DNA of 64,000 bases from contig CBDAOY010000005.1 in the NCBI GenBank assembly GCA_965198225.1, positions 544,001-608,000 on the forward strand. The letters are read 5' to 3'. Below the pieces are notes generated by a model that was not told the DNA's origin, made no database searches, and was given only the letters and a program-made list of their open reading frames with translations. Made by a program: the position numbers and the translations under genes. Below are positions 1 to 64,000 of this stretch, one piece after another (within the stretch, counting starts at the first letter, position 1; every line of letters begins with the position of its first letter). This DNA comes from Terriglobia bacterium. Its GTDB lineage: Bacteria; Acidobacteriota; Terriglobia; 20CM-2-55-15.

Positions 1-384
1 GTTGCGGGTGGTCAGAGCGATCCCTGGTCCGAGTATCTGGAGAGACTCACGGGATGCGGCCGGAAATGGCTCGGTTCACTCTGGCGCGGAAGATTGCCAC
101 AGTGGCTCTAACGATTTGGAAGAAGGGAGAAACGTTCGATCCCAAGAAACTGAACGCGACACCATAGCCGTTTTCGAGTCCACTGCCGGCTAAACAGGCA
201 CGGCCGACAGAGCAGGAAAGGGTGCGGATCGAGGGTGAGGATCTGGCTAACTTGTCGTCCACGGACTCTGTCCAAAGGACACGTACTGTCTCTATCCCCC
301 CTTGCAGGACCGGAAACAGCGATAGCCCTCGAGGCTCAGATAGATCTATGGTGGGAGTGCGCCCCCAAAACTGGACAGATTTCG

Positions 385-1209
385 TCAAAGATTGAGAATA
401 GGCCGATCGGCGCGTTTCAAGTTCACGAGCTGCTCGAACTCGATCGGCGGACGATAGCCGATTGAGGAGTGCAGCCGCTTGCGATTGTAGACCTCCTCGA
501 TGAAGTATGGGACACGTTCGATCACGTCCTCGTAGGTCTCGTAGTTCCAGAGATGGATCTCCTCGTACTTCAACGTCTTGAAGAACGACTCCACGAAAGC
601 GTTGTCCCCGGGATTGCCCTTCGCCGACATGCTGATCTGGAAGCCGTGTGTTCGCAAGATGTCGATGTAGTCGTCGGAGGCATACTGCACGCCCCGATCT
701 GAATGATGGATGCAGCCCCGGGTGTCGAGACGCGCTGCGATGGCCATCTGTAACGCCTCGATGCAGAGCTGGCGGTCGATCCGTTTCGAGATCGCCCAAC
801 CGATGACCTTGCGAGAGTGGAGATCCAGGATGGCGGCCAGGAACACGAATCCGGTGCGTATCCGGATGTAAGTGATATCGGCTGCCCACGCTTGATTCAG
901 ACCGGTGACCGTGTGCCTCTTCAGCAGATTGGGGTAGATGCGGAACCGGTGATTGGAATCGGTCGTGTGGAGGAAACTCCGCCAGGTGATCGGCTTCAAC
1001 CCGTACCGCTTCATCACGCGCCGAAGCCGTTTCGTGTTGACGATCTCGCCCTGGCGTTCCAGTTCCCGATACACCCGGCGGTATCCGTAGCCGGGAAATT
1101 CGGCCTGGATCCGCTCGATGCGATCGCGCAGATCGGCGTCCTGTTGCGCTTTCAGTTTGGGATCGACCTTCGGCCTGTAGTAATACGTGCTACGTGCCAG
1201 GCCCGTCAT
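385..1209 (-). CDS. IS3 transposase OrfB (rve/DDE)
   Basis: WAADITYI, HHSDRGVQY, DNAFVESFFKTLKYE, YNRKRLHSSIGY motifs. Confidence 0.95.
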   Translation of the reverse strand: MTGLARSTYYYRPKVDPKLKAQQDADLRDRIERIQAEFPGYGYRRVYRELERQGEIVNTKRLRRVMKRYGLKPITWRSFLHTTDSNHRFRIYPNLLKRHTVTGLNQAWAADITYIRIRTGFVFLAAILDLHSRKVIGWAISKRIDRQLCIEALQMAIAARLDTRGCIHHSDRGVQYASDDYIDILRTHGFQISMSAKGNPGDNAFVESFFKTLKYEEIHLWNYETYEDVIERVPYFIEEVYNRKRLHSSIGYRPPIEFEQLVNLKRADRPILNL

Positions 1210-1556
1210 TTCGCACCCTTTCGATATCGATCCCAGTTTTTCCCAGTGATTACGGCAGTATCGACGTTTCGATTCCGCTTCATCCAGCTCTGCAGTTTTT
1301 TTTGATGATCGATCTGCATCACCAGATCCCCAACCTTCGCCTTCAGGCGTTCATTCTCGGCCTCCAACGCCCGTTCCCGGCTCGAAGGCCTATCCACCAG
1401 TTGATTCGCCTCGTACTGCGTCCGCCAACGCTGAATCACGCTGGGCGAGATCTGGTACTGCCGCGCTGCCGCGCTCAGCGTCATCTGGCCGGTTTCAATC
1501 TGCTCGACCAGGCGTCGCTTGAATTCCACTTCAAACTTCCGTCGGATCTTTCCCAT
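1206..1556 (-). CDS. IS3 transposase OrfA (HTH)
   Basis: MGKIRRKFEVEFKRRLVEQI HTH plus coiled coil; ATGA overlap with orfB. Confidence 0.9.
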   Translation of the reverse strand: MGKIRRKFEVEFKRRLVEQIETGQMTLSAAARQYQISPSVIQRWRTQYEANQLVDRPSSRERALEAENERLKAKVGDLVMQIDHQKKLQSWMKRNRNVDTAVITGKNWDRYRKGAK

Positions 1557-1942
1557 CGGTGTCGGACTCCCTGGCCCACTGCTGAAAAATCGGCGCGCGT
1601 CACGCGCTGTGGAAACGGTGGAAAAGCTCCGCACAATACGCTCCGCTTTCCCACCGTTCCCACAGCGCCGGCGGGGGGATAATATTCCCCCTTCCAGCAG
1701 CAGGACCGGCTAAGCCGATCACCTATTCTCTAATTCTTGGGAAAAATGTCCAATGAAGGGGCGCAGTCGGGGTCGTCCCTAACCTGCTGTTCAGTTTCCG
1801 AACTCCGTCACGGTGTTGCACGGCCTGTTCTTGAATCGTCGGAACGAGTAGCGGAATAATGGGCTGGCTGCCTCGACAAGGACCCGGCGTGGGGGCCGCA
1901 ACCCGTCGGGGAGCTGTTTCTCTTGACATCCCCATTCATAGA

Positions 1943-2051
1943 TCCGGACATCATCTTGCACCACAAGCTCTCCGTTTCGTTCCTGACCGAAGTGTATGTC
2001 TGAAACTTGGACAAGCCGGTAAAGTGCGTTGCCTTTCTTTGTTTGCGTCAT
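1943..2051 (-). pseudogene. Metallophosphoesterase N-terminal fragment
   Basis: LVQVSDIHFG (DxH motif I); similarity stops at the putative IS110 end. Confidence 0.6.
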
Positions 2052-2193
2052 GGTCGGGTACTATTGGCACTAGCCGTGGAACCTCGCCCCTCTGGAGAGA
2101 GGGGGCTTGCGCCGTGATCTTTTGTAGCAGCAACCCTCAATAAGCTTTCTTTCACAGCGAAATCCGCTCAACGACGTTGCGATTCACCGCTAT

Positions 2194-3078
2194 TCAGGTG
2201 GGAAGCCGCAAACGGCTGGGTGCGAGCCGGAAGTAAATCTCTCGAAGAGCCATTGTTTCCATAAGGCTTTCTTCTGAGCCGAAGAGCGAATATGCGTTCA
2301 AGTTGTGTGCGTCTAGCAATTTCAGAACTTTCAGTCGCTCCGTCGACGGAATCTTAATCTTCCACAAAACATCCTGCGCAAAGCTGCGAGGCGGATAATC
2401 ATCGCCAGCAAATACTTCCTCATGGGCAGCGAAATCCCAGCCAGAATTGCTGTCACAACTCAAACAGATCGTGTATTCGCATTGCTGAAGAAAGTGTCTC
2501 TTATGAGTCCGGATGTATGGTCCGAGGGAACTAATCACGGGACCGCTGCTCGAATGGGTCTTCACACCCATGGGACGTTCACAATATACGTAAATAGAAG
2601 CTATTTGCTCAGCTTCAACTGCGTGCCGGAAAGCGAAGAACGCAGCAACATATTGCGAACGAGTCCAATCGAGAAGCGGCGATGGAAAGCCATGGTGCCG
2701 CAAATACACCATGTACTCATAAGCCGGTAGTTGTGCGAAGCTAATAGGTTCGTATTCGCGCAAGGATTTCTTTACTGCTGGGTATTCCGGAATGTCCCAT
2801 TGCGTCCCGACAAAGGCCTCAATACTTGGTTTAACCCGAGTTATTAAGCGGTAGTATTCGTCTAGCGACATCACGTTTCCAGCGCTACGCTCAAGCGTTG
2901 TGGCGAGCGACCAAGCAGAGCTTTCTTGGCCGCGGAAAAAAAGTCGTGACGGATGCTGATCCGAGAGAGTTGACTGCTGTCGAAGCTTTCCAACTGCCCC
3001 TCGAATTCTTCCCAATTGCTCACCCTTTAGACATGATGAACTGTCGCCGGTTGTCCGTACAGAATGGCATTGTCCCAC
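2194..3078 (-). CDS. FRG domain protein (5' end uncertain, possible frameshift)
   Basis: LFFRGQ, LRHHGFPSPLLDWT, AAFFAF motifs; lower GC than flanks. Confidence 0.85.
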   Translation of the reverse strand: MGQCHSVRTTGDSSSCLKGEQLGRIRGAVGKLRQQSTLSDQHPSRLFFRGQESSAWSLATTLERSAGNVMSLDEYYRLITRVKPSIEAFVGTQWDIPEYPAVKKSLREYEPISFAQLPAYEYMVYLRHHGFPSPLLDWTRSQYVAAFFAFRHAVEAEQIASIYVYCERPMGVKTHSSSGPVISSLGPYIRTHKRHFLQQCEYTICLSCDSNSGWDFAAHEEVFAGDDYPPRSFAQDVLWKIKIPSTERLKVLKLLDAHNLNAYSLFGSEESLMETMALREIYFRLAPSRLRLPT

Positions 3079-3284
3079 TCAATGGGTCTAACCTGGGCGC
3101 GCAATGCGATGGCGTTTTTCCCGTCTTCCTATTTGCACCATTGCGCTCTCCCCGGGCGGTCACCGAAAAGCGGCTAACGAGGGGAAAGCAGGTCGGGACA
3201 CTGATAGCGACGGGAACCCTGCAACGCAACCCCATGACTGGAGCGGCTTTATGCGAGCGGTTGAGCAATGACCGGCCCCTTCCG

Positions 3285-3410
3285 ACGCGTCGATGAGACG
3301 CTCAGCGTCTCTCGGCTGCCCTGCCAGCACCACAAGCACATCAAGTCCACCCACATGCTCGAACGGCTCAATGAAGAGATCAAGCGTCGGGCCCACGCCG
3401 TACGGGTCCT
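3285..3410 (+). pseudogene. IS256-family transposase C-terminal fragment
   Basis: HHKHIKSTHMLERLNEEIKRR matches the IS256 STN-LERLN-EIKRR motif. Confidence 0.8.
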
Positions 3411-3503
3411 TCTGGTGGGACACTACTCCGATGACGCAAGAAACGCTAGACTGAGCTGGGCGGTTCCTGTATCCGCAATCCGATGTCCTAGCAAGGAGGA
3501 ACA

Positions 3504-3678
3504 ATGGCACTAGTAGGCAAGGGTTCTTTTATCGTTGGACTGGTGATCGCTACGGCCGCAGGCGTGGGCTTTGAACAAGCCTGGTTTGGCTGGGCACTCG
3601 CAGTGCTCGGTCTGATCGTTGGATTCTTGAATATCAGCGACAAGGAGAGTCAGCCCTTTCTCTCGGCGGCGATAGCGC
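3504..3678 (+). pseudogene. Small membrane protein, copy 1 (truncated)
   Basis: Near-identical to the first ~58 aa of the 11569 and 51308 copies; AAGGAGG RBS; fused to a methyltransferase fragment. Confidence 0.85.
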
Positions 3679-4990
3679 ACCTGGGAGCTCGGAATTCACT
3701 CCTACTTGGCCTATTTGCGCGACCGCTTGCTGTTAGCGCGGGAACTGCTGCATGAGAGCGGCAGCGGCTTTGTGCAGATCGGCGACGAAAACGTCCACCG
3801 CGCCGGCATGGTCATGGACGAAATCTTCGGCGCGGAAAACCGGATGGCGACGATTTCCTATGCGACGACCGGAGGCAGTTCTACATCGCACTTACCACAG
3901 ATAGCCGACTATCTGTGGTGGTATGCCAGGGACCGCAGGCGCATGAAATACCGGCAGTTGTATGAACCGCTCACGCGGGCGGAGGTGATCGAGTCCTTCA
4001 GCTGGCATGTGATGGTCGAACTGCCCGACGGTCAATGCCGCCAGCCGCAGCGCGACACGCAAAAAGCCCGTGTCACCGGTCCTTTTACGGTCGAGGCCGT
4101 GCCCGCGCCGGCGGTGAAGTCGCTCGACGCAATCGAGGAGGCGACCTCCCAGGCGGACGACGTTTCGGTCGCGCGCTCGGGCGAGACGCTCGCCAAGGCG
4201 ACTGGCGCGACGAGCTTCTCAAGACCGGCATTCGCGGCAAGGCCGGGCAGAGCATTTCGTTCGCCCGACTGGAGCCGTTGCCTGGAACCCGGTGGCTGCA
4301 CGCTGATGGTGAGATGCGCCCCGACGATACCGGTGCAGAGCGTCTAGTGATCTCCTTCGGCCCCGAACATGCGCCGTTGGAACAGCGGCAGGTGGCACTC
4401 GCCATCGAGGAGGCACAAAGCCTTGTCCCCATGCCAAAGATTATCGTCTTCACGGCGTTTCAGTTCGATATCGAGGCGTCAAAGGACATTGATGAGACCC
4501 GCTGGCCCGGCGTGACGCTTTTGAAGGCGCAGATGAACGCCGACTTGCTGACCGACGACCTCAAGAAGAAACACGCGAGTAACGAAAGCTTCTGGCTGAT
4601 CGGCCAGCCCGACGTGGCGGTGGAACGGCTCTCAGACGGCGGGGACCAGGGTAAGTTCCGCGTCTCGGTGCAGGGCTTCGACTACTACAACACCAAGACC
4701 GGCAACGTGGAATCGGGCGGCTCGGACAAGATCGCCATGTGGATGCTCGACACCGACTACGACGGGCGGAGCCTGTTTCCCCGCCAGGTGTTCTTCCCGA
4801 TGGCCGGCGACAAGCACGGCTGGGCGCAGCTCGCCCGGAATCTCAAGACCGAGATCGACACGGACCTGATCGAAACTTATCGCGGAACGGTCTCCCTGCC
4901 CTTCGAAGCCGGCTGACACAGCCGGGTGGCGGTCAAGATCATCGATGATCGGGGAATTGAGAGGCTGAAAAGTGTAGAGATAAAGGTGAT
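3679..4990 (+). pseudogene. Type III R-M DNA methyltransferase (Mod), fragmented
   Basis: [34 protein letters not shown], then jump to C-terminal [12 protein letters not shown]; frameshift near 4190; in-frame TGA at 4914 before VAVKIIDDRGIE. Confidence 0.85.
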
Positions 4991-5624
4991 GGCGCAACCG
5001 ACAAAAGCCAAGGCTATTGAACGCTTGCGGAAAGTACTGAATGAAGTATCTGAATTGAAGAGACTGCCGGATCACTCGTCAAACACTTCCAAGTCCCGAG
5101 TCAAGATACCGAAAAGTACGAACAAGGTCTTCGTTATCCATGTCAAAAACTTCCAAATCCCACGAAGATACCGAAAAGTACGAATCTTCGTTATCCATGG
5201 CCACGACGAATCTTCTCGGGAAACGGCTGCAAGATTCCTAGAAAGGCTGGGACTCGAGCCGGTAATCCTGCACGAACAACCGAATAAGGGCCGCACGATC
5301 ATCGAGAAGTTCGAAGAACATGCGCAAGTCGGGTTCGCGGTGGTCCTGCTGACCCCTGACGACGTAGGTGCGCTTGCGAACGACAAGAATAATCAAAAAC
5401 CACGGGCGAGACAGAACGTGATTTTCGAATTCGGGTACTTCATTGGCAAACTCGGTCGAGAGCGAGTCTGCGCTTTGGTGAAAGGCAACGTAGAGACGCC
5501 CTCGGACTATGATGGAGTCATTTACATTCAGTTGGACGGCTCGGATGGTTGGAAGCTAAGACTTATTAAGGAGCTAAAGAGTGTCGGCTTCAAGGTCGAC
5601 GCGAACCAAGTGTTCTCGCCATGA
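4989..5624 (+). CDS. TIR-like nucleotide-binding protein (CAP12/Pycsar-effector-like TIR)
   Basis: VFVIHGHD, GRTIIEKFE, FAVVLLTPDD, RARQNVIFEFGYFIGKLGR, PSDYDG motifs. Confidence 0.9.
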   Translation: MAQPTKAKAIERLRKVLNEVSELKRLPDHSSNTSKSRVKIPKSTNKVFVIHVKNFQIPRRYRKVRIFVIHGHDESSRETAARFLERLGLEPVILHEQPNKGRTIIEKFEEHAQVGFAVVLLTPDDVGALANDKNNQKPRARQNVIFEFGYFIGKLGRERVCALVKGNVETPSDYDGVIYIQLDGSDGWKLRLIKELKSVGFKVDANQVFSP

Positions 5625-5932
5625 GTGTACATATCGACACGCCGCGAGACGAGATCGCTGACTTTTGTAAACGCTGGCGGGTCGTCGAACTGTCGCTGTT
5701 CGGTTCCGTGCTACGGGACGACTTCGGACCGGAAAGCGATGTGGACGTGCTGATCCGCTTTCACCCGGAGGTCCAGCACCGTCTCCTGGACATGGCACGC
5801 ATGCGGCAAGAGCTGAGCCGGATGCTCGGCCGGGAGGTGGATTTGGTTGAGCGCACGGCTGTCGAAGGGAGCCGCAACTACATTCGCCGCAGGGCGATAC
5901 TCCAAACCGCCGTGGTGGTTTATGCGGCGTGA
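5621..5932 (+). CDS. MNT-family nucleotidyltransferase antitoxin
   Basis: LFGSVLRDDFGPESDVDVL (GS..DxD); overlaps the downstream HEPN gene. Confidence 0.93.
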   Translation: MSVHIDTPRDEIADFCKRWRVVELSLFGSVLRDDFGPESDVDVLIRFHPEVQHRLLDMARMRQELSRMLGREVDLVERTAVEGSRNYIRRRAILQTAVVVYAA

Positions 5933-6266
5933 CGATGCTGCCTATCTGCTCGACATACTGCTGTCGGCGCGGGATGCAACGGAATTCACGGCTGGGCTGA
6001 CGTACCCGCAATTCGAGAGGAGCCGCCTGCATCAGAACGCTATCCTCAAAGCCATTGAGATCATCGGCGAGGCTGCGGCGCGTATCAGCGAGGAAACCAA
6101 GCAGGCACATCCGAGGATTCCCTGGCTGGAAATCATCGGAATGCGAAACCGCCTCGTGCATGCCTATTTCGATGTGGACCTGAAGCGTGTGTGGGAGACC
6201 GCACAACAGGATATTCCCCGTCTCATCGACCGCATCGAACCTCTGGTACCGCCGGACAACGCATGA
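5922..6266 (+). CDS. HepT/DUF86 HEPN ribonuclease toxin
   Basis: IIGEAA, IPWLEIIGMRNRLVHAY (RxxxxH). Confidence 0.93.
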   Translation: MRRDDAAYLLDILLSARDATEFTAGLTYPQFERSRLHQNAILKAIEIIGEAAARISEETKQAHPRIPWLEIIGMRNRLVHAYFDVDLKRVWETAQQDIPRLIDRIEPLVPPDNA

Positions 6267-6535
6267 TGGAACAGGCAACTATTGACCGCCTGATCATCAA
6301 CTCGCCCTACGAGGAACCAGGCGAACACTGGAGCTATAACCGCGACCGGCGCACCTTCTCCCGCATGAAAGGCCGTCGCCCGGCCGGCTACGTCGTCGCA
6401 TCGGGCGACTCCAAGGCATTTGACGACCCCGGTATCTTTGTAGAAATCCCGCGGGTCAACCGAATCCGCCCGCGCGTTCAGGCGTGGCGTAAAGCCGGGT
6501 ATCCGGGCGTCACGGGAATCACAAAGCGGCTACAA
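6263..6535 (+). pseudogene. Type III restriction endonuclease (Res) N-terminal fragment
   Basis: IDRLIINSPYEEP..GRRPAGY..VNRIRPRV..WR..GYPGVTGITKRL, then truncated. Confidence 0.8.
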
Positions 6536-6820
6536 AGCTTTTGAATAGCGAGCCGCATCAATGCAGCTGCTCCTCTGGGTGACTCATCGAGGATGCTGCT
6601 CGCCTCATCGTAGTCTCGGCGTATATCGTCGGCGAGATCAGGATAAGCAGGTGGAGCCCCACCAGCTCGTGGATACTCCAGTCGGTCGTGAACCCAGATG
6701 GAGACCTTCTTGCAATTGAAGCATTGGGAAACGGATACGTTACAAAGGCCAAAATCAAAAGAACCGTTACCTTCGACAGGCCAGAGGAAGGGACTTCGCT
6801 TCGCCATCTGAATCCATGTC
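6530..6820 (-). pseudogene. DUF4145 (HEPN-like) protein fragment
   Basis: CFNCKKVSIW..DIRRDYDEASSILDESPRGAAALMRLAIQKL, truncated. Confidence 0.7.
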
Positions 6821-7167
6821 GTTATCCGGGCCTCCGATTCGACGTGCGCAATTCCCCGTTCCGCCGGGACCCGCGCCTCCGTGCCAACATCTGCCGCCGC
6901 GCCCTGCACCGCCGAGAGGAAGTCTAGGACCGTGGGCGGGGCCCAGATAGCCTACTGCCGTTTGATGACGACCAGGGTCACGCCGTCCGAGGGTGGGGCG
7001 AAGGACACGAGGCCTGCGTGCACTGCCACGAAGATTTCCCAGGCGGTTCCGTCCTTCGATTCCCTGACGACCGTTTCCAGGTGCTGGTGTGGAGGGAATG
7101 GGTTTGAGTTGCCCACTATATAGCGTACAGTTCATATGTACAGAACTTGATAGCGCGGGTGGTCAAA

Positions 7168-7407
7168 ATGAAGACAATCAGGGCGACTGAGTTCAAGGCT
7201 AGGTGTCTGCGCGTGATTGCACAATTGAACAAGGACCATGAACCAGTGACGATTACCAAGCGTGGCCGGCCGGTCGCGATATTATCGCCACTACCGTCGA
7301 ATAACGCGGTGGTGCCAATTATCGGAGCCATGCGGGGTTCGGTGCTAGCCTACGACGATCCCTTCCGCCCTGCGGCTGATCCATCCGACTGGGCCGCCGC
7401 CCGGTGA
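7168..7407 (+). CDS. Phd/YefM antitoxin
   Basis: MKTIRATEFKARCL..PVTITKRGRPVA. Confidence 0.92.
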   Translation: MKTIRATEFKARCLRVIAQLNKDHEPVTITKRGRPVAILSPLPSNNAVVPIIGAMRGSVLAYDDPFRPAADPSDWAAAR

Positions 7408-7817
7408 TCGTGCTCGACACACATGTATTGATCTGGGCCATGAATGACGACATACGGCTCGGAACCGCCGCGCGCGCGGCGATTGAAGAGACGGCGCAAA
7501 CGGACCGCATAGGGATTTCGGCCATCACGCCCTGGGAAATTGCCCTGCTGGCCGAGAGAGGCCGATTGCGTCTCGGGCGTGAGGTGGGAGTGTGGATCGA
7601 AGCCGCGCTTGCCTTGCCGGGTATCAATCTGGTACCGATCGGCCCGACGATAGCGATCGACAGTGTGAGGCTGCCTGGCAATTTCCATGCCGATCCTGCT
7701 GATCGCTTCATTGTCTCCACAGCCCGCCATTGCGATGCTTGGCTTGTCACCGCCGACCGCGCCATCCTTGCATACGCCGCCGGCGGACACGTCCGAACAA
7801 TCGATGCGGCAGATTAG
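7404..7817 (+). CDS. vapC: VapC PIN-domain toxin
   Basis: MIVLDTHVLIW, SAITPWEI, HADPADRFIV, LVTAD; GTGA overlap with the antitoxin. Confidence 0.93.
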   Translation: MIVLDTHVLIWAMNDDIRLGTAARAAIEETAQTDRIGISAITPWEIALLAERGRLRLGREVGVWIEAALALPGINLVPIGPTIAIDSVRLPGNFHADPADRFIVSTARHCDAWLVTADRAILAYAAGGHVRTIDAAD

Positions 7818-8156
7818 ATCTTCATGTGCGTTGGCCCATATTCTTATCCGTTAGACGGACAAAGCCAAAGGCCGGCGGCGGTATTTCACGCTGGCCGCTA
7901 ACGCTATTGTCGGGCTCTCAACGTACGGTCTGGCGCTCGGGCTGGTTGGCGATGTCCTGGTCCGCGACGACTCCATGCGCTGGTACGAGACCCCGGCGGC
8001 GCTGTTTCCTGTACGACCAGTTCTGGCGCATGGGCTGAAATCGCGGAATTTTCGACGTCTACGATACGCTGTACGGAGAGTGGAACATGGATTCCATTTT
8101 GTCGGTATTGGAACACTGGTACTAGGGACACCCCTCGATCCGGACATGATGCTCCG

Positions 8157-8756
8157 CTAAATCTCTTTCGACTTCCATTTCGCATCTAGTTCTTCATGGC
8201 CATCTGTCTCGTTGTTCCATGGGCCTTCGAGAATATCGATTTTCCAGTCCAAGGGGTGATTGATCCGGCGAACGCACCAGTCGAAGTAGCGGAATCGCTT
8301 CTTGAACCCGTCGAAATACTCGATGCGACCGACGATTCTTCCACGAGCCTTGTTAGGGCCTTCGCCGAACGTAACATCTCGCTCAACCCCATTGGTTCCT
8401 GGGAAGACATCAGTAGATACTTTGGAGGCCGTGGATCTCATTTTTTCGTCACTGACTCTGTAATCAATCCGCATGATCCTGCCGGGCCGCCCGCCATAGT
8501 TTTTGATTTTTAAGAACAGAACCTTGGATGTGCCAGCATCTTCGACGCGACAATCCTCGATATCGGGGCTGACGTAAGCCCTGTGAGCCAATACCAGATT
8601 TTCTTGGGCGGTGGCGGATTGCCCCCTGGTTTGTCTCAGAACAAAGTAGAAGACAACAAGATTGGCGATGAGAACTACAAGCCCAGCCAGTCCGATGGTA
8701 TCCGCATAACTCATTGGCGAAAATAATTGGCTGAGCCTGTATGCCAGGTTCTCCAT
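8157..8756 (-). CDS. Hypothetical membrane-anchored protein
   Basis: ~200 aa ORF with one N-terminal hydrophobic helix; lower GC. Confidence 0.6.
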   Translation of the reverse strand: MENLAYRLSQLFSPMSYADTIGLAGLVVLIANLVVFYFVLRQTRGQSATAQENLVLAHRAYVSPDIEDCRVEDAGTSKVLFLKIKNYGGRPGRIMRIDYRVSDEKMRSTASKVSTDVFPGTNGVERDVTFGEGPNKARGRIVGRIEYFDGFKKRFRYFDWCVRRINHPLDWKIDILEGPWNNETDGHEELDAKWKSKEI

Positions 8757-9439
8757 TGTTACCAGACCCCCCAGACCCGCCGGCACTCAACCAACACCAA
8801 CACCTGACCCGATACGAAACTCTGCACGGGAAGGAAGGAATATATTGCTATTTTTCGATCAGAAAACCAGCGTATCAACTGGCGCCGCCATAATACATAG
8901 CGGCACTGTGAAGTTAACCGGAATTCACTCTTTGTCGAGGCGAAATCAATGCTAGCCAGCACCAAGAATCAGCGACGTAGCTGGCATGTCACTCAGCGGA
9001 ATGTCCAGGAAATCAGTTCACTTGACAGTGCCCTAGCCGATACGAAATGCGATGTCGTCAGGATCCGGCCAATTCCAGCCTGCGTTGAACTCCGCCTCGG
9101 CGCGCCTTGCCGCACTGATAGGGTGCTTGCACCAGCACACGATGCTCATCAACGTGCTTCCCGGATAGTAGCAATGGCGGTAGTAGTTGCTGACGGTCGG
9201 CTCCCTCAACCGCGGAAGGGTTCGTGCAAGGCAGTGGAGTAGCTTGATCGCCACCAAGTTGGCGATTACCTTAGGCAGTTCGGCAATCCAATCATTCATA
9301 GTGATTCTCCCGTCGAGTAAAAGCATGGTGCGAGAGCCTGACACACTTGGTATCGCACCATGTGGTCAGGACAGGGGGGCAACGACCAAGATTTAAGGCT
9401 TCCCCGCGCTACTCCAGCGGCACTGTCCAAGCACTCGGT

Positions 9440-10029
9440 TCAGGTAGCGAGGACCTTCTGGCCCTGCGGCCCGACGTACCTGTAGAGCGTCACGGGTTTG
9501 ATCCCGAGTTGAGTGCAGAGTTCGGACGCGGAGGTGTCACGCTGCGCCATCGCGGCTTCGGCCAGCCGTACCTGAGCCTTCGACAGCGCGAACTTCCTGC
9601 CGCCCTTTGCGCCCGCGCGGCCTTTGAGCCCGGCCAGGGTGCGTTCACGGATCAGCTCCCGTTCGAACTCGGCCAGCGCCGCGAAGATGCCGAACGCGAG
9701 GCGGCCGGCCGCCGTGGTGGTGTCGATCGGAGCGCCTTGACCGGCGAGCACCAGCAGGCCCACGCCGCGGGCGGAGAGGTCCTGCACGGTGTTGACCCGA
9801 TGGGCGAGGCTGCGGCGAGACGGTCGAGTTCCCAGACCACGAGCACGGCGCCCTTCCTCAGGGCGCCGAAGCAGCTGTCGAGTCCCGGCCGGTCGTCGCG
9901 TAGGCCGGAAGCGAAGTCGCGGTAGAGGTTGGCCGCCTCGTCGATGCCCGCGGCCCGAAGGACGTCGAGCTGCCGGTCCATCGACTGGGAGCCAGCCGCT
10001 TTTGAGACCCGTGCATAGCCGATCAGCAT
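9440..10029 (-). pseudogene. Serine recombinase (resolvase), frameshifted
   Basis: MLIGYARVS..Q, LVVWELDRL, IDTTTAAGRLAFGIFAALAEFERELIRERT, HTH TLYRY spread over several frames. Confidence 0.9.
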
Positions 10030-10044
10030 GTATTGTAAACGTTA

Positions 10045-11470
10045 CAGACTGTGTGAAAAGTCGGCGACAGCCGGGCGGGAGTCGGTGAACTGGCTTCGGG
10101 TCCCCCATGGGGGTTGGTAAAATGTGTCATGGCACATATCACCGGTGAAGATCGTTCCCAACTTCTACTTCTGCCCGATGCTGTGGACGACTACGTGGGA
10201 CCGGACAACCCGGTCCGTTTCATTGATGCGTTCGTCGACGGCCTCGACCTTGAGGCTGCTGGAGTCCAGCGCGTTCGGCCCAACGACAAGGGCCGTCCGG
10301 GCTAGGATCCCGCGGATCTGCTGAAGCTGTATATCTATGGGTATCTGAATCGTATTCGGTCGAGCCGCAGGCTGGAGACAGAGACGCATCGCAACCTCGA
10401 GGCGATCTGGCTGCTACGCCAGCTGAAGCCCGACTTCAAGACGATCTTCGACTTCCGGCGCGACAATCGGCATGCGTTCCGGGCGGTTTTTCGGCAGTTC
10501 GTGCGGTTGTGCCGGGAACTCGACCTGTACGGGCGGGAGTTGATCGCCGTGGACGGCACGCGCATCAAGGCGGTGAACCAGCGGGACCGCAACTTCACGC
10601 GGGCCAAGCTGAAGACGGACCTGCAGCGTATCGACGACCGACTCGACCGCTACCTTGACCAGCTGAACGAGGCCGACGCGGATGATGCCGGCGGCAGAGC
10701 GGCTGCCGTGGCGGATCTTCAGGAGAAGATCGCATCGATCCGTAAGAGGAAGGAGACCTTGGAGGGGCATCGGCAGACGCTGGACGATACCGGAGAAGCC
10801 CAGCTGTCGCTTACGGATCCGGACTCCCGGTCAATGCATTCCAGGACACGGGTCGGAGTGGGCTACAACGTCCAGATCGCTGTCGACACCAAGCACAACC
10901 TGATCGCCGAACAGCAGGTCCATAGCAAGGTCTCGGACCTGGGTCTGCTCGCGGAGACGGCTACAGCGGCTCGGGAGAACTTGCCTGTCGACGAGATCGA
11001 CGCAATCGCGGACCGAGGCTACTACAAGATCGAAGACATTGAGGACTGCGAAGCCGCCGGGATCACGCCCTACGTTCCGAAGCCCGACCGGAGCACGGCC
11101 AGACGCAGTGGCCACTTTCCGAAGTCCGATTTCCAATACGACGACGCCACGGACACCTACCGGTGCCCCGCTGGTGAGCGCCTGGTGCCGTTGTATCGCC
11201 GAAGCGTGGGTAAGTCGCGCACAGGCACGTATCTTGTCAGTTACGCCAACCGCGCCGCATGCAGAGGCTGCGGTCTAGGCGAACGATGTACCAAGAACAC
11301 CTATCGGCGCATCACGCGCTTCGAGAACGAAGCAACGATGGAGCGCATGGCGAACCGTCTCGCCGCCCGGCCCGAGGTGATGGATCGTCGCCGGGAGTCG
11401 GTCGAGCATCCCTTCGGTTCGATTAAGCAGTGGATGGGCCAAGGCGCGTTCCTGATGCGCTGGCTCGGTT
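10045..11470 (+). mobile_element. IS1182-family element, copy 1 (nonsense codon, 3' truncated)
   Basis: Left end CAGACTGTGTGAAAAGTCG as in copy 2; TAG at 10303 where copy 2 has TAC; similarity lost after ~11468. Confidence 0.92.
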
Positions 11471-11568
11471 GAACGAGTTTTTCGATGCTAAGACCGACGA
11501 GTTGCTGTCCTGGCACGGGTAGTTCATGTAAAAATTCATAATTCCCGTTTCCCGGGCAAGGAGGAACC

Positions 11569-11886
11569 ATGATGCTAGTGGGCAAGTGCTCTTTTATCGT
11601 TGGATTGGTGATCGCTGTGGCCGGAGGCTTAGGCTTTGAACAAGCTTGGTTTGGCTGGGTACTCGCAGTGCTCGGTCTGATCGTTGGATTCTTGAATGTC
11701 AGCGACAAGGAGAGTCAGACCTTCCTCTTAGCGGCGATAGCGCTGATCGTAGCGGCAACCGCTGTCGGAGCGATCCCCTACATCGGGGATGTGGTGACCC
11801 GGGTCATCGCGAATCTCGTGCTCTTCCTGGGGGGCGCGGTCTTGGTCGTAGCGGTTAAGAGTCTGTTCGCGGTAGCGAGAGATTGA
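11569..11886 (+). CDS. Small multi-pass membrane protein of unknown function, copy 2
   Basis: 105 aa, 3-4 hydrophobic segments, AAGGAGG RBS; highly similar to 51308-51625. Confidence 0.88.
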   Translation: MMLVGKCSFIVGLVIAVAGGLGFEQAWFGWVLAVLGLIVGFLNVSDKESQTFLLAAIALIVAATAVGAIPYIGDVVTRVIANLVLFLGGAVLVVAVKSLFAVARD

Positions 11887-12211
11887 AGTCGCTCTGACGC
11901 AGGCGGCAACGGGGCCGGAAAGACTTTTCACGAAAGAGGCGTTCTCGCCCAGTCGCTTTCAGCACTACACCCGCCCCATGAAACCGACGTCCGGATCGAT
12001 CTCGCGGGTCTCGGCCATCGCGTCCACCTAGTCAAGGAGGGTGAAAGGGTGCCGTGCCTAGGGCGACGTGTCCGGCGTCCTCGGCTCGCGGCGCACGATT
12101 TGAAGACCCGGTTTCAGGCTGTCGCGTTGTTTCATGGTGATAAAACCGCCGTTCGGTGATGGCTTCGCGGACTGCCGCCTGGGATCGGGGGGCTGAGGCA
12201 CCGCGCCGCCC

Positions 12212-12457
12212 TCACCTGAACCGCCGGTACCCCCTCGCCTCGCGCAGGCGCGCCTCGGCCAGCTCCTCCGCCGCGGCTCGCGGGAGCAGCCCTTTGTCCC
12301 GTGAACGCTCGAGCGTTTCACGCGTGTTCGTGCCGACTTTCTCTTCGATCGTCGCCAGAGCCTGGGTCGGGCCACCCCCGTGGTATTCGACCGCCGCGCA
12401 GATGACGCCGCCGGCGTTGGCGATGAAGTCGGGGATGCTCACGACCCCATTCTCGTG
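12212..12457 (-). pseudogene. Glu/Leu/Phe/Val dehydrogenase C-terminal fragment
   Basis: IPDFIANAGGVI motif; cut by the IS5 end. Confidence 0.82.
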
Positions 12458-13561
12458 GACCTTGTTGCATGGATCATCCCGAAGGATGTCTTATCATTGT
12501 GTTTTTCAACACCGGGGATAACTTAGATGCCACATAAGTTCAACGCAGCCCGACGGCACAAGTTTGATAAGGCGCAGTACCGGGTGATCAACTGGGCGGA
12601 ATATAACGAGAGCCTGCGCCAGCGGGGTGATCTGACGATTTGGGTCAGTGATGAGGCTCAAAGTGTGTGGCGCGCGCCGCGCCGCACGTCACGGGGTGGC
12701 CAGCGGAGATACTCGGATCTGGCTATCGAGACATGCCTGACGCTGCGCACGGCGTATCGGCTTGGGTTGCGACAAACGCAGGGGCTGATGGGTTCCATCG
12801 GCACGCTCATGGGGCTGGATATACGGGTGCCGGACTTCTCCACACTGTCGCGTCGCGCAAACGGCTTGAGCATCGCGCAGGTGATGAGGCAAGCCGGGTC
12901 TGTGCCTGTCCATCTGGTGGTGGACAGTACCGGCCTCAAGATCTTCGGCGAAGGGGAATGGCTCGCGCAGAAACATAAAACCAGGGGAATACGCCGCCGC
13001 TGGCGCAAACTCCACCTCGGACTGGACCTCCATAGCGGTGCGATTGTTTGCGCCAATCTGACTCACGATGACGTTGGAGACAGCACCGCCTTGCCCGGGC
13101 TCCTGGATCAACTCGATGCCCCTGTCACGGGCTTTCTGGCGGACGGCGCCTATGATGGAGCGTCCACACGGGATCTGCTGAGGGAACGGTATGGGGAGAC
13201 CCTGGATGTGGTTATACCGCCGCCAAAGAACGCAGTGATCCGACCGCAATCGGCGCGGGATCCAACCGTTCGGGATCGCCATATTGCCCAGATCCGCAGC
13301 AACGGCCGCATGGCCTGGCAAGTGGCCACAGGGTACAACCAGCGCAGCCGGATAGAAACGCAGATCGGCCGGTGGAAGAGCGTCATCGGCCCCAAGCTCA
13401 AATCTCGCAGCTTCTCCAGGCAAATCACGGAGATCCAGGTCGGCCAGAAAGTCCTGAACACAATGACCGCACTCGGACGGCCTGTGTTCGAACGTATCGC
13501 CTGACGCTACCGCTTTGGAAAGGGCGAATTCCATCTCCGCCCCGATCCATGCAACAACGCT
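12458..13561 (+). mobile_element. IS5-family (IS903-like) element, copy 1; transposase 12527-13504
   Basis: IRs GACCTTGTTGCATGGATC and GATCCATGCAACAACGCT; motifs NWAEYNESL, VDSTGLK, WRKLHLG, DGAYD, YNQRSRIE. Confidence 0.95.
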
Positions 13562-14875
13562 TCATAGCTGTAGCTCCGCCAACGCCCTCCGGGCGCATTC
13601 TGCTCGTCCCAGGTCGCCTTGCGCTCGTGCCGGTTCAGCGGGTTGTAGCATTTGACAAAATCCGACAGATCCTCGAAGCGCATCGGCTTCTTCTTCAGTG
13701 TGTGGTGGATATTGGTGCGGTAGTCGTAGAACCAGACCTGCTTCGTCCAGGGGTTCGGGCTGGCTTCGTGGTTATCGAAAAAGATCACATTGGCCTTAAC
13801 CCCTTGCGCGTAGAACACGCCGGTCGGAAGTCGCAGGATGGTGTGCAGGTCCGTGTTTTCCAGAAGCTTCTTTCGGATGGGTCTCACCGGCACCGCCCTC
13901 GAACAGCACGTTGTCGGGTACGACGACGGCCGCACGGCCGGTGGTTTTCAACATCGTGCGAATGTGCTGCACGAAATTGAGTTGCTTGTTCGACGTGGTC
14001 GCCCAGAAGTCCTGCCGGTTGTAGGTCAGGTCGTCCTTTTCCTGTTCGCCTTCCTCGTTGGTAAAGCTCATGGAACTCTTCTTGCCGAAAGGCGGGTTCG
14101 CGAGCACATAGTCAAAGCGCTTGCCGGCGTCGGCCACAAGCGAGTCATTCGCCGATATGGGTGCGCCGCCATCGATCTCACCGATGTTGTGCAGGAACAT
14201 GTTCATCAGGCACAGACGACGCGTGTTGGCAACGATCTCGTTGCCATGAAACGCATCGTGCTTCAGGAAGGCCTTCTGCTTCTTGTCGAGCGTGAAGTTA
14301 TCCGGATTGGTGATGAAGTCGTAGGCCGCCAGAAAGAATCCCCCGGTACCGCAGGCCGGGTCGGCGATAAGCTTACCCGGTTCGGGCCGCACGCATTCGA
14401 CCATGGCGCGGATGAGAGCACGCGGCGTGAAATATTGTCCGGCGCCCGATTTCGTGTCCTCGGCGTTTCGCTCCAGCAGGTTTTCGTAAATATCGCCCTT
14501 GATGTCGGCGCCCATGGTGACCCACTCGGTGTCGTCGACCATGTCGATCAGGCGGTACAGTTTCGCCGGGTCCTGGATCTTGTTCTGGGCCTTGGTAAAG
14601 ATCTGCCCCAACATGCCCTTCCTGGTGCCGAGTGTGCGGAGCAGCGCAATGTAGTGGCTTTCCAGTTCCGCGCCATTCCTGGACTTTAGGCTCTGCCAGT
14701 TGTATTCGGCGGGGATGCTGACATCGCGGTCGTAAGGCGGTTTCGCATATTCGTCAGCCATCTTCAGGAAGATCAGATAGGTAAGCTGCTCCAGGTAGTC
14801 GCCATAGCCGACCCCGTCATCGCGCAGGGTGGTGCAGAAGCTCCAGACTTGGGAGACGATGGGGGCGGTGTTCAT
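13562..14875 (-). pseudogene. hsdM: Type I R-M methyltransferase HsdM, 5' part (frameshift near 13880, cut by IS5)
   Basis: GQYFTPR, DPACGTGGF, NPPF motifs; continues in a second frame LRLPTGVFYAQGVKANV. Confidence 0.93.
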
Positions 14876-16479
14876 GCGGAGGTGTTCTTCCCCTTGATCT
14901 GTTCAGCGAGGGCCTCGCCTTGAGCGGTTCGGCGATAGCGTTGGTTTCGGCTATTCGGCTTGTCGGGGAGGGTCATTTCAACCAGTTCGGCCTTAAGGGC
15001 GGGCCGCAAATAGACCGTGGCGAAGTGGCGGCGGTGTCTCAGTTGCAGTGCCATTTGCAGTTCCGCCCGGCTCATCTCTCCGGTGAGCGCAGTCATCAGT
15101 TGCTCGACATGTGCGGTGACTTGGTCGGTCGTTTGTGAGGTATGCCGAGTATTGTCCTGCTTTATCAAAGACGTATCTTGTGCGGTGACTTGGTCGGTCT
15201 CATGTTTGGTCGCCACATGTGACGCCCGCTCGTGCACTGGCAGACGAACCAGAAACCAGGTGCGATCCTCGTCGCCTTCAAACACCGGCGCCGGGGAGCC
15301 GTTCTGCTGCATGGCTCGCAGAATCTTGGGTATTCCGGTTGACCTGCCCTCGGCCAACTCGAGTTCCTTGAGAAACTCTCCAATTCGACGATTGCGGTAG
15401 CGGCGGCCGATCGGCCTGCCCTTTTGCAGGTCTTCCATGCGGATTGACCGGTCGGCGCCGGGAAAACTCAAGATCGGCAGTTCTTGTGGGGTGATGCGCA
15501 CCTCCACCGGCTCTCGTTCTTCATATGAACGGTGATAGATCGCATTCACCAACGCCTCTTCGATGGCACCAATGGGAAAGTTCCAGAATCGCTCCGCTTC
15601 GGGCTTGTGTGGATGCTTGACGACAGTTTCCTTCAGGTAGTTTCGTCCGATGTAGCTGATCGCCTCGCTGAGGATGATCGACAGAGGACCCTGAAAGATC
15701 TTTTCCTCAAAGCGGTCACCACCGGCCCCGTCGGGAAACCATACGACATCGATCTGGGTCGCGGAGAAGAAATCGTGCGGCCGGTCGTTGAAAAACAGCA
15801 AGCCGACGTTCTTGGGGAACATCGTTTCGGGAGGACCGCCGACGATGTTCATGCGCTGCCCCAGGGCCGTCATTGAAAGCTCTGCGGCTTCTGCGGCAAG
15901 GTCGCTGCCAACTTCCCCGAGAAATTGCTCAATCAGTCGAAGGGACAGATCTTCCATCGAGGACGCCTGGTGGTAACGGTCGTCGAACGGCACGGTGGCG
16001 GCCAAGCCGAGCAATTCTCGTTCGTCGCCGCCCTTGGCCCGGACGGTGCTGCTGTGCTTGCGAATGAAGTAGGCCCATTCCGGCCGTTTCGTCGTCAGAT
16101 TGACTTTGGCCTTGTAAGGGCGAGTTTCCCCGCCGGGCGCCCACAGCACGACAACCGTCCTGCCTTCAACGTTGTAGCTGGCAGTGAGTGGATGGTAATG
16201 GGGCTGCATAGCGGAATGCCCCAGACTCAGCAACTCCTTCTGCGCAGCGTCGATACGCTCGTCGTCGATGCCTTTGGGTGGCAGCAGTGGGCGTCCGTTT
16301 TGTTCTTCGACACCTAAAACCACATAACCGCCGCCTAGATTGTGGAAGTCGTTGGCGAAGGCGCAGATCGTGTGCAACACACTCTTGGGATTCCAACCGG
16401 CCTTGTATTCGATGCGCTCGCCTTCAATGGTGCGTTGGCGCAGCAGGTGGTCGATGTTGATGGGAAGCTTACCCGTCAT
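14872..16479 (-). CDS. AlbA/Schlafen-like DNA-binding domain + ATP-binding (RecG-C/HATPase-like) + C-terminal HTH protein
   Basis: EGERIEYK, ICAFAND..GGYVVLGV, EEALVNAIYHRSY, RYRNRRIGEFLKEL..EGRSTGIPKI, PDKPNSRNQRYR. Confidence 0.85.
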   Translation of the reverse strand: MTGKLPINIDHLLRQRTIEGERIEYKAGWNPKSVLHTICAFANDFHNLGGGYVVLGVEEQNGRPLLPPKGIDDERIDAAQKELLSLGHSAMQPHYHPLTASYNVEGRTVVVLWAPGGETRPYKAKVNLTTKRPEWAYFIRKHSSTVRAKGGDERELLGLAATVPFDDRYHQASSMEDLSLRLIEQFLGEVGSDLAAEAAELSMTALGQRMNIVGGPPETMFPKNVGLLFFNDRPHDFFSATQIDVVWFPDGAGGDRFEEKIFQGPLSIILSEAISYIGRNYLKETVVKHPHKPEAERFWNFPIGAIEEALVNAIYHRSYEEREPVEVRITPQELPILSFPGADRSIRMEDLQKGRPIGRRYRNRRIGEFLKELELAEGRSTGIPKILRAMQQNGSPAPVFEGDEDRTWFLVRLPVHERASHVATKHETDQVTAQDTSLIKQDNTRHTSQTTDQVTAHVEQLMTALTGEMSRAELQMALQLRHRRHFATVYLRPALKAELVEMTLPDKPNSRNQRYRRTAQGEALAEQIKGKNTSA

Positions 16480-17430
16480 GCTGTTGCTTTGGCGCGTCTA
16501 CGTCTTCCTGGGGTGACGGTCTTGTCAGGATGTACTGCTCTTTCGGCTTTGATTCGTCCGAGCAATGCAGACGCGGGCTCATCGTTGGCGTCTTGGGGGA
16601 CCAGTTGTCCGGTGAAGGCTTTTTTCAGGATCGATTGGCGAAGAGATTCGGCACGTTGAAGCTCTGTTTCAATTGCTGTGCCACAATCACGACAAATAGA
16701 TAGTTTTTCATCCAGAAGCCTGGTAATTTCCTGTTGCTCTTCTTCTGAACAGACGGGAACTACCACATGTTGGATGTCGCGCAAATAGATCGCTTGTTGA
16801 GCGGTCGCCCCCGATGATGACACTACGCGCCTATTAATTTCTGGCGACTTGAGTGCGTCAATCAAGAACCTGCTATCAATCGGATCAGATACCTTGATCA
16901 GAATTACGCTCCCAAGAAGGCAAAATGTCACATCTGTATCGACGATGCACATCCTGCCTACTGTTGCCCCGCGGCTTACTATCAGAATGTCACCCTTTTC
17001 TGGGTCACACCGCAACCTCGCTTCGCGTGCGGTCGATTTAGTAATATAGAGTGGATCAATTAATGAAATCCCGCCTTCCCTAATGTCTTTCGCAGACGAG
17101 AAAGGGATACCATAGTCTTGTACCGGAGGTCTAAAATGTTCCCCATCTGTAAGGCCCTTTTTGAAGACAACTCGCCCAGTTTCTGCCATGCCCAACCGCG
17201 CGGTAACGCCGGCAATGAAGACATATCCGTTTCGTCTAAAGGCGAAACGTCCATAGGCTTCTTTGGCTTTGTCGTCTTCTTCCCCGGTGTTCCCCACCCC
17301 TTGACAGATGTCTCCCACTCCTGGTGTTGCCGTTCGTAGATAGCCTCCCGCTCCTGCTTGATGCGAGCGAGCAATTGCTCTGGCTTCTCAAGTTTGTCTT
17401 TGTTCTCTTCGCGCCACTTGGCCGTGAGCT
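16476..17430 (-). pseudogene. hsdS: Type I R-M specificity subunit HsdS, 3' part, frameshifted
   Basis: LTAKWR..PEQLLARIKQER, LPRGWAW, EEQQEI, LRQSILKKAFTGQLVPQD..EPASALL. Confidence 0.85.
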
Positions 17431-17545
17431 TTCGTCGTGGTTGGCTTCCAGATATTGCTTGAAATCCTGCACCACCGCTTCCGCGTTCTCGTGCGCGTCG
17501 CCCTCCCATCCGGTTTCGATCACGGTGTCCGGGTTCTCATGATCG
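17425..17545 (-). pseudogene. Probable HsdR C-terminal fragment
   Basis: NPDTVIETGW..AEAVVQDFKQYLEANHDE resembles the EcoEI-type HsdR C-terminus; abuts hsdS. Confidence 0.55.
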
Positions 17546-17666
17546 ATGGTTTGTTCCTTGCGAATGCATCCGCCCAGCGCAACGGGTCGATCGCAGGCGG
17601 CGGCCTTCCCAAATCGGCGAAACAGGTTTCAGAAGACCGTGACTATTATCTACAATTTCCGGCGAA

Positions 17667-17961
17667 CATGACCGAAGACGAACGCCAGGACCTGCTTAGA
17701 ACGGTAAGCGAGAGCCACGCGAGCCTGTCCGAGGTCGCCCTCAAGTTACGGCGGGCACTGCCGCCGAAAGCCCCCGCACTGAAGGCAGCGATAAAGGCTG
17801 AGCGTGGGGCCTTCGATCTCAAGCGCACGCTTCAGCAACTCGTTGTTGAGGACCTTGAACAAGCAAAAGGGCTCGTGGCATTGCCCGAGGTTCGCCTGGG
17901 CGGCAAGGTGGTCGACGTGAAGCTGCTATTACGGCAAAAGGATCGGCGCGAGGAGCCATGA
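17667..17961 (+). CDS. Hypothetical helical protein
   Basis: MTEDERQDLL.. 97 aa ORF, no recognised motif. Confidence 0.45.
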
Positions 17962-18104
17962 ATGGCTGTCGGCGGTCAGCGAGATGTAGAACGGCTCCCG
18001 GCACTCCTATAGTTCCTGAATGACCTTTATATATTTGGTGAGATCGGCGCTCGTCACCATGTCCGCCAAGGCGCCATAAGTCATGGCCACGTGTCTAGAA
18101 TAAT

Positions 18105-18430
18105 GAACGTCTTTCTAAACGATATCCGACTACAGATTGTTCTGGAGTCGATAGTCGTTAATTGTCGCAAACAGACCTCGGTTCGCCTTTTCTTGGACGC
18201 CGCGTTGAAAACCGTCACCACCGCTGCATCTCCACTCGTTCGCAGGAGCTCGCCAACCAGAAGTTGGAGATCCTCCAGTTCAGCCAGACACGCCACTGCC
18301 AAAGCCAAGTGGAAACTGCTCGGCCGGCCCAAGGGGGCCTTGGGAACATCTACTGTTGGGCAAGGATGTCTCCAAGGCCTCAATCGCCAAGATTTTGGAC
18401 GTCTCCTGCTCCGCCCTCTACCACTTCACC
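18105..18430 (+). pseudogene. res-like region plus collapsed resolvase remnant
   Basis: LKTV..ISTRSQELANQKLEIL, LLGRPKG, SKASIAKILDVS..LYHF pieces; upstream part repeated at 57026-57170. Confidence 0.6.
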
Positions 18431-18624
18431 AAACCCGCAAGATCGTTCCAAATTGACCCTAAAGCGCCTGGGCGCCCTTATGCGGTAGTTAAACAGCAAT
18501 CCAGGAGGCTAGCCTGTCAGTCCGTGCTGGAGTTCCGTGGTCAACCGCCTCGGCGGTCAAGTGGTGTAATCGGGAATCAAGCCTCCCTTGATAAGCCTGC
18601 GGCAATGCCGCACAATTAAGGCCT

Positions 18625-18951
18625 GTGCGTATCTTCACCACCAGAACCTACGAGCGCGCCGTTCGCAAGCTCATGTCCGAAGTGGAGCGCCAGAAAATGG
18701 AGGCGGAGATCGTTGCCGATCCCGGCCGGGCGCCTTTGCTCCGAGGAACGGGAGGTATTCGCAAGCTGCGTTGGACAGGATCGGGACGGGGAAAGCGAGG
18801 CGGAATTCGGACAATTTACTTCCATCACGCAGGACCGGAGGCCATCTATATGCTGACAGCCTATGCGAAGGCCGACCGAGACGACCTGACTCCGGCAGAC
18901 CGGAAAACCCTATCGCGGCTGGTGGCCGCGATCAAGAAAGAGGGGAGGTAA
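18625..18951 (+). CDS. RelE/HigB-type toxin
   Basis: GTGGIRKLRW..GRGKRGGIRTIYF..YMLTAYAK. Confidence 0.9.
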   Translation: MRIFTTRTYERAVRKLMSEVERQKMEAEIVADPGRAPLLRGTGGIRKLRWTGSGRGKRGGIRTIYFHHAGPEAIYMLTAYAKADRDDLTPADRKTLSRLVAAIKKEGR

Positions 18952-18955
18952 GACG

Positions 18956-19261
18956 ATGACGACGAAACGAACCCAAGTGGGTCGAGAGGCGGAGGCAGCC
19001 TTGGGGGAGGTTCTTGCCCATGTGCGCGGCGAAGTGGATCTGCCGTGCCGCATTGTCGACGATCCCACTGCAGAGCACATTCTTGCGCTACGGAAGCGTA
19101 TGAAATTGAGCCGCCAGAAGTTCGCGGACCGATTCGGTCTCGACGCACGTGCCGTGCAGGAATGGGAACAGGGGCGCCGCGTTCCAGATCGCGCCGCCCG
19201 CGTTCTGCTGACCGTCATCGACCGCGACCCTGAGGCGGTCGTGCGTGTGCTCAGCGAGTAA
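18956..19261 (+). CDS. HigA-type XRE HTH antitoxin
   Basis: LSRQKFADRFGL..VQEWEQGRRVPDRAARVLL. Confidence 0.9.
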   Translation: MTTKRTQVGREAEAALGEVLAHVRGEVDLPCRIVDDPTAEHILALRKRMKLSRQKFADRFGLDARAVQEWEQGRRVPDRAARVLLTVIDRDPEAVVRVLSE

Positions 19262-19925
19262 CGGGCGCGAGAGAATGCGCAGAACGTCAAGCATGGCCTG
19301 AAATGGCTGGTTACCATCACAATGCCACTTAATCAACTCGGTTTCGTTAAGCACAGAAGTAGCATTAGTGAGCGAATAGAGGACCAGATTCGTAGGGTAT
19401 TTTCCATGCTTGACCAATCCGGGGAGGTCTGTCGCGATCCAGATCTGGGCCGATTCGAGCAAGTAGAAGAGTAAGAGCACGTAGTAGCCCCTGTGGACCC
19501 TGTGAAAAAAGCAGAATCGAAACATTTTAGAGCCGGAATCGGAGTCGGAAAAAGACCCTTTTAGGTTGAAAACCGGGGAAATCGGAATCGGATGGAGGTA
19601 AGGCCTGTCTGTATGGGAGAGGCGAGAGCACCGATGCCCTAACGACTTGCCGTAGAAGGCCGCTCACGACGTTTAGAGCCTTGGAGACGTAGCAGAAACC
19701 CCCTTGACGCATCCCCTCCCACCGTCCAGGCGAGCCTAGGAGCCTGTCGGCAATAAGAAATCTGGAGAAGTCTGAAGCGCCCCATCGCGATTTCAGGATG
19801 AAGGCCACCTTGGGAAGCGTTTGCTCAGACAGATCCATGAGATGAGATTGCGGCAGCCCCCATTGAGCGCGATACGTATTTTTCATCCGCGGATTCTGTG
19901 TTTGCCAGGATCTCCCTGCTTCGAT

Positions 19926-20327
19926 TCAAGCCGCCAGTGGCTTGAATCCTCCTCCGTAACGAAACAACTTCAGGATGTTGTGGGTCAAACAGACCAGTTG
20001 CCATTCCGCCCGCACGTTCTCGAGACCGCGGAAACTGAAACGCCGGAATCCCCGGCATTCCCGGGTCTGTCCGAATACCGGTTCCACAATCACCTTGCGC
20101 ATCTTGTAGACGGCCCGCCCCACATCGCTGTCCAGTTTCTGTTTCATTTGCTCCCGTACGCCGGCGCCTTCAGCCGCTCCGGGCGGGCCGCCGGAAGACT
20201 TCGGGGATGCGCCGGTCCGGACTCGCCCCGTGGCCCCGTGTAAATCGATCCCTGCGGCTCGCGGGTCGGTCACCTGCCTGGGGCTCCAATACCCGGCATC
20301 CGCGCTGACCGCGACGGGCCGGGTCCC
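19926..20327 (-). pseudogene. IS1182-family transposase C-terminal fragment (second type)
   Basis: YKMRKVIVEPVFGQ..RGFRRFSFRGLENVRAEWQLVCLTHNILKL. Confidence 0.85.
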
Positions 20328-21431
20328 AGCGTTGTTGCATGGATCGGGGCGGAGATGGAATTCGCCCTTTCCAAAGCGGTAGCGTCAGGCGATACGTTCG
20401 AACACAGGCCGTCCGAGTGCGGTCATTGTGTTCAGGACTTTCTGGCCGACCTGGATCTCCGTGATTTGCCTGGAGAAGCTGCGAGATTTGAGCTTGGGGC
20501 CGATGACGCTCTTCCACCGGCCGATCTGCGTTTCTATCCGGCTGCGCTGGTTGTACCCTGTGGCCACTTGCCAGGCCATGCGGCCGTTGCTGCGGATCTG
20601 GGCAATATGGCGATCCCGAACGGTTGGATCCCGCGCCGATTGCGGTCGGATCACTGCGTTCTTTGGCGGCGGTATAACCACATCCAGGGTCTCCCCATAC
20701 CGTTCCCTCAGCAGATCCCGTGTGGACGCTCCATCATAGGCGCCGTCCGCCAGAAAGCCCGTGACAGGGGCATCGAGTTGATCCAGGAGCCCGGGCAAGG
20801 CGGTGCTGTCTCCAACGTCATCGTGAGTCAGATTGGCGCAAACAATCGCACCGCTATGGAGGTCCAGTCCGAGGTGGAGTTTGCGCCAGCGGCGGCGTAT
20901 TCCCCTGGTTTTATGTTTCTGCGCGAGCCATTCCCCTTCGCCGAAGATCTTGAGGCCGGTACTGTCCACCACCAGATGGACAGGCACAGACCCGGCTTGC
21001 CTCATCACCTGCGCGATGCTCAAGCCGTTTGCGCGACGCGACAGTGTGGAGAAGTCCGGCACCCGTATATCCAGCCCCATGAGCGTGCCGATGGAACCCA
21101 TCAGCCCCTGCGTTTGTCGCAACCCAAGCCGATACGCCGTGCGCAGCGTCAGGCATGTCTCGATAGCCAGATCCGAGTATCTCCGCTGGCCACCCCGTGA
21201 CGTGCGGCGCGGCGCGCGCCACACACTTTGAGCCTCATCACTGACCCAAATCGTCAGATCACCCCGCTGGCGCAGGCTCTCGTTATATTCCGCCCAGTTG
21301 ATCACCCGGTACTGCGCCTTATCAAACTTGTGCCGTCGGGCTGCGTTGAACTTATGTGGCATCTAAGTTATCCCCGGTGTTGAAAAACACAATGATAAGA
21401 CATCCTTCGGGATGATCCATGCAACAAGGTC
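20328..21431 (-). mobile_element. IS5-family element, copy 2, inverted; transposase 20385-21362
   Basis: Same protein and IRs as 12458-13561. Confidence 0.95.
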
Positions 21432-21618
21432 CAGCTATGAGGAGATCGTATCGCGCGAGAAGACGAATCTGGACCTCTTCTGGCTCAGGGACAAGAGCCT
21501 GACCGACCTGGACAACCTGCCCGAACCCGACGATCTCGCCGAAGACATCATCGAGAACCTCGGAGCCGGCCTCAATAGTTTTCGCGAGGTGCTCGCGGGT
21601 TTGCGGAAGGCAGAGTAG
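21432..21618 (+). pseudogene. hsdM: HsdM 3' end displaced by inversion
   Basis: SYEEIVSREKTNLDLFWLRDKSL..LPEPDDLAEDII; starts with the 9-bp duplication CAGCTATGA. Confidence 0.9.
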
Positions 21619-21679
21619 TTGTGAGCAAATCGTCAGACGAGGGCGCGGACGCCTGGTGACGTGGAGATGTGGCAGGAAT

Positions 21680-21936
21680 CCATGAGTCTCAAAACCCGGC
21701 AGAACTGCTTGGTTCGGAAACTCCGCCGCCCGCCGCCGCGCAAGCATTCGGCTGAAGAGAAAACCCGAATTGTTGTTGGGGACTTCGCGGTACGGCATCT
21801 CCGGTTCAAGCAGGTCCAGTATCGAAATCTCCTCCACCACGAACCGCGCCAGATGCGGCTCCAGAAACCAGTACTGGACCAATGATGGCAAGAAATGTGG
21901 CGTCTCTCGATCGACCGTTCGAAATCGTTCGCTCAT
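21680..21936. pseudogene. Head-to-head fragments: IS3 orfA N-terminus (+) and IS1182 N-terminus (-)
   Basis: RKHSAEEKTRIVV on +; MSERFRTVDRETPHFLP..HLARFVVE on -. Confidence 0.65.
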
Positions 21937-22004
21937 GCCCGCATTCTTATACCCCCCGTTGGCTGTTTAGGGTCCCGAAAGTACGGTAGGTCGCTGCTAA
22001 CGTC

Positions 22005-22565
22005 TCACTTCAACATACTGTCGATGGCATTCTTAGCGTTCGGGTTGCGGTCCATGATTTGCTTTACCGTCCGTACGGGGTCCATGTACCTACACAGTGG
22101 CCTGAGTTCTTCGGTTGCAAGTCGATAACAATGATAAGTAATCGCATAGAAGACATCCGCGCCGTGGATCTTTTGGAAAGTTGGAAGCCCGTGCAACGGT
22201 CTGAATAGAAATCTGAACGGATCGGAGAGAAGGTCTAATAGTGAATCATTGACACGGCTCTTTTCATTGTAAGCAATCAACGGTGCAGGATGCCCGGTGA
22301 GCTTAAAAAATTCTTTGTCGGAAGCATTGTCATAGTGCACTATTTCGAAGCCTCCGGTGCGAGCAGAACGGTCACCATAAATTAGAGCTATATCCGAAAT
22401 ATCCGGATAGATGTGCTTGACGGTCAGACTTATATCGATTGGGGTGCAGTCGTCGATACAGCACCAAGATTGCGGATTTCGCAAGCGGAGGGCATCCGCT
22501 CGTCGCCGTGTTCCGGGTATCCGGCCTGGCCCCGGTTCGCTCGATTGAACCAGCAGGTTCCGCAA
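22005..22565 (-). CDS. Hypothetical protein (low GC, start uncertain)
   Basis: 186 aa ORF, AT-richer than surroundings, no motif recognised. Confidence 0.4.
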   Translation of the reverse strand: MRNLLVQSSEPGPGRIPGTRRRADALRLRNPQSWCCIDDCTPIDISLTVKHIYPDISDIALIYGDRSARTGGFEIVHYDNASDKEFFKLTGHPAPLIAYNEKSRVNDSLLDLLSDPFRFLFRPLHGLPTFQKIHGADVFYAITYHCYRLATEELRPLCRYMDPVRTVKQIMDRNPNAKNAIDSMLK

Positions 22566-23056
22566 CAGTCCGAGCCTCCGTTCGGCATGACGTTGTCCTC
22601 GTGTGAAAAGTGATTCCAGGCCTGGAACGCGTTTTACGTTCCGGCCTTTTGCGCGTGAATATCGACGACCCCTTCTACACGTACTGCGCCCACCATCCGC
22701 ACCGGAGGCCCGATCGCGACTCCATACCGATCGGACCCGTGTGACTGTTCATGGGGGATGGGCCGACGGAATGGGTTTCGTCTCGAAGCCGCGTGTTGTG
22801 TGGCAAAGCTCGCCGGACACCGAGGAAATCCGTCAACACCTGCTTGACCTGCTCGAGTCGATGCAGGCCGCCACGGACGAAGATCGCTATCCTTTCGGGA
22901 TCGGTCTGGGGGAAACCATCCTCGCGCAACTCGCCGAGTTCAAGGAGCAACGGGCGGTCCCCGGCCTTGAGCGGATCGTCGAGCACGGCCCAGAAACATT
23001 GGCCGAAATCTCGAACGCCGCGCTGGCGGCAATCCGAAGATCCCGTTGACATGCTA

Positions 23057-23592
23057 CGGGTGCAATTAAACAAAGGTACCAAATCCGTCACAGAAATCGG
23101 GCCGCATTGCGGGGCTATCTATGGCCTCAGCGCGGGGGCTGAAAGCAGGAGCGGGGCTGCCAAGTAGGGTATGGTCTAGTTGGCAGTAATCTCGAGCTGC
23201 TGAAAGCCCGGTTTTTCGCACTCAGTGTCGGCAGAAATCTCTGGAAACCCTATTTGTCACCCCCAGACTGCCGAAACAGGATCCCGCCTGGCGCGTGCTC
23301 GGGTGGGTAGGGAGACATGAAATGCCACGGATGAGCATTCTAACTGCGAACGAGAAGGAAGCCCTCGAGTCGCCTCCGGATCGGTCGTTGCCTGGCAGCA
23401 CATCAACCTGCACGGCGAGTACGATTTCGCGGCCGAGAAGCTGCAAGATTCGGTCGGTCTGGAGGTGCCCAAAATCCGTCAGCTCGATGTGGGTTGAAAC
23501 TGGGAGTATGAATTTCGGCGCAAACGCTAGAGGCAACAAATGTTAACCGTGATCGCTATGACGGATTTGGTACCTTTGTTTAATTGCACCCC
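23057..23592 (+). mobile_element. Tn3-derived non-autonomous mini element
   Basis: IRs GGGTGCAATTAAACAAAGGTACCAAATCCGTCA and complement; probable tnpA start MPRMSILT fused to a tnpA 3' end nearly identical to 46108-46326. Confidence 0.9.
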
Positions 23593-23658
23593 ACGTTCGA
23601 CGATGTTGTGAATGTGGCACGACTGGCCCTAGAGGTGTCTCGGGCTGAGGCAGGTCAG

Positions 23659-23754
23659 GGGGGCCGAGACTAGTCTGCCGGCCCCGCGCACGAGGCGCGA
23701 AGCCGGCTTCGCTGCAAGATCAGGAGCCCGTGAGCGCAAGGCGCGACGGGCTCC
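23659..23754. terminator. Cluster of GC hairpins downstream of the TPR gene
   Basis: GGGGCCG..CGGCCCC, GCGAAGCCGGCTTCGC, GGAGCCCGT..ACGGGCTCC. Confidence 0.45.
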
Positions 23755-23762
23755 GGGCTACG

Positions 23763-25319
23763 TCAGTTGTCGTTCGTCGAGGCGATGAACTCACGCGCCT
23801 CGGCGTAGCCCGGATCGTCGGCCGCGCCAATCCAGAAGTCGGCGAGCGTCGCGTAGCGCTCGCGGGCGGTGGCGCGATCCCCGACGGCTGCGGCAGCGCG
23901 GGCCGCGCCGAGCAGCGAACGCATCCGGTTCGTCATGCGGAGCAGCGAGGTCTCGAACTTCTCGAGCGCGTCGTCGTGGCGCCCGAGCCGCAGCAGGATC
24001 TCGCCGTACAGCTCGTACGGCGGCTTGACCGGGCTAGCCGCGCCGTTCGGCAGACGCAGCGTCTCGACGATGGCGATAGCCTCGTCCATCGAGGCTATCG
24101 CCGCCTCGGCCTCGCCTTCGGCCGCCTGAATCGAGGCGGTGACCTCCTTGTGGGCGATGCGATCTTGTGCGCCCCCGTTCTCGGCCCGCGCCGCCAGCGC
24201 CGCCTCGGCCTGGCGCGCCGTGGCCAGATCGCCGCTGCGGACCGCGCTCAGGCCCGTGGCCAGCAGCTCGTGCATCGACGAGTCGTCCGTGATCGGCTCG
24301 ACGCGCCACTGCTCGGTCTCCACCACGTAGCGGGCGTTGACCAGGGGCAGCGCGCTGACGGCTCGCGCCTGCCCGTCGCTGTCGGCGATGAGCCGTTCCA
24401 GCCTTTCGATCCAGACTCGGGCCTTGTCGTAGTCCCCGCGCTGCAGATCGCCGTACTGACCCCAGTCGAGCGAATGGACCGCGTCGCTGACGCTGTCGTC
24501 GGGCTCCCACAGAGCGATGGCCGCGTCGTGCGCCAACTGGTTGTGCTGCGAGACGAGGTTCCACATGCCGTGCTGGATGAAAATGTGCGTCGGCATGTGC
24601 CGCGCGTGCGAGACCGCCGGCGCTATCTCGGCGTAGCGGTGGGCCGCGTCGAGTGCCAGCGGGGCATGGATCGGATCGTCGAAGGCGTGAATGGTGTAGT
24701 GCACCGCTCCGGGATGGTCGCGGTTCTCGTTGAACACCTTCATCGCGATCGTGCCGGCCCGCACCTCAAGCCGCAACGACTGATCGCCGAGTGCGCGGGA
24801 TCCGGACAGCATCGAGAGCGCGTAGAACGTCGCCACCTCGTCGTCGTCGGGGTAGCGCTCGTAGAGCCGCTCCATCGCCTCCATGTAGCCGACCCGCCGC
24901 TCGTTGTAGATTCCCTCGTCGCTCCACAGGACCTCGACCGCTTCGAGGAAGCCCCTCTCGCGATCGGTCGGTGCCTTGGCGGCCCGCGCCGCCGGCGTCG
25001 GACCGAGCCGCGCGAGCACCGCGCGGGGATTCTCCTCGTCGAGGCCGGGCCCGCCGCCGAACAGCGGGTGGTTGTAGCTTAGCGTCTCTCCCCAGTACGC
25101 GAGAGCGAAGTCCGGCTCGATGGCCTGCGCGGCCTGGAACTGCTCGATGGCCTGCTTCCAGCCGAAGCTGTGCAGGATGGCGACGCCCCGCAGGAAATGG
25201 CGCTGCGCCTCCTCCGAACGCGCGGACGTCGGAAAGTCGAGCGACCCGACCTCGGCGAATTGCGCCGCGGCGGGCGCCGCGAGCAGGAGCGTGACGATCA
25301 GACAGATGGTAGCCTTCAT
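23763..25319 (-). CDS. Secreted TPR-repeat protein
   Basis: Signal peptide MKATICLIVTLLLAAPAAA; HPGAVHYTIHAFD and HARHMPTHIF motifs; TPR-like helices. Confidence 0.85.
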   Translation of the reverse strand: MKATICLIVTLLLAAPAAAQFAEVGSLDFPTSARSEEAQRHFLRGVAILHSFGWKQAIEQFQAAQAIEPDFALAYWGETLSYNHPLFGGGPGLDEENPRAVLARLGPTPAARAAKAPTDRERGFLEAVEVLWSDEGIYNERRVGYMEAMERLYERYPDDDEVATFYALSMLSGSRALGDQSLRLEVRAGTIAMKVFNENRDHPGAVHYTIHAFDDPIHAPLALDAAHRYAEIAPAVSHARHMPTHIFIQHGMWNLVSQHNQLAHDAAIALWEPDDSVSDAVHSLDWGQYGDLQRGDYDKARVWIERLERLIADSDGQARAVSALPLVNARYVVETEQWRVEPITDDSSMHELLATGLSAVRSGDLATARQAEAALAARAENGGAQDRIAHKEVTASIQAAEGEAEAAIASMDEAIAIVETLRLPNGAASPVKPPYELYGEILLRLGRHDDALEKFETSLLRMTNRMRSLLGAARAAAAVGDRATARERYATLADFWIGAADDPGYAEAREFIASTNDN

Positions 25320-25678
25320 GGGATCCCCCGTTCCCGAGCAGCCTAGCACAATGCGGCGCGGTAAGCGCCTGAACGTACCCCGCGACAACGGCAGGAGGTC
25401 GCTGGCGAAGAAGTACGTGATGGATGGACTCTCTCGTTTCACTACAGGGCAGTACTCGGAGAATCTACCCGTGGGGTGCATGCTCGGCTACGTCCTCGAC
25501 GGCGATGTGAAGTACGTGGCTTTGACCAGGCTCCAAGTACTCGAAGAGGGTCTGCACGGGCACACGTGTTCCGGATAAAACAGGCCCCCCCCATGACGTC
25601 GCTCGACGTGGAAACCAAGGGCTTACTCATAGTTACATGCTATGCCCGATTCCTTGGCAGGGACAAGCTTTGTGCATC

Positions 25679-26483
25679 ATCGCGGTAGGACGGCCAGTTG
25701 CCCGAACCGCCCCCGCGCAGATCCCGGCGTGCCGTTTTCCGGCACCGGGCTCCTCAGAAGTACTCGCTTCCGCGTCCAGCATCAAGAAAGGGATGTTTCC
25801 TTTCCTCAGCCTTCTTTGCTATCGCCAGCAGTGAGGTTGGCATTGTTTGTTCCGGCCCTTCGTCGCCGGACAATGTTTCCTGTACCAGCTACGTACTTCT
25901 GTCCGCCCCTTCCCCATGTGATCGGCGCTACCGTCTCCGAGTAGTATGAGCGGATCTGACTCCCTGCGAATCATCGATGGCTCTTTGTTTGGTCGAGCCT
26001 GTCTACCCGTGGCTGTCGTCGATCAGGCGTCCAGTTCGTTTAGGCTCCGGCCTACCTGGGTCTGGGTTTCCCCGTGTGTGGGCTCACTACCCGTATGCCC
26101 TGCGATCTGTCGTCTCCGATCGCGTCTCAGCTCGGGAAACCGCAGGGTCTCCCAAGTTCCTGACGCTTCTCTGCATACATGCCACGCTCTAAGGTGGACC
26201 CCGGCAGACCCTCGCGAACCTCACCACAACGGTTCGTCTATGTTGGCTTCCGGTACCGTTAACACCGTCGCCGTCTGCATCAAACGCCATGACGGGGCTG
26301 TATCAAGCCTTGGAGGTCGCGGTCCCTCCTGCGGCCTGCATGCTTCCCTGTGTACGCTTCAACTGACTTGTTCGGCTTTCACCTCCGCAGTCGCAGTTGC
26401 AACACTCGGTAGGAGTGGGTAGTTAACCCTTTCTCCGCAGGGACTCGCACCCTGCAAGAAGCGCCAAGCTTCGCTTGGCGCAC
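25679..26483 (-). ncRNA. ORF-less group II intron
   Basis: 5' GTGCGCC; domain V GAGCCCGGTGCCGGAAAACGGCACGCCGGGATC; DVI and CCTACCGCGAT end; RT reduced to MPTSLLAIAKKA..*. Confidence 0.88.
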
Positions 26484-26670
26484 TAACGGGCGGCGCTCAA
26501 CCGTGCCGAGCGAGCGGTGTTTAGCCATGAAGCTGTGATAGAAGCCTGTTGCAACGCTTCGCGAAGGCGGTTGTTTCAGTCAGCGGGGCTCTCCACCTCT
26601 GGGGACGCCTCTGAAACGCGATCCAGGGCGAGATTCCGGGGCCGAAACAAAGGCTGCGGGCGAGTAAATT

Positions 26671-26910
26671 ATGGGACTTCTGATCTTCCTGGCTGTCGTG
26701 TTCGTCGTGGCCGTTGTCGGTTCGCTGGCGTGGTTCTTTCGGAGTACCGGGCCAAGTCCCCCGACTCAAAAGCAACTGGCCCATATCGCGCGGCTCAAGA
26801 AGGAACGCAACGCGGATGATTTGGCCGATATCGAACCGTCGACCGTCGAGGGCGCAAGCTGGTTGATCAACCGGCTAAAGAATCGACCGCGCCGCAAATG
26901 GTTGGAATGA
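26671..26910 (+). CDS. Small membrane-anchored hypothetical protein
   Basis: N-terminal TM helix followed by PTQKQLAHI..ASWLINRL. Confidence 0.6.
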   Translation: MGLLIFLAVVFVVAVVGSLAWFFRSTGPSPPTQKQLAHIARLKKERNADDLADIEPSTVEGASWLINRLKNRPRRKWLE

Positions 26911-27105
26911 GTAGCAGGGAACCTAGCGGTAAAGCGGTGGCCATAAGCAGCGGGCCGATCGACCTGAAAAGCCAATTGTCTGACGCCCGGACGCGTTCAA
27001 CTCGCCAGTGCCTGGGAAGGGCCGAACGCCGATTCTGAGCGACTCCGGACCTGTCCCTGTACAGGAGCCGCACCCACCCGGCCGCGGCCTCATCCGGACA
27101 GCCTG

Positions 27106-28590
27106 CTACTGGATCTCCGTCAGCACGTAGTCGCGCGCGGCGGCGCTGTGACAATTCTGGCATCCTTCGACCATGCCCTCAGCGTCCACGTTTCCGTTTG
27201 CCGCGCGCTTCAGCCAGTACCAGTCCCCGTGCTCCGGGTTGTAGCCGGCACTCTTGTACATGACCGTCACCGCGGCCAGCGTGCGGTCCGGCGTATAGTT
27301 CTCCTTGACGATGATCGAGCCGGCCGGCAGCGTGCCAGAAGAAAACGGGCCCGTTCTGCGCATCAATGCGTTCCGCGCGGTATCGTTGACGTACGTGATG
27401 AGCAGGGCGCCATGGGGCGACATGCCCGGTTGGAAGCGGCTCGTTCCGGGGAACAGCGGCCAGTCCGTGTACATCTCACTTTGGAGATAGCCCCAGACCG
27501 ATTGCGCGTTCGGCGCCGGCAGCGACAGGCGCTCATAATAGCCGGAGCCGACCAGGATCGGCAGGCCATGGGACACGACCCTCTTGACGAAAGCCACCTT
27601 GCCCTGCGACATTCCGGTGGCGGGATTGCGCGTCGAGTAGTACAGGAAGGTTTCACCGAACGCATCGCCGACGCTCACCACATCCCGACCGGCGAAAGGG
27701 CCGTCCAGATCGTCGTTCAACTCGGAAGCGCGGGAAAAGACGCCATACGTGTGGCTGTAGGGATAGCCGCTGAACAGCGTGTAGCCGTAGGTATCCAGGC
27801 CGAACACATAGATCGAACCACTGTTCCAGTGCGGATCGGTGGACAGCGCCCGGGTCGCGAAGTACCCCTGCGATTCCAGCTCCATTGCCGCGCAGCGGAC
27901 AAACACCTGCAGCCTCTCAACGGAAGGCGCCGCCTCAAGCCCCATGGCGTGGACCTCTTCCGCCTCGCAGGTGACGGGAAGGTCACGGCGGTAGACCCCC
28001 GCCCCGATCGCGGCCAGGTTTCCCTCCCAGTCGATGCCCTTGATGTAGGTCGCCTTCGGCTCCTCCCGGCCCGTTGAGGGGTTTGGGAACGAGTAATAGA
28101 GCCAGCCCTCACCGAAGCCGCTCACGATACGATGCTGTTCCTTGTAGTAGTCGTTGCCGAAGGCGTCGATGAGGAGTCCTAGCGAGGATCCTACCCTTGG
28201 AGGAGCGGGCGGCCAAACGAACAGTCGCGCCTGATCGCTCATCGGGGTCGCTTCGGAGACGAAGACATAGATGGCCCCGCTCTTCCAACGCGTATCCTCG
28301 TGAAAGGCCCGCCGGGCCTCCTCAAATCCCATTTCCTGGACATACTCATAGGCGCATTGGACAAACGCTTGAACGTCCTCCGTTGTGCTTACCGCGCTGG
28401 CGACAATGGATTTATCCGCGCAAGACAGGGGTTCGGTTCCCGCCCGGGGAGCGCGCGGGGCGGGCGTGGACTGCAGAGCTGCAAAGATCAAGAGCAGCCC
28501 GGCGATTGCGGTTAGCTTCACCCAGCCGGAAATTCGGGGGAGACGATCAGCCACAAACTGTGCGATTAAGATGCCCATGCCTACCTCCAA
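27106..28590 (-). CDS. Exported protein with two Cache-like domains and a C-terminal cytochrome P460-family domain
   Basis: Repeated W.SG.IYVF..YY...NP.TG....K..(Y/F)..  units; LPAGSIIVKENY..GDWYW..CQNCH. Confidence 0.8.
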   Translation of the reverse strand: MEVGMGILIAQFVADRLPRISGWVKLTAIAGLLLIFAALQSTPAPRAPRAGTEPLSCADKSIVASAVSTTEDVQAFVQCAYEYVQEMGFEEARRAFHEDTRWKSGAIYVFVSEATPMSDQARLFVWPPAPPRVGSSLGLLIDAFGNDYYKEQHRIVSGFGEGWLYYSFPNPSTGREEPKATYIKGIDWEGNLAAIGAGVYRRDLPVTCEAEEVHAMGLEAAPSVERLQVFVRCAAMELESQGYFATRALSTDPHWNSGSIYVFGLDTYGYTLFSGYPYSHTYGVFSRASELNDDLDGPFAGRDVVSVGDAFGETFLYYSTRNPATGMSQGKVAFVKRVVSHGLPILVGSGYYERLSLPAPNAQSVWGYLQSEMYTDWPLFPGTSRFQPGMSPHGALLITYVNDTARNALMRRTGPFSSGTLPAGSIIVKENYTPDRTLAAVTVMYKSAGYNPEHGDWYWLKRAANGNVDAEGMVEGCQNCHSAAARDYVLTEIQ

Positions 28591-28974
28591 TTCCTCTGCC
28601 TGTGCGTCGTCAGAACATTTCGGACAAAAACCTCGTTTTGCGAAGAGGTGGTTTTCAAGTTATACGACTCCAGTCTTTAAGATCGACGATTCTGCGATGA
28701 GCCAGGGTCCGCTGCTTGATTCTCTCCCTTCAACATATTGGAAAGGACCGCCCGCAATTCGTTGTTCCAAATAGTCTCCGGACTAAACTTGATGTCGGGC
28801 TCGAATCACGCCAGTGTGCTTCTGTCTCATTCCGCGCACGGCACAACTAAAAACCCTACGCGCCGTTGCCGCCTCGATCTCCATGATCGACCCGAACCCC
28901 GTGCCGATGCCAGCGTGGCAGCCGACACTGACTCATGCACCCATGCCACGCGAAGGTCCAGACCCCCCCGGTGA

Positions 28975-29592
28975 GCGTGGCACCGAGGGGGAAAAGGTCG
29001 CATGTTTCGACGGCCTGGGGATCGGCCGGGACCTGTTGCCGCGCCGGGTCTACAAGGGAGCGGCCGGCCAACAGAAACGGCTCTTCGCGCTGAAACTTCC
29101 CATCGCCGTGGACACCGAAACCGCCACGTTCGTCTATGTCGATCCGGGACATGAAACCGCTTACGGAATCCGCGCATGGGGGAGCGCGCATCGGCGGCTT
29201 TGGGATGCCCTTCTGGCGCAGGGCATCCCGGTCCGGGTCGTGGCGATTGCGCGGAGCCGGGAAGCCAGGGCGCGTGCCGGGCAAAGGTGCGCGATCTGGG
29301 CCCAGGCCACGCCGGGGACCCGGAAGAAGGGGATGACGGCGAAGCAGGAAATCGAGCATATCAAGCGGGCAATCATCGCGACCAGGCCGTACTGGACAGC
29401 TATGGGGGGCTCAATGCGGCCTACGGGCGCAAGGAGGAGCTGGATCGAAACCCCGAGCTGAATTTGGGTGATGGGGTGTCGATTACCGACTACCGCGCCA
29501 TCTGTTCCAGGCGGGTTCAGGTGCTCGAAAACGGGTCCCGGGCCGAGGCGGAAGACGAGCGGGAGGAGACATGGCGTGGGGAGGCGGTTTGA
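28975..29592 (+). pseudogene. Fragment of a hypothetical gene preceding the coupling protein
   Basis: TEGEKVACFDGLGI..LPRRVY..FVYVDPG; 5' truncated, frameshift near 29380. Confidence 0.45.
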
Positions 29593-29613
29593 GGGCCGGC
29601 CGGGTCCTAATCC

Positions 29614-29706
29614 GGGGGTTTTCCTGTTACAAAGACCCCCTTTTTCTGTTACGCGGACAGAGGGGGGTATGTAACACGATTCCGGGGCGGTATGTAACAA
29701 ACCCCC
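29614..29706. repeat. Symmetric TGTTAC x2 / GTAACA x2 array (candidate oriT or protein-binding site)
   Basis: TGTTAC at 29625 and 29647; GTAACA at 29671 and 29694; bounded by GGGGGTT and AACCCCC. Confidence 0.7.
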
Positions 29707-29939
29707 TTCCATCAGGCTGCTCATTCTCCGGTTCTTATCCCGAAATACCCGGCCCGAGCGTGACGCAACGCAAAGAGCGGGGAGGCTCGGATCCGGGGCG
29801 GAACGGGAGGCGGGAAGCGCCGGGGCCGGCGCGGGCAGCAGGAACCAAAACCGGCGCGGGGCGCGGACCGGAAACGGGCCCCGGCCGGACCGAAGATCGG
29901 GGCGGGTTGTGACCTGGAAAGCAGTCGGAGGATAGCTCA

Positions 29940-32000
29940 ATGGGATGGCAGCATTTCTTCCTGATGTTCGTGGGCGCACTCGTTTCCGGGTGGGGATTCT
30001 ACTACCGGCCCTTCCCGCCGATTGCCACGATTCCCCCTTTCGTCATCATGGACATCTACTACCCCAATTCCCTCCTGGCCATCAAGGTCTGGTACTACGC
30101 CTTACCCGGTGTGGCCGTGTCGGGCGGAGGACTCATTCTGCTGTCCCTCTGGCGGGTCTATTTCGAGAAGTGGGGCCGAAGGGGTTCGGGCGGCGCGAAG
30201 CTCCCGGCGTGGCCGCTGGACCCGGAAGCGGACGGACCCTCAATCGTCGTCGGGGAGGTTCACCATCCGGTCGCCGTCCGCGAGGTCCGCCGCCCCCCCT
30301 GGCTCACCATTCCGGAGCGGGGACTCTATACCGGAGTCGCCATCTTCGGGGCCGTGGGATCGGGCAAGACTTCGGCCTGCATGCACCCCTTCGCCTCCCA
30401 GTTGCTCGGCTGGCGGGCCGGGGATCCGGAGAAACGGGCGGCGGCCCTGGTACTGGAAGTCAAGGGCGACTTCTGCCATGACATCCGCAAGATTCTGGCC
30501 GGGACGGGGCGCGGGGAGGATTACCTCGAGTTGAGTATGGACGGGCGGTGGTACTGGAACCCGCTCGCCGCTCCATGGCTCGATTCCTACTCGCTGGCCT
30601 ACACCATTTCCAGCCTGCTCAACCAACTCTTCGGCAAGGGCAAGGACCCGTTCTGGCAACAGGCCTATACCAATCTCGTCCGCTGGATTATCGAGCTGCA
30701 CCGGGTGTTGCCCGGAGGGTGGGTCACATTGCAGGACGTGTACCGCTGCACGATCAGCCCGGCCCTGCTGGCGGCAAGGATCGAGAAGGCCGAACAGGTC
30801 GCCCTGCGCGGGCAGGACGGCACGTTGCAAATCACGCGGAAGGCGTTCGCCAACGCCAAAGGGCTCGATGCCTGGAAATGGACCCCTATCGAGAACACCG
30901 ATTACACCGAGGCGGCGTATTCGGTGGAACTGCGGAACAAGCTGATCGAACTGAAGGTGAATTACGAAGAAGACTGGCCCCAAAGCGAAGGCGCGGGCCA
31001 GGAACGGCTGGAACTCGTGTGGGCGGTCCAGCGCTGGTACCGGGAAGACTGGATGAAGCTCGATAACAAGGTGCGGTCCTCGGTCGTTGAAGGGGTCGCC
31101 GTATTCCTGTCCATGTTCGACCTGCCCGATGTGGCCAAGGTGTTCTGTCCCGGCCCGCCCCAGAAATGGGACCCCGCGGTTGAGGCGAAACGGCGGGCGG
31201 CGGTCCCGGACCCGGACGACGAGATCACGAGCGGCGGCGGGGTGCTGGCAACTTCGATCAAGCGCCACTTGTCTCCCCTGGATGAACTGATCGAGAGCGG
31301 CAAGGTGCTGGCGCTCAATATGCCGGCCGGGGCCAATCCGGCGCTCGCCCGCGCTATCGGCGTCATGCTCAAGAACGCATGGCTCCAAACCCTGCTCCGG
31401 CGGCCGGCCCGGATGAAGCAATCCCCGCGGCACTACTTCCGGCCCGCCGTCTTTATCTGCGACGAATACCAGTCGTTCGCCTCGGTCGGCGAGGACGATC
31501 CGTCCGGCGACGAAAAGGCCTTTGCCCTCACCCGGCAATGCCGCGTCATTCCGATTGTCGCCACCCAGTCGATTTCCTCTCTCCGGTCGGTGCTGGGGAG
31601 CTCGGAGGCCTGGCGCACCTTGCTTCAAACATTGCGCACCCGGATCTTCCTCTCCCTGAGCGATGCCGCCTCGGCACGGATTGCATCGGAGTTGTGCGGG
31701 CAGGTGGCCAAGATCAAGGGGTCCTACACGCTCACCGAGTCGGCGAAGCGGGCCGGTATCTCCCCGCTCTCGGGACGGGCCGGTGGCGGCGCCGGGAACA
31801 TCGGCGCGAGCAAATCCTTTCAGGAGCGCCGGGAGGCCGTCTTCCATCCCCGGGACTTCGCCCTGCTGTCGAACTGCCAGGCCATCTGCCTCCCCTATGA
31901 CGGGGCGCAGTCGCTCGAACCCCGCCGCGTCTATCTCAAACCCCACTACCTGCCCCGGAACCATTCCTACTGGCGGCAACTCAGCGACGGGCAGCTATGA
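29940..32000 (+). CDS. VirD4/TraD-like type IV coupling protein
   Basis: N-terminal TMs, Walker A GAVGSGKT, LVLEVKGD, FICDEYQ, PIVATQSISSL. Confidence 0.88.
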   Translation: MGWQHFFLMFVGALVSGWGFYYRPFPPIATIPPFVIMDIYYPNSLLAIKVWYYALPGVAVSGGGLILLSLWRVYFEKWGRRGSGGAKLPAWPLDPEADGPSIVVGEVHHPVAVREVRRPPWLTIPERGLYTGVAIFGAVGSGKTSACMHPFASQLLGWRAGDPEKRAAALVLEVKGDFCHDIRKILAGTGRGEDYLELSMDGRWYWNPLAAPWLDSYSLAYTISSLLNQLFGKGKDPFWQQAYTNLVRWIIELHRVLPGGWVTLQDVYRCTISPALLAARIEKAEQVALRGQDGTLQITRKAFANAKGLDAWKWTPIENTDYTEAAYSVELRNKLIELKVNYEEDWPQSEGAGQERLELVWAVQRWYREDWMKLDNKVRSSVVEGVAVFLSMFDLPDVAKVFCPGPPQKWDPAVEAKRRAAVPDPDDEITSGGGVLATSIKRHLSPLDELIESGKVLALNMPAGANPALARAIGVMLKNAWLQTLLRRPARMKQSPRHYFRPAVFICDEYQSFASVGEDDPSGDEKAFALTRQCRVIPIVATQSISSLRSVLGSSEAWRTLLQTLRTRIFLSLSDAASARIASELCGQVAKIKGSYTLTESAKRAGISPLSGRAGGGAGNIGASKSFQERREAVFHPRDFALLSNCQAICLPYDGAQSLEPRRVYLKPHYLPRNHSYWRQLSDGQL

Positions 32001-32896
32001 GCGAAGCCAGTGGCCTCGAATACCTCAAGCCGTTCCTCCCTGGACTGGAACCCGTGCTGGCGGACCCGGACATAAGCGAGATCATGATCAACGGCCCGAA
32101 CAACGTCTGGGTCGAACGGGCAGGGAAACTCCAACCCCATGAAGCGCCCGCGCTCGATCGGCGGGCGCTGGCCCGCGCCGCCATCCATATTGCGCGGCCC
32201 CTGGGTCTGGACCCGGCGCAGAAGCCCATCGTGGATGCCCGGCTCGATGACGGATCAAGAGTGGCCATCTGCGTCCCGCCGGCCAGCCCCCAGGTGGCCA
32301 TCACCGTGCGGCGCTTCGGCAAGCGGAGCTTTTCTCCCGACGACCTGGTGCGCCTCGGTTCCCTGCCCCCGGAGGTGCTCACCGCGGCGCGCAAGGCGCT
32401 GCTGGGACAACAGAACATCCTCGTGTCGGGAGGAACCGGATCGGGCAAGACCACCCTGCTCAATGCGCTGATCGAACTGCTGCCCGACGACGACCGCATT
32501 GTTTCGATCGAGGACACGCTCGAGCTGCGGATCGACCAATCCAATTGCGTCCGCTTCGAGGCGCGCGGGATCGACAGCGGAGCGGTGACGATCCGGGATC
32601 TCGTCAAACACGCACTCCGCCATCGACCGGATCACATCGCCAACAACGCCGAATCCGCCCTTTCGCGGCTGGCCAGTTGCGCCATGCAGGGTGGCGGCGA
32701 TCTTCCCTGGGAAGTCACCTGCCGGGGCGTCACGGACGGAATCTCCATGGTCATTCACATGACGCGGCGCGACGGAAAGCGGTACGTCGAGGAAGCGCTG
32801 CATGTCGGCGACTACGACGTCGACATGCGGCGCTGGCACTACCGGCCCGTCGCCTTCCCGTCTTCACCCGCCACACCGGAAAAGGTAAAGCCATGA
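31997..32896 (+). pseudogene. VirB11/CpaF-family ATPase with in-frame deletion of Walker B and His box
   Basis: EIMING, GGTGSGKTT, IEDTLEL, then LRHRPDHI joined directly to ANNA. Confidence 0.82.
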
Positions 32897-33408
32897 CGGA
32901 TACAGCAAGACGGAAGAAGCAGGCTGCACGGATCGGCGCGTTGATCGGCGTCGCCGGAATTATCGCCCTGACAATGGCCGGACAGTGGGCCGGGCCCGTC
33001 ACCGCGCGCGTGGAGCGCGTCGTTGACGGCGCTACCCTCGTCGGCCGCTATCAGGGCGGGAGCCATACCGTCCGCCTCATCGGAGTGGACACGCAGGAGA
33101 CTGTGCATCCCACCCGGCCTGTGCAGTATTTCGGGGCCGAGGCCTCCGCTTTCACGAAAGCGCAGCCGGGCGGTAAGACGGTCGAACTCGTGGTCGACCG
33201 GACCGGCGATACCGTCGACGCCTACGGCCGGCTCCCGCAGTTCGTCTATCTCGACGCCGGCGAGCTTTCGAATGCCACCCTCATCCGCGAAGGCTACGGC
33301 CATGCGATTCGCGGATTCGACTACTCGGTGCGGCCGGAGTTCATTGCGCTCGAAAATCCGGCGCGCATTCAGGGGCGGGGCTTATGGGCGCCGCGCCAGG
33401 CCGGGTGA
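32893..33408 (+). CDS. Thermonuclease (SNase) family, possibly degenerate
   Basis: VERVVDGAT, VRLIGVDTQE, DAYGRL, LIREGYG, GRGLW. Confidence 0.85.
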   Translation: MTDTARRKKQAARIGALIGVAGIIALTMAGQWAGPVTARVERVVDGATLVGRYQGGSHTVRLIGVDTQETVHPTRPVQYFGAEASAFTKAQPGGKTVELVVDRTGDTVDAYGRLPQFVYLDAGELSNATLIREGYGHAIRGFDYSVRPEFIALENPARIQGRGLWAPRQAG

Positions 33409-33759
33409 TGCCGAACACGAAACGTTGGGGGCCTTCCCTTCCCTCTGGCCGCACTCCGCGCCGCCGCGCGCAATCCGGGCACACGATCTTGAGGGTCGGC
33501 CGCCAGCAGTGGGCAGCGCCTTTGCATCGTGAACTCCCAACGCCGGGGCGAGCCAACGGGACGCGCCTCGGCGGGCGCGCCAATCGAGTCCTTGCCCCAG
33601 TCGGAGTTTCGGTTCGGTTCCGACGATGTGCCGCCGCCCGCTGGCGGGGACCGTGGCCCGGCGCACCTCTCGCGCCAGAAGGGGAACCCGCGCCGCTGAG
33701 CGGCCGCCGCTCCAAACCCTTTAACCGGGAGGATTCAATCAATGGCGCTCGATCAAGCA

Positions 33760-34690
33760 GCGCGGCGTGTAAGCGCACGGAAGTCTCCAATGACCGCGAC
33801 CCGATCCGGGATCGATTGGAAGTGCTGGACCAAGAGCAGTTGTTCCTTGAGCGTTTTGAAGAAGCGTTCGATACGTTTTCTGGGCATCGAATCGTCGCCG
33901 GCCTTCGTCCCCGATCCGGAAGGGAACAGCGCTGGATCTCGTTCTGGAAGTCGTCGCTCATGAACTGCCAGCCGTGATCATGTCGGAACTGCAATCCGGC
34001 CGCGGCGAAGACGGTGACCTGGCCTTGGTCGATTGTTACAGTCGCCGTGGCGTCGATGCCCCACATCTGGTTCGGACGATCGGTCGTGAGGGTGCCGGTA
34101 TGCGACCGTGTCGCGGCCGACACGGCCTGACGTTCCGGTGCCAGCAACTGGGCTTCCGGCATCAGGCGCAGCACCCGGGTCTTGGAAGTCCGGACACCCG
34201 CCGCCCGGAGGCGTGCGCAGAACTTCCGGTGCCCTTTCGCGATAAATGGCCAGGCGGCGATCTCCTGTCGGATCCGCTCGGTTAATTCTTCATCAGTGAA
34301 TCGAGTCGTGGGCCCGCTCTCCTACAACTCCACCGGAAATCTTCGGCGATGACGTGCGCATCATCCGTCGACCGTGGGACTGCCCAAGCCGCTGCGACAC
34401 GCGCCAGACCATACGGTTTTCCTCTGGAGGGCAACTTCGCCCGACTCATTTCTTCGACCTCCACTGTAGAAAAGATTTCTCGTCCTCCCGCTGCCGGATC
34501 CGTTCCCGCAACAGCTCCAGTACCACGGTCACCTTGAGCCGCGCCGACCATCGCGACCCTTGCCGCCGCGCGTTTAATCTGGGGGTGCGAAGCGAGTCCG
34601 TAGGGCGAGTGAAGCGGCGCGAGATGCTCTCGTCGTTCCTCTGGAAATATTGGGATCCTCCTGGCCTGTAGTTTCTCAAATCACTGTCGC
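33760..34690 (-). pseudogene. Degenerate IS3-family element
   Basis: RWSARLKVTVVLELLR, PNQMWGIDAT, FRHDHGWQFMSDDFQ pieces with many indels. Confidence 0.75.
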
Positions 34691-35091
34691 CGCGAAATCG
34701 TGGGGCGGAGGAATAGAGACAGATAGCGACACTGTCGTTGTGTGTCTTTATTCCCCGACTGTGATTCCTTACTCGCTGATCTGCCAGCCCGCGCCGCTGA
34801 GCGCGTACGGTGATATTCTTTGCGTTTCCGGTGTGTCGTTTGCTGGTCGCCGCTTCTCTTCACGGTTTTTCTAATCTCACCATTTTCCCGTGGCCTCGAT
34901 TGCTTCGCTTGGGTTGGCGCAGGAGCCGTGCCAGAGCGGACAGGCGTCCGTCCGGGCGTCTGTCACGGCTCCTGGTCTAAGGCGGTTATTCCGCGCTGAC
35001 CCGCACGCCGGTAACGGACCCCTGGGGGGGGGCCGCTTGTTCGGGATGAGCCGCCGCCGCTCCAAACTCTTTAAGCAGGAGGATTCGATCG

Positions 35092-35355
35092 ATGGCTAGC
35101 AACTTTAAACACGCAGCGGAACTCAGAATCGGATCCGTCAAGGCGACGATGTTGGGGAACAAGGTCGAAAATCTCACGACGCACAACGTCGTCTTCTCGC
35201 GACTCTACCGCGTTGGCGAGCAATGGAAGACCACACACACTTTCGTCGGGAACAGCCCGGTGATCCTCGCGAAGCTCGCCGACCAAGGGCACAGCTTCAT
35301 TGCTGAGAGGCACTTCGATCCTGACCCGGCTGGTGCGGCCGAGGACGGGGACTAG
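35092..35355 (+). CDS. Small mobile-element-associated hypothetical protein
   Basis: Strong AGGAGG RBS; LRIGSVKA..HNVVFSRLY..WKTTHTF. Confidence 0.65.
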   Translation: MASNFKHAAELRIGSVKATMLGNKVENLTTHNVVFSRLYRVGEQWKTTHTFVGNSPVILAKLADQGHSFIAERHFDPDPAGAAEDGD

Positions 35356-35471
35356 CCGGACCTTTGGCGTCGGGCGATGCCCGGCGCCGCGACACCCGAT
35401 CGCTGCGGAAGGCAAGGGCGGGCACTAAGCGAGATCGTAACCGTACCGCAGGCGAATCCGCAACCGGGTTA

Positions 35472-35620
35472 CTACTCGCAAACCATCCCGTCCTCGTCGC
35501 CATCGGTCATGTAGGGATATGCGGGGTGTCCTCGCCTCACGGGTGCGATCCCGTGCATCCGCGCTTCAGCGCACGAAATCCGGCCGTTACCGTTCTCGTC
35601 CCAGCGTTCGAGGGCGGGGC
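35472..35620 (-). pseudogene. Excalibur calcium-binding domain fragment
   Basis: DENGNGRISCAEAR..HPAY..DGDEDGMVCE. Confidence 0.75.
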
Positions 35621-35961
35621 GCGCCGCGCGAAGGAGGCGGACCCTGCCGGGGCGCGGCCGTCCTCGCACCTCCGCGCTGAAAGATCATGGCCGTCGGAAG
35701 CGCATCCCGCCAGGGCCCGGTCCAGGGTGCGGCCACGGGCTGCCGAAGACGAGAGGGTCGAAAGCCCTGGCGCGCCGGCCGGCAAACCAGCACCTATTCA
35801 GGGGCGGCATCCATTCTGCGGCATCCCGGCCGTTCTTTCCGCCACGATTCAAGCTCGGGGGAGGCGAGGGTGATATTCAGCAGGTACGTATTCCCTAGCT
35901 TCTCGCCGAAACATGTCGAATAAGTTTTTCTCGTACCTGGAGGGGTTTTGAAGTGACCATC

Positions 35962-37262
35962 GGGAGTGCGCCCCCAAAACTGGACAGATTTCGTCAAAGA
36001 TTGAGAATAGGCCGATCGGCGCGTTTCAAGTTCACGAGCTGCTCGAACTCGATCGGCGGACGATAGCCGATTGAGGAGTGCAGCCGCTTGCGATTGTAGA
36101 CCTCCTCGATGAAGTATGGGACACGTTCGATCACGTCCTCGTAGGTCTCGTAGTTCCAGAGATGGATCTCCTCGTACTTCAACGTCTTGAAGAACGACTC
36201 CACGAAAGCGTTGTCCCCGGGATTGCCCTTCGCCGACATGCTGATCTGGAAGCCGTGTGTTCGCAAGATGTCGATGTAGTCGTCGGAGGCATACTGCACG
36301 CCCCGATCTGAATGATGGATGCAGCCCCGGGTGTCGAGACGCGCTGCGATGGCCATCTGTAACGCCTCGATGCAGAGCTGGCGGTCGATCCGTTTCGAGA
36401 TCGCCCAACCGATGACCTTGCGAGAGTGGAGATCCAGGATGGCGGCCAGGAACACGAATCCGGTGCGTATCCGGATGTAAGTGATATCGGCTGCCCACGC
36501 TTGATTCAGACCGGTGACCGTGTGCCTCTTCAGCAGATTGGGGTAGATGCGGAACCGGTGATTGGAATCGGTCGTGTGGACGAAACTCCGCCAGGTGATC
36601 GGCTTCAACCCGTACCGCTTCATCACGCGCCGAGCCGTTTCGTGTTGACGATCTCGCCCTGGCGTTCCAGTTCCCGATACACCCGGCGGTATCCGTAGCC
36701 GGGAAATTCGGCCTGGATCCGCTCGATGCGATCGCGCAGATCGGCGTCCTGTTGCGCTTTCAGTTTGGGATCGACCTTCGGCCTGTAGTAATACGTGCTA
36801 CGTGCCAGGCCCGTCATTTCGCACCCTTTCGATATCGATCCCAGTTTTTCCCAGTGATTACGGCAGTATCGACGTTTCGATTCCGCTTCATCCAGCTCTG
36901 CAGTTTTTTTTGATGATCGATCTGCATCACCAGATCCCCAACCTTCGCCTTCAGGCGTTCATTCTCGGCCTCCAACGCCCGTTCCCGGCTCGAAGGCCTA
37001 TCCACCAGTTGATTCGCCTCGTACTGCGTCCGCCAACGCTGAATCACGCTGGGCGAGATCTGGTACTGCCGCGCTCAGCGTCATCTGGCCTGTTTCAATC
37101 TGCTCGACCAGGCGTCGCTTGAATTCCACTTCAAACTTCCGTCGGATCTTTCCCATCGGTGTCGGACTCCCTGGCCCACTGCTGAAAAATCGGCGCGCGT
37201 CACGCGCTGTGGAAACCGTGGAAAAGCTCGGCACAATACGCTCCGCTTTCCCACCGTTCCCA
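35962..37262 (-). mobile_element. IS3-family element, copy 2 (frameshifted, one end lost)
   Basis: Near-identical to 353-1662; 1-bp deletion near 36633 in orfB, 8-bp deletion near 37070 in orfA. Confidence 0.93.
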
Positions 37263-37522
37263 TCGACGACTGGCTCCTGGCGCCTCTGCGCGATAGTGAA
37301 CGCCGCGACCTGATCGAGGTCATCGAGGAACGCAGCGAACGCTCTTCGACCCTGATCGCCAGCCAACTCCCCGTCTCGGACTGGCACGGCGTCATCGGTG
37401 ATCCGAACCAGGCCGATGCCATCTGCGACCGTCTCTTACACAACGCGCACCGGATCGAACTGAAGGGGGCGTCGATGCGGCAGACTAAATCCGCACCGAA
37501 GAAGTCGAAGGTATCCCGATGA
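37262..37522 (+). pseudogene. istB: IS21 helper ATPase IstB C-terminal fragment
   Basis: IDDW..STLIASQLPVSDWH..ADAICDRLLHNAHRIELKGASMR. Confidence 0.88.
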
Positions 37523-37654
37523 CTGTCACGGCATCCTGGCTCAGGGGCTACTCCAGCTCGGACCGGAACCGAATCGTCGCTCCTCGGTCGCCCTCGCGCG
37601 AAGTAATTGCAGGAACCGGCACGTACGCACCCGCTCCGGGCTGCAGGATGCTCC

Positions 37655-38059
37655 CGCAACAGAATCGGCTACACAGACTCCCATTCCCCATCCCTTGGTG
37701 TTTAGTTGGCTCCCTGAAGTGAGGTTTGAAAAGCTGCCGTGGCCGTCGTTGGCATAGAGGGCCGCCATGAGATCGCCTCCCTGTCCGATCCTCTCGAGTG
37801 TCGAACCATTCACGATCAGGACATCCATGTCGCCGTCGTTATCGTAGTCAAAAAAGGCTGCCCCGTTTCCGCTCACTTCGACGATGTAGTCCTTACGGGC
37901 GGTTCCGGAGACATTCAAGAGGGTCAAGCCCGCCTCTTGCGCTACATCGACGAATCGCGGCAAGGGATCGGTCTGAGCCGCGCCAAGCGAAGCCGCGAAG
38001 CCACAACATAGCGCCCAAGCCACATACGGCTTCATTCTCCTGCGCATTGCTCGTTTCAT
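37655..38059 (-). pseudogene. CRTAC1/FG-GAP repeat protein, N-terminal fragment
   Basis: FVDVAQEAGL, GAAFFDYDNDGDMDVLIVNG, GWGMGVCVAD, then truncated. Confidence 0.85.
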
Positions 38060-38374
38060 TGCTAGCCTTTCAGCTTGGCGTCTCAGGTAGCCAATGGGAC
38101 TCACCGCTTCTCTTTGAAACAGCGCATGGGAGGAGCGGGTCTAGCGAAGATCACTCTGTCGCACCTCCTCACTCTAATTGCTTCGTGTCAATTCAGGTCA
38201 AGAAAAATGAAGATCTTTCCTAGTCTTCCTGGAAACCGTGGAAGTAGGCAAAGTGGTGATGTTGAAAGAACCAGTCGAGAGGGCGGGAGGGCCGAAGATT
38301 CGCCTCCGTAATGGGGGGGATCTCAGGCGAATGGCGCGAATGGCGCGCGGCTGCGCGCCATCCGCGGAAGGGGG

Positions 38375-41300
38375 TTAGTAGTAGTACTTTATGCCGAACT
38401 GGATCTGCCGCGCTTGGTGGGTCTGTGTGCTTCGACCGAATGCACTCGAGTTGACCCTGCTGTTGGGAACGAAGAAGTGCGCCTGGTTGAACGCATTGAA
38501 GAACTCCGCGCGGAACTCCACGCGGTGATTGTCTCCAATCAGCGTGTTCTTCGTCAGCGTCAGATCCCAGTTGACGAATCCCGGGGCTTTCAGCACGTTC
38601 CATCCGGAATTCCCGTTGGTGCCGTCCGCGGGCCTCGTGAAACACGATGTGTCGAACCATCGGTCCGCACTGCGCTGGCCTCGGGGAAGGACGCCGTCGC
38701 AAATCCGGTTTGGACGTGTCGTAGATTGGCCGACGTTGGCAATGTCTCCACCCCAGCCGGGTGTAAAGGATTGCCCGGTCGAGAACGTGGCGATGCCCGC
38801 CACCTGCCATCCACCGAGCAGCCCATTAGCGACTCCTGAAAGGTTGGACAGGAAAGGCCTGCCCGCACCCCACGGCAGCTCGTAGGAGAAGCTGTTGACC
38901 TGCCGGTGGCGGATATCGAAGCTCTGTTGAGCCTTTTCGAGGTGCGCGTTGTCGGGGTCTCGAGTGTCGCGGTCGCGATTGCAGCACCCGATCGCATGGG
39001 ACCACGTCCAGGCGGAAACGAACGCCAGGCCCGACGAGAACCGGCGCTCCAGTTTGGTCTGCAACGAGTGGTAGGTCGAAAGACCTACCCGTTCCGTCTG
39101 GGTGATGTTGCCAAACTCCGGAATGGGTCGGCGCGAGCTGATCGAACCGGAGCCCAGACGCGCCTGGTTGACATTGCGGCCGCGGCCGTCCAGCTTGGTC
39201 CCCTTCGTGCCGACGTAGGCGACCTCGAGCACCATGTTGCCGCCCAGCGGCCGCTGGATGCTCAGTTGCCACTGCTGCAGGTAGCCGTCGGCCTGGTCGA
39301 CATCGGCCGCGCGGGCCACAATCGAGCCGCTCGCCAGAGCTGCCGGGAACGCCGTGTTGATGGGGTCCCTCAAGCTGAGAACCGGCGCTCCTGGAGGCGC
39401 ATTGAAGGTCTGGGGAAGGTTCCAGGGATATGCGCGATCACGATTCGAATGGTTCTCGGCGGCGATTTCCGGCTCGGTGAAGATGCCATAACCGCCGCGT
39501 AAGACGAGGTTCAGCGCTTCCGGAGACCAGGCGAAACCGATCCGGGGCGCGAAGTTGTTCAGGTCGTTCTCATAGAGCCCCTCGGGAATCCCGAACTGGG
39601 CTCCGCCTTCGATGGTAATGGCGTTCGGTTCGCCCGTGATCGGGTCGCGGAACTGCCTCGGGCCCTCTTCCCCACCGATCACGATCTGCCGGGTCGGGAT
39701 GTGGAACACCGCCAGACCGGCGCCCTCGTCCTTCAGCACGTTGATCGAGCGGGTCTGCATCTCCCAACGCATTCCCAGGTTGAGCGTCAGGTTGGGAGCC
39801 ACCTTCCAGTCGTCCTGGATGAACCCCGCGTAGGAGCGGCTGCGATTCTGGTCGTACGGATCCCCGACCACCCGCTGAGTTCGATTTGGAAAACCCATCA
39901 ACACGTCGCCGAACGAGTGGCCCGTGTACCGGCCGTCAAACCGGAAATTGCCGTTCGGGCTACTGTCGATGAAGATGTTCAGCATGTACGTGCGCGCCTC
40001 GCCACCGATCTTCAGCTGGTGATTGCCGCGCGTGATTGAAAGCATGTCGGCCATGTGCCAGGTGTTGTCGAAACGCAGTTGCGCGCTGAAACTGACCCCG
40101 CCGACCGGGGCGTACCCCGTCACGCTCATTCTCGGCCAGCCGAATCTCCTGTCGTCGGGACGGAACGAGCTCTGCACGCCGGTGACTCCCAGGGCCTTCG
40201 CGTGGTCGGTCCCGTAGAGTTCGGAGTAGATACCGCCGATCAGGCGGTTGAACCCGATTCGGGCTTCATTCACCACGGTCGGTCCGAACACGTAGGTGTC
40301 GCTCAGCGCAAAGTTGCGGCCGATCGGCTGAAAGAACGTGTTGCCGCCCCCGGGCAGAGCCCCCCGATCGAAGTTCGTCTGGATCTCGAAGGTTTCCTGC
40401 CATGTGCCGCGGTGAAAAATGCTGTGGTTGTCCGAAAAGCGGTAGTCCCACTTGTATGTATACAGGTCAAAATCCGTCCGCCTTACCGAGCTGGCCTCGT
40501 AGTTCTGGCTACCCGCACGGTTCGGCATGGGATAGAACCCCGCCACGGCGTTCGAAATCGAGTCGATCCGATCCGCCGGAATGATGTTCCCGGGGAACGG
40601 CAGACCGGTGAGCGGATCCGTCAACGCATCGAATCCACGCCTGAAGCTAGATTGGGAAAAGTCCCCGGCCCGTTCCGCTGCCGTGGGAACCACGCGCAAC
40701 GCGGTTTCCGTGCTCCGGATCCGGTTCCCCTCGTAGTTGAACATGAAGAACATCTTGTCCTTGATGATCGGGCCGCTCACGACCGTGCCGAACTGGTTGC
40801 GCTTGAAAGGCTTCTTACCCGAGGCAAAAAAGTTCCGCGCGTCGAAACGGTCGTTACGGACGAACTCGAACAACACCACATGGAAGTCGTTGGTTCCCGA
40901 TTTGGTCTGAACGTTCAACACTCCACCGCTGGCCCGGCCCAGCTCGGCGCCGTAGGTGCTGGTGGAGAGCTTGAACTCCTGGATGGCGTCTATAGATGGG
41001 ATGATCACCAGCTGGGCATTGCCCGTGTCGTTGTTGTCGACACCGTCCAGCAAGAAATCGTTCTTGGAGCGGCTCACGCCGTTGGCGTAGAAGGACGGAG
41101 ACTGGCGAGAGCCGCCCTGCACGTCCGGCAGCACGCCCGTTGTCAGATGGGTGAGGCTCATGAAATGGCGCTGGTTGAGCGGAATATCGCTGATCGCCTT
41201 GCCGCCGATCACCTGGCCCAACACCGCCGTGTCGCTCTCGAGCAGCGGAGCCTCGGCTGTCACCTCCACAACTTCGGTCACCTGCCCGACTTGCAGGACG

Positions 41301-41626
41301 AAGTCCACACGGATCACCGCTTCCACAGCCAACGTGAGGCCCGATCGGACCTCCCGCCTGAAGCCCGGTAATGACGCTTCCACCTCATAACCGGCCGCCG
41401 GCGGCAGCGCCGCCACGATGTAGGTGCCGGTCTCGTTGGTAAGGACAGTACGCGTCAAGCCTGTGGCCGGATTCCGAATCACGACCTCCACGCCCGGAAT
41501 CATGGCTCCGGTGACATCGCCCACCGTTCCGGTAATTCGTCCCGTTGTAGTTTGACCAAAGACTGGTAGTCCACCAATCCCAGCGAGCAGCGCAAACGCC
41601 GCAACTGCGCGCACACATCGATACAT
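38375..41626 (-). CDS. TonB-dependent receptor (Oar-like, carboxypeptidase-regulatory N-domain)
   Basis: Signal peptide, ITGTV.D.TGA.IPG, DAIQEFK, TKSGTN, EFRAEFFNAFN, RQIQFGIKYYY. Confidence 0.93.
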   Translation of the reverse strand: MYRCVRAVAAFALLAGIGGLPVFGQTTTGRITGTVGDVTGAMIPGVEVVIRNPATGLTRTVLTNETGTYIVAALPPAAGYEVEASLPGFRREVRSGLTLAVEAVIRVDFVLQVGQVTEVVEVTAEAPLLESDTAVLGQVIGGKAISDIPLNQRHFMSLTHLTTGVLPDVQGGSRQSPSFYANGVSRSKNDFLLDGVDNNDTGNAQLVIIPSIDAIQEFKLSTSTYGAELGRASGGVLNVQTKSGTNDFHVVLFEFVRNDRFDARNFFASGKKPFKRNQFGTVVSGPIIKDKMFFMFNYEGNRIRSTETALRVVPTAAERAGDFSQSSFRRGFDALTDPLTGLPFPGNIIPADRIDSISNAVAGFYPMPNRAGSQNYEASSVRRTDFDLYTYKWDYRFSDNHSIFHRGTWQETFEIQTNFDRGALPGGGNTFFQPIGRNFALSDTYVFGPTVVNEARIGFNRLIGGIYSELYGTDHAKALGVTGVQSSFRPDDRRFGWPRMSVTGYAPVGGVSFSAQLRFDNTWHMADMLSITRGNHQLKIGGEARTYMLNIFIDSSPNGNFRFDGRYTGHSFGDVLMGFPNRTQRVVGDPYDQNRSRSYAGFIQDDWKVAPNLTLNLGMRWEMQTRSINVLKDEGAGLAVFHIPTRQIVIGGEEGPRQFRDPITGEPNAITIEGGAQFGIPEGLYENDLNNFAPRIGFAWSPEALNLVLRGGYGIFTEPEIAAENHSNRDRAYPWNLPQTFNAPPGAPVLSLRDPINTAFPAALASGSIVARAADVDQADGYLQQWQLSIQRPLGGNMVLEVAYVGTKGTKLDGRGRNVNQARLGSGSISSRRPIPEFGNITQTERVGLSTYHSLQTKLERRFSSGLAFVSAWTWSHAIGCCNRDRDTRDPDNAHLEKAQQSFDIRHRQVNSFSYELPWGAGRPFLSNLSGVANGLLGGWQVAGIATFSTGQSFTPGWGGDIANVGQSTTRPNRICDGVLPRGQRSADRWFDTSCFTRPADGTNGNSGWNVLKAPGFVNWDLTLTKNTLIGDNHRVEFRAEFFNAFNQAHFFVPNSRVNSSAFGRSTQTHQARQIQFGIKYYY

Positions 41627-42054
41627 CACATGCACCTCCCCCGAGAGATCTGTGCCATCGATCTCTGCTACTTTGCCATTCTTTAGCTGGCGATTCTCTA
41701 GCCGGCTATTCTGCAACAACTTATTGGTAATAAACTTGTTGACACGTATAAGGACCCGGTCCGCTCATGTCAAGCGAAATCGAGGTATTCCCGCAAAGCG
41801 TGGACAATACAAGGCGGTGTGCTTTCTCCGGTGAAGTGGAAACCGAAGAAATCCCCGTGAGACTGGTAGATCTTGCCCATTTCATCCCCGGTCGATGCTG
41901 GCATCTCGATAAGTTTTCGGATTGGGCCCGACGAACTTCATGCGAGCGAAACGTTATCCGGAGTGTTCCGGCGATTTGTTCAGGGCTCGACCACGAAGGA
42001 CGGGGTCGGACATACTGGCCGCGGTGTATGGCGACGCGTCCAGTGTAGGCTTGC

Positions 42055-43038
42055 TCACTGCTTCAACTGCTTCAGCAATCTGGACCGCAGGGCTCGAACC
42101 GCATCGCTATCTTCGCCTTCGGGATTCTCTTCAAGATAGGCGTCGAGCTGCTCGAGCGCTCGGTCGTGCTTCTGCTGTTGGACGTAGACATTGGCCAGCA
42201 TGAGCCGCGTCGTGGCTGCCCGGTCGAGTTCGAGCGCCCGGATGAGGGCGCTTTCAGCTTCGTCGAGCCGCGCCAGCTTGTACAACGCATACCCCAGGTA
42301 GTAGCGTGCGGCCGGCGAGCGCCGTTCGAGTCGTGCGGCCTCGCGTAGGACCACCAGAGCCGGCTCGAAATCACTCTGTTCCAACCAGAGGCTCCCGATG
42401 TTGATCAACGGTTGCGCCGCGTTCCGGTTCAGTTCATGGGCTCGCCTGAATTCGGCTTCGGCGTCCTCGAAACGGCCCGACTTCTGGTACTGAACCCCAA
42501 GGTTGTTCCGCGCCTCGTAGAAATCCGGCGCGATACGAAGAGCCTTCTCCAGCCTCTCGATGGCCCGTTTCGTATCTCCCTTCCCGCTGTCTCTGAGCGA
42601 CTTCTCGTGTTCCTCCACGGCTTCTGCAGGATGCCGCATGGCCAGTGTCTTGACATCCACGCGATCCGGGTCCGCAGACCCGCCCCCTGTCGCGACGACC
42701 TCGGGTATTTCGTGGAGGACGACGTCGACCCATGTCTGACCCGTGACCCACACATGCTGTTTCACTTCGCGGAAACCCTCGATGTTCACATGGATGAAGT
42801 AACGTTCCTCACGGACGTTCCTGAAACTGAAGTTGCCGAAATCCAGCGTGCGCGTCGTCTGGATCGGGGTCCCATTCAAGGTCTGCAGATCGATGAGAAA
42901 CGGCTGATCCGGCGCAATGCCCGACCCGAACGAAATCTTGCCTGCAACCTCCATCCCTGCTCCCTGGTACGGAACGGCGGCCGATGTGTGCGCCACCACC
43001 AAGAAGAGGGAAAGGAGAGACATCATGATCGGAGACAT
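42055..43038 (-). CDS. Secreted TPR protein with N-terminal beta-sandwich
   Basis: Signal peptide; several TPRs (ALRIAPDFYEARNNLG). Confidence 0.85.
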   Translation of the reverse strand: MSPIMMSLLSLFLVVAHTSAAVPYQGAGMEVAGKISFGSGIAPDQPFLIDLQTLNGTPIQTTRTLDFGNFSFRNVREERYFIHVNIEGFREVKQHVWVTGQTWVDVVLHEIPEVVATGGGSADPDRVDVKTLAMRHPAEAVEEHEKSLRDSGKGDTKRAIERLEKALRIAPDFYEARNNLGVQYQKSGRFEDAEAEFRRAHELNRNAAQPLINIGSLWLEQSDFEPALVVLREAARLERRSPAARYYLGYALYKLARLDEAESALIRALELDRAATTRLMLANVYVQQQKHDRALEQLDAYLEENPEGEDSDAVRALRSRLLKQLKQ

Positions 43039-43714
43039 TTCTTATTCCTCTTGTTCTTCGGCCATCGGCACCGCACCACCAGGTGCCGCCGGACCAGGAA
43101 TGGGTAGTTTCGTGGCCGACGTCGGCACTGGCGACGTTCCGCCTCTCAGGCCAAATACTGCGAGCTACGCTTCGTAGCAACGCAAGGCCCATCACGACCG
43201 TCTGAAAACACTGGGGCTATGCCAACTGTCTGAAAGTTATACTGCATCGCTCGGTCGGCTTATGACAAGTTTTTCCTCACCGCTCCAAGTCTCGAGAAGT
43301 CGTTTGCGTTGATTGGAGGTGCCGTGACGGGAGAGATTCTGCAGGAACTCGCAAATCGGCCTCTGCAGAGGCAATTTCGGTTGCCTTAGATTAGTACCGT
43401 TTTCACGGTCGACACGTAGAGCGATCAGGCGTTCCATGGTCTCAATCGTCAAACACCACTTTTGACAATAACTCCCTTCACTCTTCGACGATGTAGTCCC
43501 TGAAATCCCAACGTCGCTTGACTCCACTCTGTTCTCTTAGGGGCCGCCTTGGCTTGAAACCCAACTATGAAACTGTCCACCAAAACGGGTCAACTCCATT
43601 ATCCCAAATTGGGCCGCCTTTTCTCGCCCTTTTGCTGATCTATGCGGGCTAGGACCGTCACACTCGGCCCTGGGAACCCTGAAGCCTTTTCGTCGTCCAA
43701 CCACGATCGAAGTA

Positions 43715-44264
43715 GGGGTTTGAGCCGCAACGGTGTGAAAAATTACTCTAAGGGTCCGTGTGTGACCTTCCTGGAGTAACTCTCGGCACCGCTTCCGCTG
43801 CTACGAAGCGCCCGTTCTTCGGGGCTTGGGCCTCGGGAACGACTGCCCAGTCATGGCCAAAACGTATAGATTATGGCCATGCCGGAATCGACCCCGAGAA
43901 GGCCCGGAAAACCTGGCCAAAATAGAGACGCGCGCAATGAGGTTTTTGGCCACCCCGAAAGCCAGGTCGGCCCACTCCCTCGCGTCGGTCTCTACGCCCG
44001 CGTCTCGACGCCGCATCAGCACACGATCGGGATGCAGCTGCGGCAGCCGCGAGAGTTCCTGGAACGCCGCCCTCGCATGGAACACCGTCCAGATCGGGGT
44101 CCTGATCAATGGACGCAAGGTGCGCGGCGAAGCCGTCTCTCGTAAGACGTTCGCGCGGGTCTCACCGCTCGTCCACCGCCACATCATCCCCAGCGGAACT
44201 TACCGATTTCGGGACCAACGGTCTCGCTTAGAGTAATTTTTCACACCGTTGCGGCTCACGCCCC
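43715..44264 (+). mobile_element. Second Tn3-derived mini element (38-bp IRs)
   Basis: GGGGTTTGAGCCGCAACGGTGTGAAAAATTACTCTAAG (43715-43752) and inverse at 44227-44264; resolvase start (VGLYARVST) fused to tnpA end (LAWNTVQI..RVSPL..HIIPSGTY). Confidence 0.9.
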
Positions 44265-46326
44265 AAGTTGAGCAGATTCAGTTGGTTCTTTCGTCCCGAG
44301 GACAAGAGAGGAGACGGGTCGGGGAGCAGGTCCGCCAGCTGCAGCAACAACCGCAGCACGAGTTGGAGGATGCCGAGTTCCTCGACCTACTGCAGGCCAG
44401 GAGTCTGAAGCTACAGAACAAGGTGTCCGAGATTGCCAAACACGTCCAATTCGATGGCGGCAGTGAACTGATGACCGCAATTGACCACTTCCGCGAGAAA
44501 AACGGCGTCATCGGCCAAAGTGCCCCACGCGAGTTCCTCACGGATGACGAACAGCGTGCCGTTCTCGGCGAATCGGGCCAGCTGCGAATCTCGCTCTACA
44601 AGGCTTTACTGTTCCTCAAGATGGCGGACGCCATAAAGGCGGGTGCCCTGAACGTGCCCGGCTCACACCGGTACCGCTCGCTTGATGATTACCTGATTTC
44701 TACTCAACGATGGCGCATCGAGTCTGATGCCCTGCTTCGCCAAGCCGACCTGTCCGTGGCTGCGGAGTGTGATGTGATGCTCGCAGGACTTTACGAGACC
44801 GTAGACGAACAGTATGAGCGGACGAATCAATCGCTGCTGAGCGGGGAGAACGATCATGTCCAGTTCCGTAAGGATGGTTCGTTTATCGTCTCCACGCCGC
44901 GAAGCGACGCCGAGGAGACCGAGAGGGCGCAGAACGTGTTCCCTGACAAGCGGTATATCTCGCTCCTGGAGGTGTTGGCCACAGTCCAGCGTGTGACCGG
45001 ATTCATCGACGAGTTCCATCACTGGCAGACCCAGTACAATCGGCCCAAGCCACCCGAAAGCACGTTCTTTGCCGGCATCATCGGCTATGGATGCAACATC
45101 GGGCCGCGGAAGATTGCCCGGATTTCCAGCCTCATCAGCGAGTCTGAGTTGGACAACACGGTCAACTGGTATTTCTCGCTCGACAATCTCCACGCTGCTA
45201 ACGATCGGGTGCTGAGGTTCTTGGACCAGCTCCCGTTGCCGAATCTCTATCGCGGAGACCTGCAGCGGCTCCACACTTCGAGCGATGGTCAGAAATACGA
45301 GGTCTCCGTTGATTCATTGAACGCCAACTACTCCTTCAAGTATTTCGGTCAGGGGCGCGGCGTTAGCAGCTACAACTTCATCGACGAGCGGCACTTCCTG
45401 TTCTACTCAACAGTCATCTCATCGTCGGAACGCGAGGCATCCTATGTGATTGATGGTCTGCTGCACAACGAAGTAGTCAAGAGCGATATCCACTCCACCG
45501 ATACCCATGGCTATACGGAGATCTTGTTCGGCGTGATGCACCTGCTGGGATTCACCTACGCTCCACGAATCAAAAATCTCAATGAGCAACGAATCTACGC
45601 GTTCCCAAATCAGCGACGGCGACAGTACCAGGGCCGCGACTATCGCCTCATGCCAGACGCTTACATCAACACGCGGCTCATCCAAGACAACTGGCAGGAC
45701 ATCTTGCGATTTGTGGCTACGATCAAGCTCAAGGTCACAACCGCTTCGCAGCTGTTTAAGCGGCTAAACTCTTACTCCAGGCAACATCCGCTCTACCGAG
45801 GCCTGAAAGAGTTTGGCAAAATCATCAAGTCGGTCTTCGTAGCTCAGTACGTTGACAGCGTCGAACTGCGTCAGTCCATCGAGCGTCAGCTGAACAAGGC
45901 CGAAAGCTCAAACCGCTTCTCACGAGCTGTCTGCTTTGGCAACAGTCAGGAGTTTCTGCAGGGCGAGAAATCCGAGCAAGAGATCGCCGAATCGTGCCGC
46001 CGCCTCATCAAGAACGCCATCATCTGCTGGAACTACCTCTACCTCTCGCAACGAATCCTCGACGAAACGGACAGCGAGCGTCAGCAGTCCCTCGTCGCCG
46101 CCATCCGATCCGGATCGGTCGTTGCCTGGCAGCACATCAACCTGCACGGCGAGTACGATTTCTCGGCCGAGAAGCTGCAAGATTCGGTCGGTTTGGAGGT
46201 GCCCAAAATCCGTCAGCTCGAGGTGGGTTGAAACTGGGAGTATGGATTTCGGCGCAAACGCTAGAGGCAACAAAGGTTAACCGTGATCGCTATGACGGAT
46301 TAGGTACCTTTGTTTAATTGCACCCC
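44265..46326 (+). mobile_element. tnpA: Tn3-family transposase (5' truncated, stop 46231) with right IR 46289-46326
   Basis: SSDGQK, HSTDTHGYT, FTYAPRI, LNKAE, NAIICWN, WQHINLHGEYDF. Confidence 0.92.
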
Positions 46327-46349
46327 ATAAGGGCCGGCAGTCGCGCGTG

Positions 46350-46485
46350 AGTTGATGGTTTCGACCAGCGCGTGCGGATACTCGTCGCAGTGCTCCTTCT
46401 CGGCGGCCACGGGCATGATCTCCCGCACGACGAACTCGCGAACCATCCGCGCCACCATCTGTTGATCGTCGGTCGGTTCAATCAT
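46350..46485 (-). pseudogene. Acyl-CoA dehydrogenase N-terminal fragment
   Basis: TDDQQMVARMVREFVVREIMPVA..DEYPHALV; cut near the Tn3 IR. Confidence 0.7.
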
Positions 46486-46515
46486 GGTCACCTCACCGAA
46501 AGACGGCACTGGCCT

Positions 46516-47385
46516 TCAGCCCGATGCCACAAAGGGGTAGGTAAACAATGTCAGGTGCACCAGGTTCAGGCTGAAGTGCACGAGCATGCTGGCCTCGACA
46601 CGCTGCGTGACGTGGTAGGCCGCGCCGTAGCCGATGCCGGCCAGCATGGCCAGGACGGCGTACCGAATGCCCCCGCCCATGTGCGCGAGACCGAATGCGG
46701 CGGCGGCGGCGAACAGCGCCACGAGGCCTGCCGCGGGAACCTTCGCCCTCAACGCTGACGACAGATGTTGCTGCAGGAGCCCGCGGAAGAACGTCTCCTC
46801 GGCGAGGCATGTCACCAGGAGATTCGCCGGCGCCCACAGGATCAGGATTCCCGGCCATTTCGGGTCCCAAGCCACGAACCCCATCGCCAATGCGGGTACG
46901 ACCAACAAGGCGGGCGTGAGGACAGTGGCCGTCGCGGTGGCCGCAGCCGACCGGCCCCACGCCATCCTTCGCTGCGGCTGCACGCACACGGCGTAGAGCA
47001 AGAACCCGGCCAATGCCGTGTCGTAATTCCAATAGAGCGTATACGGTGCCGCCGACGGTGACAGGACCACAGCATCGACGACGCGGACGTTGTGGATCCA
47101 CGGCACTTGATGGGCGGTCAGAGCCGCGGCGACGATCACGAGCACACCCCACGCCAAGGCGCGCACGGTCTTGGACAGCGTCGACCGTTCGGCCGCCAGA
47201 CATGCCCCCGCAAACGCGGCGATGACGATGAGCCCCGCCCATTCGACAATGCTGACAACGACGGCGGCGACGACGGAAAGACCTGCAAGGATCGGCCACC
47301 CCCATCGGACGCGCGAGAACATGGCCATTCCCAATGCCATCCACAGCAGCCAGTACGGGAGGCCGTTCGCCCAGTCGATCGTCAC
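46516..47385 (-). CDS. CPBP (Abi/CAAX) intramembrane metalloprotease
   Basis: EETFFRG, FGLAH, SMLVHF..N; multiple TMs. Confidence 0.9.
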   Translation of the reverse strand: MTIDWANGLPYWLLWMALGMAMFSRVRWGWPILAGLSVVAAVVVSIVEWAGLIVIAAFAGACLAAERSTLSKTVRALAWGVLVIVAAALTAHQVPWIHNVRVVDAVVLSPSAAPYTLYWNYDTALAGFLLYAVCVQPQRRMAWGRSAAATATATVLTPALLVVPALAMGFVAWDPKWPGILILWAPANLLVTCLAEETFFRGLLQQHLSSALRAKVPAAGLVALFAAAAAFGLAHMGGGIRYAVLAMLAGIGYGAAYHVTQRVEASMLVHFSLNLVHLTLFTYPFVASG

Positions 47386-47679
47386 CGTTCAGTCCCCAAA
47401 CCGTGCCCGCCTTCAGGGCAGCGGCTGCCCGGCATTATGAGCGATTCCGAGTCAACCACGGTCCATCGCACCCGCACCGGAATGTGATCGTACGCACGCC
47501 ACCCGCGCCGAGACGCTGTAGGTCAACCCGTTCCCTGTTAGTGAACGGTCCGGGGAAAAGGCGCTGGATGGGCAGACGAGTCAGGCCTGGGCCGGGCCTG
47601 TTACCTCAACTGTTTAGTGGATCGTCACCGATCCGCTGCTCCTGTGGAGTTTTCCTGAACCTGAAAGAACAGCGGACTG

Positions 47680-47829
47680 GCTGACCAGCTTTCCACGCAC
47701 GATGATACGGCCCTTGGTGAAGCTGACTTCCTCGCGGATTTGCGCGATCTCGTCCCACCCAGCCTTTCGCAGGGCCGGTGTAATGAACTTGGTGCAGATG
47801 TCGCGTTCACTGAGGCTTTTCTTGTTCAT
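47680..47829 (-). pseudogene. hsdR: Type I restriction enzyme HsdR (EcoAI-like) N-terminal fragment
   Basis: MNKKSLSERDICTKFITPAL..AGWD..QIREEV.FTKGRIIVRG. Confidence 0.82.
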
Positions 47830-47958
47830 CGGCATCCATGTCATCCAGCCCCAGCCAACATCCGTTTTCCCCATGGGGCGGATTGCAACCAGAAAGACTC
47901 GTTCGTTGTAGCGATCCGATTCGAGCTTGCACCGGCCAATTTGCCGCAGCGTGCTCAC

Positions 47959-48351
47959 TCATGCCAGCCAGTCCTCGAATGTCAAATTTTCCACGCGTTC
48001 AAATTCACTTACGTTGTGTGTTATCAAAGTCAGAGAACGGGCCACGGCCTGGCCTGCAATCAACACATCGTAGGAACCTATAGGTGTTCCCCTGGCCTGC
48101 AGTCTTGCGCGGATTTCTGCCGCCCGTTCAGCGTCGCCCTTGGATATCGGAATCACCTCAAATTGCAAGGAGTGGACGTTCTGCAAGTTAGCTGCCACCC
48201 GCTTGCTCTTATACGCACCAAAGCACAACTCGTGATGTACGATCGAAGGCATTCCAAAGTCGGACGGCTGGTAGGTTCGAAGTCGATTGACGAACGTCTG
48301 ATTGCCTTCGAGCAGAGCAATCACGGCGTTCGTGTCGAGAAGGAATTTCAC
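47959..48351 (-). CDS. vapC: VapC PIN toxin
   Basis: FLLDTN, GTPIGSYDVLIAGQA, LITHNVSEFERV. Confidence 0.94.
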   Translation of the reverse strand: MKFLLDTNAVIALLEGNQTFVNRLRTYQPSDFGMPSIVHHELCFGAYKSKRVAANLQNVHSLQFEVIPISKGDAERAAEIRARLQARGTPIGSYDVLIAGQAVARSLTLITHNVSEFERVENLTFEDWLA

Positions 48352-48602
48352 TCGAAGACGGTCTGTTCTGGACGAGATTGATCGTCGGGCCTCTCCGACA
48401 CGGCCTCAATAAAATCCTCATCAATCGGGCGTGTAATGGTATTCAACCACGCCCAATCCTCTGGCAGGGGCTCGAGGATGACGGTGTCGCCATCTTTTCT
48501 GATCCGAACCTCATTGGATTTGAAGCGAAACTCTTTGGGCAAGCGAACGGCCTGTGAACGGCCTGACATGAATACCTTAGCGGTCTTTCCTATAGTGTCC
48601 AT
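48348..48602 (-). CDS. vapB: VapB (AbrB/MazE-type) antitoxin
   Basis: AKVFMSGRSQAVRLPKEFRF. Confidence 0.94.
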   Translation of the reverse strand: MDTIGKTAKVFMSGRSQAVRLPKEFRFKSNEVRIRKDGDTVILEPLPEDWAWLNTITRPIDEDFIEAVSERPDDQSRPEQTVFE

Positions 48603-48654
48603 TGATATATCCTAACGATAGATACCATCTTGGGGTGGTGTAAATCAACCACAT

Positions 48655-49027
48655 GGGGTCACTGCTCCATGGGTCAAAAATTGCACGATAAGGCGTTAAG
48701 GGCGCTTCTCGGTGCGTAGCAAGCGGATCACTGGGGTGCGACTGGCCCAGAGGCGCTTGGTGATTTCCCTCTTACGCAGCCCATCCTTGCGAAGCTGCTT
48801 CATTTCCGGCACGAGCTGTCCATCTGTCATGGGCCGCCCTTTTCTTTGCATATCCCGCATCGCAGAGAGCTGCAAGGCGAGTGTCTTCTGGTCGTGAGTT
48901 GAGAGGCGGGCATAGATCCGCCGCGAAGCGCTTTTGCCCCGGCCCAAAAACCCTCCTGAATCTGAGGATAAAGGATCCTGTATTTTCAGTGGTTTGGACA
49001 TGCCATCCAGCCGGTCCAAAAACTATA
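48655..49027 (-). mobile_element. Tn3-family end (38-bp IR) with collapsed resolvase and res-like region
   Basis: GGGGTCACTGCTCCATGGGTCAAAAATTGCACGATAAG at 48655-48692; IYARLSTHDQKTL..QL and HTH remnants. Confidence 0.75.
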
Positions 49028-50744
49028 CAGACCGTGTGAAAAGTCGCCATGAAGCTGCCGGTCCCGTCAGTAGTGCGAAATGGAAGCACGACGACGTGAT
49101 GCCGGCGGCTACGCAGGACCTTGGTTCTGTCTCCCTGGTTCGCCGCGGCGATCCTTTTGGCCTCTAGTAGTGCTGGAAGCGGGCGTTTCTGGCGTCAAAG
49201 AAGGGCGAAATTCCCCTTCACGCCGTTGCGGCCGAAATCAAGGCGGGAATTCCTGCGAGGTTGATTGCGCGTCGCATGTTGTAGGCCAAGGCGGTGAGGC
49301 TGAACTCTCCGCGGACATTGCCGAGCCGGCGCGTCAGGAACGCGCCTTGGCCCATCCACTGCTTAATCGAACCGAAGGGATGTTCGACCGACTCCCGGCG
49401 ACGATCCATCACCTCGGGCCGGGCGGCGAGACGGTTCGCCATGCGCTCCATCGTTGCTTCGTTCTCGAAGCGCGTGATGCGCCGATAGGTGTTCTTGGTA
49501 CATCGTTCGCCTAGACCGCAGCCTCTGCATGCGGCGCGGTTGGCGTAACTGACAAGATACGTGCCTGTGCGCGACTTACCCACGCTTCGGCGATACAACG
49601 GCACCAGGCGCTCACCAGCGGGGCACCGGTAGGTGTCCGTGGCGTCGTCGTATTGGAAATCGGACTTCGGAAAGTGGCCACTGCGTCTGGCCGTGCTCCG
49701 GTCGGGCTTCGGAACGTAGGGCGTGATCCCGGCGGCTTCGCAGTCCTCAATGTCTTCGATCTTGTAGTAGCCTCGGTCCGCGACTGCGTCGATCTCGTCG
49801 ACAGCCAAGTTCTCCCGAGCCGCTGTAGCCGTCTCCGCGAGCAGACCCAGGTCCGAGACCTTGCTATGGACCTGCTGTTCGGCGATCAGGTTGTGCTTGG
49901 TGTCGACAGCGATCTGGACGTTGTAGCCCACTCCGACCCGTGTCCCGGAATGCATTGACCGGGAGTCCGGATCCGTAAGCGACAGCTGGGCTTCTCCGGT
50001 ATCGTCCAGCGTCTGCCGATGCCCCTCCAAGGTCTCCTTCCTCTTACGGATCGATGCGATCTTCTCCTGAAGATCCGCCACGGCAGCCGCTCTGCCGCCG
50101 GCATCATCCGCGTCGGCCTCGTTCATCTGGTCAAGGTAGCGGTCGAGTCGGTCGTCGATACGCTGCAGGTCCGTCTTCAGCTTGGCCCGCGTGAAGTTGC
50201 GGTCCCGGTGGTTCACCGCCTTGATGCGCGTGCCGTCCACGGCGATCAACTCCCGCCCGTACAGGTCGAGTTCCCGGCACAACCGCACGAACTGCCGAAA
50301 AACCGCCCGGAACGCATGCCGATTGTCGCGCCGGAAGTCGGCGATCGTCTTGAAGTCGGGCTTCAGCTGGCGTAGCAGCCAGATCGCCTCAAGGTTGCGA
50401 TGCGTCTCTGTCTCCAGCCTGCGGCTCGACCGAATACGATTCAGATACCCATAGATATACAGCTTCAGCAGATCCGCGGGATCGTAGCCCGGACGGCCCT
50501 TGTCGTTGGGCCGAACGCGCTGGAATCCAGTCGCCTCAAGGTCGAGGCCGTCGACGAATGCATCAATGAAACGGACCGGGTTGTCCGGTCCCACGTAGTC
50601 GTCCACAGCATCGGGCAGAAGTAGAAGTTGGGAACGATCTTCACCGGTGATATGCGCCATGACACATTTTACCAACCCCCATGGGGGACCCGAAGCCAGT
50701 TCACCGACTCCCGCCCGGCTGTCGCCGACTTTTCACACAGTCTG
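49028..50744 (-). mobile_element. IS1182-family element, copy 2, intact; transposase 49218-50675
   Basis: IRs CAGACCGTGTGAAAAGTCG and CGACTTTTCACACAGTCTG; TATA duplication; VDGTRIKA, ADRGY, VEHPFG motifs. Confidence 0.95.
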
Positions 50745-50799
50745 TATAGTTTATTGACCAGCGGGGCCACAATGCCGCGGCAGGAGCGGCAAGAACGGA

Positions 50800-51270
50800 A
50801 GAGCGCGTTCGATACGGTGCGCATTGTGAGGAGGCGATCGCAGATAGCGTCGGCCTGGTGTAGCCCTTACTGGCCGTACAGGATGACGTTGTCCCATTCG
50901 ATCGGACTAACATGCTGCAAGAGCCTCATGTCGATGTCTTCCTCTGCTACCCCAGACCGCTCCCTCTCTGTGATCTCCTTGGCCTGCCAATCGATAATGC
51001 AAGCCAGAATTAACGTCAGGCAGCTGCAGGAGTTCATCTGCTCGTGGAGCGCACAATTGCCGGGATTAACAGTGGCGTACCCTCCAGCCGGTGGAGTTCG
51101 CCACCATGGAGTGGGTTGACTGCTTCAATCACCGCCGGCGACCCGAGCCGATCAGCTGCATTTCCCCGGTTCGTTCGAGTTAAGATGCACTATCGGAATC
51201 AGGCGGCTCTCGCCATGGTGGCGAGAATCCACTAAGACAGTCTCCGGAATAGGTACCCCGGGGCAGTTCC
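50800..51270. pseudogene. Stacked fragments: istB (-), Tn3 tnpA C-terminus (-), IS3 orfB C-terminus and end (+)
   Basis: QADAICDRLL; MNSCSCLTLILACIIDWQ..HVSPIEWDNVILYGQ; EWVDCFNHRR. Confidence 0.6.
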
Positions 51271-51307
51271 TGTATCTGCAATTCTGTTTCCTAGCCAAGG
51301 AGGAACA

Positions 51308-51625
51308 ATGGCACGAGTAGGCAAGGGTTCTTTTATCGTTGGACTGGTGATCGCGGCGGCCGGAGGCATAGGCTTTGAACAGGCCTGGTTTGGCTGGGTA
51401 CTCGCAGTGCTCGGTCTGATCGTTGGATTCTTGAATATCAGCGACAAGGAGAGTCAGACCTTCCTCTTGGCGGCGATAGCGCTGATCGTAGCAGCAAACG
51501 CTGTCGGAGCGATCCCCTTCATCGGGGAAGTGGTGACTCGGGTCATCGCGAATCTCGTGCTCTTTCTGGGGGGCGCGGTCCTGGTCGTAGCGGTTAAGAG
51601 TCTGTTCGCGGTCGCGAGAGACTGA
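51308..51625 (+). CDS. Small multi-pass membrane protein of unknown function, copy 3
   Basis: 105 aa, AAGGAGG RBS, homologous to the 11569 and 3504 copies. Confidence 0.88.
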   Translation: MARVGKGSFIVGLVIAAAGGIGFEQAWFGWVLAVLGLIVGFLNISDKESQTFLLAAIALIVAANAVGAIPFIGEVVTRVIANLVLFLGGAVLVVAVKSLFAVARD

Positions 51626-52019
51626 AGCCGCTCTGACGCCAGCGCCAGCAGGGCCGGAAAGCCTTCTCGCGAAAGAAGTGTTCTTGCCCGTCGCCTTCAG
51701 CGCCGCCATTTGAGCAGCGGTGGCCGGATCATCCATTTGGATTAGTGATTGAACGCCTGCTCCACGTCACGACCGGCCGGTTCCGCAACCTGCTGGTGGT
51801 CGCGACGGTCCTGGCCACCCCTTTGGCGATTGGCTTGAGCCTCGTGGGGGGATTGTTCGCCCCCCCCCCCCCCCCCCCGGAGTCCTGATCTATGGCCTGT
51901 TCCCCTACCTATTCCTGGTGGGGATTCCCAGACTGATAGGCAAGGGATGGGAGGTGTGGACCAGGCGTGGCGCCTGAGCCCTCATCGCCGCGCTCGGCCC
52001 TCGGCATGACGGGGAGTCC

Positions 52020-52824
52020 CTCCCTTCCGTGAATCTAAGCTGTCAGGAAGAGATCTATCACCCGGGACGGCATGGTGTCATTCATCCAAAAAAAGAATTC
52101 TATTCTGACGCGATTCGCCGTCCGTCCCTGACAACAGGCTAGGGTATGCCTCAACTGGACAGAGCAAGATAATGCGGGAAAAAGGGCTGTTGTTGGCCAC
52201 GAGCGGCCATTCGGATGGCTCTTAGCGTACGATTTTCTCCGTTTCGTGAGGTGACCCCTTCTACAACAAGCGGGGCACGGCGGAGCAATGGATCAAGGAG
52301 GGCAAGCAGGCCACGAACTGGACACGGCTATCCTGCCATCGCTTTCGCGCGAACGAGGTTCGACTCCAGCTCAGTGTCCTGGCTTACAACTTTGGGAATC
52401 TTTGGCGGCGCCTGGTGCTCCCTCGGCGCATCGGCAGTTGGTCCGTGACCAGCGTGCAACAGCGCCTCGTCAAGACCGGCGGCCGCTTGGTGAAACATGC
52501 GCGATACTATTGGCTGCTACTGGCGGAGAGTCACCTGACCCGCTGTCTGTTTGAGGCGATACTCCGACGAATCTGGGTTCTGCCGGTACCGGCAGGCTGA
52601 AGGGTGAACGATTTACCAAAGACCTTGTTGGCGAATCACACACGAGTGGAAACGTGTCGATGAATGCCCCGGAGTCGTCACATCGTGTGGGTCTGATCCT
52701 CGATTCAGAGGGCACTGACGGGGCTTGGGCCGCTGGAAGAACGTATTCATGAAAGATCTGTTCTGCTGTCAGGGTGTCGGAGTATAAGAGTCGTAATCCG
52801 AGGTAGCTAAAATGGAAATCCCGG
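52020..52824 (+). mobile_element. Internally deleted IS1380-family element (left boundary approximate)
   Basis: FYNKRGTAEQWIKEGK..LSCHRFRANEVRLQL..LAYN..RLVKTGGRLVKHAR (52258-52600); end-like ATGGAAATCCCGG. Confidence 0.75.
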
Positions 52825-53984
52825 CTCAGGAGATGGCGGCGCCCATCGAAGCGATTCTGGACAGAGGTCTGGGCGGGGGGACCCTTTCGGCGGAGGATGG
52901 GTACCGGCTGCTGAATTGTCTGGATTCCGAAGTGGATGCCCTGATCCGAGTTGCAGGCACCTTGCGGGATCAGTTCAAAGGCCGGACCGTCACCCATTCG
53001 CTGAAGATTTTCCTGCCGGTAACGAACCTGTGCCGGGACCGCTGCTCCTACTGCACGTTCCGCAAGGACCCCAACGATCCCGATGCGTGGACGATGACGC
53101 CCGAGGAGATCGACCACGCCTTGCGACTCGGGAGCGCGCAGGGCTGCAAGGAAGCACTGATGTGTCTGGGCGACAAGCCGGAGCTGGCGTTTCCCCAGTA
53201 TCGGGAAACCCTCGACGAGTTCGGACACCGCACCACCGCCGAATATGTGGGGCGGGCCTGCACGATTGCCGCTGAGCATGGATTTCTGCCGCACACGAAC
53301 GCCGGCATCCTGAGTTACGAAGAGATGGAGCAGCTCAAGCCGGTCAATGCAAGCCTGGGTCTCATGGTCGAGAACGTCAGCCCGAGGCTCTCCCAGCGAG
53401 GGATGCCTCACTTTTCCGCTCCGGACAAGGACCCAGCCGTCCGTTTACGGATGTTGCGCGAAGCGGGAGAGCTGTCGATAGCGTTTACCACCGGCATCCT
53501 CATTGGAATTGGAGAAACCCGCGATGAAGTCGTCGACAGTCTCATCGCGATCCGGGAGATCCACGCGACCTACGGGCACATCCAGGAAGTCATCATCCAG
53601 AATTTCCGGGCCAAGCCGGACACCCGGATGGCCGGAGCACCGGAGCCGGAGGCTGTGGAAATGGCCAGGACTGTGGCTACCGCCCGGCTCTTGCTCGGGG
53701 GCAACATGAACATTCAGGCGCCGCCGAACTTGAGTCCGAACGATCACCGGCTGCTGCTGCGGTCCGGCATCAACGACTGGGGCGGAATCTCCCCTGTCAC
53801 CCAGGACTACATCAATCCTGAGGCAGCCTGGCCCCACATCGAGACGCTGGCCCAGACCTGTCGCGAGGAAGGCTTTACGCTGCGGGAGCGGCTGGCGATC
53901 TACGACGAGTACATCGAACGAGAGCACTTCCTCCCCGCCGGTCTACGGCCTCTCGTTTCAGAACTCCAGGGCGTGATTGCATGA
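52812..53984 (+). CDS. cofG: FO (7,8-didemethyl-8-hydroxy-5-deazariboflavin) synthase subunit CofG (start uncertain)
   Basis: TNLCRDRCSYCTF radical-SAM motif, LPHTNAG, FTTGILIGIGE, IQEVIIQNF, QAPPNL, GINDWGGISP. Confidence 0.93.
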   Translation: MEIPAQEMAAPIEAILDRGLGGGTLSAEDGYRLLNCLDSEVDALIRVAGTLRDQFKGRTVTHSLKIFLPVTNLCRDRCSYCTFRKDPNDPDAWTMTPEEIDHALRLGSAQGCKEALMCLGDKPELAFPQYRETLDEFGHRTTAEYVGRACTIAAEHGFLPHTNAGILSYEEMEQLKPVNASLGLMVENVSPRLSQRGMPHFSAPDKDPAVRLRMLREAGELSIAFTTGILIGIGETRDEVVDSLIAIREIHATYGHIQEVIIQNFRAKPDTRMAGAPEPEAVEMARTVATARLLLGGNMNIQAPPNLSPNDHRLLLRSGINDWGGISPVTQDYINPEAAWPHIETLAQTCREEGFTLRERLAIYDEYIEREHFLPAGLRPLVSELQGVIA

Positions 53985-55273
53985 CGCAACAAGAAAAGAG
54001 GGACCCTATGACACGCGAGAAGCTTCCGTCTCTGCCGGGAAACGTCGATTCGGATGTAAGCCGGATTCTCTACCGTGCATTGGAAGGCGAAGAGATTTCC
54101 TGGAAGGAGGCGCTCCGCCTGTGCGAGACAAGCGGAGCGGATTTCCACGCGACGGTGTTTGCTGCCGACCAGCTCCGGCAGCGCCAGGTGGGCGACCGGG
54201 TGACCTACGTCATAAACCGCAACATCAACTTCACCAACGTATGCGTGAAGCATTGCGGTTTCTGCGCATTCAGCCGGACGTACCGCAACGAACAGGGCTA
54301 CATGTTGAGCACGGAAGAGATCGTTCGGCGCGCGCGTGAGGCGGTGGACATGGGGGCGACGGAGGTTTGCATGCAGGCCGGCATGCCCCCGGACATGGAT
54401 AGCTATTTGTATGTCGAGCTGACGCGAGAAGTGAAAAAAGCGGTTCCGGAGGTCCATATCCACGCGTTCTCTCCCGAAGAGGTGCTCTACGGCGCGACGC
54501 GTTCGGGGACCTCAATCCTCCAGTATCTGGAAGCCCTGAAGGAAGCGGGGCTCGGATCCCTGCCCGGCACTTCGGCCGAAATCCTGGACCAGGAAGTCCG
54601 CGACATGATTTCCCCCGGACGGATTACGGTCAATGAGTGGATCGAAGTCATCACCGCGGCTCATGGCCTGGGCATCCCGACGACTTCGACGATCATGTAC
54701 GGCCATATCGAGACACCGAGGCATTGGGTCCGCCACATGGACCTGTTGCGGGATATTCAGCACGACACCCATGGCATCACTGAATTCGTTCCGCTTTCGA
54801 TGATCTCCGAGGAAGCCCCGATGTATCAGCATCGCCGGTTCGAGAATATTCGCCCCGGTCCCACCGGGATGGAGGTTATCAAGCTCCATGCGGTCGCGAG
54901 GCTGATGCTGGGAGCTTCGATCCCGAATCTCCAGTCCTCCTGGGTAAAGGAAGGTCCGAAGATGGCGCAGTACCTGCTCGCGGCCGGCGCCAACGATGTA
55001 GGGGGTACGCTGATCAACGAAAGCATCTCGACCTCGGCCGGTGCGCAGTACGGTCAGCTGATTCAGCCCCGGGAGCTGCGGCGGATGATCCGGGATGTGG
55101 GACGCATACCCGCCCAACGCAAGACCAACTACGATTTGCTCAAGGTATACGACAGCGACACGGCCGAGGCCGAGGGCGTCACGCCGCTGGACTTCGTCGA
55201 AGACGCCGACGAGCGATTCGGCTCCTACAGCAAGCTTACCGCAGCGAAGGAATTCCGTTACGCCCGGAAATAG
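53981..55273 (+). CDS. cofH: FO synthase subunit CofH
   Basis: NRNINFTNVCVKHCGFCAF, IHAFSPEE, SLPGTSAEIL, TSTIMYGHIE, QSSWVKEG, NDVGGTLINE; ATGA-coupled to cofG. Confidence 0.9.
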   Translation: MTQQEKRDPMTREKLPSLPGNVDSDVSRILYRALEGEEISWKEALRLCETSGADFHATVFAADQLRQRQVGDRVTYVINRNINFTNVCVKHCGFCAFSRTYRNEQGYMLSTEEIVRRAREAVDMGATEVCMQAGMPPDMDSYLYVELTREVKKAVPEVHIHAFSPEEVLYGATRSGTSILQYLEALKEAGLGSLPGTSAEILDQEVRDMISPGRITVNEWIEVITAAHGLGIPTTSTIMYGHIETPRHWVRHMDLLRDIQHDTHGITEFVPLSMISEEAPMYQHRRFENIRPGPTGMEVIKLHAVARLMLGASIPNLQSSWVKEGPKMAQYLLAAGANDVGGTLINESISTSAGAQYGQLIQPRELRRMIRDVGRIPAQRKTNYDLLKVYDSDTAEAEGVTPLDFVEDADERFGSYSKLTAAKEFRYARK

Positions 55274-55317
55274 CTTGAACTTGATAATGCCCTTTCGATT
55301 ATCGGAGGAATCCACCC

Positions 55318-56694
55318 ATGAGCTCTTGGAAAACCATGTTCCAACTGCCCGGTCGGACGTTTTTTGGCAACCGGGACGCGCGATCCCTCCGGTTGGCATT
55401 CGTCGCGGGGGCGATCCTGCTCCTTCTGATTCCCGCCACCGGGCTGGCAATGATGCAGCGCTCCCCTGTCACGCGACCCTATGTCGAGTTGCAGCATCCA
55501 GCTATCCGGTATTACACGAGCACGCCCACCGACCCGGTCGCAAAACTCATGGCCCAAGTGAAAGAGGGAGAGGTCGCGCTCGATTACGACAATGCGAACG
55601 GATACCTGCCGTCTCTTTTGAGCGAGCTGGACATCGACGTGTCGTCACAACTGCTCGTCGCATCCAAGACGAGCCTCCAGATCGACCTCATCTCGCCCCG
55701 GACTCCCCGAGCCATCTACTTCAATGACAGCGTCTACATCGCGGCGGTGCAGGGGAGCTCGGTCCTGGAGATCTCGACGGTCGACCCGAAGTTGGGGGCA
55801 GTCTTCTACACCGTCGAACGGGAGCCGGACCTGGGAGCGAAGTTCGAACGCAAGATGGGCCTCTGTCTTCAGTGTCACAATCCGTCGTTGCCGAGCCATG
55901 TGATGACTTCGGTCATTCCGGACCCGCGCGGCCAGCCCATCTTCACGGCCGGTCTCTTCAGCACTAGCGACCAGAGCCCGTTTCCGGAACGATGGGGTGG
56001 GTGGTACGTCACCGGCACGCATGGCGGCCAGGTGCATATGGGGAACCTGATCGCCGACGTCCCACCGTCCCCGCCCGGAATATCGCGCACCCCGGTGAAG
56101 GTGGACCGGAGCGAAGGCGCCAACCGTACCGAGTTGGTCGTGGACACCACGCCCTACCTGGGTGATCACAGCGATATCGTGGCGTTGATGGTTTTGGGTC
56201 ACCAGGTGAACGTCGGCAACCTGATCACGAACCTGGGCTACGAAACGCGGAAGACACTCCACGCGGAGCAGGACCGCGAGGCAGGGGACTTATCGCCGGA
56301 AGCGCGGAGTCGCATCAAGGAAGCGGCCGACTTGCTGGTGCGAGCGATGCTGTTTGTCGGCGAGGAGCCGCTGACGTCCCCGATCGACGGCACGTCGGGC
56401 TTCACCGATCATTTCGCGAGCCGGGGGCCGCTAGACAGCGAGGGCCGGTCGCTCCGGCAACTGGACCTCAACCGGAGGCTCTTCCGCTACCCGCTCAGCT
56501 ACCTCATCTATTCCGACTCTTTCCAGGGTCTGCCCGAGATCGCCCGTCATCAGGTTTACCAGCGATTGTGGGATGTGCTCGGGGGTGAGGACCGGAGCCG
56601 CACGTTTGCGCACCTGTCCGAGGTAGACCGTAGAGCGATCCTCGAAATCCTGAAGGACACCGACCCGGGGTTCGTGGCGTGGCGGGCGGAGTAA
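55318..56694 (+). CDS. Exported single-CxxCH (putative c-type heme) protein
   Basis: Hydrophobic leader, SKTSLQ..ISPRTPRAIYFND, CLQCH, RWGGWYVTG, FRYPLSYLIYS. Confidence 0.8.
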   Translation: MSSWKTMFQLPGRTFFGNRDARSLRLAFVAGAILLLLIPATGLAMMQRSPVTRPYVELQHPAIRYYTSTPTDPVAKLMAQVKEGEVALDYDNANGYLPSLLSELDIDVSSQLLVASKTSLQIDLISPRTPRAIYFNDSVYIAAVQGSSVLEISTVDPKLGAVFYTVEREPDLGAKFERKMGLCLQCHNPSLPSHVMTSVIPDPRGQPIFTAGLFSTSDQSPFPERWGGWYVTGTHGGQVHMGNLIADVPPSPPGISRTPVKVDRSEGANRTELVVDTTPYLGDHSDIVALMVLGHQVNVGNLITNLGYETRKTLHAEQDREAGDLSPEARSRIKEAADLLVRAMLFVGEEPLTSPIDGTSGFTDHFASRGPLDSEGRSLRQLDLNRRLFRYPLSYLIYSDSFQGLPEIARHQVYQRLWDVLGGEDRSRTFAHLSEVDRRAILEILKDTDPGFVAWRAE

Positions 56695-57025
56695 CCCACA
56701 GTACCGCTGCTCAAGTGACGCGCTGAAAGAGGCTGGTGCACCTGATCGGATTGGCCGAAGCCCCAAGGCTTTCCTCTGCTGCCGTCCGACCGCCCAAGGG
56801 GTTTGGCTATCCAATTTGCTATCGAATGCGAGTGACGGCTGGCCGCTTAGGAGCCGTCGGTGATGGGCATTGATCGTGACAGACAATGATCGACCCCGGG
56901 CAGATGTTTGAATAGGGCAGAATCGTGGGCGCGTACGCCAAATTCATGGCCTTTCGCTTCGCGAACGGCCCCTCGGCGCAGCGGTACGACTGAGAATAAT
57001 CGTCTATGGAACCGTCTCAGAAAAC

Positions 57026-57170
57026 GAACGTCTTGATAGACGATATATGAACTACATAATGTTCTGGATACTATGGCCGTTAACTGTCGCAAACAGGCCG
57101 CGTTTAGTCTTTTCTTGGACGCCGCGTTGAAAACCGTCGCCTGCATCGGCAGCGCCACTCGTTCGCAGGA
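57026..57170 (+). repeat. Diverged copy of the 18105-18247 res/resolvase-start region
   Basis: 30-bp identical core CTTTTCTTGGACGCCGCGTTGAAAACCGTC with colinear flanks. Confidence 0.8.
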
Positions 57171-57205
57171 TCGCTCCGGGCCGACCAGAAAGCCCGGTCC
57201 GCCCG

Positions 57206-57610
57206 TCAGAGGCGTTTTTGAATCCATCCTTTCCACACCAGATAGAGCACCAGCACAGTGAAAGGCAGGACCACAAAAACCGTCAGAGCCACGGTGAAGA
57301 AGAACCGCACCAGCAACCACAACGAGACGTAGAAGGCGATAACTAAAAACAGCCCCAACAGCAGATACCGATAGAACTTGCGACCGAGGTCCGCCATCCC
57401 AGGAAACCGGGCCAGTCTGGCCGGTGAATGTTCTGGCCCAGATCCGGCGGCAGCCCGATCGCCCGCAAAAATCGCAACCTTTCCAGAAGGGAATGCAGGC
57501 TCGTCGCGCTGGTTGAATGCGGACGGCCGCGCAGCCAGCTCAGACGGGACTGGCCAATTGCGGGATCGTTCTTCAGCATGTTTGGATCTAATGGGGTGGA
57601 CTTTAACCAC
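57206..57610 (-). CDS. Hypothetical membrane protein
   Basis: 134 aa ORF just downstream of the TBDR; two C-terminal TM helices. Confidence 0.5.
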   Translation of the reverse strand: MVKVHPIRSKHAEERSRNWPVPSELAARPSAFNQRDEPAFPSGKVAIFAGDRAAAGSGPEHSPARLARFPGMADLGRKFYRYLLLGLFLVIAFYVSLWLLVRFFFTVALTVFVVLPFTVLVLYLVWKGWIQKRL

Positions 57611-57616
57611 AGGCTT

Positions 57617-60600
57617 CTAGAACTCGTAGCGCAAGCCAAACTGTATGACGCGCGGCGGGATCAGCACCTGGGAGTAGTTGCCAAAGCTGCCGGGGAAGAC
57701 GAACGAGAGCGTTTCCCAAGCGTCGGGGTTGAACCGAACGCTGTTCGTCACATTGAAGGCCTCGGCCCGAAACTGAAGGTTGTGTCCCTCGAACGGCATC
57801 GGGAAGCGCTTTCCGATGGCCATGTCAATCGAGAATATCCCGTCGCCGCGCAGATTGTTCCGTTGCCCGATTTCGCCGGGCAAGACTTGCCGGAACGAGG
57901 CCAATGCCGCTGCGGGATCGCTGAAGACGTTCGGTCCCGTGCCCCCTCCGATCAACCGGGCGTTCTTCGTGTTCGTCTGTTCCGGGACCGGTCCCACCGG
58001 TTCGGCAAAATGCTGATAGCAATAGCATGTCGGCCAAGCCAGACCGTTCAACACACTGAGGGGAAGGCCTGACGTCAAGCGCAACAATCCGCTGACCTGC
58101 CAATCGCCAAGCACGGCTTGGCCCGCCGGCCCCAGGCTGGGCAGCAGAGGCTTCCCTTGGCCGACCGGCAACTCGACGACCCAGTTGGCGTTCCATTGGT
58201 GGCGCATGTCGAAATCGGAGACGGCCCGCTGCGCCTCCCGGTCCCAGGAATTGATGACGCTGAACGTCGACCAATAGGTGTCTCCCGGAATCTGGCCGAA
58301 CCTTTCACCCTGGCTGCGGCGGGCGCCAACCGACACCAAGTCCGTGGACTTGGACAAGGTGTAGTTCAGGTGGAACTGGTACCCTTGCGAGAAGGCCTTG
58401 CGCAGCGATACCTGCATCGAGTGATAGGTGGAGGTTCCGAAGGACCGGAGCGCATCGAAGGCCCAGAACTGGGGGTTCATGAACGTCCCTTGCCCCAGAT
58501 CGCTGCAGAACGGGGCGCAGGCGTAATCGAGATAGTAGAGCGCCGTGCCGGTATCGGGACTGCTGGACCGGATGACGTCGTAGACGCGCTGAGTCGCCGT
58601 GGCCTCCGGTTTGGCGGCTCCGGAATAGACGTTCTCCCAGAACCCGATGGGCGACACGTCTCCGGTCGGCACCCCGCGGCGCACCATGCCTTCGAGTTCC
58701 TGGAGCGAATCCATCAAATATTCGCCGGACGCGGGATCCCTGAAGTTGGTGTACTGAGCCGCGGCCGTGTCGTTGACGAGCAGTCTGCGACCGAGTCTGC
58801 CAACATAGCCGACCTCCACGAGGAACCCGCCGTCCAACTCACGGGCGATAGAGAAGGTGGGGTTGATGCTATAGGGCGGCCGCACGCTGGAGTCGACTCC
58901 CTGGCTCCATCCCAGTCCGGTTGGGTTTGGCGTGCCCGGCCCTCCTGGCGGTGGCGGCAAGATCCCTCCAGCGGGGGGGTCTGAAATCCCGGCGAAGCGA
59001 GGCGCCGTCGCCACAGTGAAGTCCTGCTTGGTCACCTTGCTGGTGAGGCCGAACGCGTTCCGGTCCAGCATCTGCATCATGCCCATCCCGAAGCTGCTGT
59101 AGAAGATGCCCACCCCGGCCCGGATCGATGTCTGGCCCGGGCTGCCGAACAGCTTGCCCAGAAAACCATCGGAGACATCCGGCGAGAAGGCCACGGAAAG
59201 TCGGGGCGAGAAATTCTTGTAATGGGTGGCCCACAGCGGGCCCCCTTGCGCATCGTCGGCCGGCACGAAGCCGATGGGTCCTGCTTCGCGGGAGGGACGG
59301 CCGTTCGCCGCCAAGTCCAGGCGCTGAGCGATGTAGGAGTCGAGATCCGGCGTGATGCTGACCTGGAGTCCATTCACCTCCCGAACCGGTGGCATGATGG
59401 ACCAACGCAGGCCGGCCGTGATTGTCAAGCCGGGCCTGACGCGCCAGATGTCCTGGAAGTAGAGCTCCAATTGTTCCGCACCGAAAGTTCGGCTCGTGGG
59501 GTCTCCCAGGGGCAACGGATTGCCCTCCAGGTCGTAGTTGTAATTGGCATCGTAGAAGTTGAGGACCCCCAGGGCGGTCGCCATGGTCTCCCGGTAGACT
59601 CCGGGGTTGGCGGGCGGGACGGGGAGCGGCCCGTCGAAGATCGTGGAGGCGTCGGGAAATGCCCAGGCGGCCTGTTTCGCGAAGTGATAGCTGCTGTCGT
59701 AACTCAAGCTGCGATTCCGAGTCGAAAAGAATGCCCCGCCGAACTGCAGGAAGTGCAGGCCACGTGTGACGGAGAAGTTTGCCGTCGCTGTCTGCGTCGG
59801 CACGTAGGTGTCCCGGGGAGTCGTCGCGCCCAGGATATCGTCAATGATGCTGTCTCCGAGACTGGCCCGGGATGCTGTCTGGACACCCGAAACATTCAGC
59901 TTCTGGGCACTGAATCCGTAGCGGAAGGCGCCGATGACGTTGCCGCCGAACGTGCCGTCGTATCCGAATGCCAACCCGCGGCTGGTGTCGGCCGTCTCGC
60001 TGTTAGAGGGCTGGCCGGGAAACTGGGGCACGCTCGAGATGCGGTCGTTCTGGTAGTTGGCACGCAGGAACATGCGGTGCAGACCGGTGCTATCGGCCGC
60101 CCAGTCGATCTTGGAAACGAATGTGTTCCAGGCCAGGGGCGTCGAGGCCGTGAACCGGTATCCCGCCGTGTTCAAGCCATCTCCGACGGTGGAGTCGTTC
60201 GGTTCCGGAAAGGACCCGAAGTATTCGAGAGTGGCGGGATTGGGACCCGCCTGCAGAGGATCGATCCGGGTGCGGATGAATTCCGGATCGAGCGTCTCGA
60301 CATCCCCGCTGGCGCTCCTGTACCGGACGAATCCATCGCGCATCGAAGCCGTCGGAACCCGGCGCACTGCACTGCCGTCGCTGGCGTCCCGGCGGCCTTC
60401 GTAGTTCACGAAGTAGAAGAGACGATCCCTCTTGACGGGGCCGCCGATGGAGCCGCCGAAGACATTGCGGATCAGCTTGGGACGATCGACACCGGCCCTG
60501 TTGTTGAAGAAATCATTCGCCGCCGTAATCGTGTTCCGGTGAAATTCGTAGAGCGATCCGTGGACCTCGTTGGTCCCGCTTTTCGTCACCAGCGACACCT

Positions 60601-61327
60601 GCGCACCCGACGAACGGCCCTGGTCGGCATTGGCCGTGGTCGTCACCACACGGAATTCCTGAATCGAATCCAGCGTGTTGCGCAGCACGCTGGTGAACGG
60701 CGTGCGTCCGTTCTGATCGTTCACATCGACCCCGTCCAGCGTCACGTTCGACTGGTCGCTCTGGGCTCCGTTCACCGAACCATTCCGGATATCCGCCGAT
60801 CGCTGGGTGTCCAGCGGGTCCGCGCTGATGAAGGTGACACCCGCCTGCAGCGAGAGCAGCCCGGCCGGATTTCTTGCATTCAGCGGCAATTGGCTGATCG
60901 GCCTGATTCCAAACGCGTTCCCAACTGACGCATCAGTGGTATTCAGCTGTTCGGCCACGGCGGACACCGTGACGGATTCGGTGAGCGCCGCGACTTCGAA
61001 TGTCACGGGAAGCTCGACGTTCGTGTTGACGAGCAACGTGACGCCTTCAATAGTCACCGATTGGAAACCCGTCTGGGTCGCCGACAGCGTGTAGGAGCCG
61101 GGTGGGAGCTGGGCAAAGATATACAGCCCCTCATTGTTGGACAGTATGGTTCGCTGGAGGCCGTTGGCGGCGTTGGTAACGGTGATCTCGGCGCCGGGGA
61201 ACACGGCGCCGCTCTCGTCGGTGACCCGTCCGCTCAAACTGCTGGATTGAGCGTGAGAATCTGGAGCGGCGAGGGTGATTGCCATCAGAAAGATCAAGAA
61301 CAGAGAGTAGAATCGAATTGGTTCCAT
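57617..61327 (-). CDS. TonB-dependent receptor (Oar-like)
   Basis: Signal peptide, LSGRVTDESGA, DSIQEFRV, TKSGTN, FRAEAFNVTN, PRVIQFGLRYEF. Confidence 0.93.
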   Translation of the reverse strand: MEPIRFYSLFLIFLMAITLAAPDSHAQSSSLSGRVTDESGAVFPGAEITVTNAANGLQRTILSNNEGLYIFAQLPPGSYTLSATQTGFQSVTIEGVTLLVNTNVELPVTFEVAALTESVTVSAVAEQLNTTDASVGNAFGIRPISQLPLNARNPAGLLSLQAGVTFISADPLDTQRSADIRNGSVNGAQSDQSNVTLDGVDVNDQNGRTPFTSVLRNTLDSIQEFRVVTTTANADQGRSSGAQVSLVTKSGTNEVHGSLYEFHRNTITAANDFFNNRAGVDRPKLIRNVFGGSIGGPVKRDRLFYFVNYEGRRDASDGSAVRRVPTASMRDGFVRYRSASGDVETLDPEFIRTRIDPLQAGPNPATLEYFGSFPEPNDSTVGDGLNTAGYRFTASTPLAWNTFVSKIDWAADSTGLHRMFLRANYQNDRISSVPQFPGQPSNSETADTSRGLAFGYDGTFGGNVIGAFRYGFSAQKLNVSGVQTASRASLGDSIIDDILGATTPRDTYVPTQTATANFSVTRGLHFLQFGGAFFSTRNRSLSYDSSYHFAKQAAWAFPDASTIFDGPLPVPPANPGVYRETMATALGVLNFYDANYNYDLEGNPLPLGDPTSRTFGAEQLELYFQDIWRVRPGLTITAGLRWSIMPPVREVNGLQVSITPDLDSYIAQRLDLAANGRPSREAGPIGFVPADDAQGGPLWATHYKNFSPRLSVAFSPDVSDGFLGKLFGSPGQTSIRAGVGIFYSSFGMGMMQMLDRNAFGLTSKVTKQDFTVATAPRFAGISDPPAGGILPPPPGGPGTPNPTGLGWSQGVDSSVRPPYSINPTFSIARELDGGFLVEVGYVGRLGRRLLVNDTAAAQYTNFRDPASGEYLMDSLQELEGMVRRGVPTGDVSPIGFWENVYSGAAKPEATATQRVYDVIRSSSPDTGTALYYLDYACAPFCSDLGQGTFMNPQFWAFDALRSFGTSTYHSMQVSLRKAFSQGYQFHLNYTLSKSTDLVSVGARRSQGERFGQIPGDTYWSTFSVINSWDREAQRAVSDFDMRHQWNANWVVELPVGQGKPLLPSLGPAGQAVLGDWQVSGLLRLTSGLPLSVLNGLAWPTCYCYQHFAEPVGPVPEQTNTKNARLIGGGTGPNVFSDPAAALASFRQVLPGEIGQRNNLRGDGIFSIDMAIGKRFPMPFEGHNLQFRAEAFNVTNSVRFNPDAWETLSFVFPGSFGNYSQVLIPPRVIQFGLRYEF

Positions 61328-61593
61328 TTGATTAAATTCTCCTTACCTTTACCCGGACCGCCACAGGCTGAAGCACGTCCGGCGGGGAGAGCAGGATCAC
61401 CTCCGCGCGCGGGGGACTCTTTTCTCTTGCTCGACGTTCCCGGCATCATACTCGAATGAGAATCGTAAGCTACCGTATTACACCGTAGAGTCGACGACTG
61501 GCGCGGTGGCGGTAGGCAAAGGGGGTAGCTGTTGCCGGTGGCTTTCGCCGATTCCGGTGCCTCACTCCTCGCCGTGGCTTCGTTTCCAGTCGC

Positions 61594-62912
61594 ACCGGGT
61601 GGCCGGAGGCAGTTGCCCGCCTCCGGCTCCCACAGAACGCAGCGTGCGGATTTCCCGCACTGCGCTCTTCAGAATTGGATTTACAGCACAGCGAGAGACT
61701 GGAACTCCCGATAGCGGAGAGCCAACTTGGGACGCTGTAACGGAAAGTGCAGCCGAATCCGGTTGAATACTTCCCACCGGACGAAGCCTGCACGACTACG
61801 ACTGCTGAGCATTTGGCGCCAGTAACGTTCCACGGCCCGAGCGACGTGCTGCAGAGCCTCGGTTCAGATTGTGCACTTGCTCCCGGACCGGCAAGTGACG
61901 CATTCGCCTCATCACGCCGCGTAGATGAGCCAGACTGCGTCGAAGTCGAGACTTCTCACCGCGTCGGCCGGAATTTCGCTCTCGCTTATATCCGCACCTA
62001 CCGCGCAGGGCTCTAGGTCGATGTTTGTCTTCTCGGTTGCCCGCCCTTTCGTCTGCGGGTGCCACATCATCTCGACCTTACCTTCCGCTCGGACGATACC
62101 AGGCCTCCCTGGGTCACTCGCGTCTCTTCTCCACCGTGTCGCCCGCACACACCTTGGTGCGATGGGGTGGAACCAATGCGCCTTCGCCCCAATAGTGCGG
62201 GCTCGACCATTCCCCATCTTTGGCCGACCGGTTCATCCTCGGGATGGCTCCCGTCGATTACGACCCGGTGGTTCTCCTCATGCCCTTCAGACCCCACCTC
62301 GCGGTGGGCGCCCTGCCCTCCAAAGTTTCCGTAGCTGGCTCCAGCTTTGCCTTGGCCGTATCCGGCTTTCGCCTTCGTGCCCGTTTAGGCATCTGCACTA
62401 CCTGTCTACACTTCGGCCAGTGAGGCATTACCCCCACTTGTTGGATATCGACCCGTGGCCTCGGGCCGAGCGGGACTTTAACCCGCCGGAAACGCGTGCT
62501 GCCAGGCACGCACTATCAGCCAGTCTGACTTCCGACAGGCCTTCGGGTCTTCCTCGCGTTGTTGGCTTGTCCAACCCTACAAGCTCCGCTTGAACCTGAC
62601 GGATCTCCCTTGTTCCCATGAAATCCTTGGTTGCATGCCGGCGGTACGAACCCCGGAAGCACCCCAGGGCACTTGCCATTGCGTGCCCTGCGATTCCGCC
62701 TTCCCCCTAGAGCGACAGGGTCGGCTACTTCAACCACGTTCGATTTCGGGGCTATCTTTCCGTTCACTGGTGTTCCGGCCTACTCCCTCCCTGTCTACGC
62801 TTCGCAGTGTCCGTCACCGACCACCACGCAAGACTCGGTACGTGGCTGCCGGCTAGGCTCTGCCACGGCCGCCATCTCAGGCGACTGGATCTCATGCGCT
62901 TGCAAGGCGCAA
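61594..62912 (-). mobile_element. Group II intron B inserted between DV and DVI of intron A; RT mostly deleted
   Basis: 5' TTGCGCC; DV GAGCGCAGTGCGGGAAATCCGCACGCTGCGTTC; end CCACCCGGT; maturase C-terminus VERYWRQMLSSRS..LQRPKL..LAVL*. Confidence 0.85.
61960..62513 (-). mobile_element. Group II intron C, 5' portion only, inserted inside intron B
   Basis: 5' GTGCGTGCCTGGCAGCACGCG follows AGTCAGACTGGCTGATA of B; no DV of its own found; lower boundary approximate. Confidence 0.72.
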
Positions 62913-62963
62913 CGCTCATCGAACCGGACATGCGGATTTCCCGCATCCGGCTCTCGGACGAGA

Positions 62964-64000
62964 TCATGCCTTCGCCCACGGAAAGCTCGCCGTACGCGGC
63001 GCAAGATGCGTGAGCCCGTAATCGGACCAGAGCCGCTCGGACGGGAAGCGCACGTGTTTCCCGGTCCGCACCTTGTGCTTACGGCAGAGCCACTGGCGCA
63101 GCCGCCGGGTCGCGTGTTGATCAATCGCCTTGTAGGCCGGGCGGACCTGTCCCAGGATGAAATAGTTCGCCCAACCGATCAGCAACCGGTTGAGGCGTCC
63201 CACTACGACTCCCGACGGCAGGAGCACGTGGCGCGGCGCGGTCAACTCGCTCACACGACGGCAGATGCTCTGGACGCTTTCCCGGCTCGGATGTGTGCCT
63301 ATGTAGGCGGCACCCGTACCCGGCCGGTAGTTGCAACCGATCCGGTAGCCGAGGAACGTCATCGATTCCTCCGGCACCCGGCAGCAGCGGGTCTTCTCAA
63401 CGTTCATCGCCAACTTCAGACGTTTTATCAGGGCTTCGACCGCCGCTAGCATCACCGCTGCCGGCGCGCGACCGAGAACCGCGAAGTCATCCGCGTAGTT
63501 GACGATTTCCGCCTTGAAGTGCCGGGCGTAGCCCAGCACCTTCCAGCCCAGAATGAAGCGCCGCATGTAGATGTTGCTGAACAGCGGCGAGATCGGAGAC
63601 CCTTGCGGGGTCCCCTTCCGCTCGTGACGCGCCCGGTTCGTGCGGCGGCGACCGCCGCGCCCGTCGTCCTCTTCCACCGCCATCTCCAGCCACGCCTTGA
63701 CCCAGCCCAACAGCCGCCCGTCGCTCACACGCCGGGCGATGGACTTCATCAGGTCCGCGTGCGGAATCTGGCCGAAGTAGTCCGACAGGTCGGCGTCCAC
63801 CACCTCCCGGTGGCCCGTCCTCAGCAGCCGATGCACGCGCCTGACTGCGTCATGCGCGTCTCGGCCCGGCCGGTACGCATACTGCTCCGGTTGCAGGTCG
63901 GCTTCGAAGATCGGCGATAACACCAGCATCGCCGCCGTCTGCACCACCCGATCCCGGAGACACGGAATGCCCAACGGCCGGAACTTCCCTCGTTGCTTCT
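62964..64000 (-). CDS. ltrA: Group II intron reverse transcriptase/maturase (partial)
   Basis: RPLGIPCLRDRVVQ, DADLSDYF, GTPQGSPISP, YADD, FLGY, maturase GWANYF; no endonuclease domain. Confidence 0.95.
   Translation of the reverse strand, partial: KQRGKFRPLGIPCLRDRVVQTAAMLVLSPIFEADLQPEQYAYRPGRDAHDAVRRVHRLLRTGHREVVDADLSDYFGQIPHADLMKSIARRVSDGRLLGWVKAWLEMAVEEDDGRGGRRRTNRARHERKGTPQGSPISPLFSNIYMRRFILGWKVLGYARHFKAEIVNYADDFAVLGRAPAAVMLAAVEALIKRLKLAMNVEKTRCCRVPEESMTFLGYRIGCNYRPGTGAAYIGTHPSRESVQSICRRVSELTAPRHVLLPSGVVVGRLNRLLIGWANYFILGQVRPAYKAIDQHATRRLRQWLCRKHKVRTGKHVRFPSERLWSDYGLTHLAPRTASFPWAKA

Follow-up and report, generated by a model that had tools for sequence, protein, structure and literature searches.

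Nests of group II introns are already known. In Methanosarcina acetivorans, nested group II introns were reported by Dai and Zimmerly (2003), as related in a review which describes multi-level nests mainly from one archaeon (PMC4424553). In Thermosynechococcus elongatus, the intron TeI3 is found inside TeI4, forming twintrons (Mohr et al. 2010, PMC2882425), and a further bacterial group II twintron was described in Trichodesmium, in a report that calls twintrons extremely rare in bacteria (Pfreundt and Hess 2015, PMC4649490). Finally, the "zombie" twintrons of plant mitochondria are outer introns that tolerate dead inner inserts in their domain IV (Zumkeller et al. 2020, PMC7049729).

Here, we examine how a locus of a Terriglobia bacterium compares with these systems. 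The window, that is, the whole stretch of 64,000 nucleotides that was analysed, very probably ends in a nest of mobile group II introns that has three levels, is decayed and lies on the minus strand, and of which it contains the 3' half. We will call the outer intron A, the middle one Q and the inner one E, so that the nest can be written A{Q{E}}; Q and E are the B and C of the initial annotation, which had proposed this order of nesting from the letters of the window. Its proposal is borne out by two domain V/VI matches, by empty copies of A and by uninterrupted relatives of Q, and every string that it quoted is found on the minus strand, with GATGAGCG ending at 62913, TTGCG starting at 62912, CCCGGT ending at 61594, GCGACTGGAAACG starting at 61593 and GTGCG at 62513-62509. 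A search of the whole window with Rfam models at gathering threshold gives two RF00029 domain V/VI matches at the nest (62955-62894 and 61669-61594) and one full-length 5'-domain match (RF02005, 62877-62643), in a genome where 32 domain V matches are found and no fewer than 41 5'-domain matches exceed the Rfam cut-offs. Q is entirely contained in A, and E in Q, and in both cases an uninterrupted copy of the outer intron gives the precise ends. The locus resembles the M. acetivorans nests, as these are summarized in the review (PMC4424553), in that several introns are nested with no coding exon and home repeatedly and site-specifically into group II introns, in that copies are lost or reshuffled by recombination, and in that members with and without a reading frame belong to one family.

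The window contains only part of A. The 3' part of its reverse transcriptase/maturase frame occupies 62964-64000 (minus strand, as for all features below), while the whole frame encodes 479 amino acids and starts beyond the window, at window-equivalent position 64403; the RVT_1 (113 bits) and GIIM (53 bits) Pfam matches are both complete (L001:2464-3903). The 5' end of A, also outside the window (window-equivalent 66251), reads GTGCGCC, which agrees with the GUGYG consensus, and domain I is matched by RF02003 with 82.8 bits (L001:5583-5726). An IS110-family element of 1456 bp, absent from the initial annotation, sits inside A upstream of its frame, just past the end of the window. Domain V (GAGCCGGAUGCGGGAAAUCCGCAUGUCCGGUUC, 62921-62953) carries the AGC triad and a 2-nt bulge and is followed by a domain VI with a bulged A; it is placed by the RF00029 match at 62955-62894 (40.3 bits, E 1.8e-4) and by the hairpin in the fold of an uninterrupted copy, and the plastid domain V models also match it at sub-threshold scores. 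The initial annotation had made domain V end at 62913, which is the correct position for the string it quoted, but domain V proper ends at 62921: comparison with the empty-site copies assigns 62913-62920 to the GAT linker between domains V and VI and to GAGCG, the first five bases of domain VI. The 3' part of this long domain VI (GCGACUGG...CCAGUCGUCG-A-CUC-UAC) is found at 61485-61593, as delimited by sequence identity, flank divergence and folding. These 109 nt are 100% identical at 10 places, the flanks of which differ beyond ...CTCTAC, so that A ends at 61485, and the pairing of domain VI, as well as the bulged A 7 nt from this end, were read from the sequence and from the folded uninterrupted copy.

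Domain VI of A is thus split by an insert of 1319 bp (62912-61594), the boundaries of which are demonstrated by comparison with empty sites. Two copies of A in the same genome (C5:743404 and C6:6068) read GATGAGCG|GCGACTGG with nothing in between, and RF00029 aligns across the joint of an uninterrupted copy with 45.2 bits over 152 nt (L002:795-946). Cutting out 61594-62912 therefore does restore a contiguous A, as had been claimed from the window's sequence. When the 20-nt domain V/VI joint of A is searched in the genome with two mismatches allowed, six matches are found, four of which run into TTGCG, the start of Q, and two into GCGACTGGAAACG; the 3' end of Q adjoins the tail of A at eight places.

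The first 401 nt of Q (62512-62912), from TTGCG to ...CTGGCTGATAGT, were delimited by comparison with other copies and relatives. They are identical at three other loci that were compared within the genome, and 88.7-92% identical in four related genomes, where they are directly continuous with the rest of Q. They contain the domain I core, which matches group-II-D1D4-6 (RF02005) from end to end (62643-62877, 137.2 bits, E 6.3e-39, model positions 1-225 of 225), and an EBS1, CGCUC (62710-62714), located in the 9-nt loop of a model-predicted hairpin and identified by its pairing with GAGCG and by covariation. Domains V and VI of Q lie at 61594-61669 (RF00029, 47.1 bits, E 3.9e-6, model positions 1-77 of 77), and Q ends with ...CCACCCGGT at 61594, so that both the atypical TTGCG..CCCGGT termini and the separate domain V attributed to the insert are real. 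The 5' end of Q departs from GUGYG, as it reads UUGCG in all six genome copies and in 58 loci of other genomes, for which this start was built into the search pattern; the boundary is nevertheless fixed by the empty sites, and the 5' U is a departure at one position which leaves Q a group II intron. TeI4h of Thermosynechococcus has a 5' T as well (PMC2882425). An intact Q maturase has 448 amino acids with RVT_1 and GIIM and is encoded by six identical genes elsewhere in the genome, while the window's Q holds no intact reverse transcriptase/maturase: tblastn of the intact protein recovers residues 341-374, then 391-448 and the stop codon, in two frames (61681-61957). BLAST of Q against the other ORF-less intron of the window, intended for mapping domains, gave short matches only.

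The third level is E, the first 554 of about 906 nt of which are found at 61958-62511, as delimited by identity to other E copies and by the relatives of Q. The joint at 62512|62511 is set by uninterrupted 1938-nt relatives of Q in three related genomes (G005, G012, G021), which run ...GATAGT straight into ACTC(C/T)GAGG, and a fourth genome (G003) has the same joint. The initial annotation was right in recognizing a separate intron within the middle one, but it placed the start at 62513, two bases off: since the uninterrupted relatives read ...GATAGT|ACTCC, the GT in "GTGCG" is part of the host, and E starts at 62511 with GCGTGCC. Its 5' end, GCGUG, agrees with GUGYG at four of the five positions. 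The extent GCGTG...CTCTAC is exactly what is missing from uninterrupted sites in three comparison sets, namely E's own site in 15 uninterrupted copies, the Q relatives of four genomes and a related ORF-less family. The window's E is 100% identical to E copies elsewhere in the genome; complete copies end in ...CGACTCTAC, their domain V/VI match (RF00029, 36.9-37 bits) falls below the gathering score of 40, and a domain V hairpin and a ...CGACUCUAC end are visible in their sequence. The E of the window is an ORF-less intron, and two copies of E carry a frame with RVT_1 and GIIM. By its own joints, its own domain V/VI and, in some copies, its own frame, E is, as read from these comparisons, an element separate from Q.

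The choice of E for other introns is plain in the genome, where 18 of its 20 5' joints lie inside introns: six in Q, four in E itself and eight in other introns, recognized by an Rfam 5'-domain match 140-410 nt upstream, the last two being in unidentified sequence. The insertion of E into E recalls the invasion by introns of their own kind in the "zombie" twintrons (PMC7049729). The insertion site of E is a loop, about 100 nt upstream of the start of the host maturase, beside a 7-bp stem in minimum-energy folds which shows one compensatory change. This location suggests that the E fragment sits where domain IV is expected, although the folds leave the identity of the stem as domain IV tentative. 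For Thermosynechococcus, too, an ORF-less intron is described in domain IV of its host, close to where the reading frame begins and at a site that is conserved (PMC2882425). A candidate EBS1, ACUAUU (62191-62196), was read from the sequence, and E probably pairs it with the complementary RAUAGU that precedes its insertions in the host intron loop.

The decay of the nest can be followed by comparison with a full-length copy (C5:889953-892399). At 61958|61957, position 554 of E is fused to about codon 341 of the Q maturase, and 1477 bp are gone with one base of microhomology: of these, 352 nt were the 3' part of E, where domains V and VI lay, and 1125 nt belonged to Q, covering its leader and codons 1-340. 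A second deletion, at 61859|61858, removed 47 bp, so that domains V and VI of E and 353 of the 448 codons of the Q maturase are missing altogether. The first joint is unique to the window among the genome's copies, while in the genome's full-length nests at other loci the two parts are 1475-1805 bp apart; this, with the remnant residues, agrees with the earlier proposal that a later deletion fused the innermost intron to the maturase tail of the middle one. As a consequence of the large deletion, E should be unable to excise, and the two deletions, the smaller of which shifts the frame, leave Q encoding no protein. The genome is a collection of nests at several stages, intact, duplicated, recombined and deleted, with chimeras such as C5:889953-892508. 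When the window is compared with C5:810698-813421, the 401 nt of Q and the 554 nt of E show 100% identity and the outer A 93-96%, which suggests that the inner pair has spread recently. Identical inner introns within diverged outer ones were likewise found in Thermosynechococcus, where introns also target insertion sequences (PMC2882425).

The order of events that we infer would be the following. Intron A, with its 479-aa reverse transcriptase/maturase, would have been invaded five bases into domain VI by a Q that already carried E about 100 nt upstream of its maturase gene. Both Q and E would act as site-specific parasites of other introns, Q through pairing of its EBS1 CGCUC with the GAGCG of the host domain VI. 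Reverse splicing primed at replication forks is a known route for introns without an endonuclease domain, and since Pfam found no such domain in either maturase, integration would have followed this route. After insertion, an illegitimate deletion of 1477 bp and a 47-bp deletion frameshifting the remainder would have disabled the inner elements. The domain VI helix of A would then stay split two base pairs above the branch adenosine unless Q is removed. An inner intron that breaks a ribozyme domain of its host, so that splicing must be sequential, is also the arrangement of Trichodesmium, but that twintron belongs to a protein-coding gene, has its inner intron in domain I and was demonstrated to splice sequentially (PMC4649490).

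The copy in the window is most likely an inert relic, although the reason given in the initial annotation, that A cannot splice since the middle intron has lost its core, is not supported as worded: Q keeps the whole of RF02005 (1-225 of 225), its EBS1 loop, domain V and domain VI, and what it lacks is its reading frame and the 3' side of the stem around the insertion site of E. Because of what Q has kept, and because six identical 448-aa maturase genes could act in trans, its death is something that we infer. It would be unlikely, though worth serious consideration, that the nest is still alive in the manner of a "zombie" twintron, with the E fragment inert in domain IV of Q, Q spliced with the help of the 448-aa maturase in trans, and A splicing afterwards. 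The features that Q retains and the six intact maturase genes would allow this, as would the position of E, in the expected domain IV place, by a stem with one compensatory change and about 100 nt before the maturase gene starts; the 479-aa frame of A has complete RVT_1 and GIIM matches, and in plant mitochondria, introns whose domain IV holds a dead inner intron do splice (PMC7049729), though there the outer introns lie in genes and splicing was shown, while here the exons are non-coding. The deletion, however, took one side of the stem, its 3' strand, together with the leader adjoining the start codon, a region that, as described for other introns, holds the high-affinity binding site of the maturase (PMC12584367), and A is further burdened by its IS110-family element.

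With the relic still the preferred reading, it is highly improbable that the assembly of a repeat-rich genome created the arrangement, or just its internal deletion, as an artefact. The elements do exist in many near-identical copies, and short-read contigs break at 61593, 61858, 61957, 62487 and 62913; among the listed contigs of four public runs, which are short-read assemblies broken at repeat borders and cannot show splicing, none bridges 61958|61957, so that this joint is given by the genome assembly. The A/Q and Q/E joints, on the other hand, recur at four and six loci, respectively, of an assembly of nine contigs, and also in another genome (G020), and both are crossed by a contig from an independent run (62487-62942), which has less than 31 nt on the outer sides. 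Moreover, the deletion joins sequences that share one base, which a collapse of repeats would not give. The loose contig ends found at 61593 agree with the empty-site form, itself also present as DNA in the genome. A single contig from an RNA library (run X13) joins 61549 to 62913; as an assembled contig, it cannot show splicing. Hardly credible at all is a third arrangement, with two elements merely side by side and A ending at 62894 with GCGUUGC..GCAAGCGC as its domain VI, for although RF00029 aligned just so to 62955-62894 (40.3 bits against a gathering score of 40), this boundary is refuted by the two empty copies, which go from GATGAGCG straight to GCGACTGG, end in ...CGACTCTAC and score 45.2 bits, and the hairpin, made up of the first 19 nt of Q, moves with Q to sites outside A and to other genomes, and has a G instead of an A as its bulge.

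Within the nest, the target of Q deserves particular attention, and here too the claim that both inner elements aim at other introns agrees with what we find, Q entering 5 nt into domain VI with covarying EBS1/IBS1 and E entering a host loop. Four of the six 5' joints of Q in the genome are in domain VI of A, one is in another ...GGGTTCCGGGAGCG context and one in a cysteine-synthase-like gene, at ...CATGAGCG|G. The 5' 21-mer of Q retrieved 58 loci from other genomes, a sample of its close relatives only, and at 38 of them a domain V lies on the same strand 5-7 nt upstream of the 5' end of Q, at exactly 5 nt in 33 cases; the covariance model used was built from this genome's own introns and gave 89 matches in 334 kb in all. 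It replaced a hairpin criterion for domain V-like flanks, by which 39 of 55 flanks were accepted, but 70 of 247 control 48-mers as well. The hosts of Q belong to several different domain V sequence types. In M. acetivorans, to judge from the title of Dai and Zimmerly (2003), the targets are the reading frames of related introns, whereas Q enters the ribozyme itself; Thermosynechococcus, as described, also differs, with two levels and no target in domain VI, and with mobility shown by experiment (PMC2882425).

The first five bases of domain VI of A, GAGCG, are the IBS1 of Q, complementary to CGCUC, and the two sequences covary among relatives: over 44 loci of other genomes, 207 of 220 positions are paired and 36 loci are paired in full. 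Shuffling the partners reached these values in none of 5000 trials, a result that overstates the significance, as loci sharing ancestry are not independent. A candidate EBS2, CGAAC, matches GUUCG at five of five positions in the window and, by eye, at three or four of five in three relatives; tentatively, Q probably also pairs it with the 3' strand of the host domain V.

It is thus quite possible, though we propose it with reserve, that Q stands for a widespread, undescribed lineage with its natural homing site between bases five and six of the host domain VI, a hyperparasite accompanied by a second one, E, with its unusual GCGUG end. Such a fixed homing site in domain VI may be new; no description of it was found in the open-access literature searched. 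If this is correct, the Q lineage would have made the best-conserved segment of its hosts into a permanent landing pad, and the branch-site helix of the host would depend on the excision of Q itself. The use of the domain V/VI joint as a homing site would clearly exemplify how selfish elements can live on other selfish elements, and the EBS1 of Q and the host domain VI would form a testable pair for studying the evolution of target choice. In the lineage so conceived, EBS1 tracks the host domain VI, and an invariant 3' strand of domain V stands at the expected place of IBS2. The 5' 21-mer of Q is identical in Acidobacteriota, in several classes of Proteobacteria, in Chlorobi and in others.

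The nest lies wholly on the minus strand and consists of a fragment of an inner group II intron, E, inside a middle intron, Q, which itself sits in domain VI of an outer intron, A. The strings on which the initial annotation had built this arrangement were located where it placed them, with A's GATGAGCG ending at 62913, the TTGCG start of the insert at 62912, a GTGCG at 62513-62509, the CCCGGT end at 61594 and A resuming with GCGACTGGAAACG at 61593; A's 3' terminus, ...CGACTCTAC, ends at 61485. An Rfam scan of the full 64-kb window at gathering threshold gave four matches, three of them at the nest and on the minus strand: RF00029 (domains V/VI) at 62955-62894 (40.3 bits) and 61669-61594 (47.1 bits), and RF02005 (domain I model), full length, at 62877-62643 (137.2 bits). 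A laxer scan of 61000-64000 added a weak RF02001 match at 62308-62201 (minus; 24.5 bits against a cut-off of 32).

Since the window is C5:544001-608000 of a genome of 6.4 Mb in 9 contigs, A could be read past base 64000. Compared with the genome by BLAST, the extended region proves to be made up of repeated units. In window numbering carried on past that base, A starts with GTGCGCC at 66251 (minus); its domain I matches RF02003 (82.8 bits), and its 479-aa product contains RVT_1 and GIIM domains. The insertion into A is proven by two uninterrupted copies (C5:743295-748253 and C6:5959-7960), where ...GGTTCGATGAGCG is joined directly to GCGACTGGAAACG... without insert. A's 20-nt domain V/VI joint, with 2 mismatches allowed, occurs at 6 places in the genome, followed by TTGCG in 4 and by GCGACTGG in 2. 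In an uninterrupted copy, RF00029 covers the joint (152 nt, 45.2 bits) and the fold contains domain V and a long domain VI, which by reading the sequence is 5'-GAG-CGGCGACUGG...CCAGUCGUCG-A-CUC-UAC-3', with the bulged adenosine 7 nt from the end; Q splits this helix two base pairs above the bulge. A's 3' end is found at 11 places with at least 7 different flanks: Q's 3' end is immediately upstream in 8, two are empty and have one flank in common, and one is a diverged variant (C4:108677).

A also seems to be targeted by insertion sequences, as two different IS110-family elements lie within its copies. Here, a 1456-bp element upstream of the reading frame (window-equivalent 65821-64366, or L001:3866-5321 in the extracted locus) encodes, on the opposite strand, a 344-aa IS110-family DEDD transposase and has identical copies at 3 other places, while other A copies carry a 1512-bp element (348-aa product) at another fixed point. 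At locus L008 (C5:815632-817038), two Q copies within one A are separated by a 1407-bp segment with an opposite-strand 476-aa protein, transposase-like in appearance; the adjacent Q copy has a 484-aa frame, degenerate in its first third and identical to the intact maturase in its last two thirds.

Domain VI recurs as Q's target. Of the six Q 5' joints in the window genome, A's domain VI accounts for four; a fifth comes after ...GGGTTCCGGGAGCG, and the sixth, preceded by ...GAGTTTCATGAGCG, interrupts a cysteine-synthase-like frame, which without the insert is continuous over 323 aa. Locus L004 (G000:C5:60624-64413, minus) holds a Q{E{E}} nest with the 448-aa maturase intact, in sense orientation and close to the 5' end of a cysteine-synthase-like gene whose frame is continuous without the nest; as of 2015, a single bacterial twintron was known inside a protein-coding gene, according to PMC4649490. 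Three related genomes have domain V, 2 or 3 linker bases, GAGGG and then Q, and in one of them joining the flanks yields a domain VI of canonical form that is short and contains the bulged A. A public scan with Q's first 21 nt, one genome per species, returned 58 loci from many phyla. At 38 of these loci a domain V covariance model built from 13 introns of the window genome (89 matches in 334 kb overall) matched on Q's strand with its end 5-7 nt upstream of Q, the distance being exactly 5 nt at 33; of the 20 others, 3 have no upstream sequence at all.

The Rfam alignment places Q's EBS1, CGCUC, in a 9-nt hairpin loop; in relatives with exon GAGGG the loop is CUCUC, and position -6 also covaries (U with A, A with U). 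Among the 44 loci with flank and loop extractable, 207 of 220 EBS1/IBS1 positions pair, all five in 36 loci, values reached in none of 5000 partner shuffles (means 173 and 12.9), a test that kinship among loci inflates. Six distinct compensating pairs were seen (GAGAG/CUCUC, GCGGG/CCCGC, GAGCG/CGCUC, GGGAG/CUCCC, GAGGA/UCCUC and GAGGG/CCCUC). In another genome (L037), a Q-type intron follows GGTTCAAATCCGGTCCGGGCTGGG, which resembles the T-arm and acceptor end of a tRNA gene, not domain V; this may be an ectopic target mimicking ...GGTTC, linker and GNGGG.

The nest as such is of an already known kind, as PMC4424553 and PMC2882425 describe twintrons and nests of several levels that arose when introns homed into other introns and that recombination later eroded. 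Bacterial twintrons are called very rare in PMC4649490, and the commonest neighbours of group II introns are other group II introns (PMC7306698). The fixed domain VI target, by contrast with the nesting, may be new. A lineage regularly targeting the fifth base of domain VI was not found described in the literature searched; because key older papers lie outside it, that Q is such a lineage is put at just short of evens.

To describe the inner levels, units X, Y and Z were defined by full-length comparison, with C5:889953-892399 as reference copy. E is X+Y, ORF-less, about 906 nt long and ending in ...CGACTCTAC, with a domain V/VI match (36.9-37 bits) slightly below cut-off; two copies carry a 1251-nt insert coding for an RVT_1+GIIM protein. 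Q is the window's 401-nt 5' part plus Z, which comprises a leader of about 100 nt, a 448-aa RVT_1+GIIM protein, the same in sequence in six loci, and domains V/VI. Q relatives in three related genomes (G005, G012 and G021) are 1938 nt long and, together with a 5'-truncated one in G003, pass from ...CAGACTGGCTGATAGT straight to ACTC(C/T)GAGGTCGGG, E being absent, which sets the window's Q/E joint at 62512|62511. The third intron proposed from the GTGCG at 62513 is thus present, with its start displaced: E's DNA begins GCGTGCC at 62511, and the GT is Q's. Two more sets of sites agree on this two-base shift, namely the target within E itself, which 15 copies carry without an insertion (GGGGAATAGT|ACTCAGG), and a family of related ORF-less introns. 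In all E copies the mobile DNA starts GCGUG, not GUGYG, and the canonical-looking GU is always the target's (RAUAGU|).

Six of 20 E 5' joints are in Q, 4 in E itself and 8 in other introns, where the joint is preceded by a 5'-domain match to Rfam; the remaining 2 are in unidentified sequence. RAUAGU is common to the flanks, and its complement in E, ACUAUU at 62196-62191, is a candidate EBS1. E's site in Q adjoins a stem of 7 bp (CUGGCUG/CGGCCAG), in which a relative shows a single compensatory change, G:C to A:U; lying about 100 nt ahead of the maturase start, the site is probably the base of domain IV.

The later deletion suspected of fusing E to Q's maturase tail was found. In full nests 1475-1805 bp separate E's 5' part from Q's 3' part, whereas in the window they abut at ...CCGACGCGGT|GAGAAGTCTCG, E breaking off at position 554 and Q's protein taking over at about codon 341; the microhomology at this joint is a single base. 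The loss amounts to 352 nt of E, domains V/VI included, and 1125 nt of Q; a second deletion removed 47 nt at 61859|61858, between CCGAG and CCGGG. By tblastn, residues 341-374 and 391-448 of 448 are left, in two frames, and neither deletion was found in any other copy of the genome.

Without domains V/VI, E cannot excise at this locus. The earlier view that Q has lost its core goes too far: it has no protein of its own here and retains domain I, EBS1 and domains V and VI. Its leader beside the start codon is deleted, and in other introns the leader region near the start codon is the maturase's main binding site, according to PMC12584367. Q and A quite probably no longer splice here; a still working 'zombie' arrangement is unlikely.

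Compared with C5:810698-813421, A is 93-96% identical at this locus, while Q (401 nt) and E (554 nt) are 100% identical. Mohr et al. (PMC2882425) read identical inner introns in diverged outer ones as indicating that older, dispersed hosts had recently been invaded; gene conversion is an alternative source of the inner identity. The Q/E pair, being identical at differently flanked sites, has probably moved as one composite unit. Recombination between copies is indicated by rearranged forms, namely E in E, duplicated E halves and, at C5:889953-892508, a foreign 5' intron part that E connects with the 3' part of Q and the tail of A; PMC4424553 describes such recombination for Methanosarcina. In a genome placed in another genus of the same family, L014 (G020:C24:327-4085) holds Q's 5' part and two E 5' parts 100% identical to the window's, which points to a recent exchange among members of the community or to cross-binning.

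The stretch is present in public sequencing runs, among them some with the label sponge metagenome or metatranscriptome. The A/Q and Q/E joints are covered by contigs, of which one, from an RNA library, spans 62487-62942; none among those listed bridges 61957, and assembled contigs break at each repeat border. In run X13, a contig from an RNA library passes from 61549 directly to 62913, with 1363 nt left out, a joint that fits neither Q's ends nor any mapped copy. On the same strand, 157 nt downstream of the nest, a 1236-aa reading frame (57617-61327, minus) has an N-terminus resembling, by eye, the carboxypeptidase-regulatory/TonB-dependent receptor type. Elsewhere in the window, at 25679-26483 (minus; RF02005 116 bits, RF00029 43 bits), lies another ORF-less group II intron, roughly 805 nt long, with 5' end GTGCGCC and 3 genome copies; some 20 codons remain of its maturase, which is otherwise lost, and its E target, with slight mismatches, is uninterrupted (CATACT|ACTCGG).
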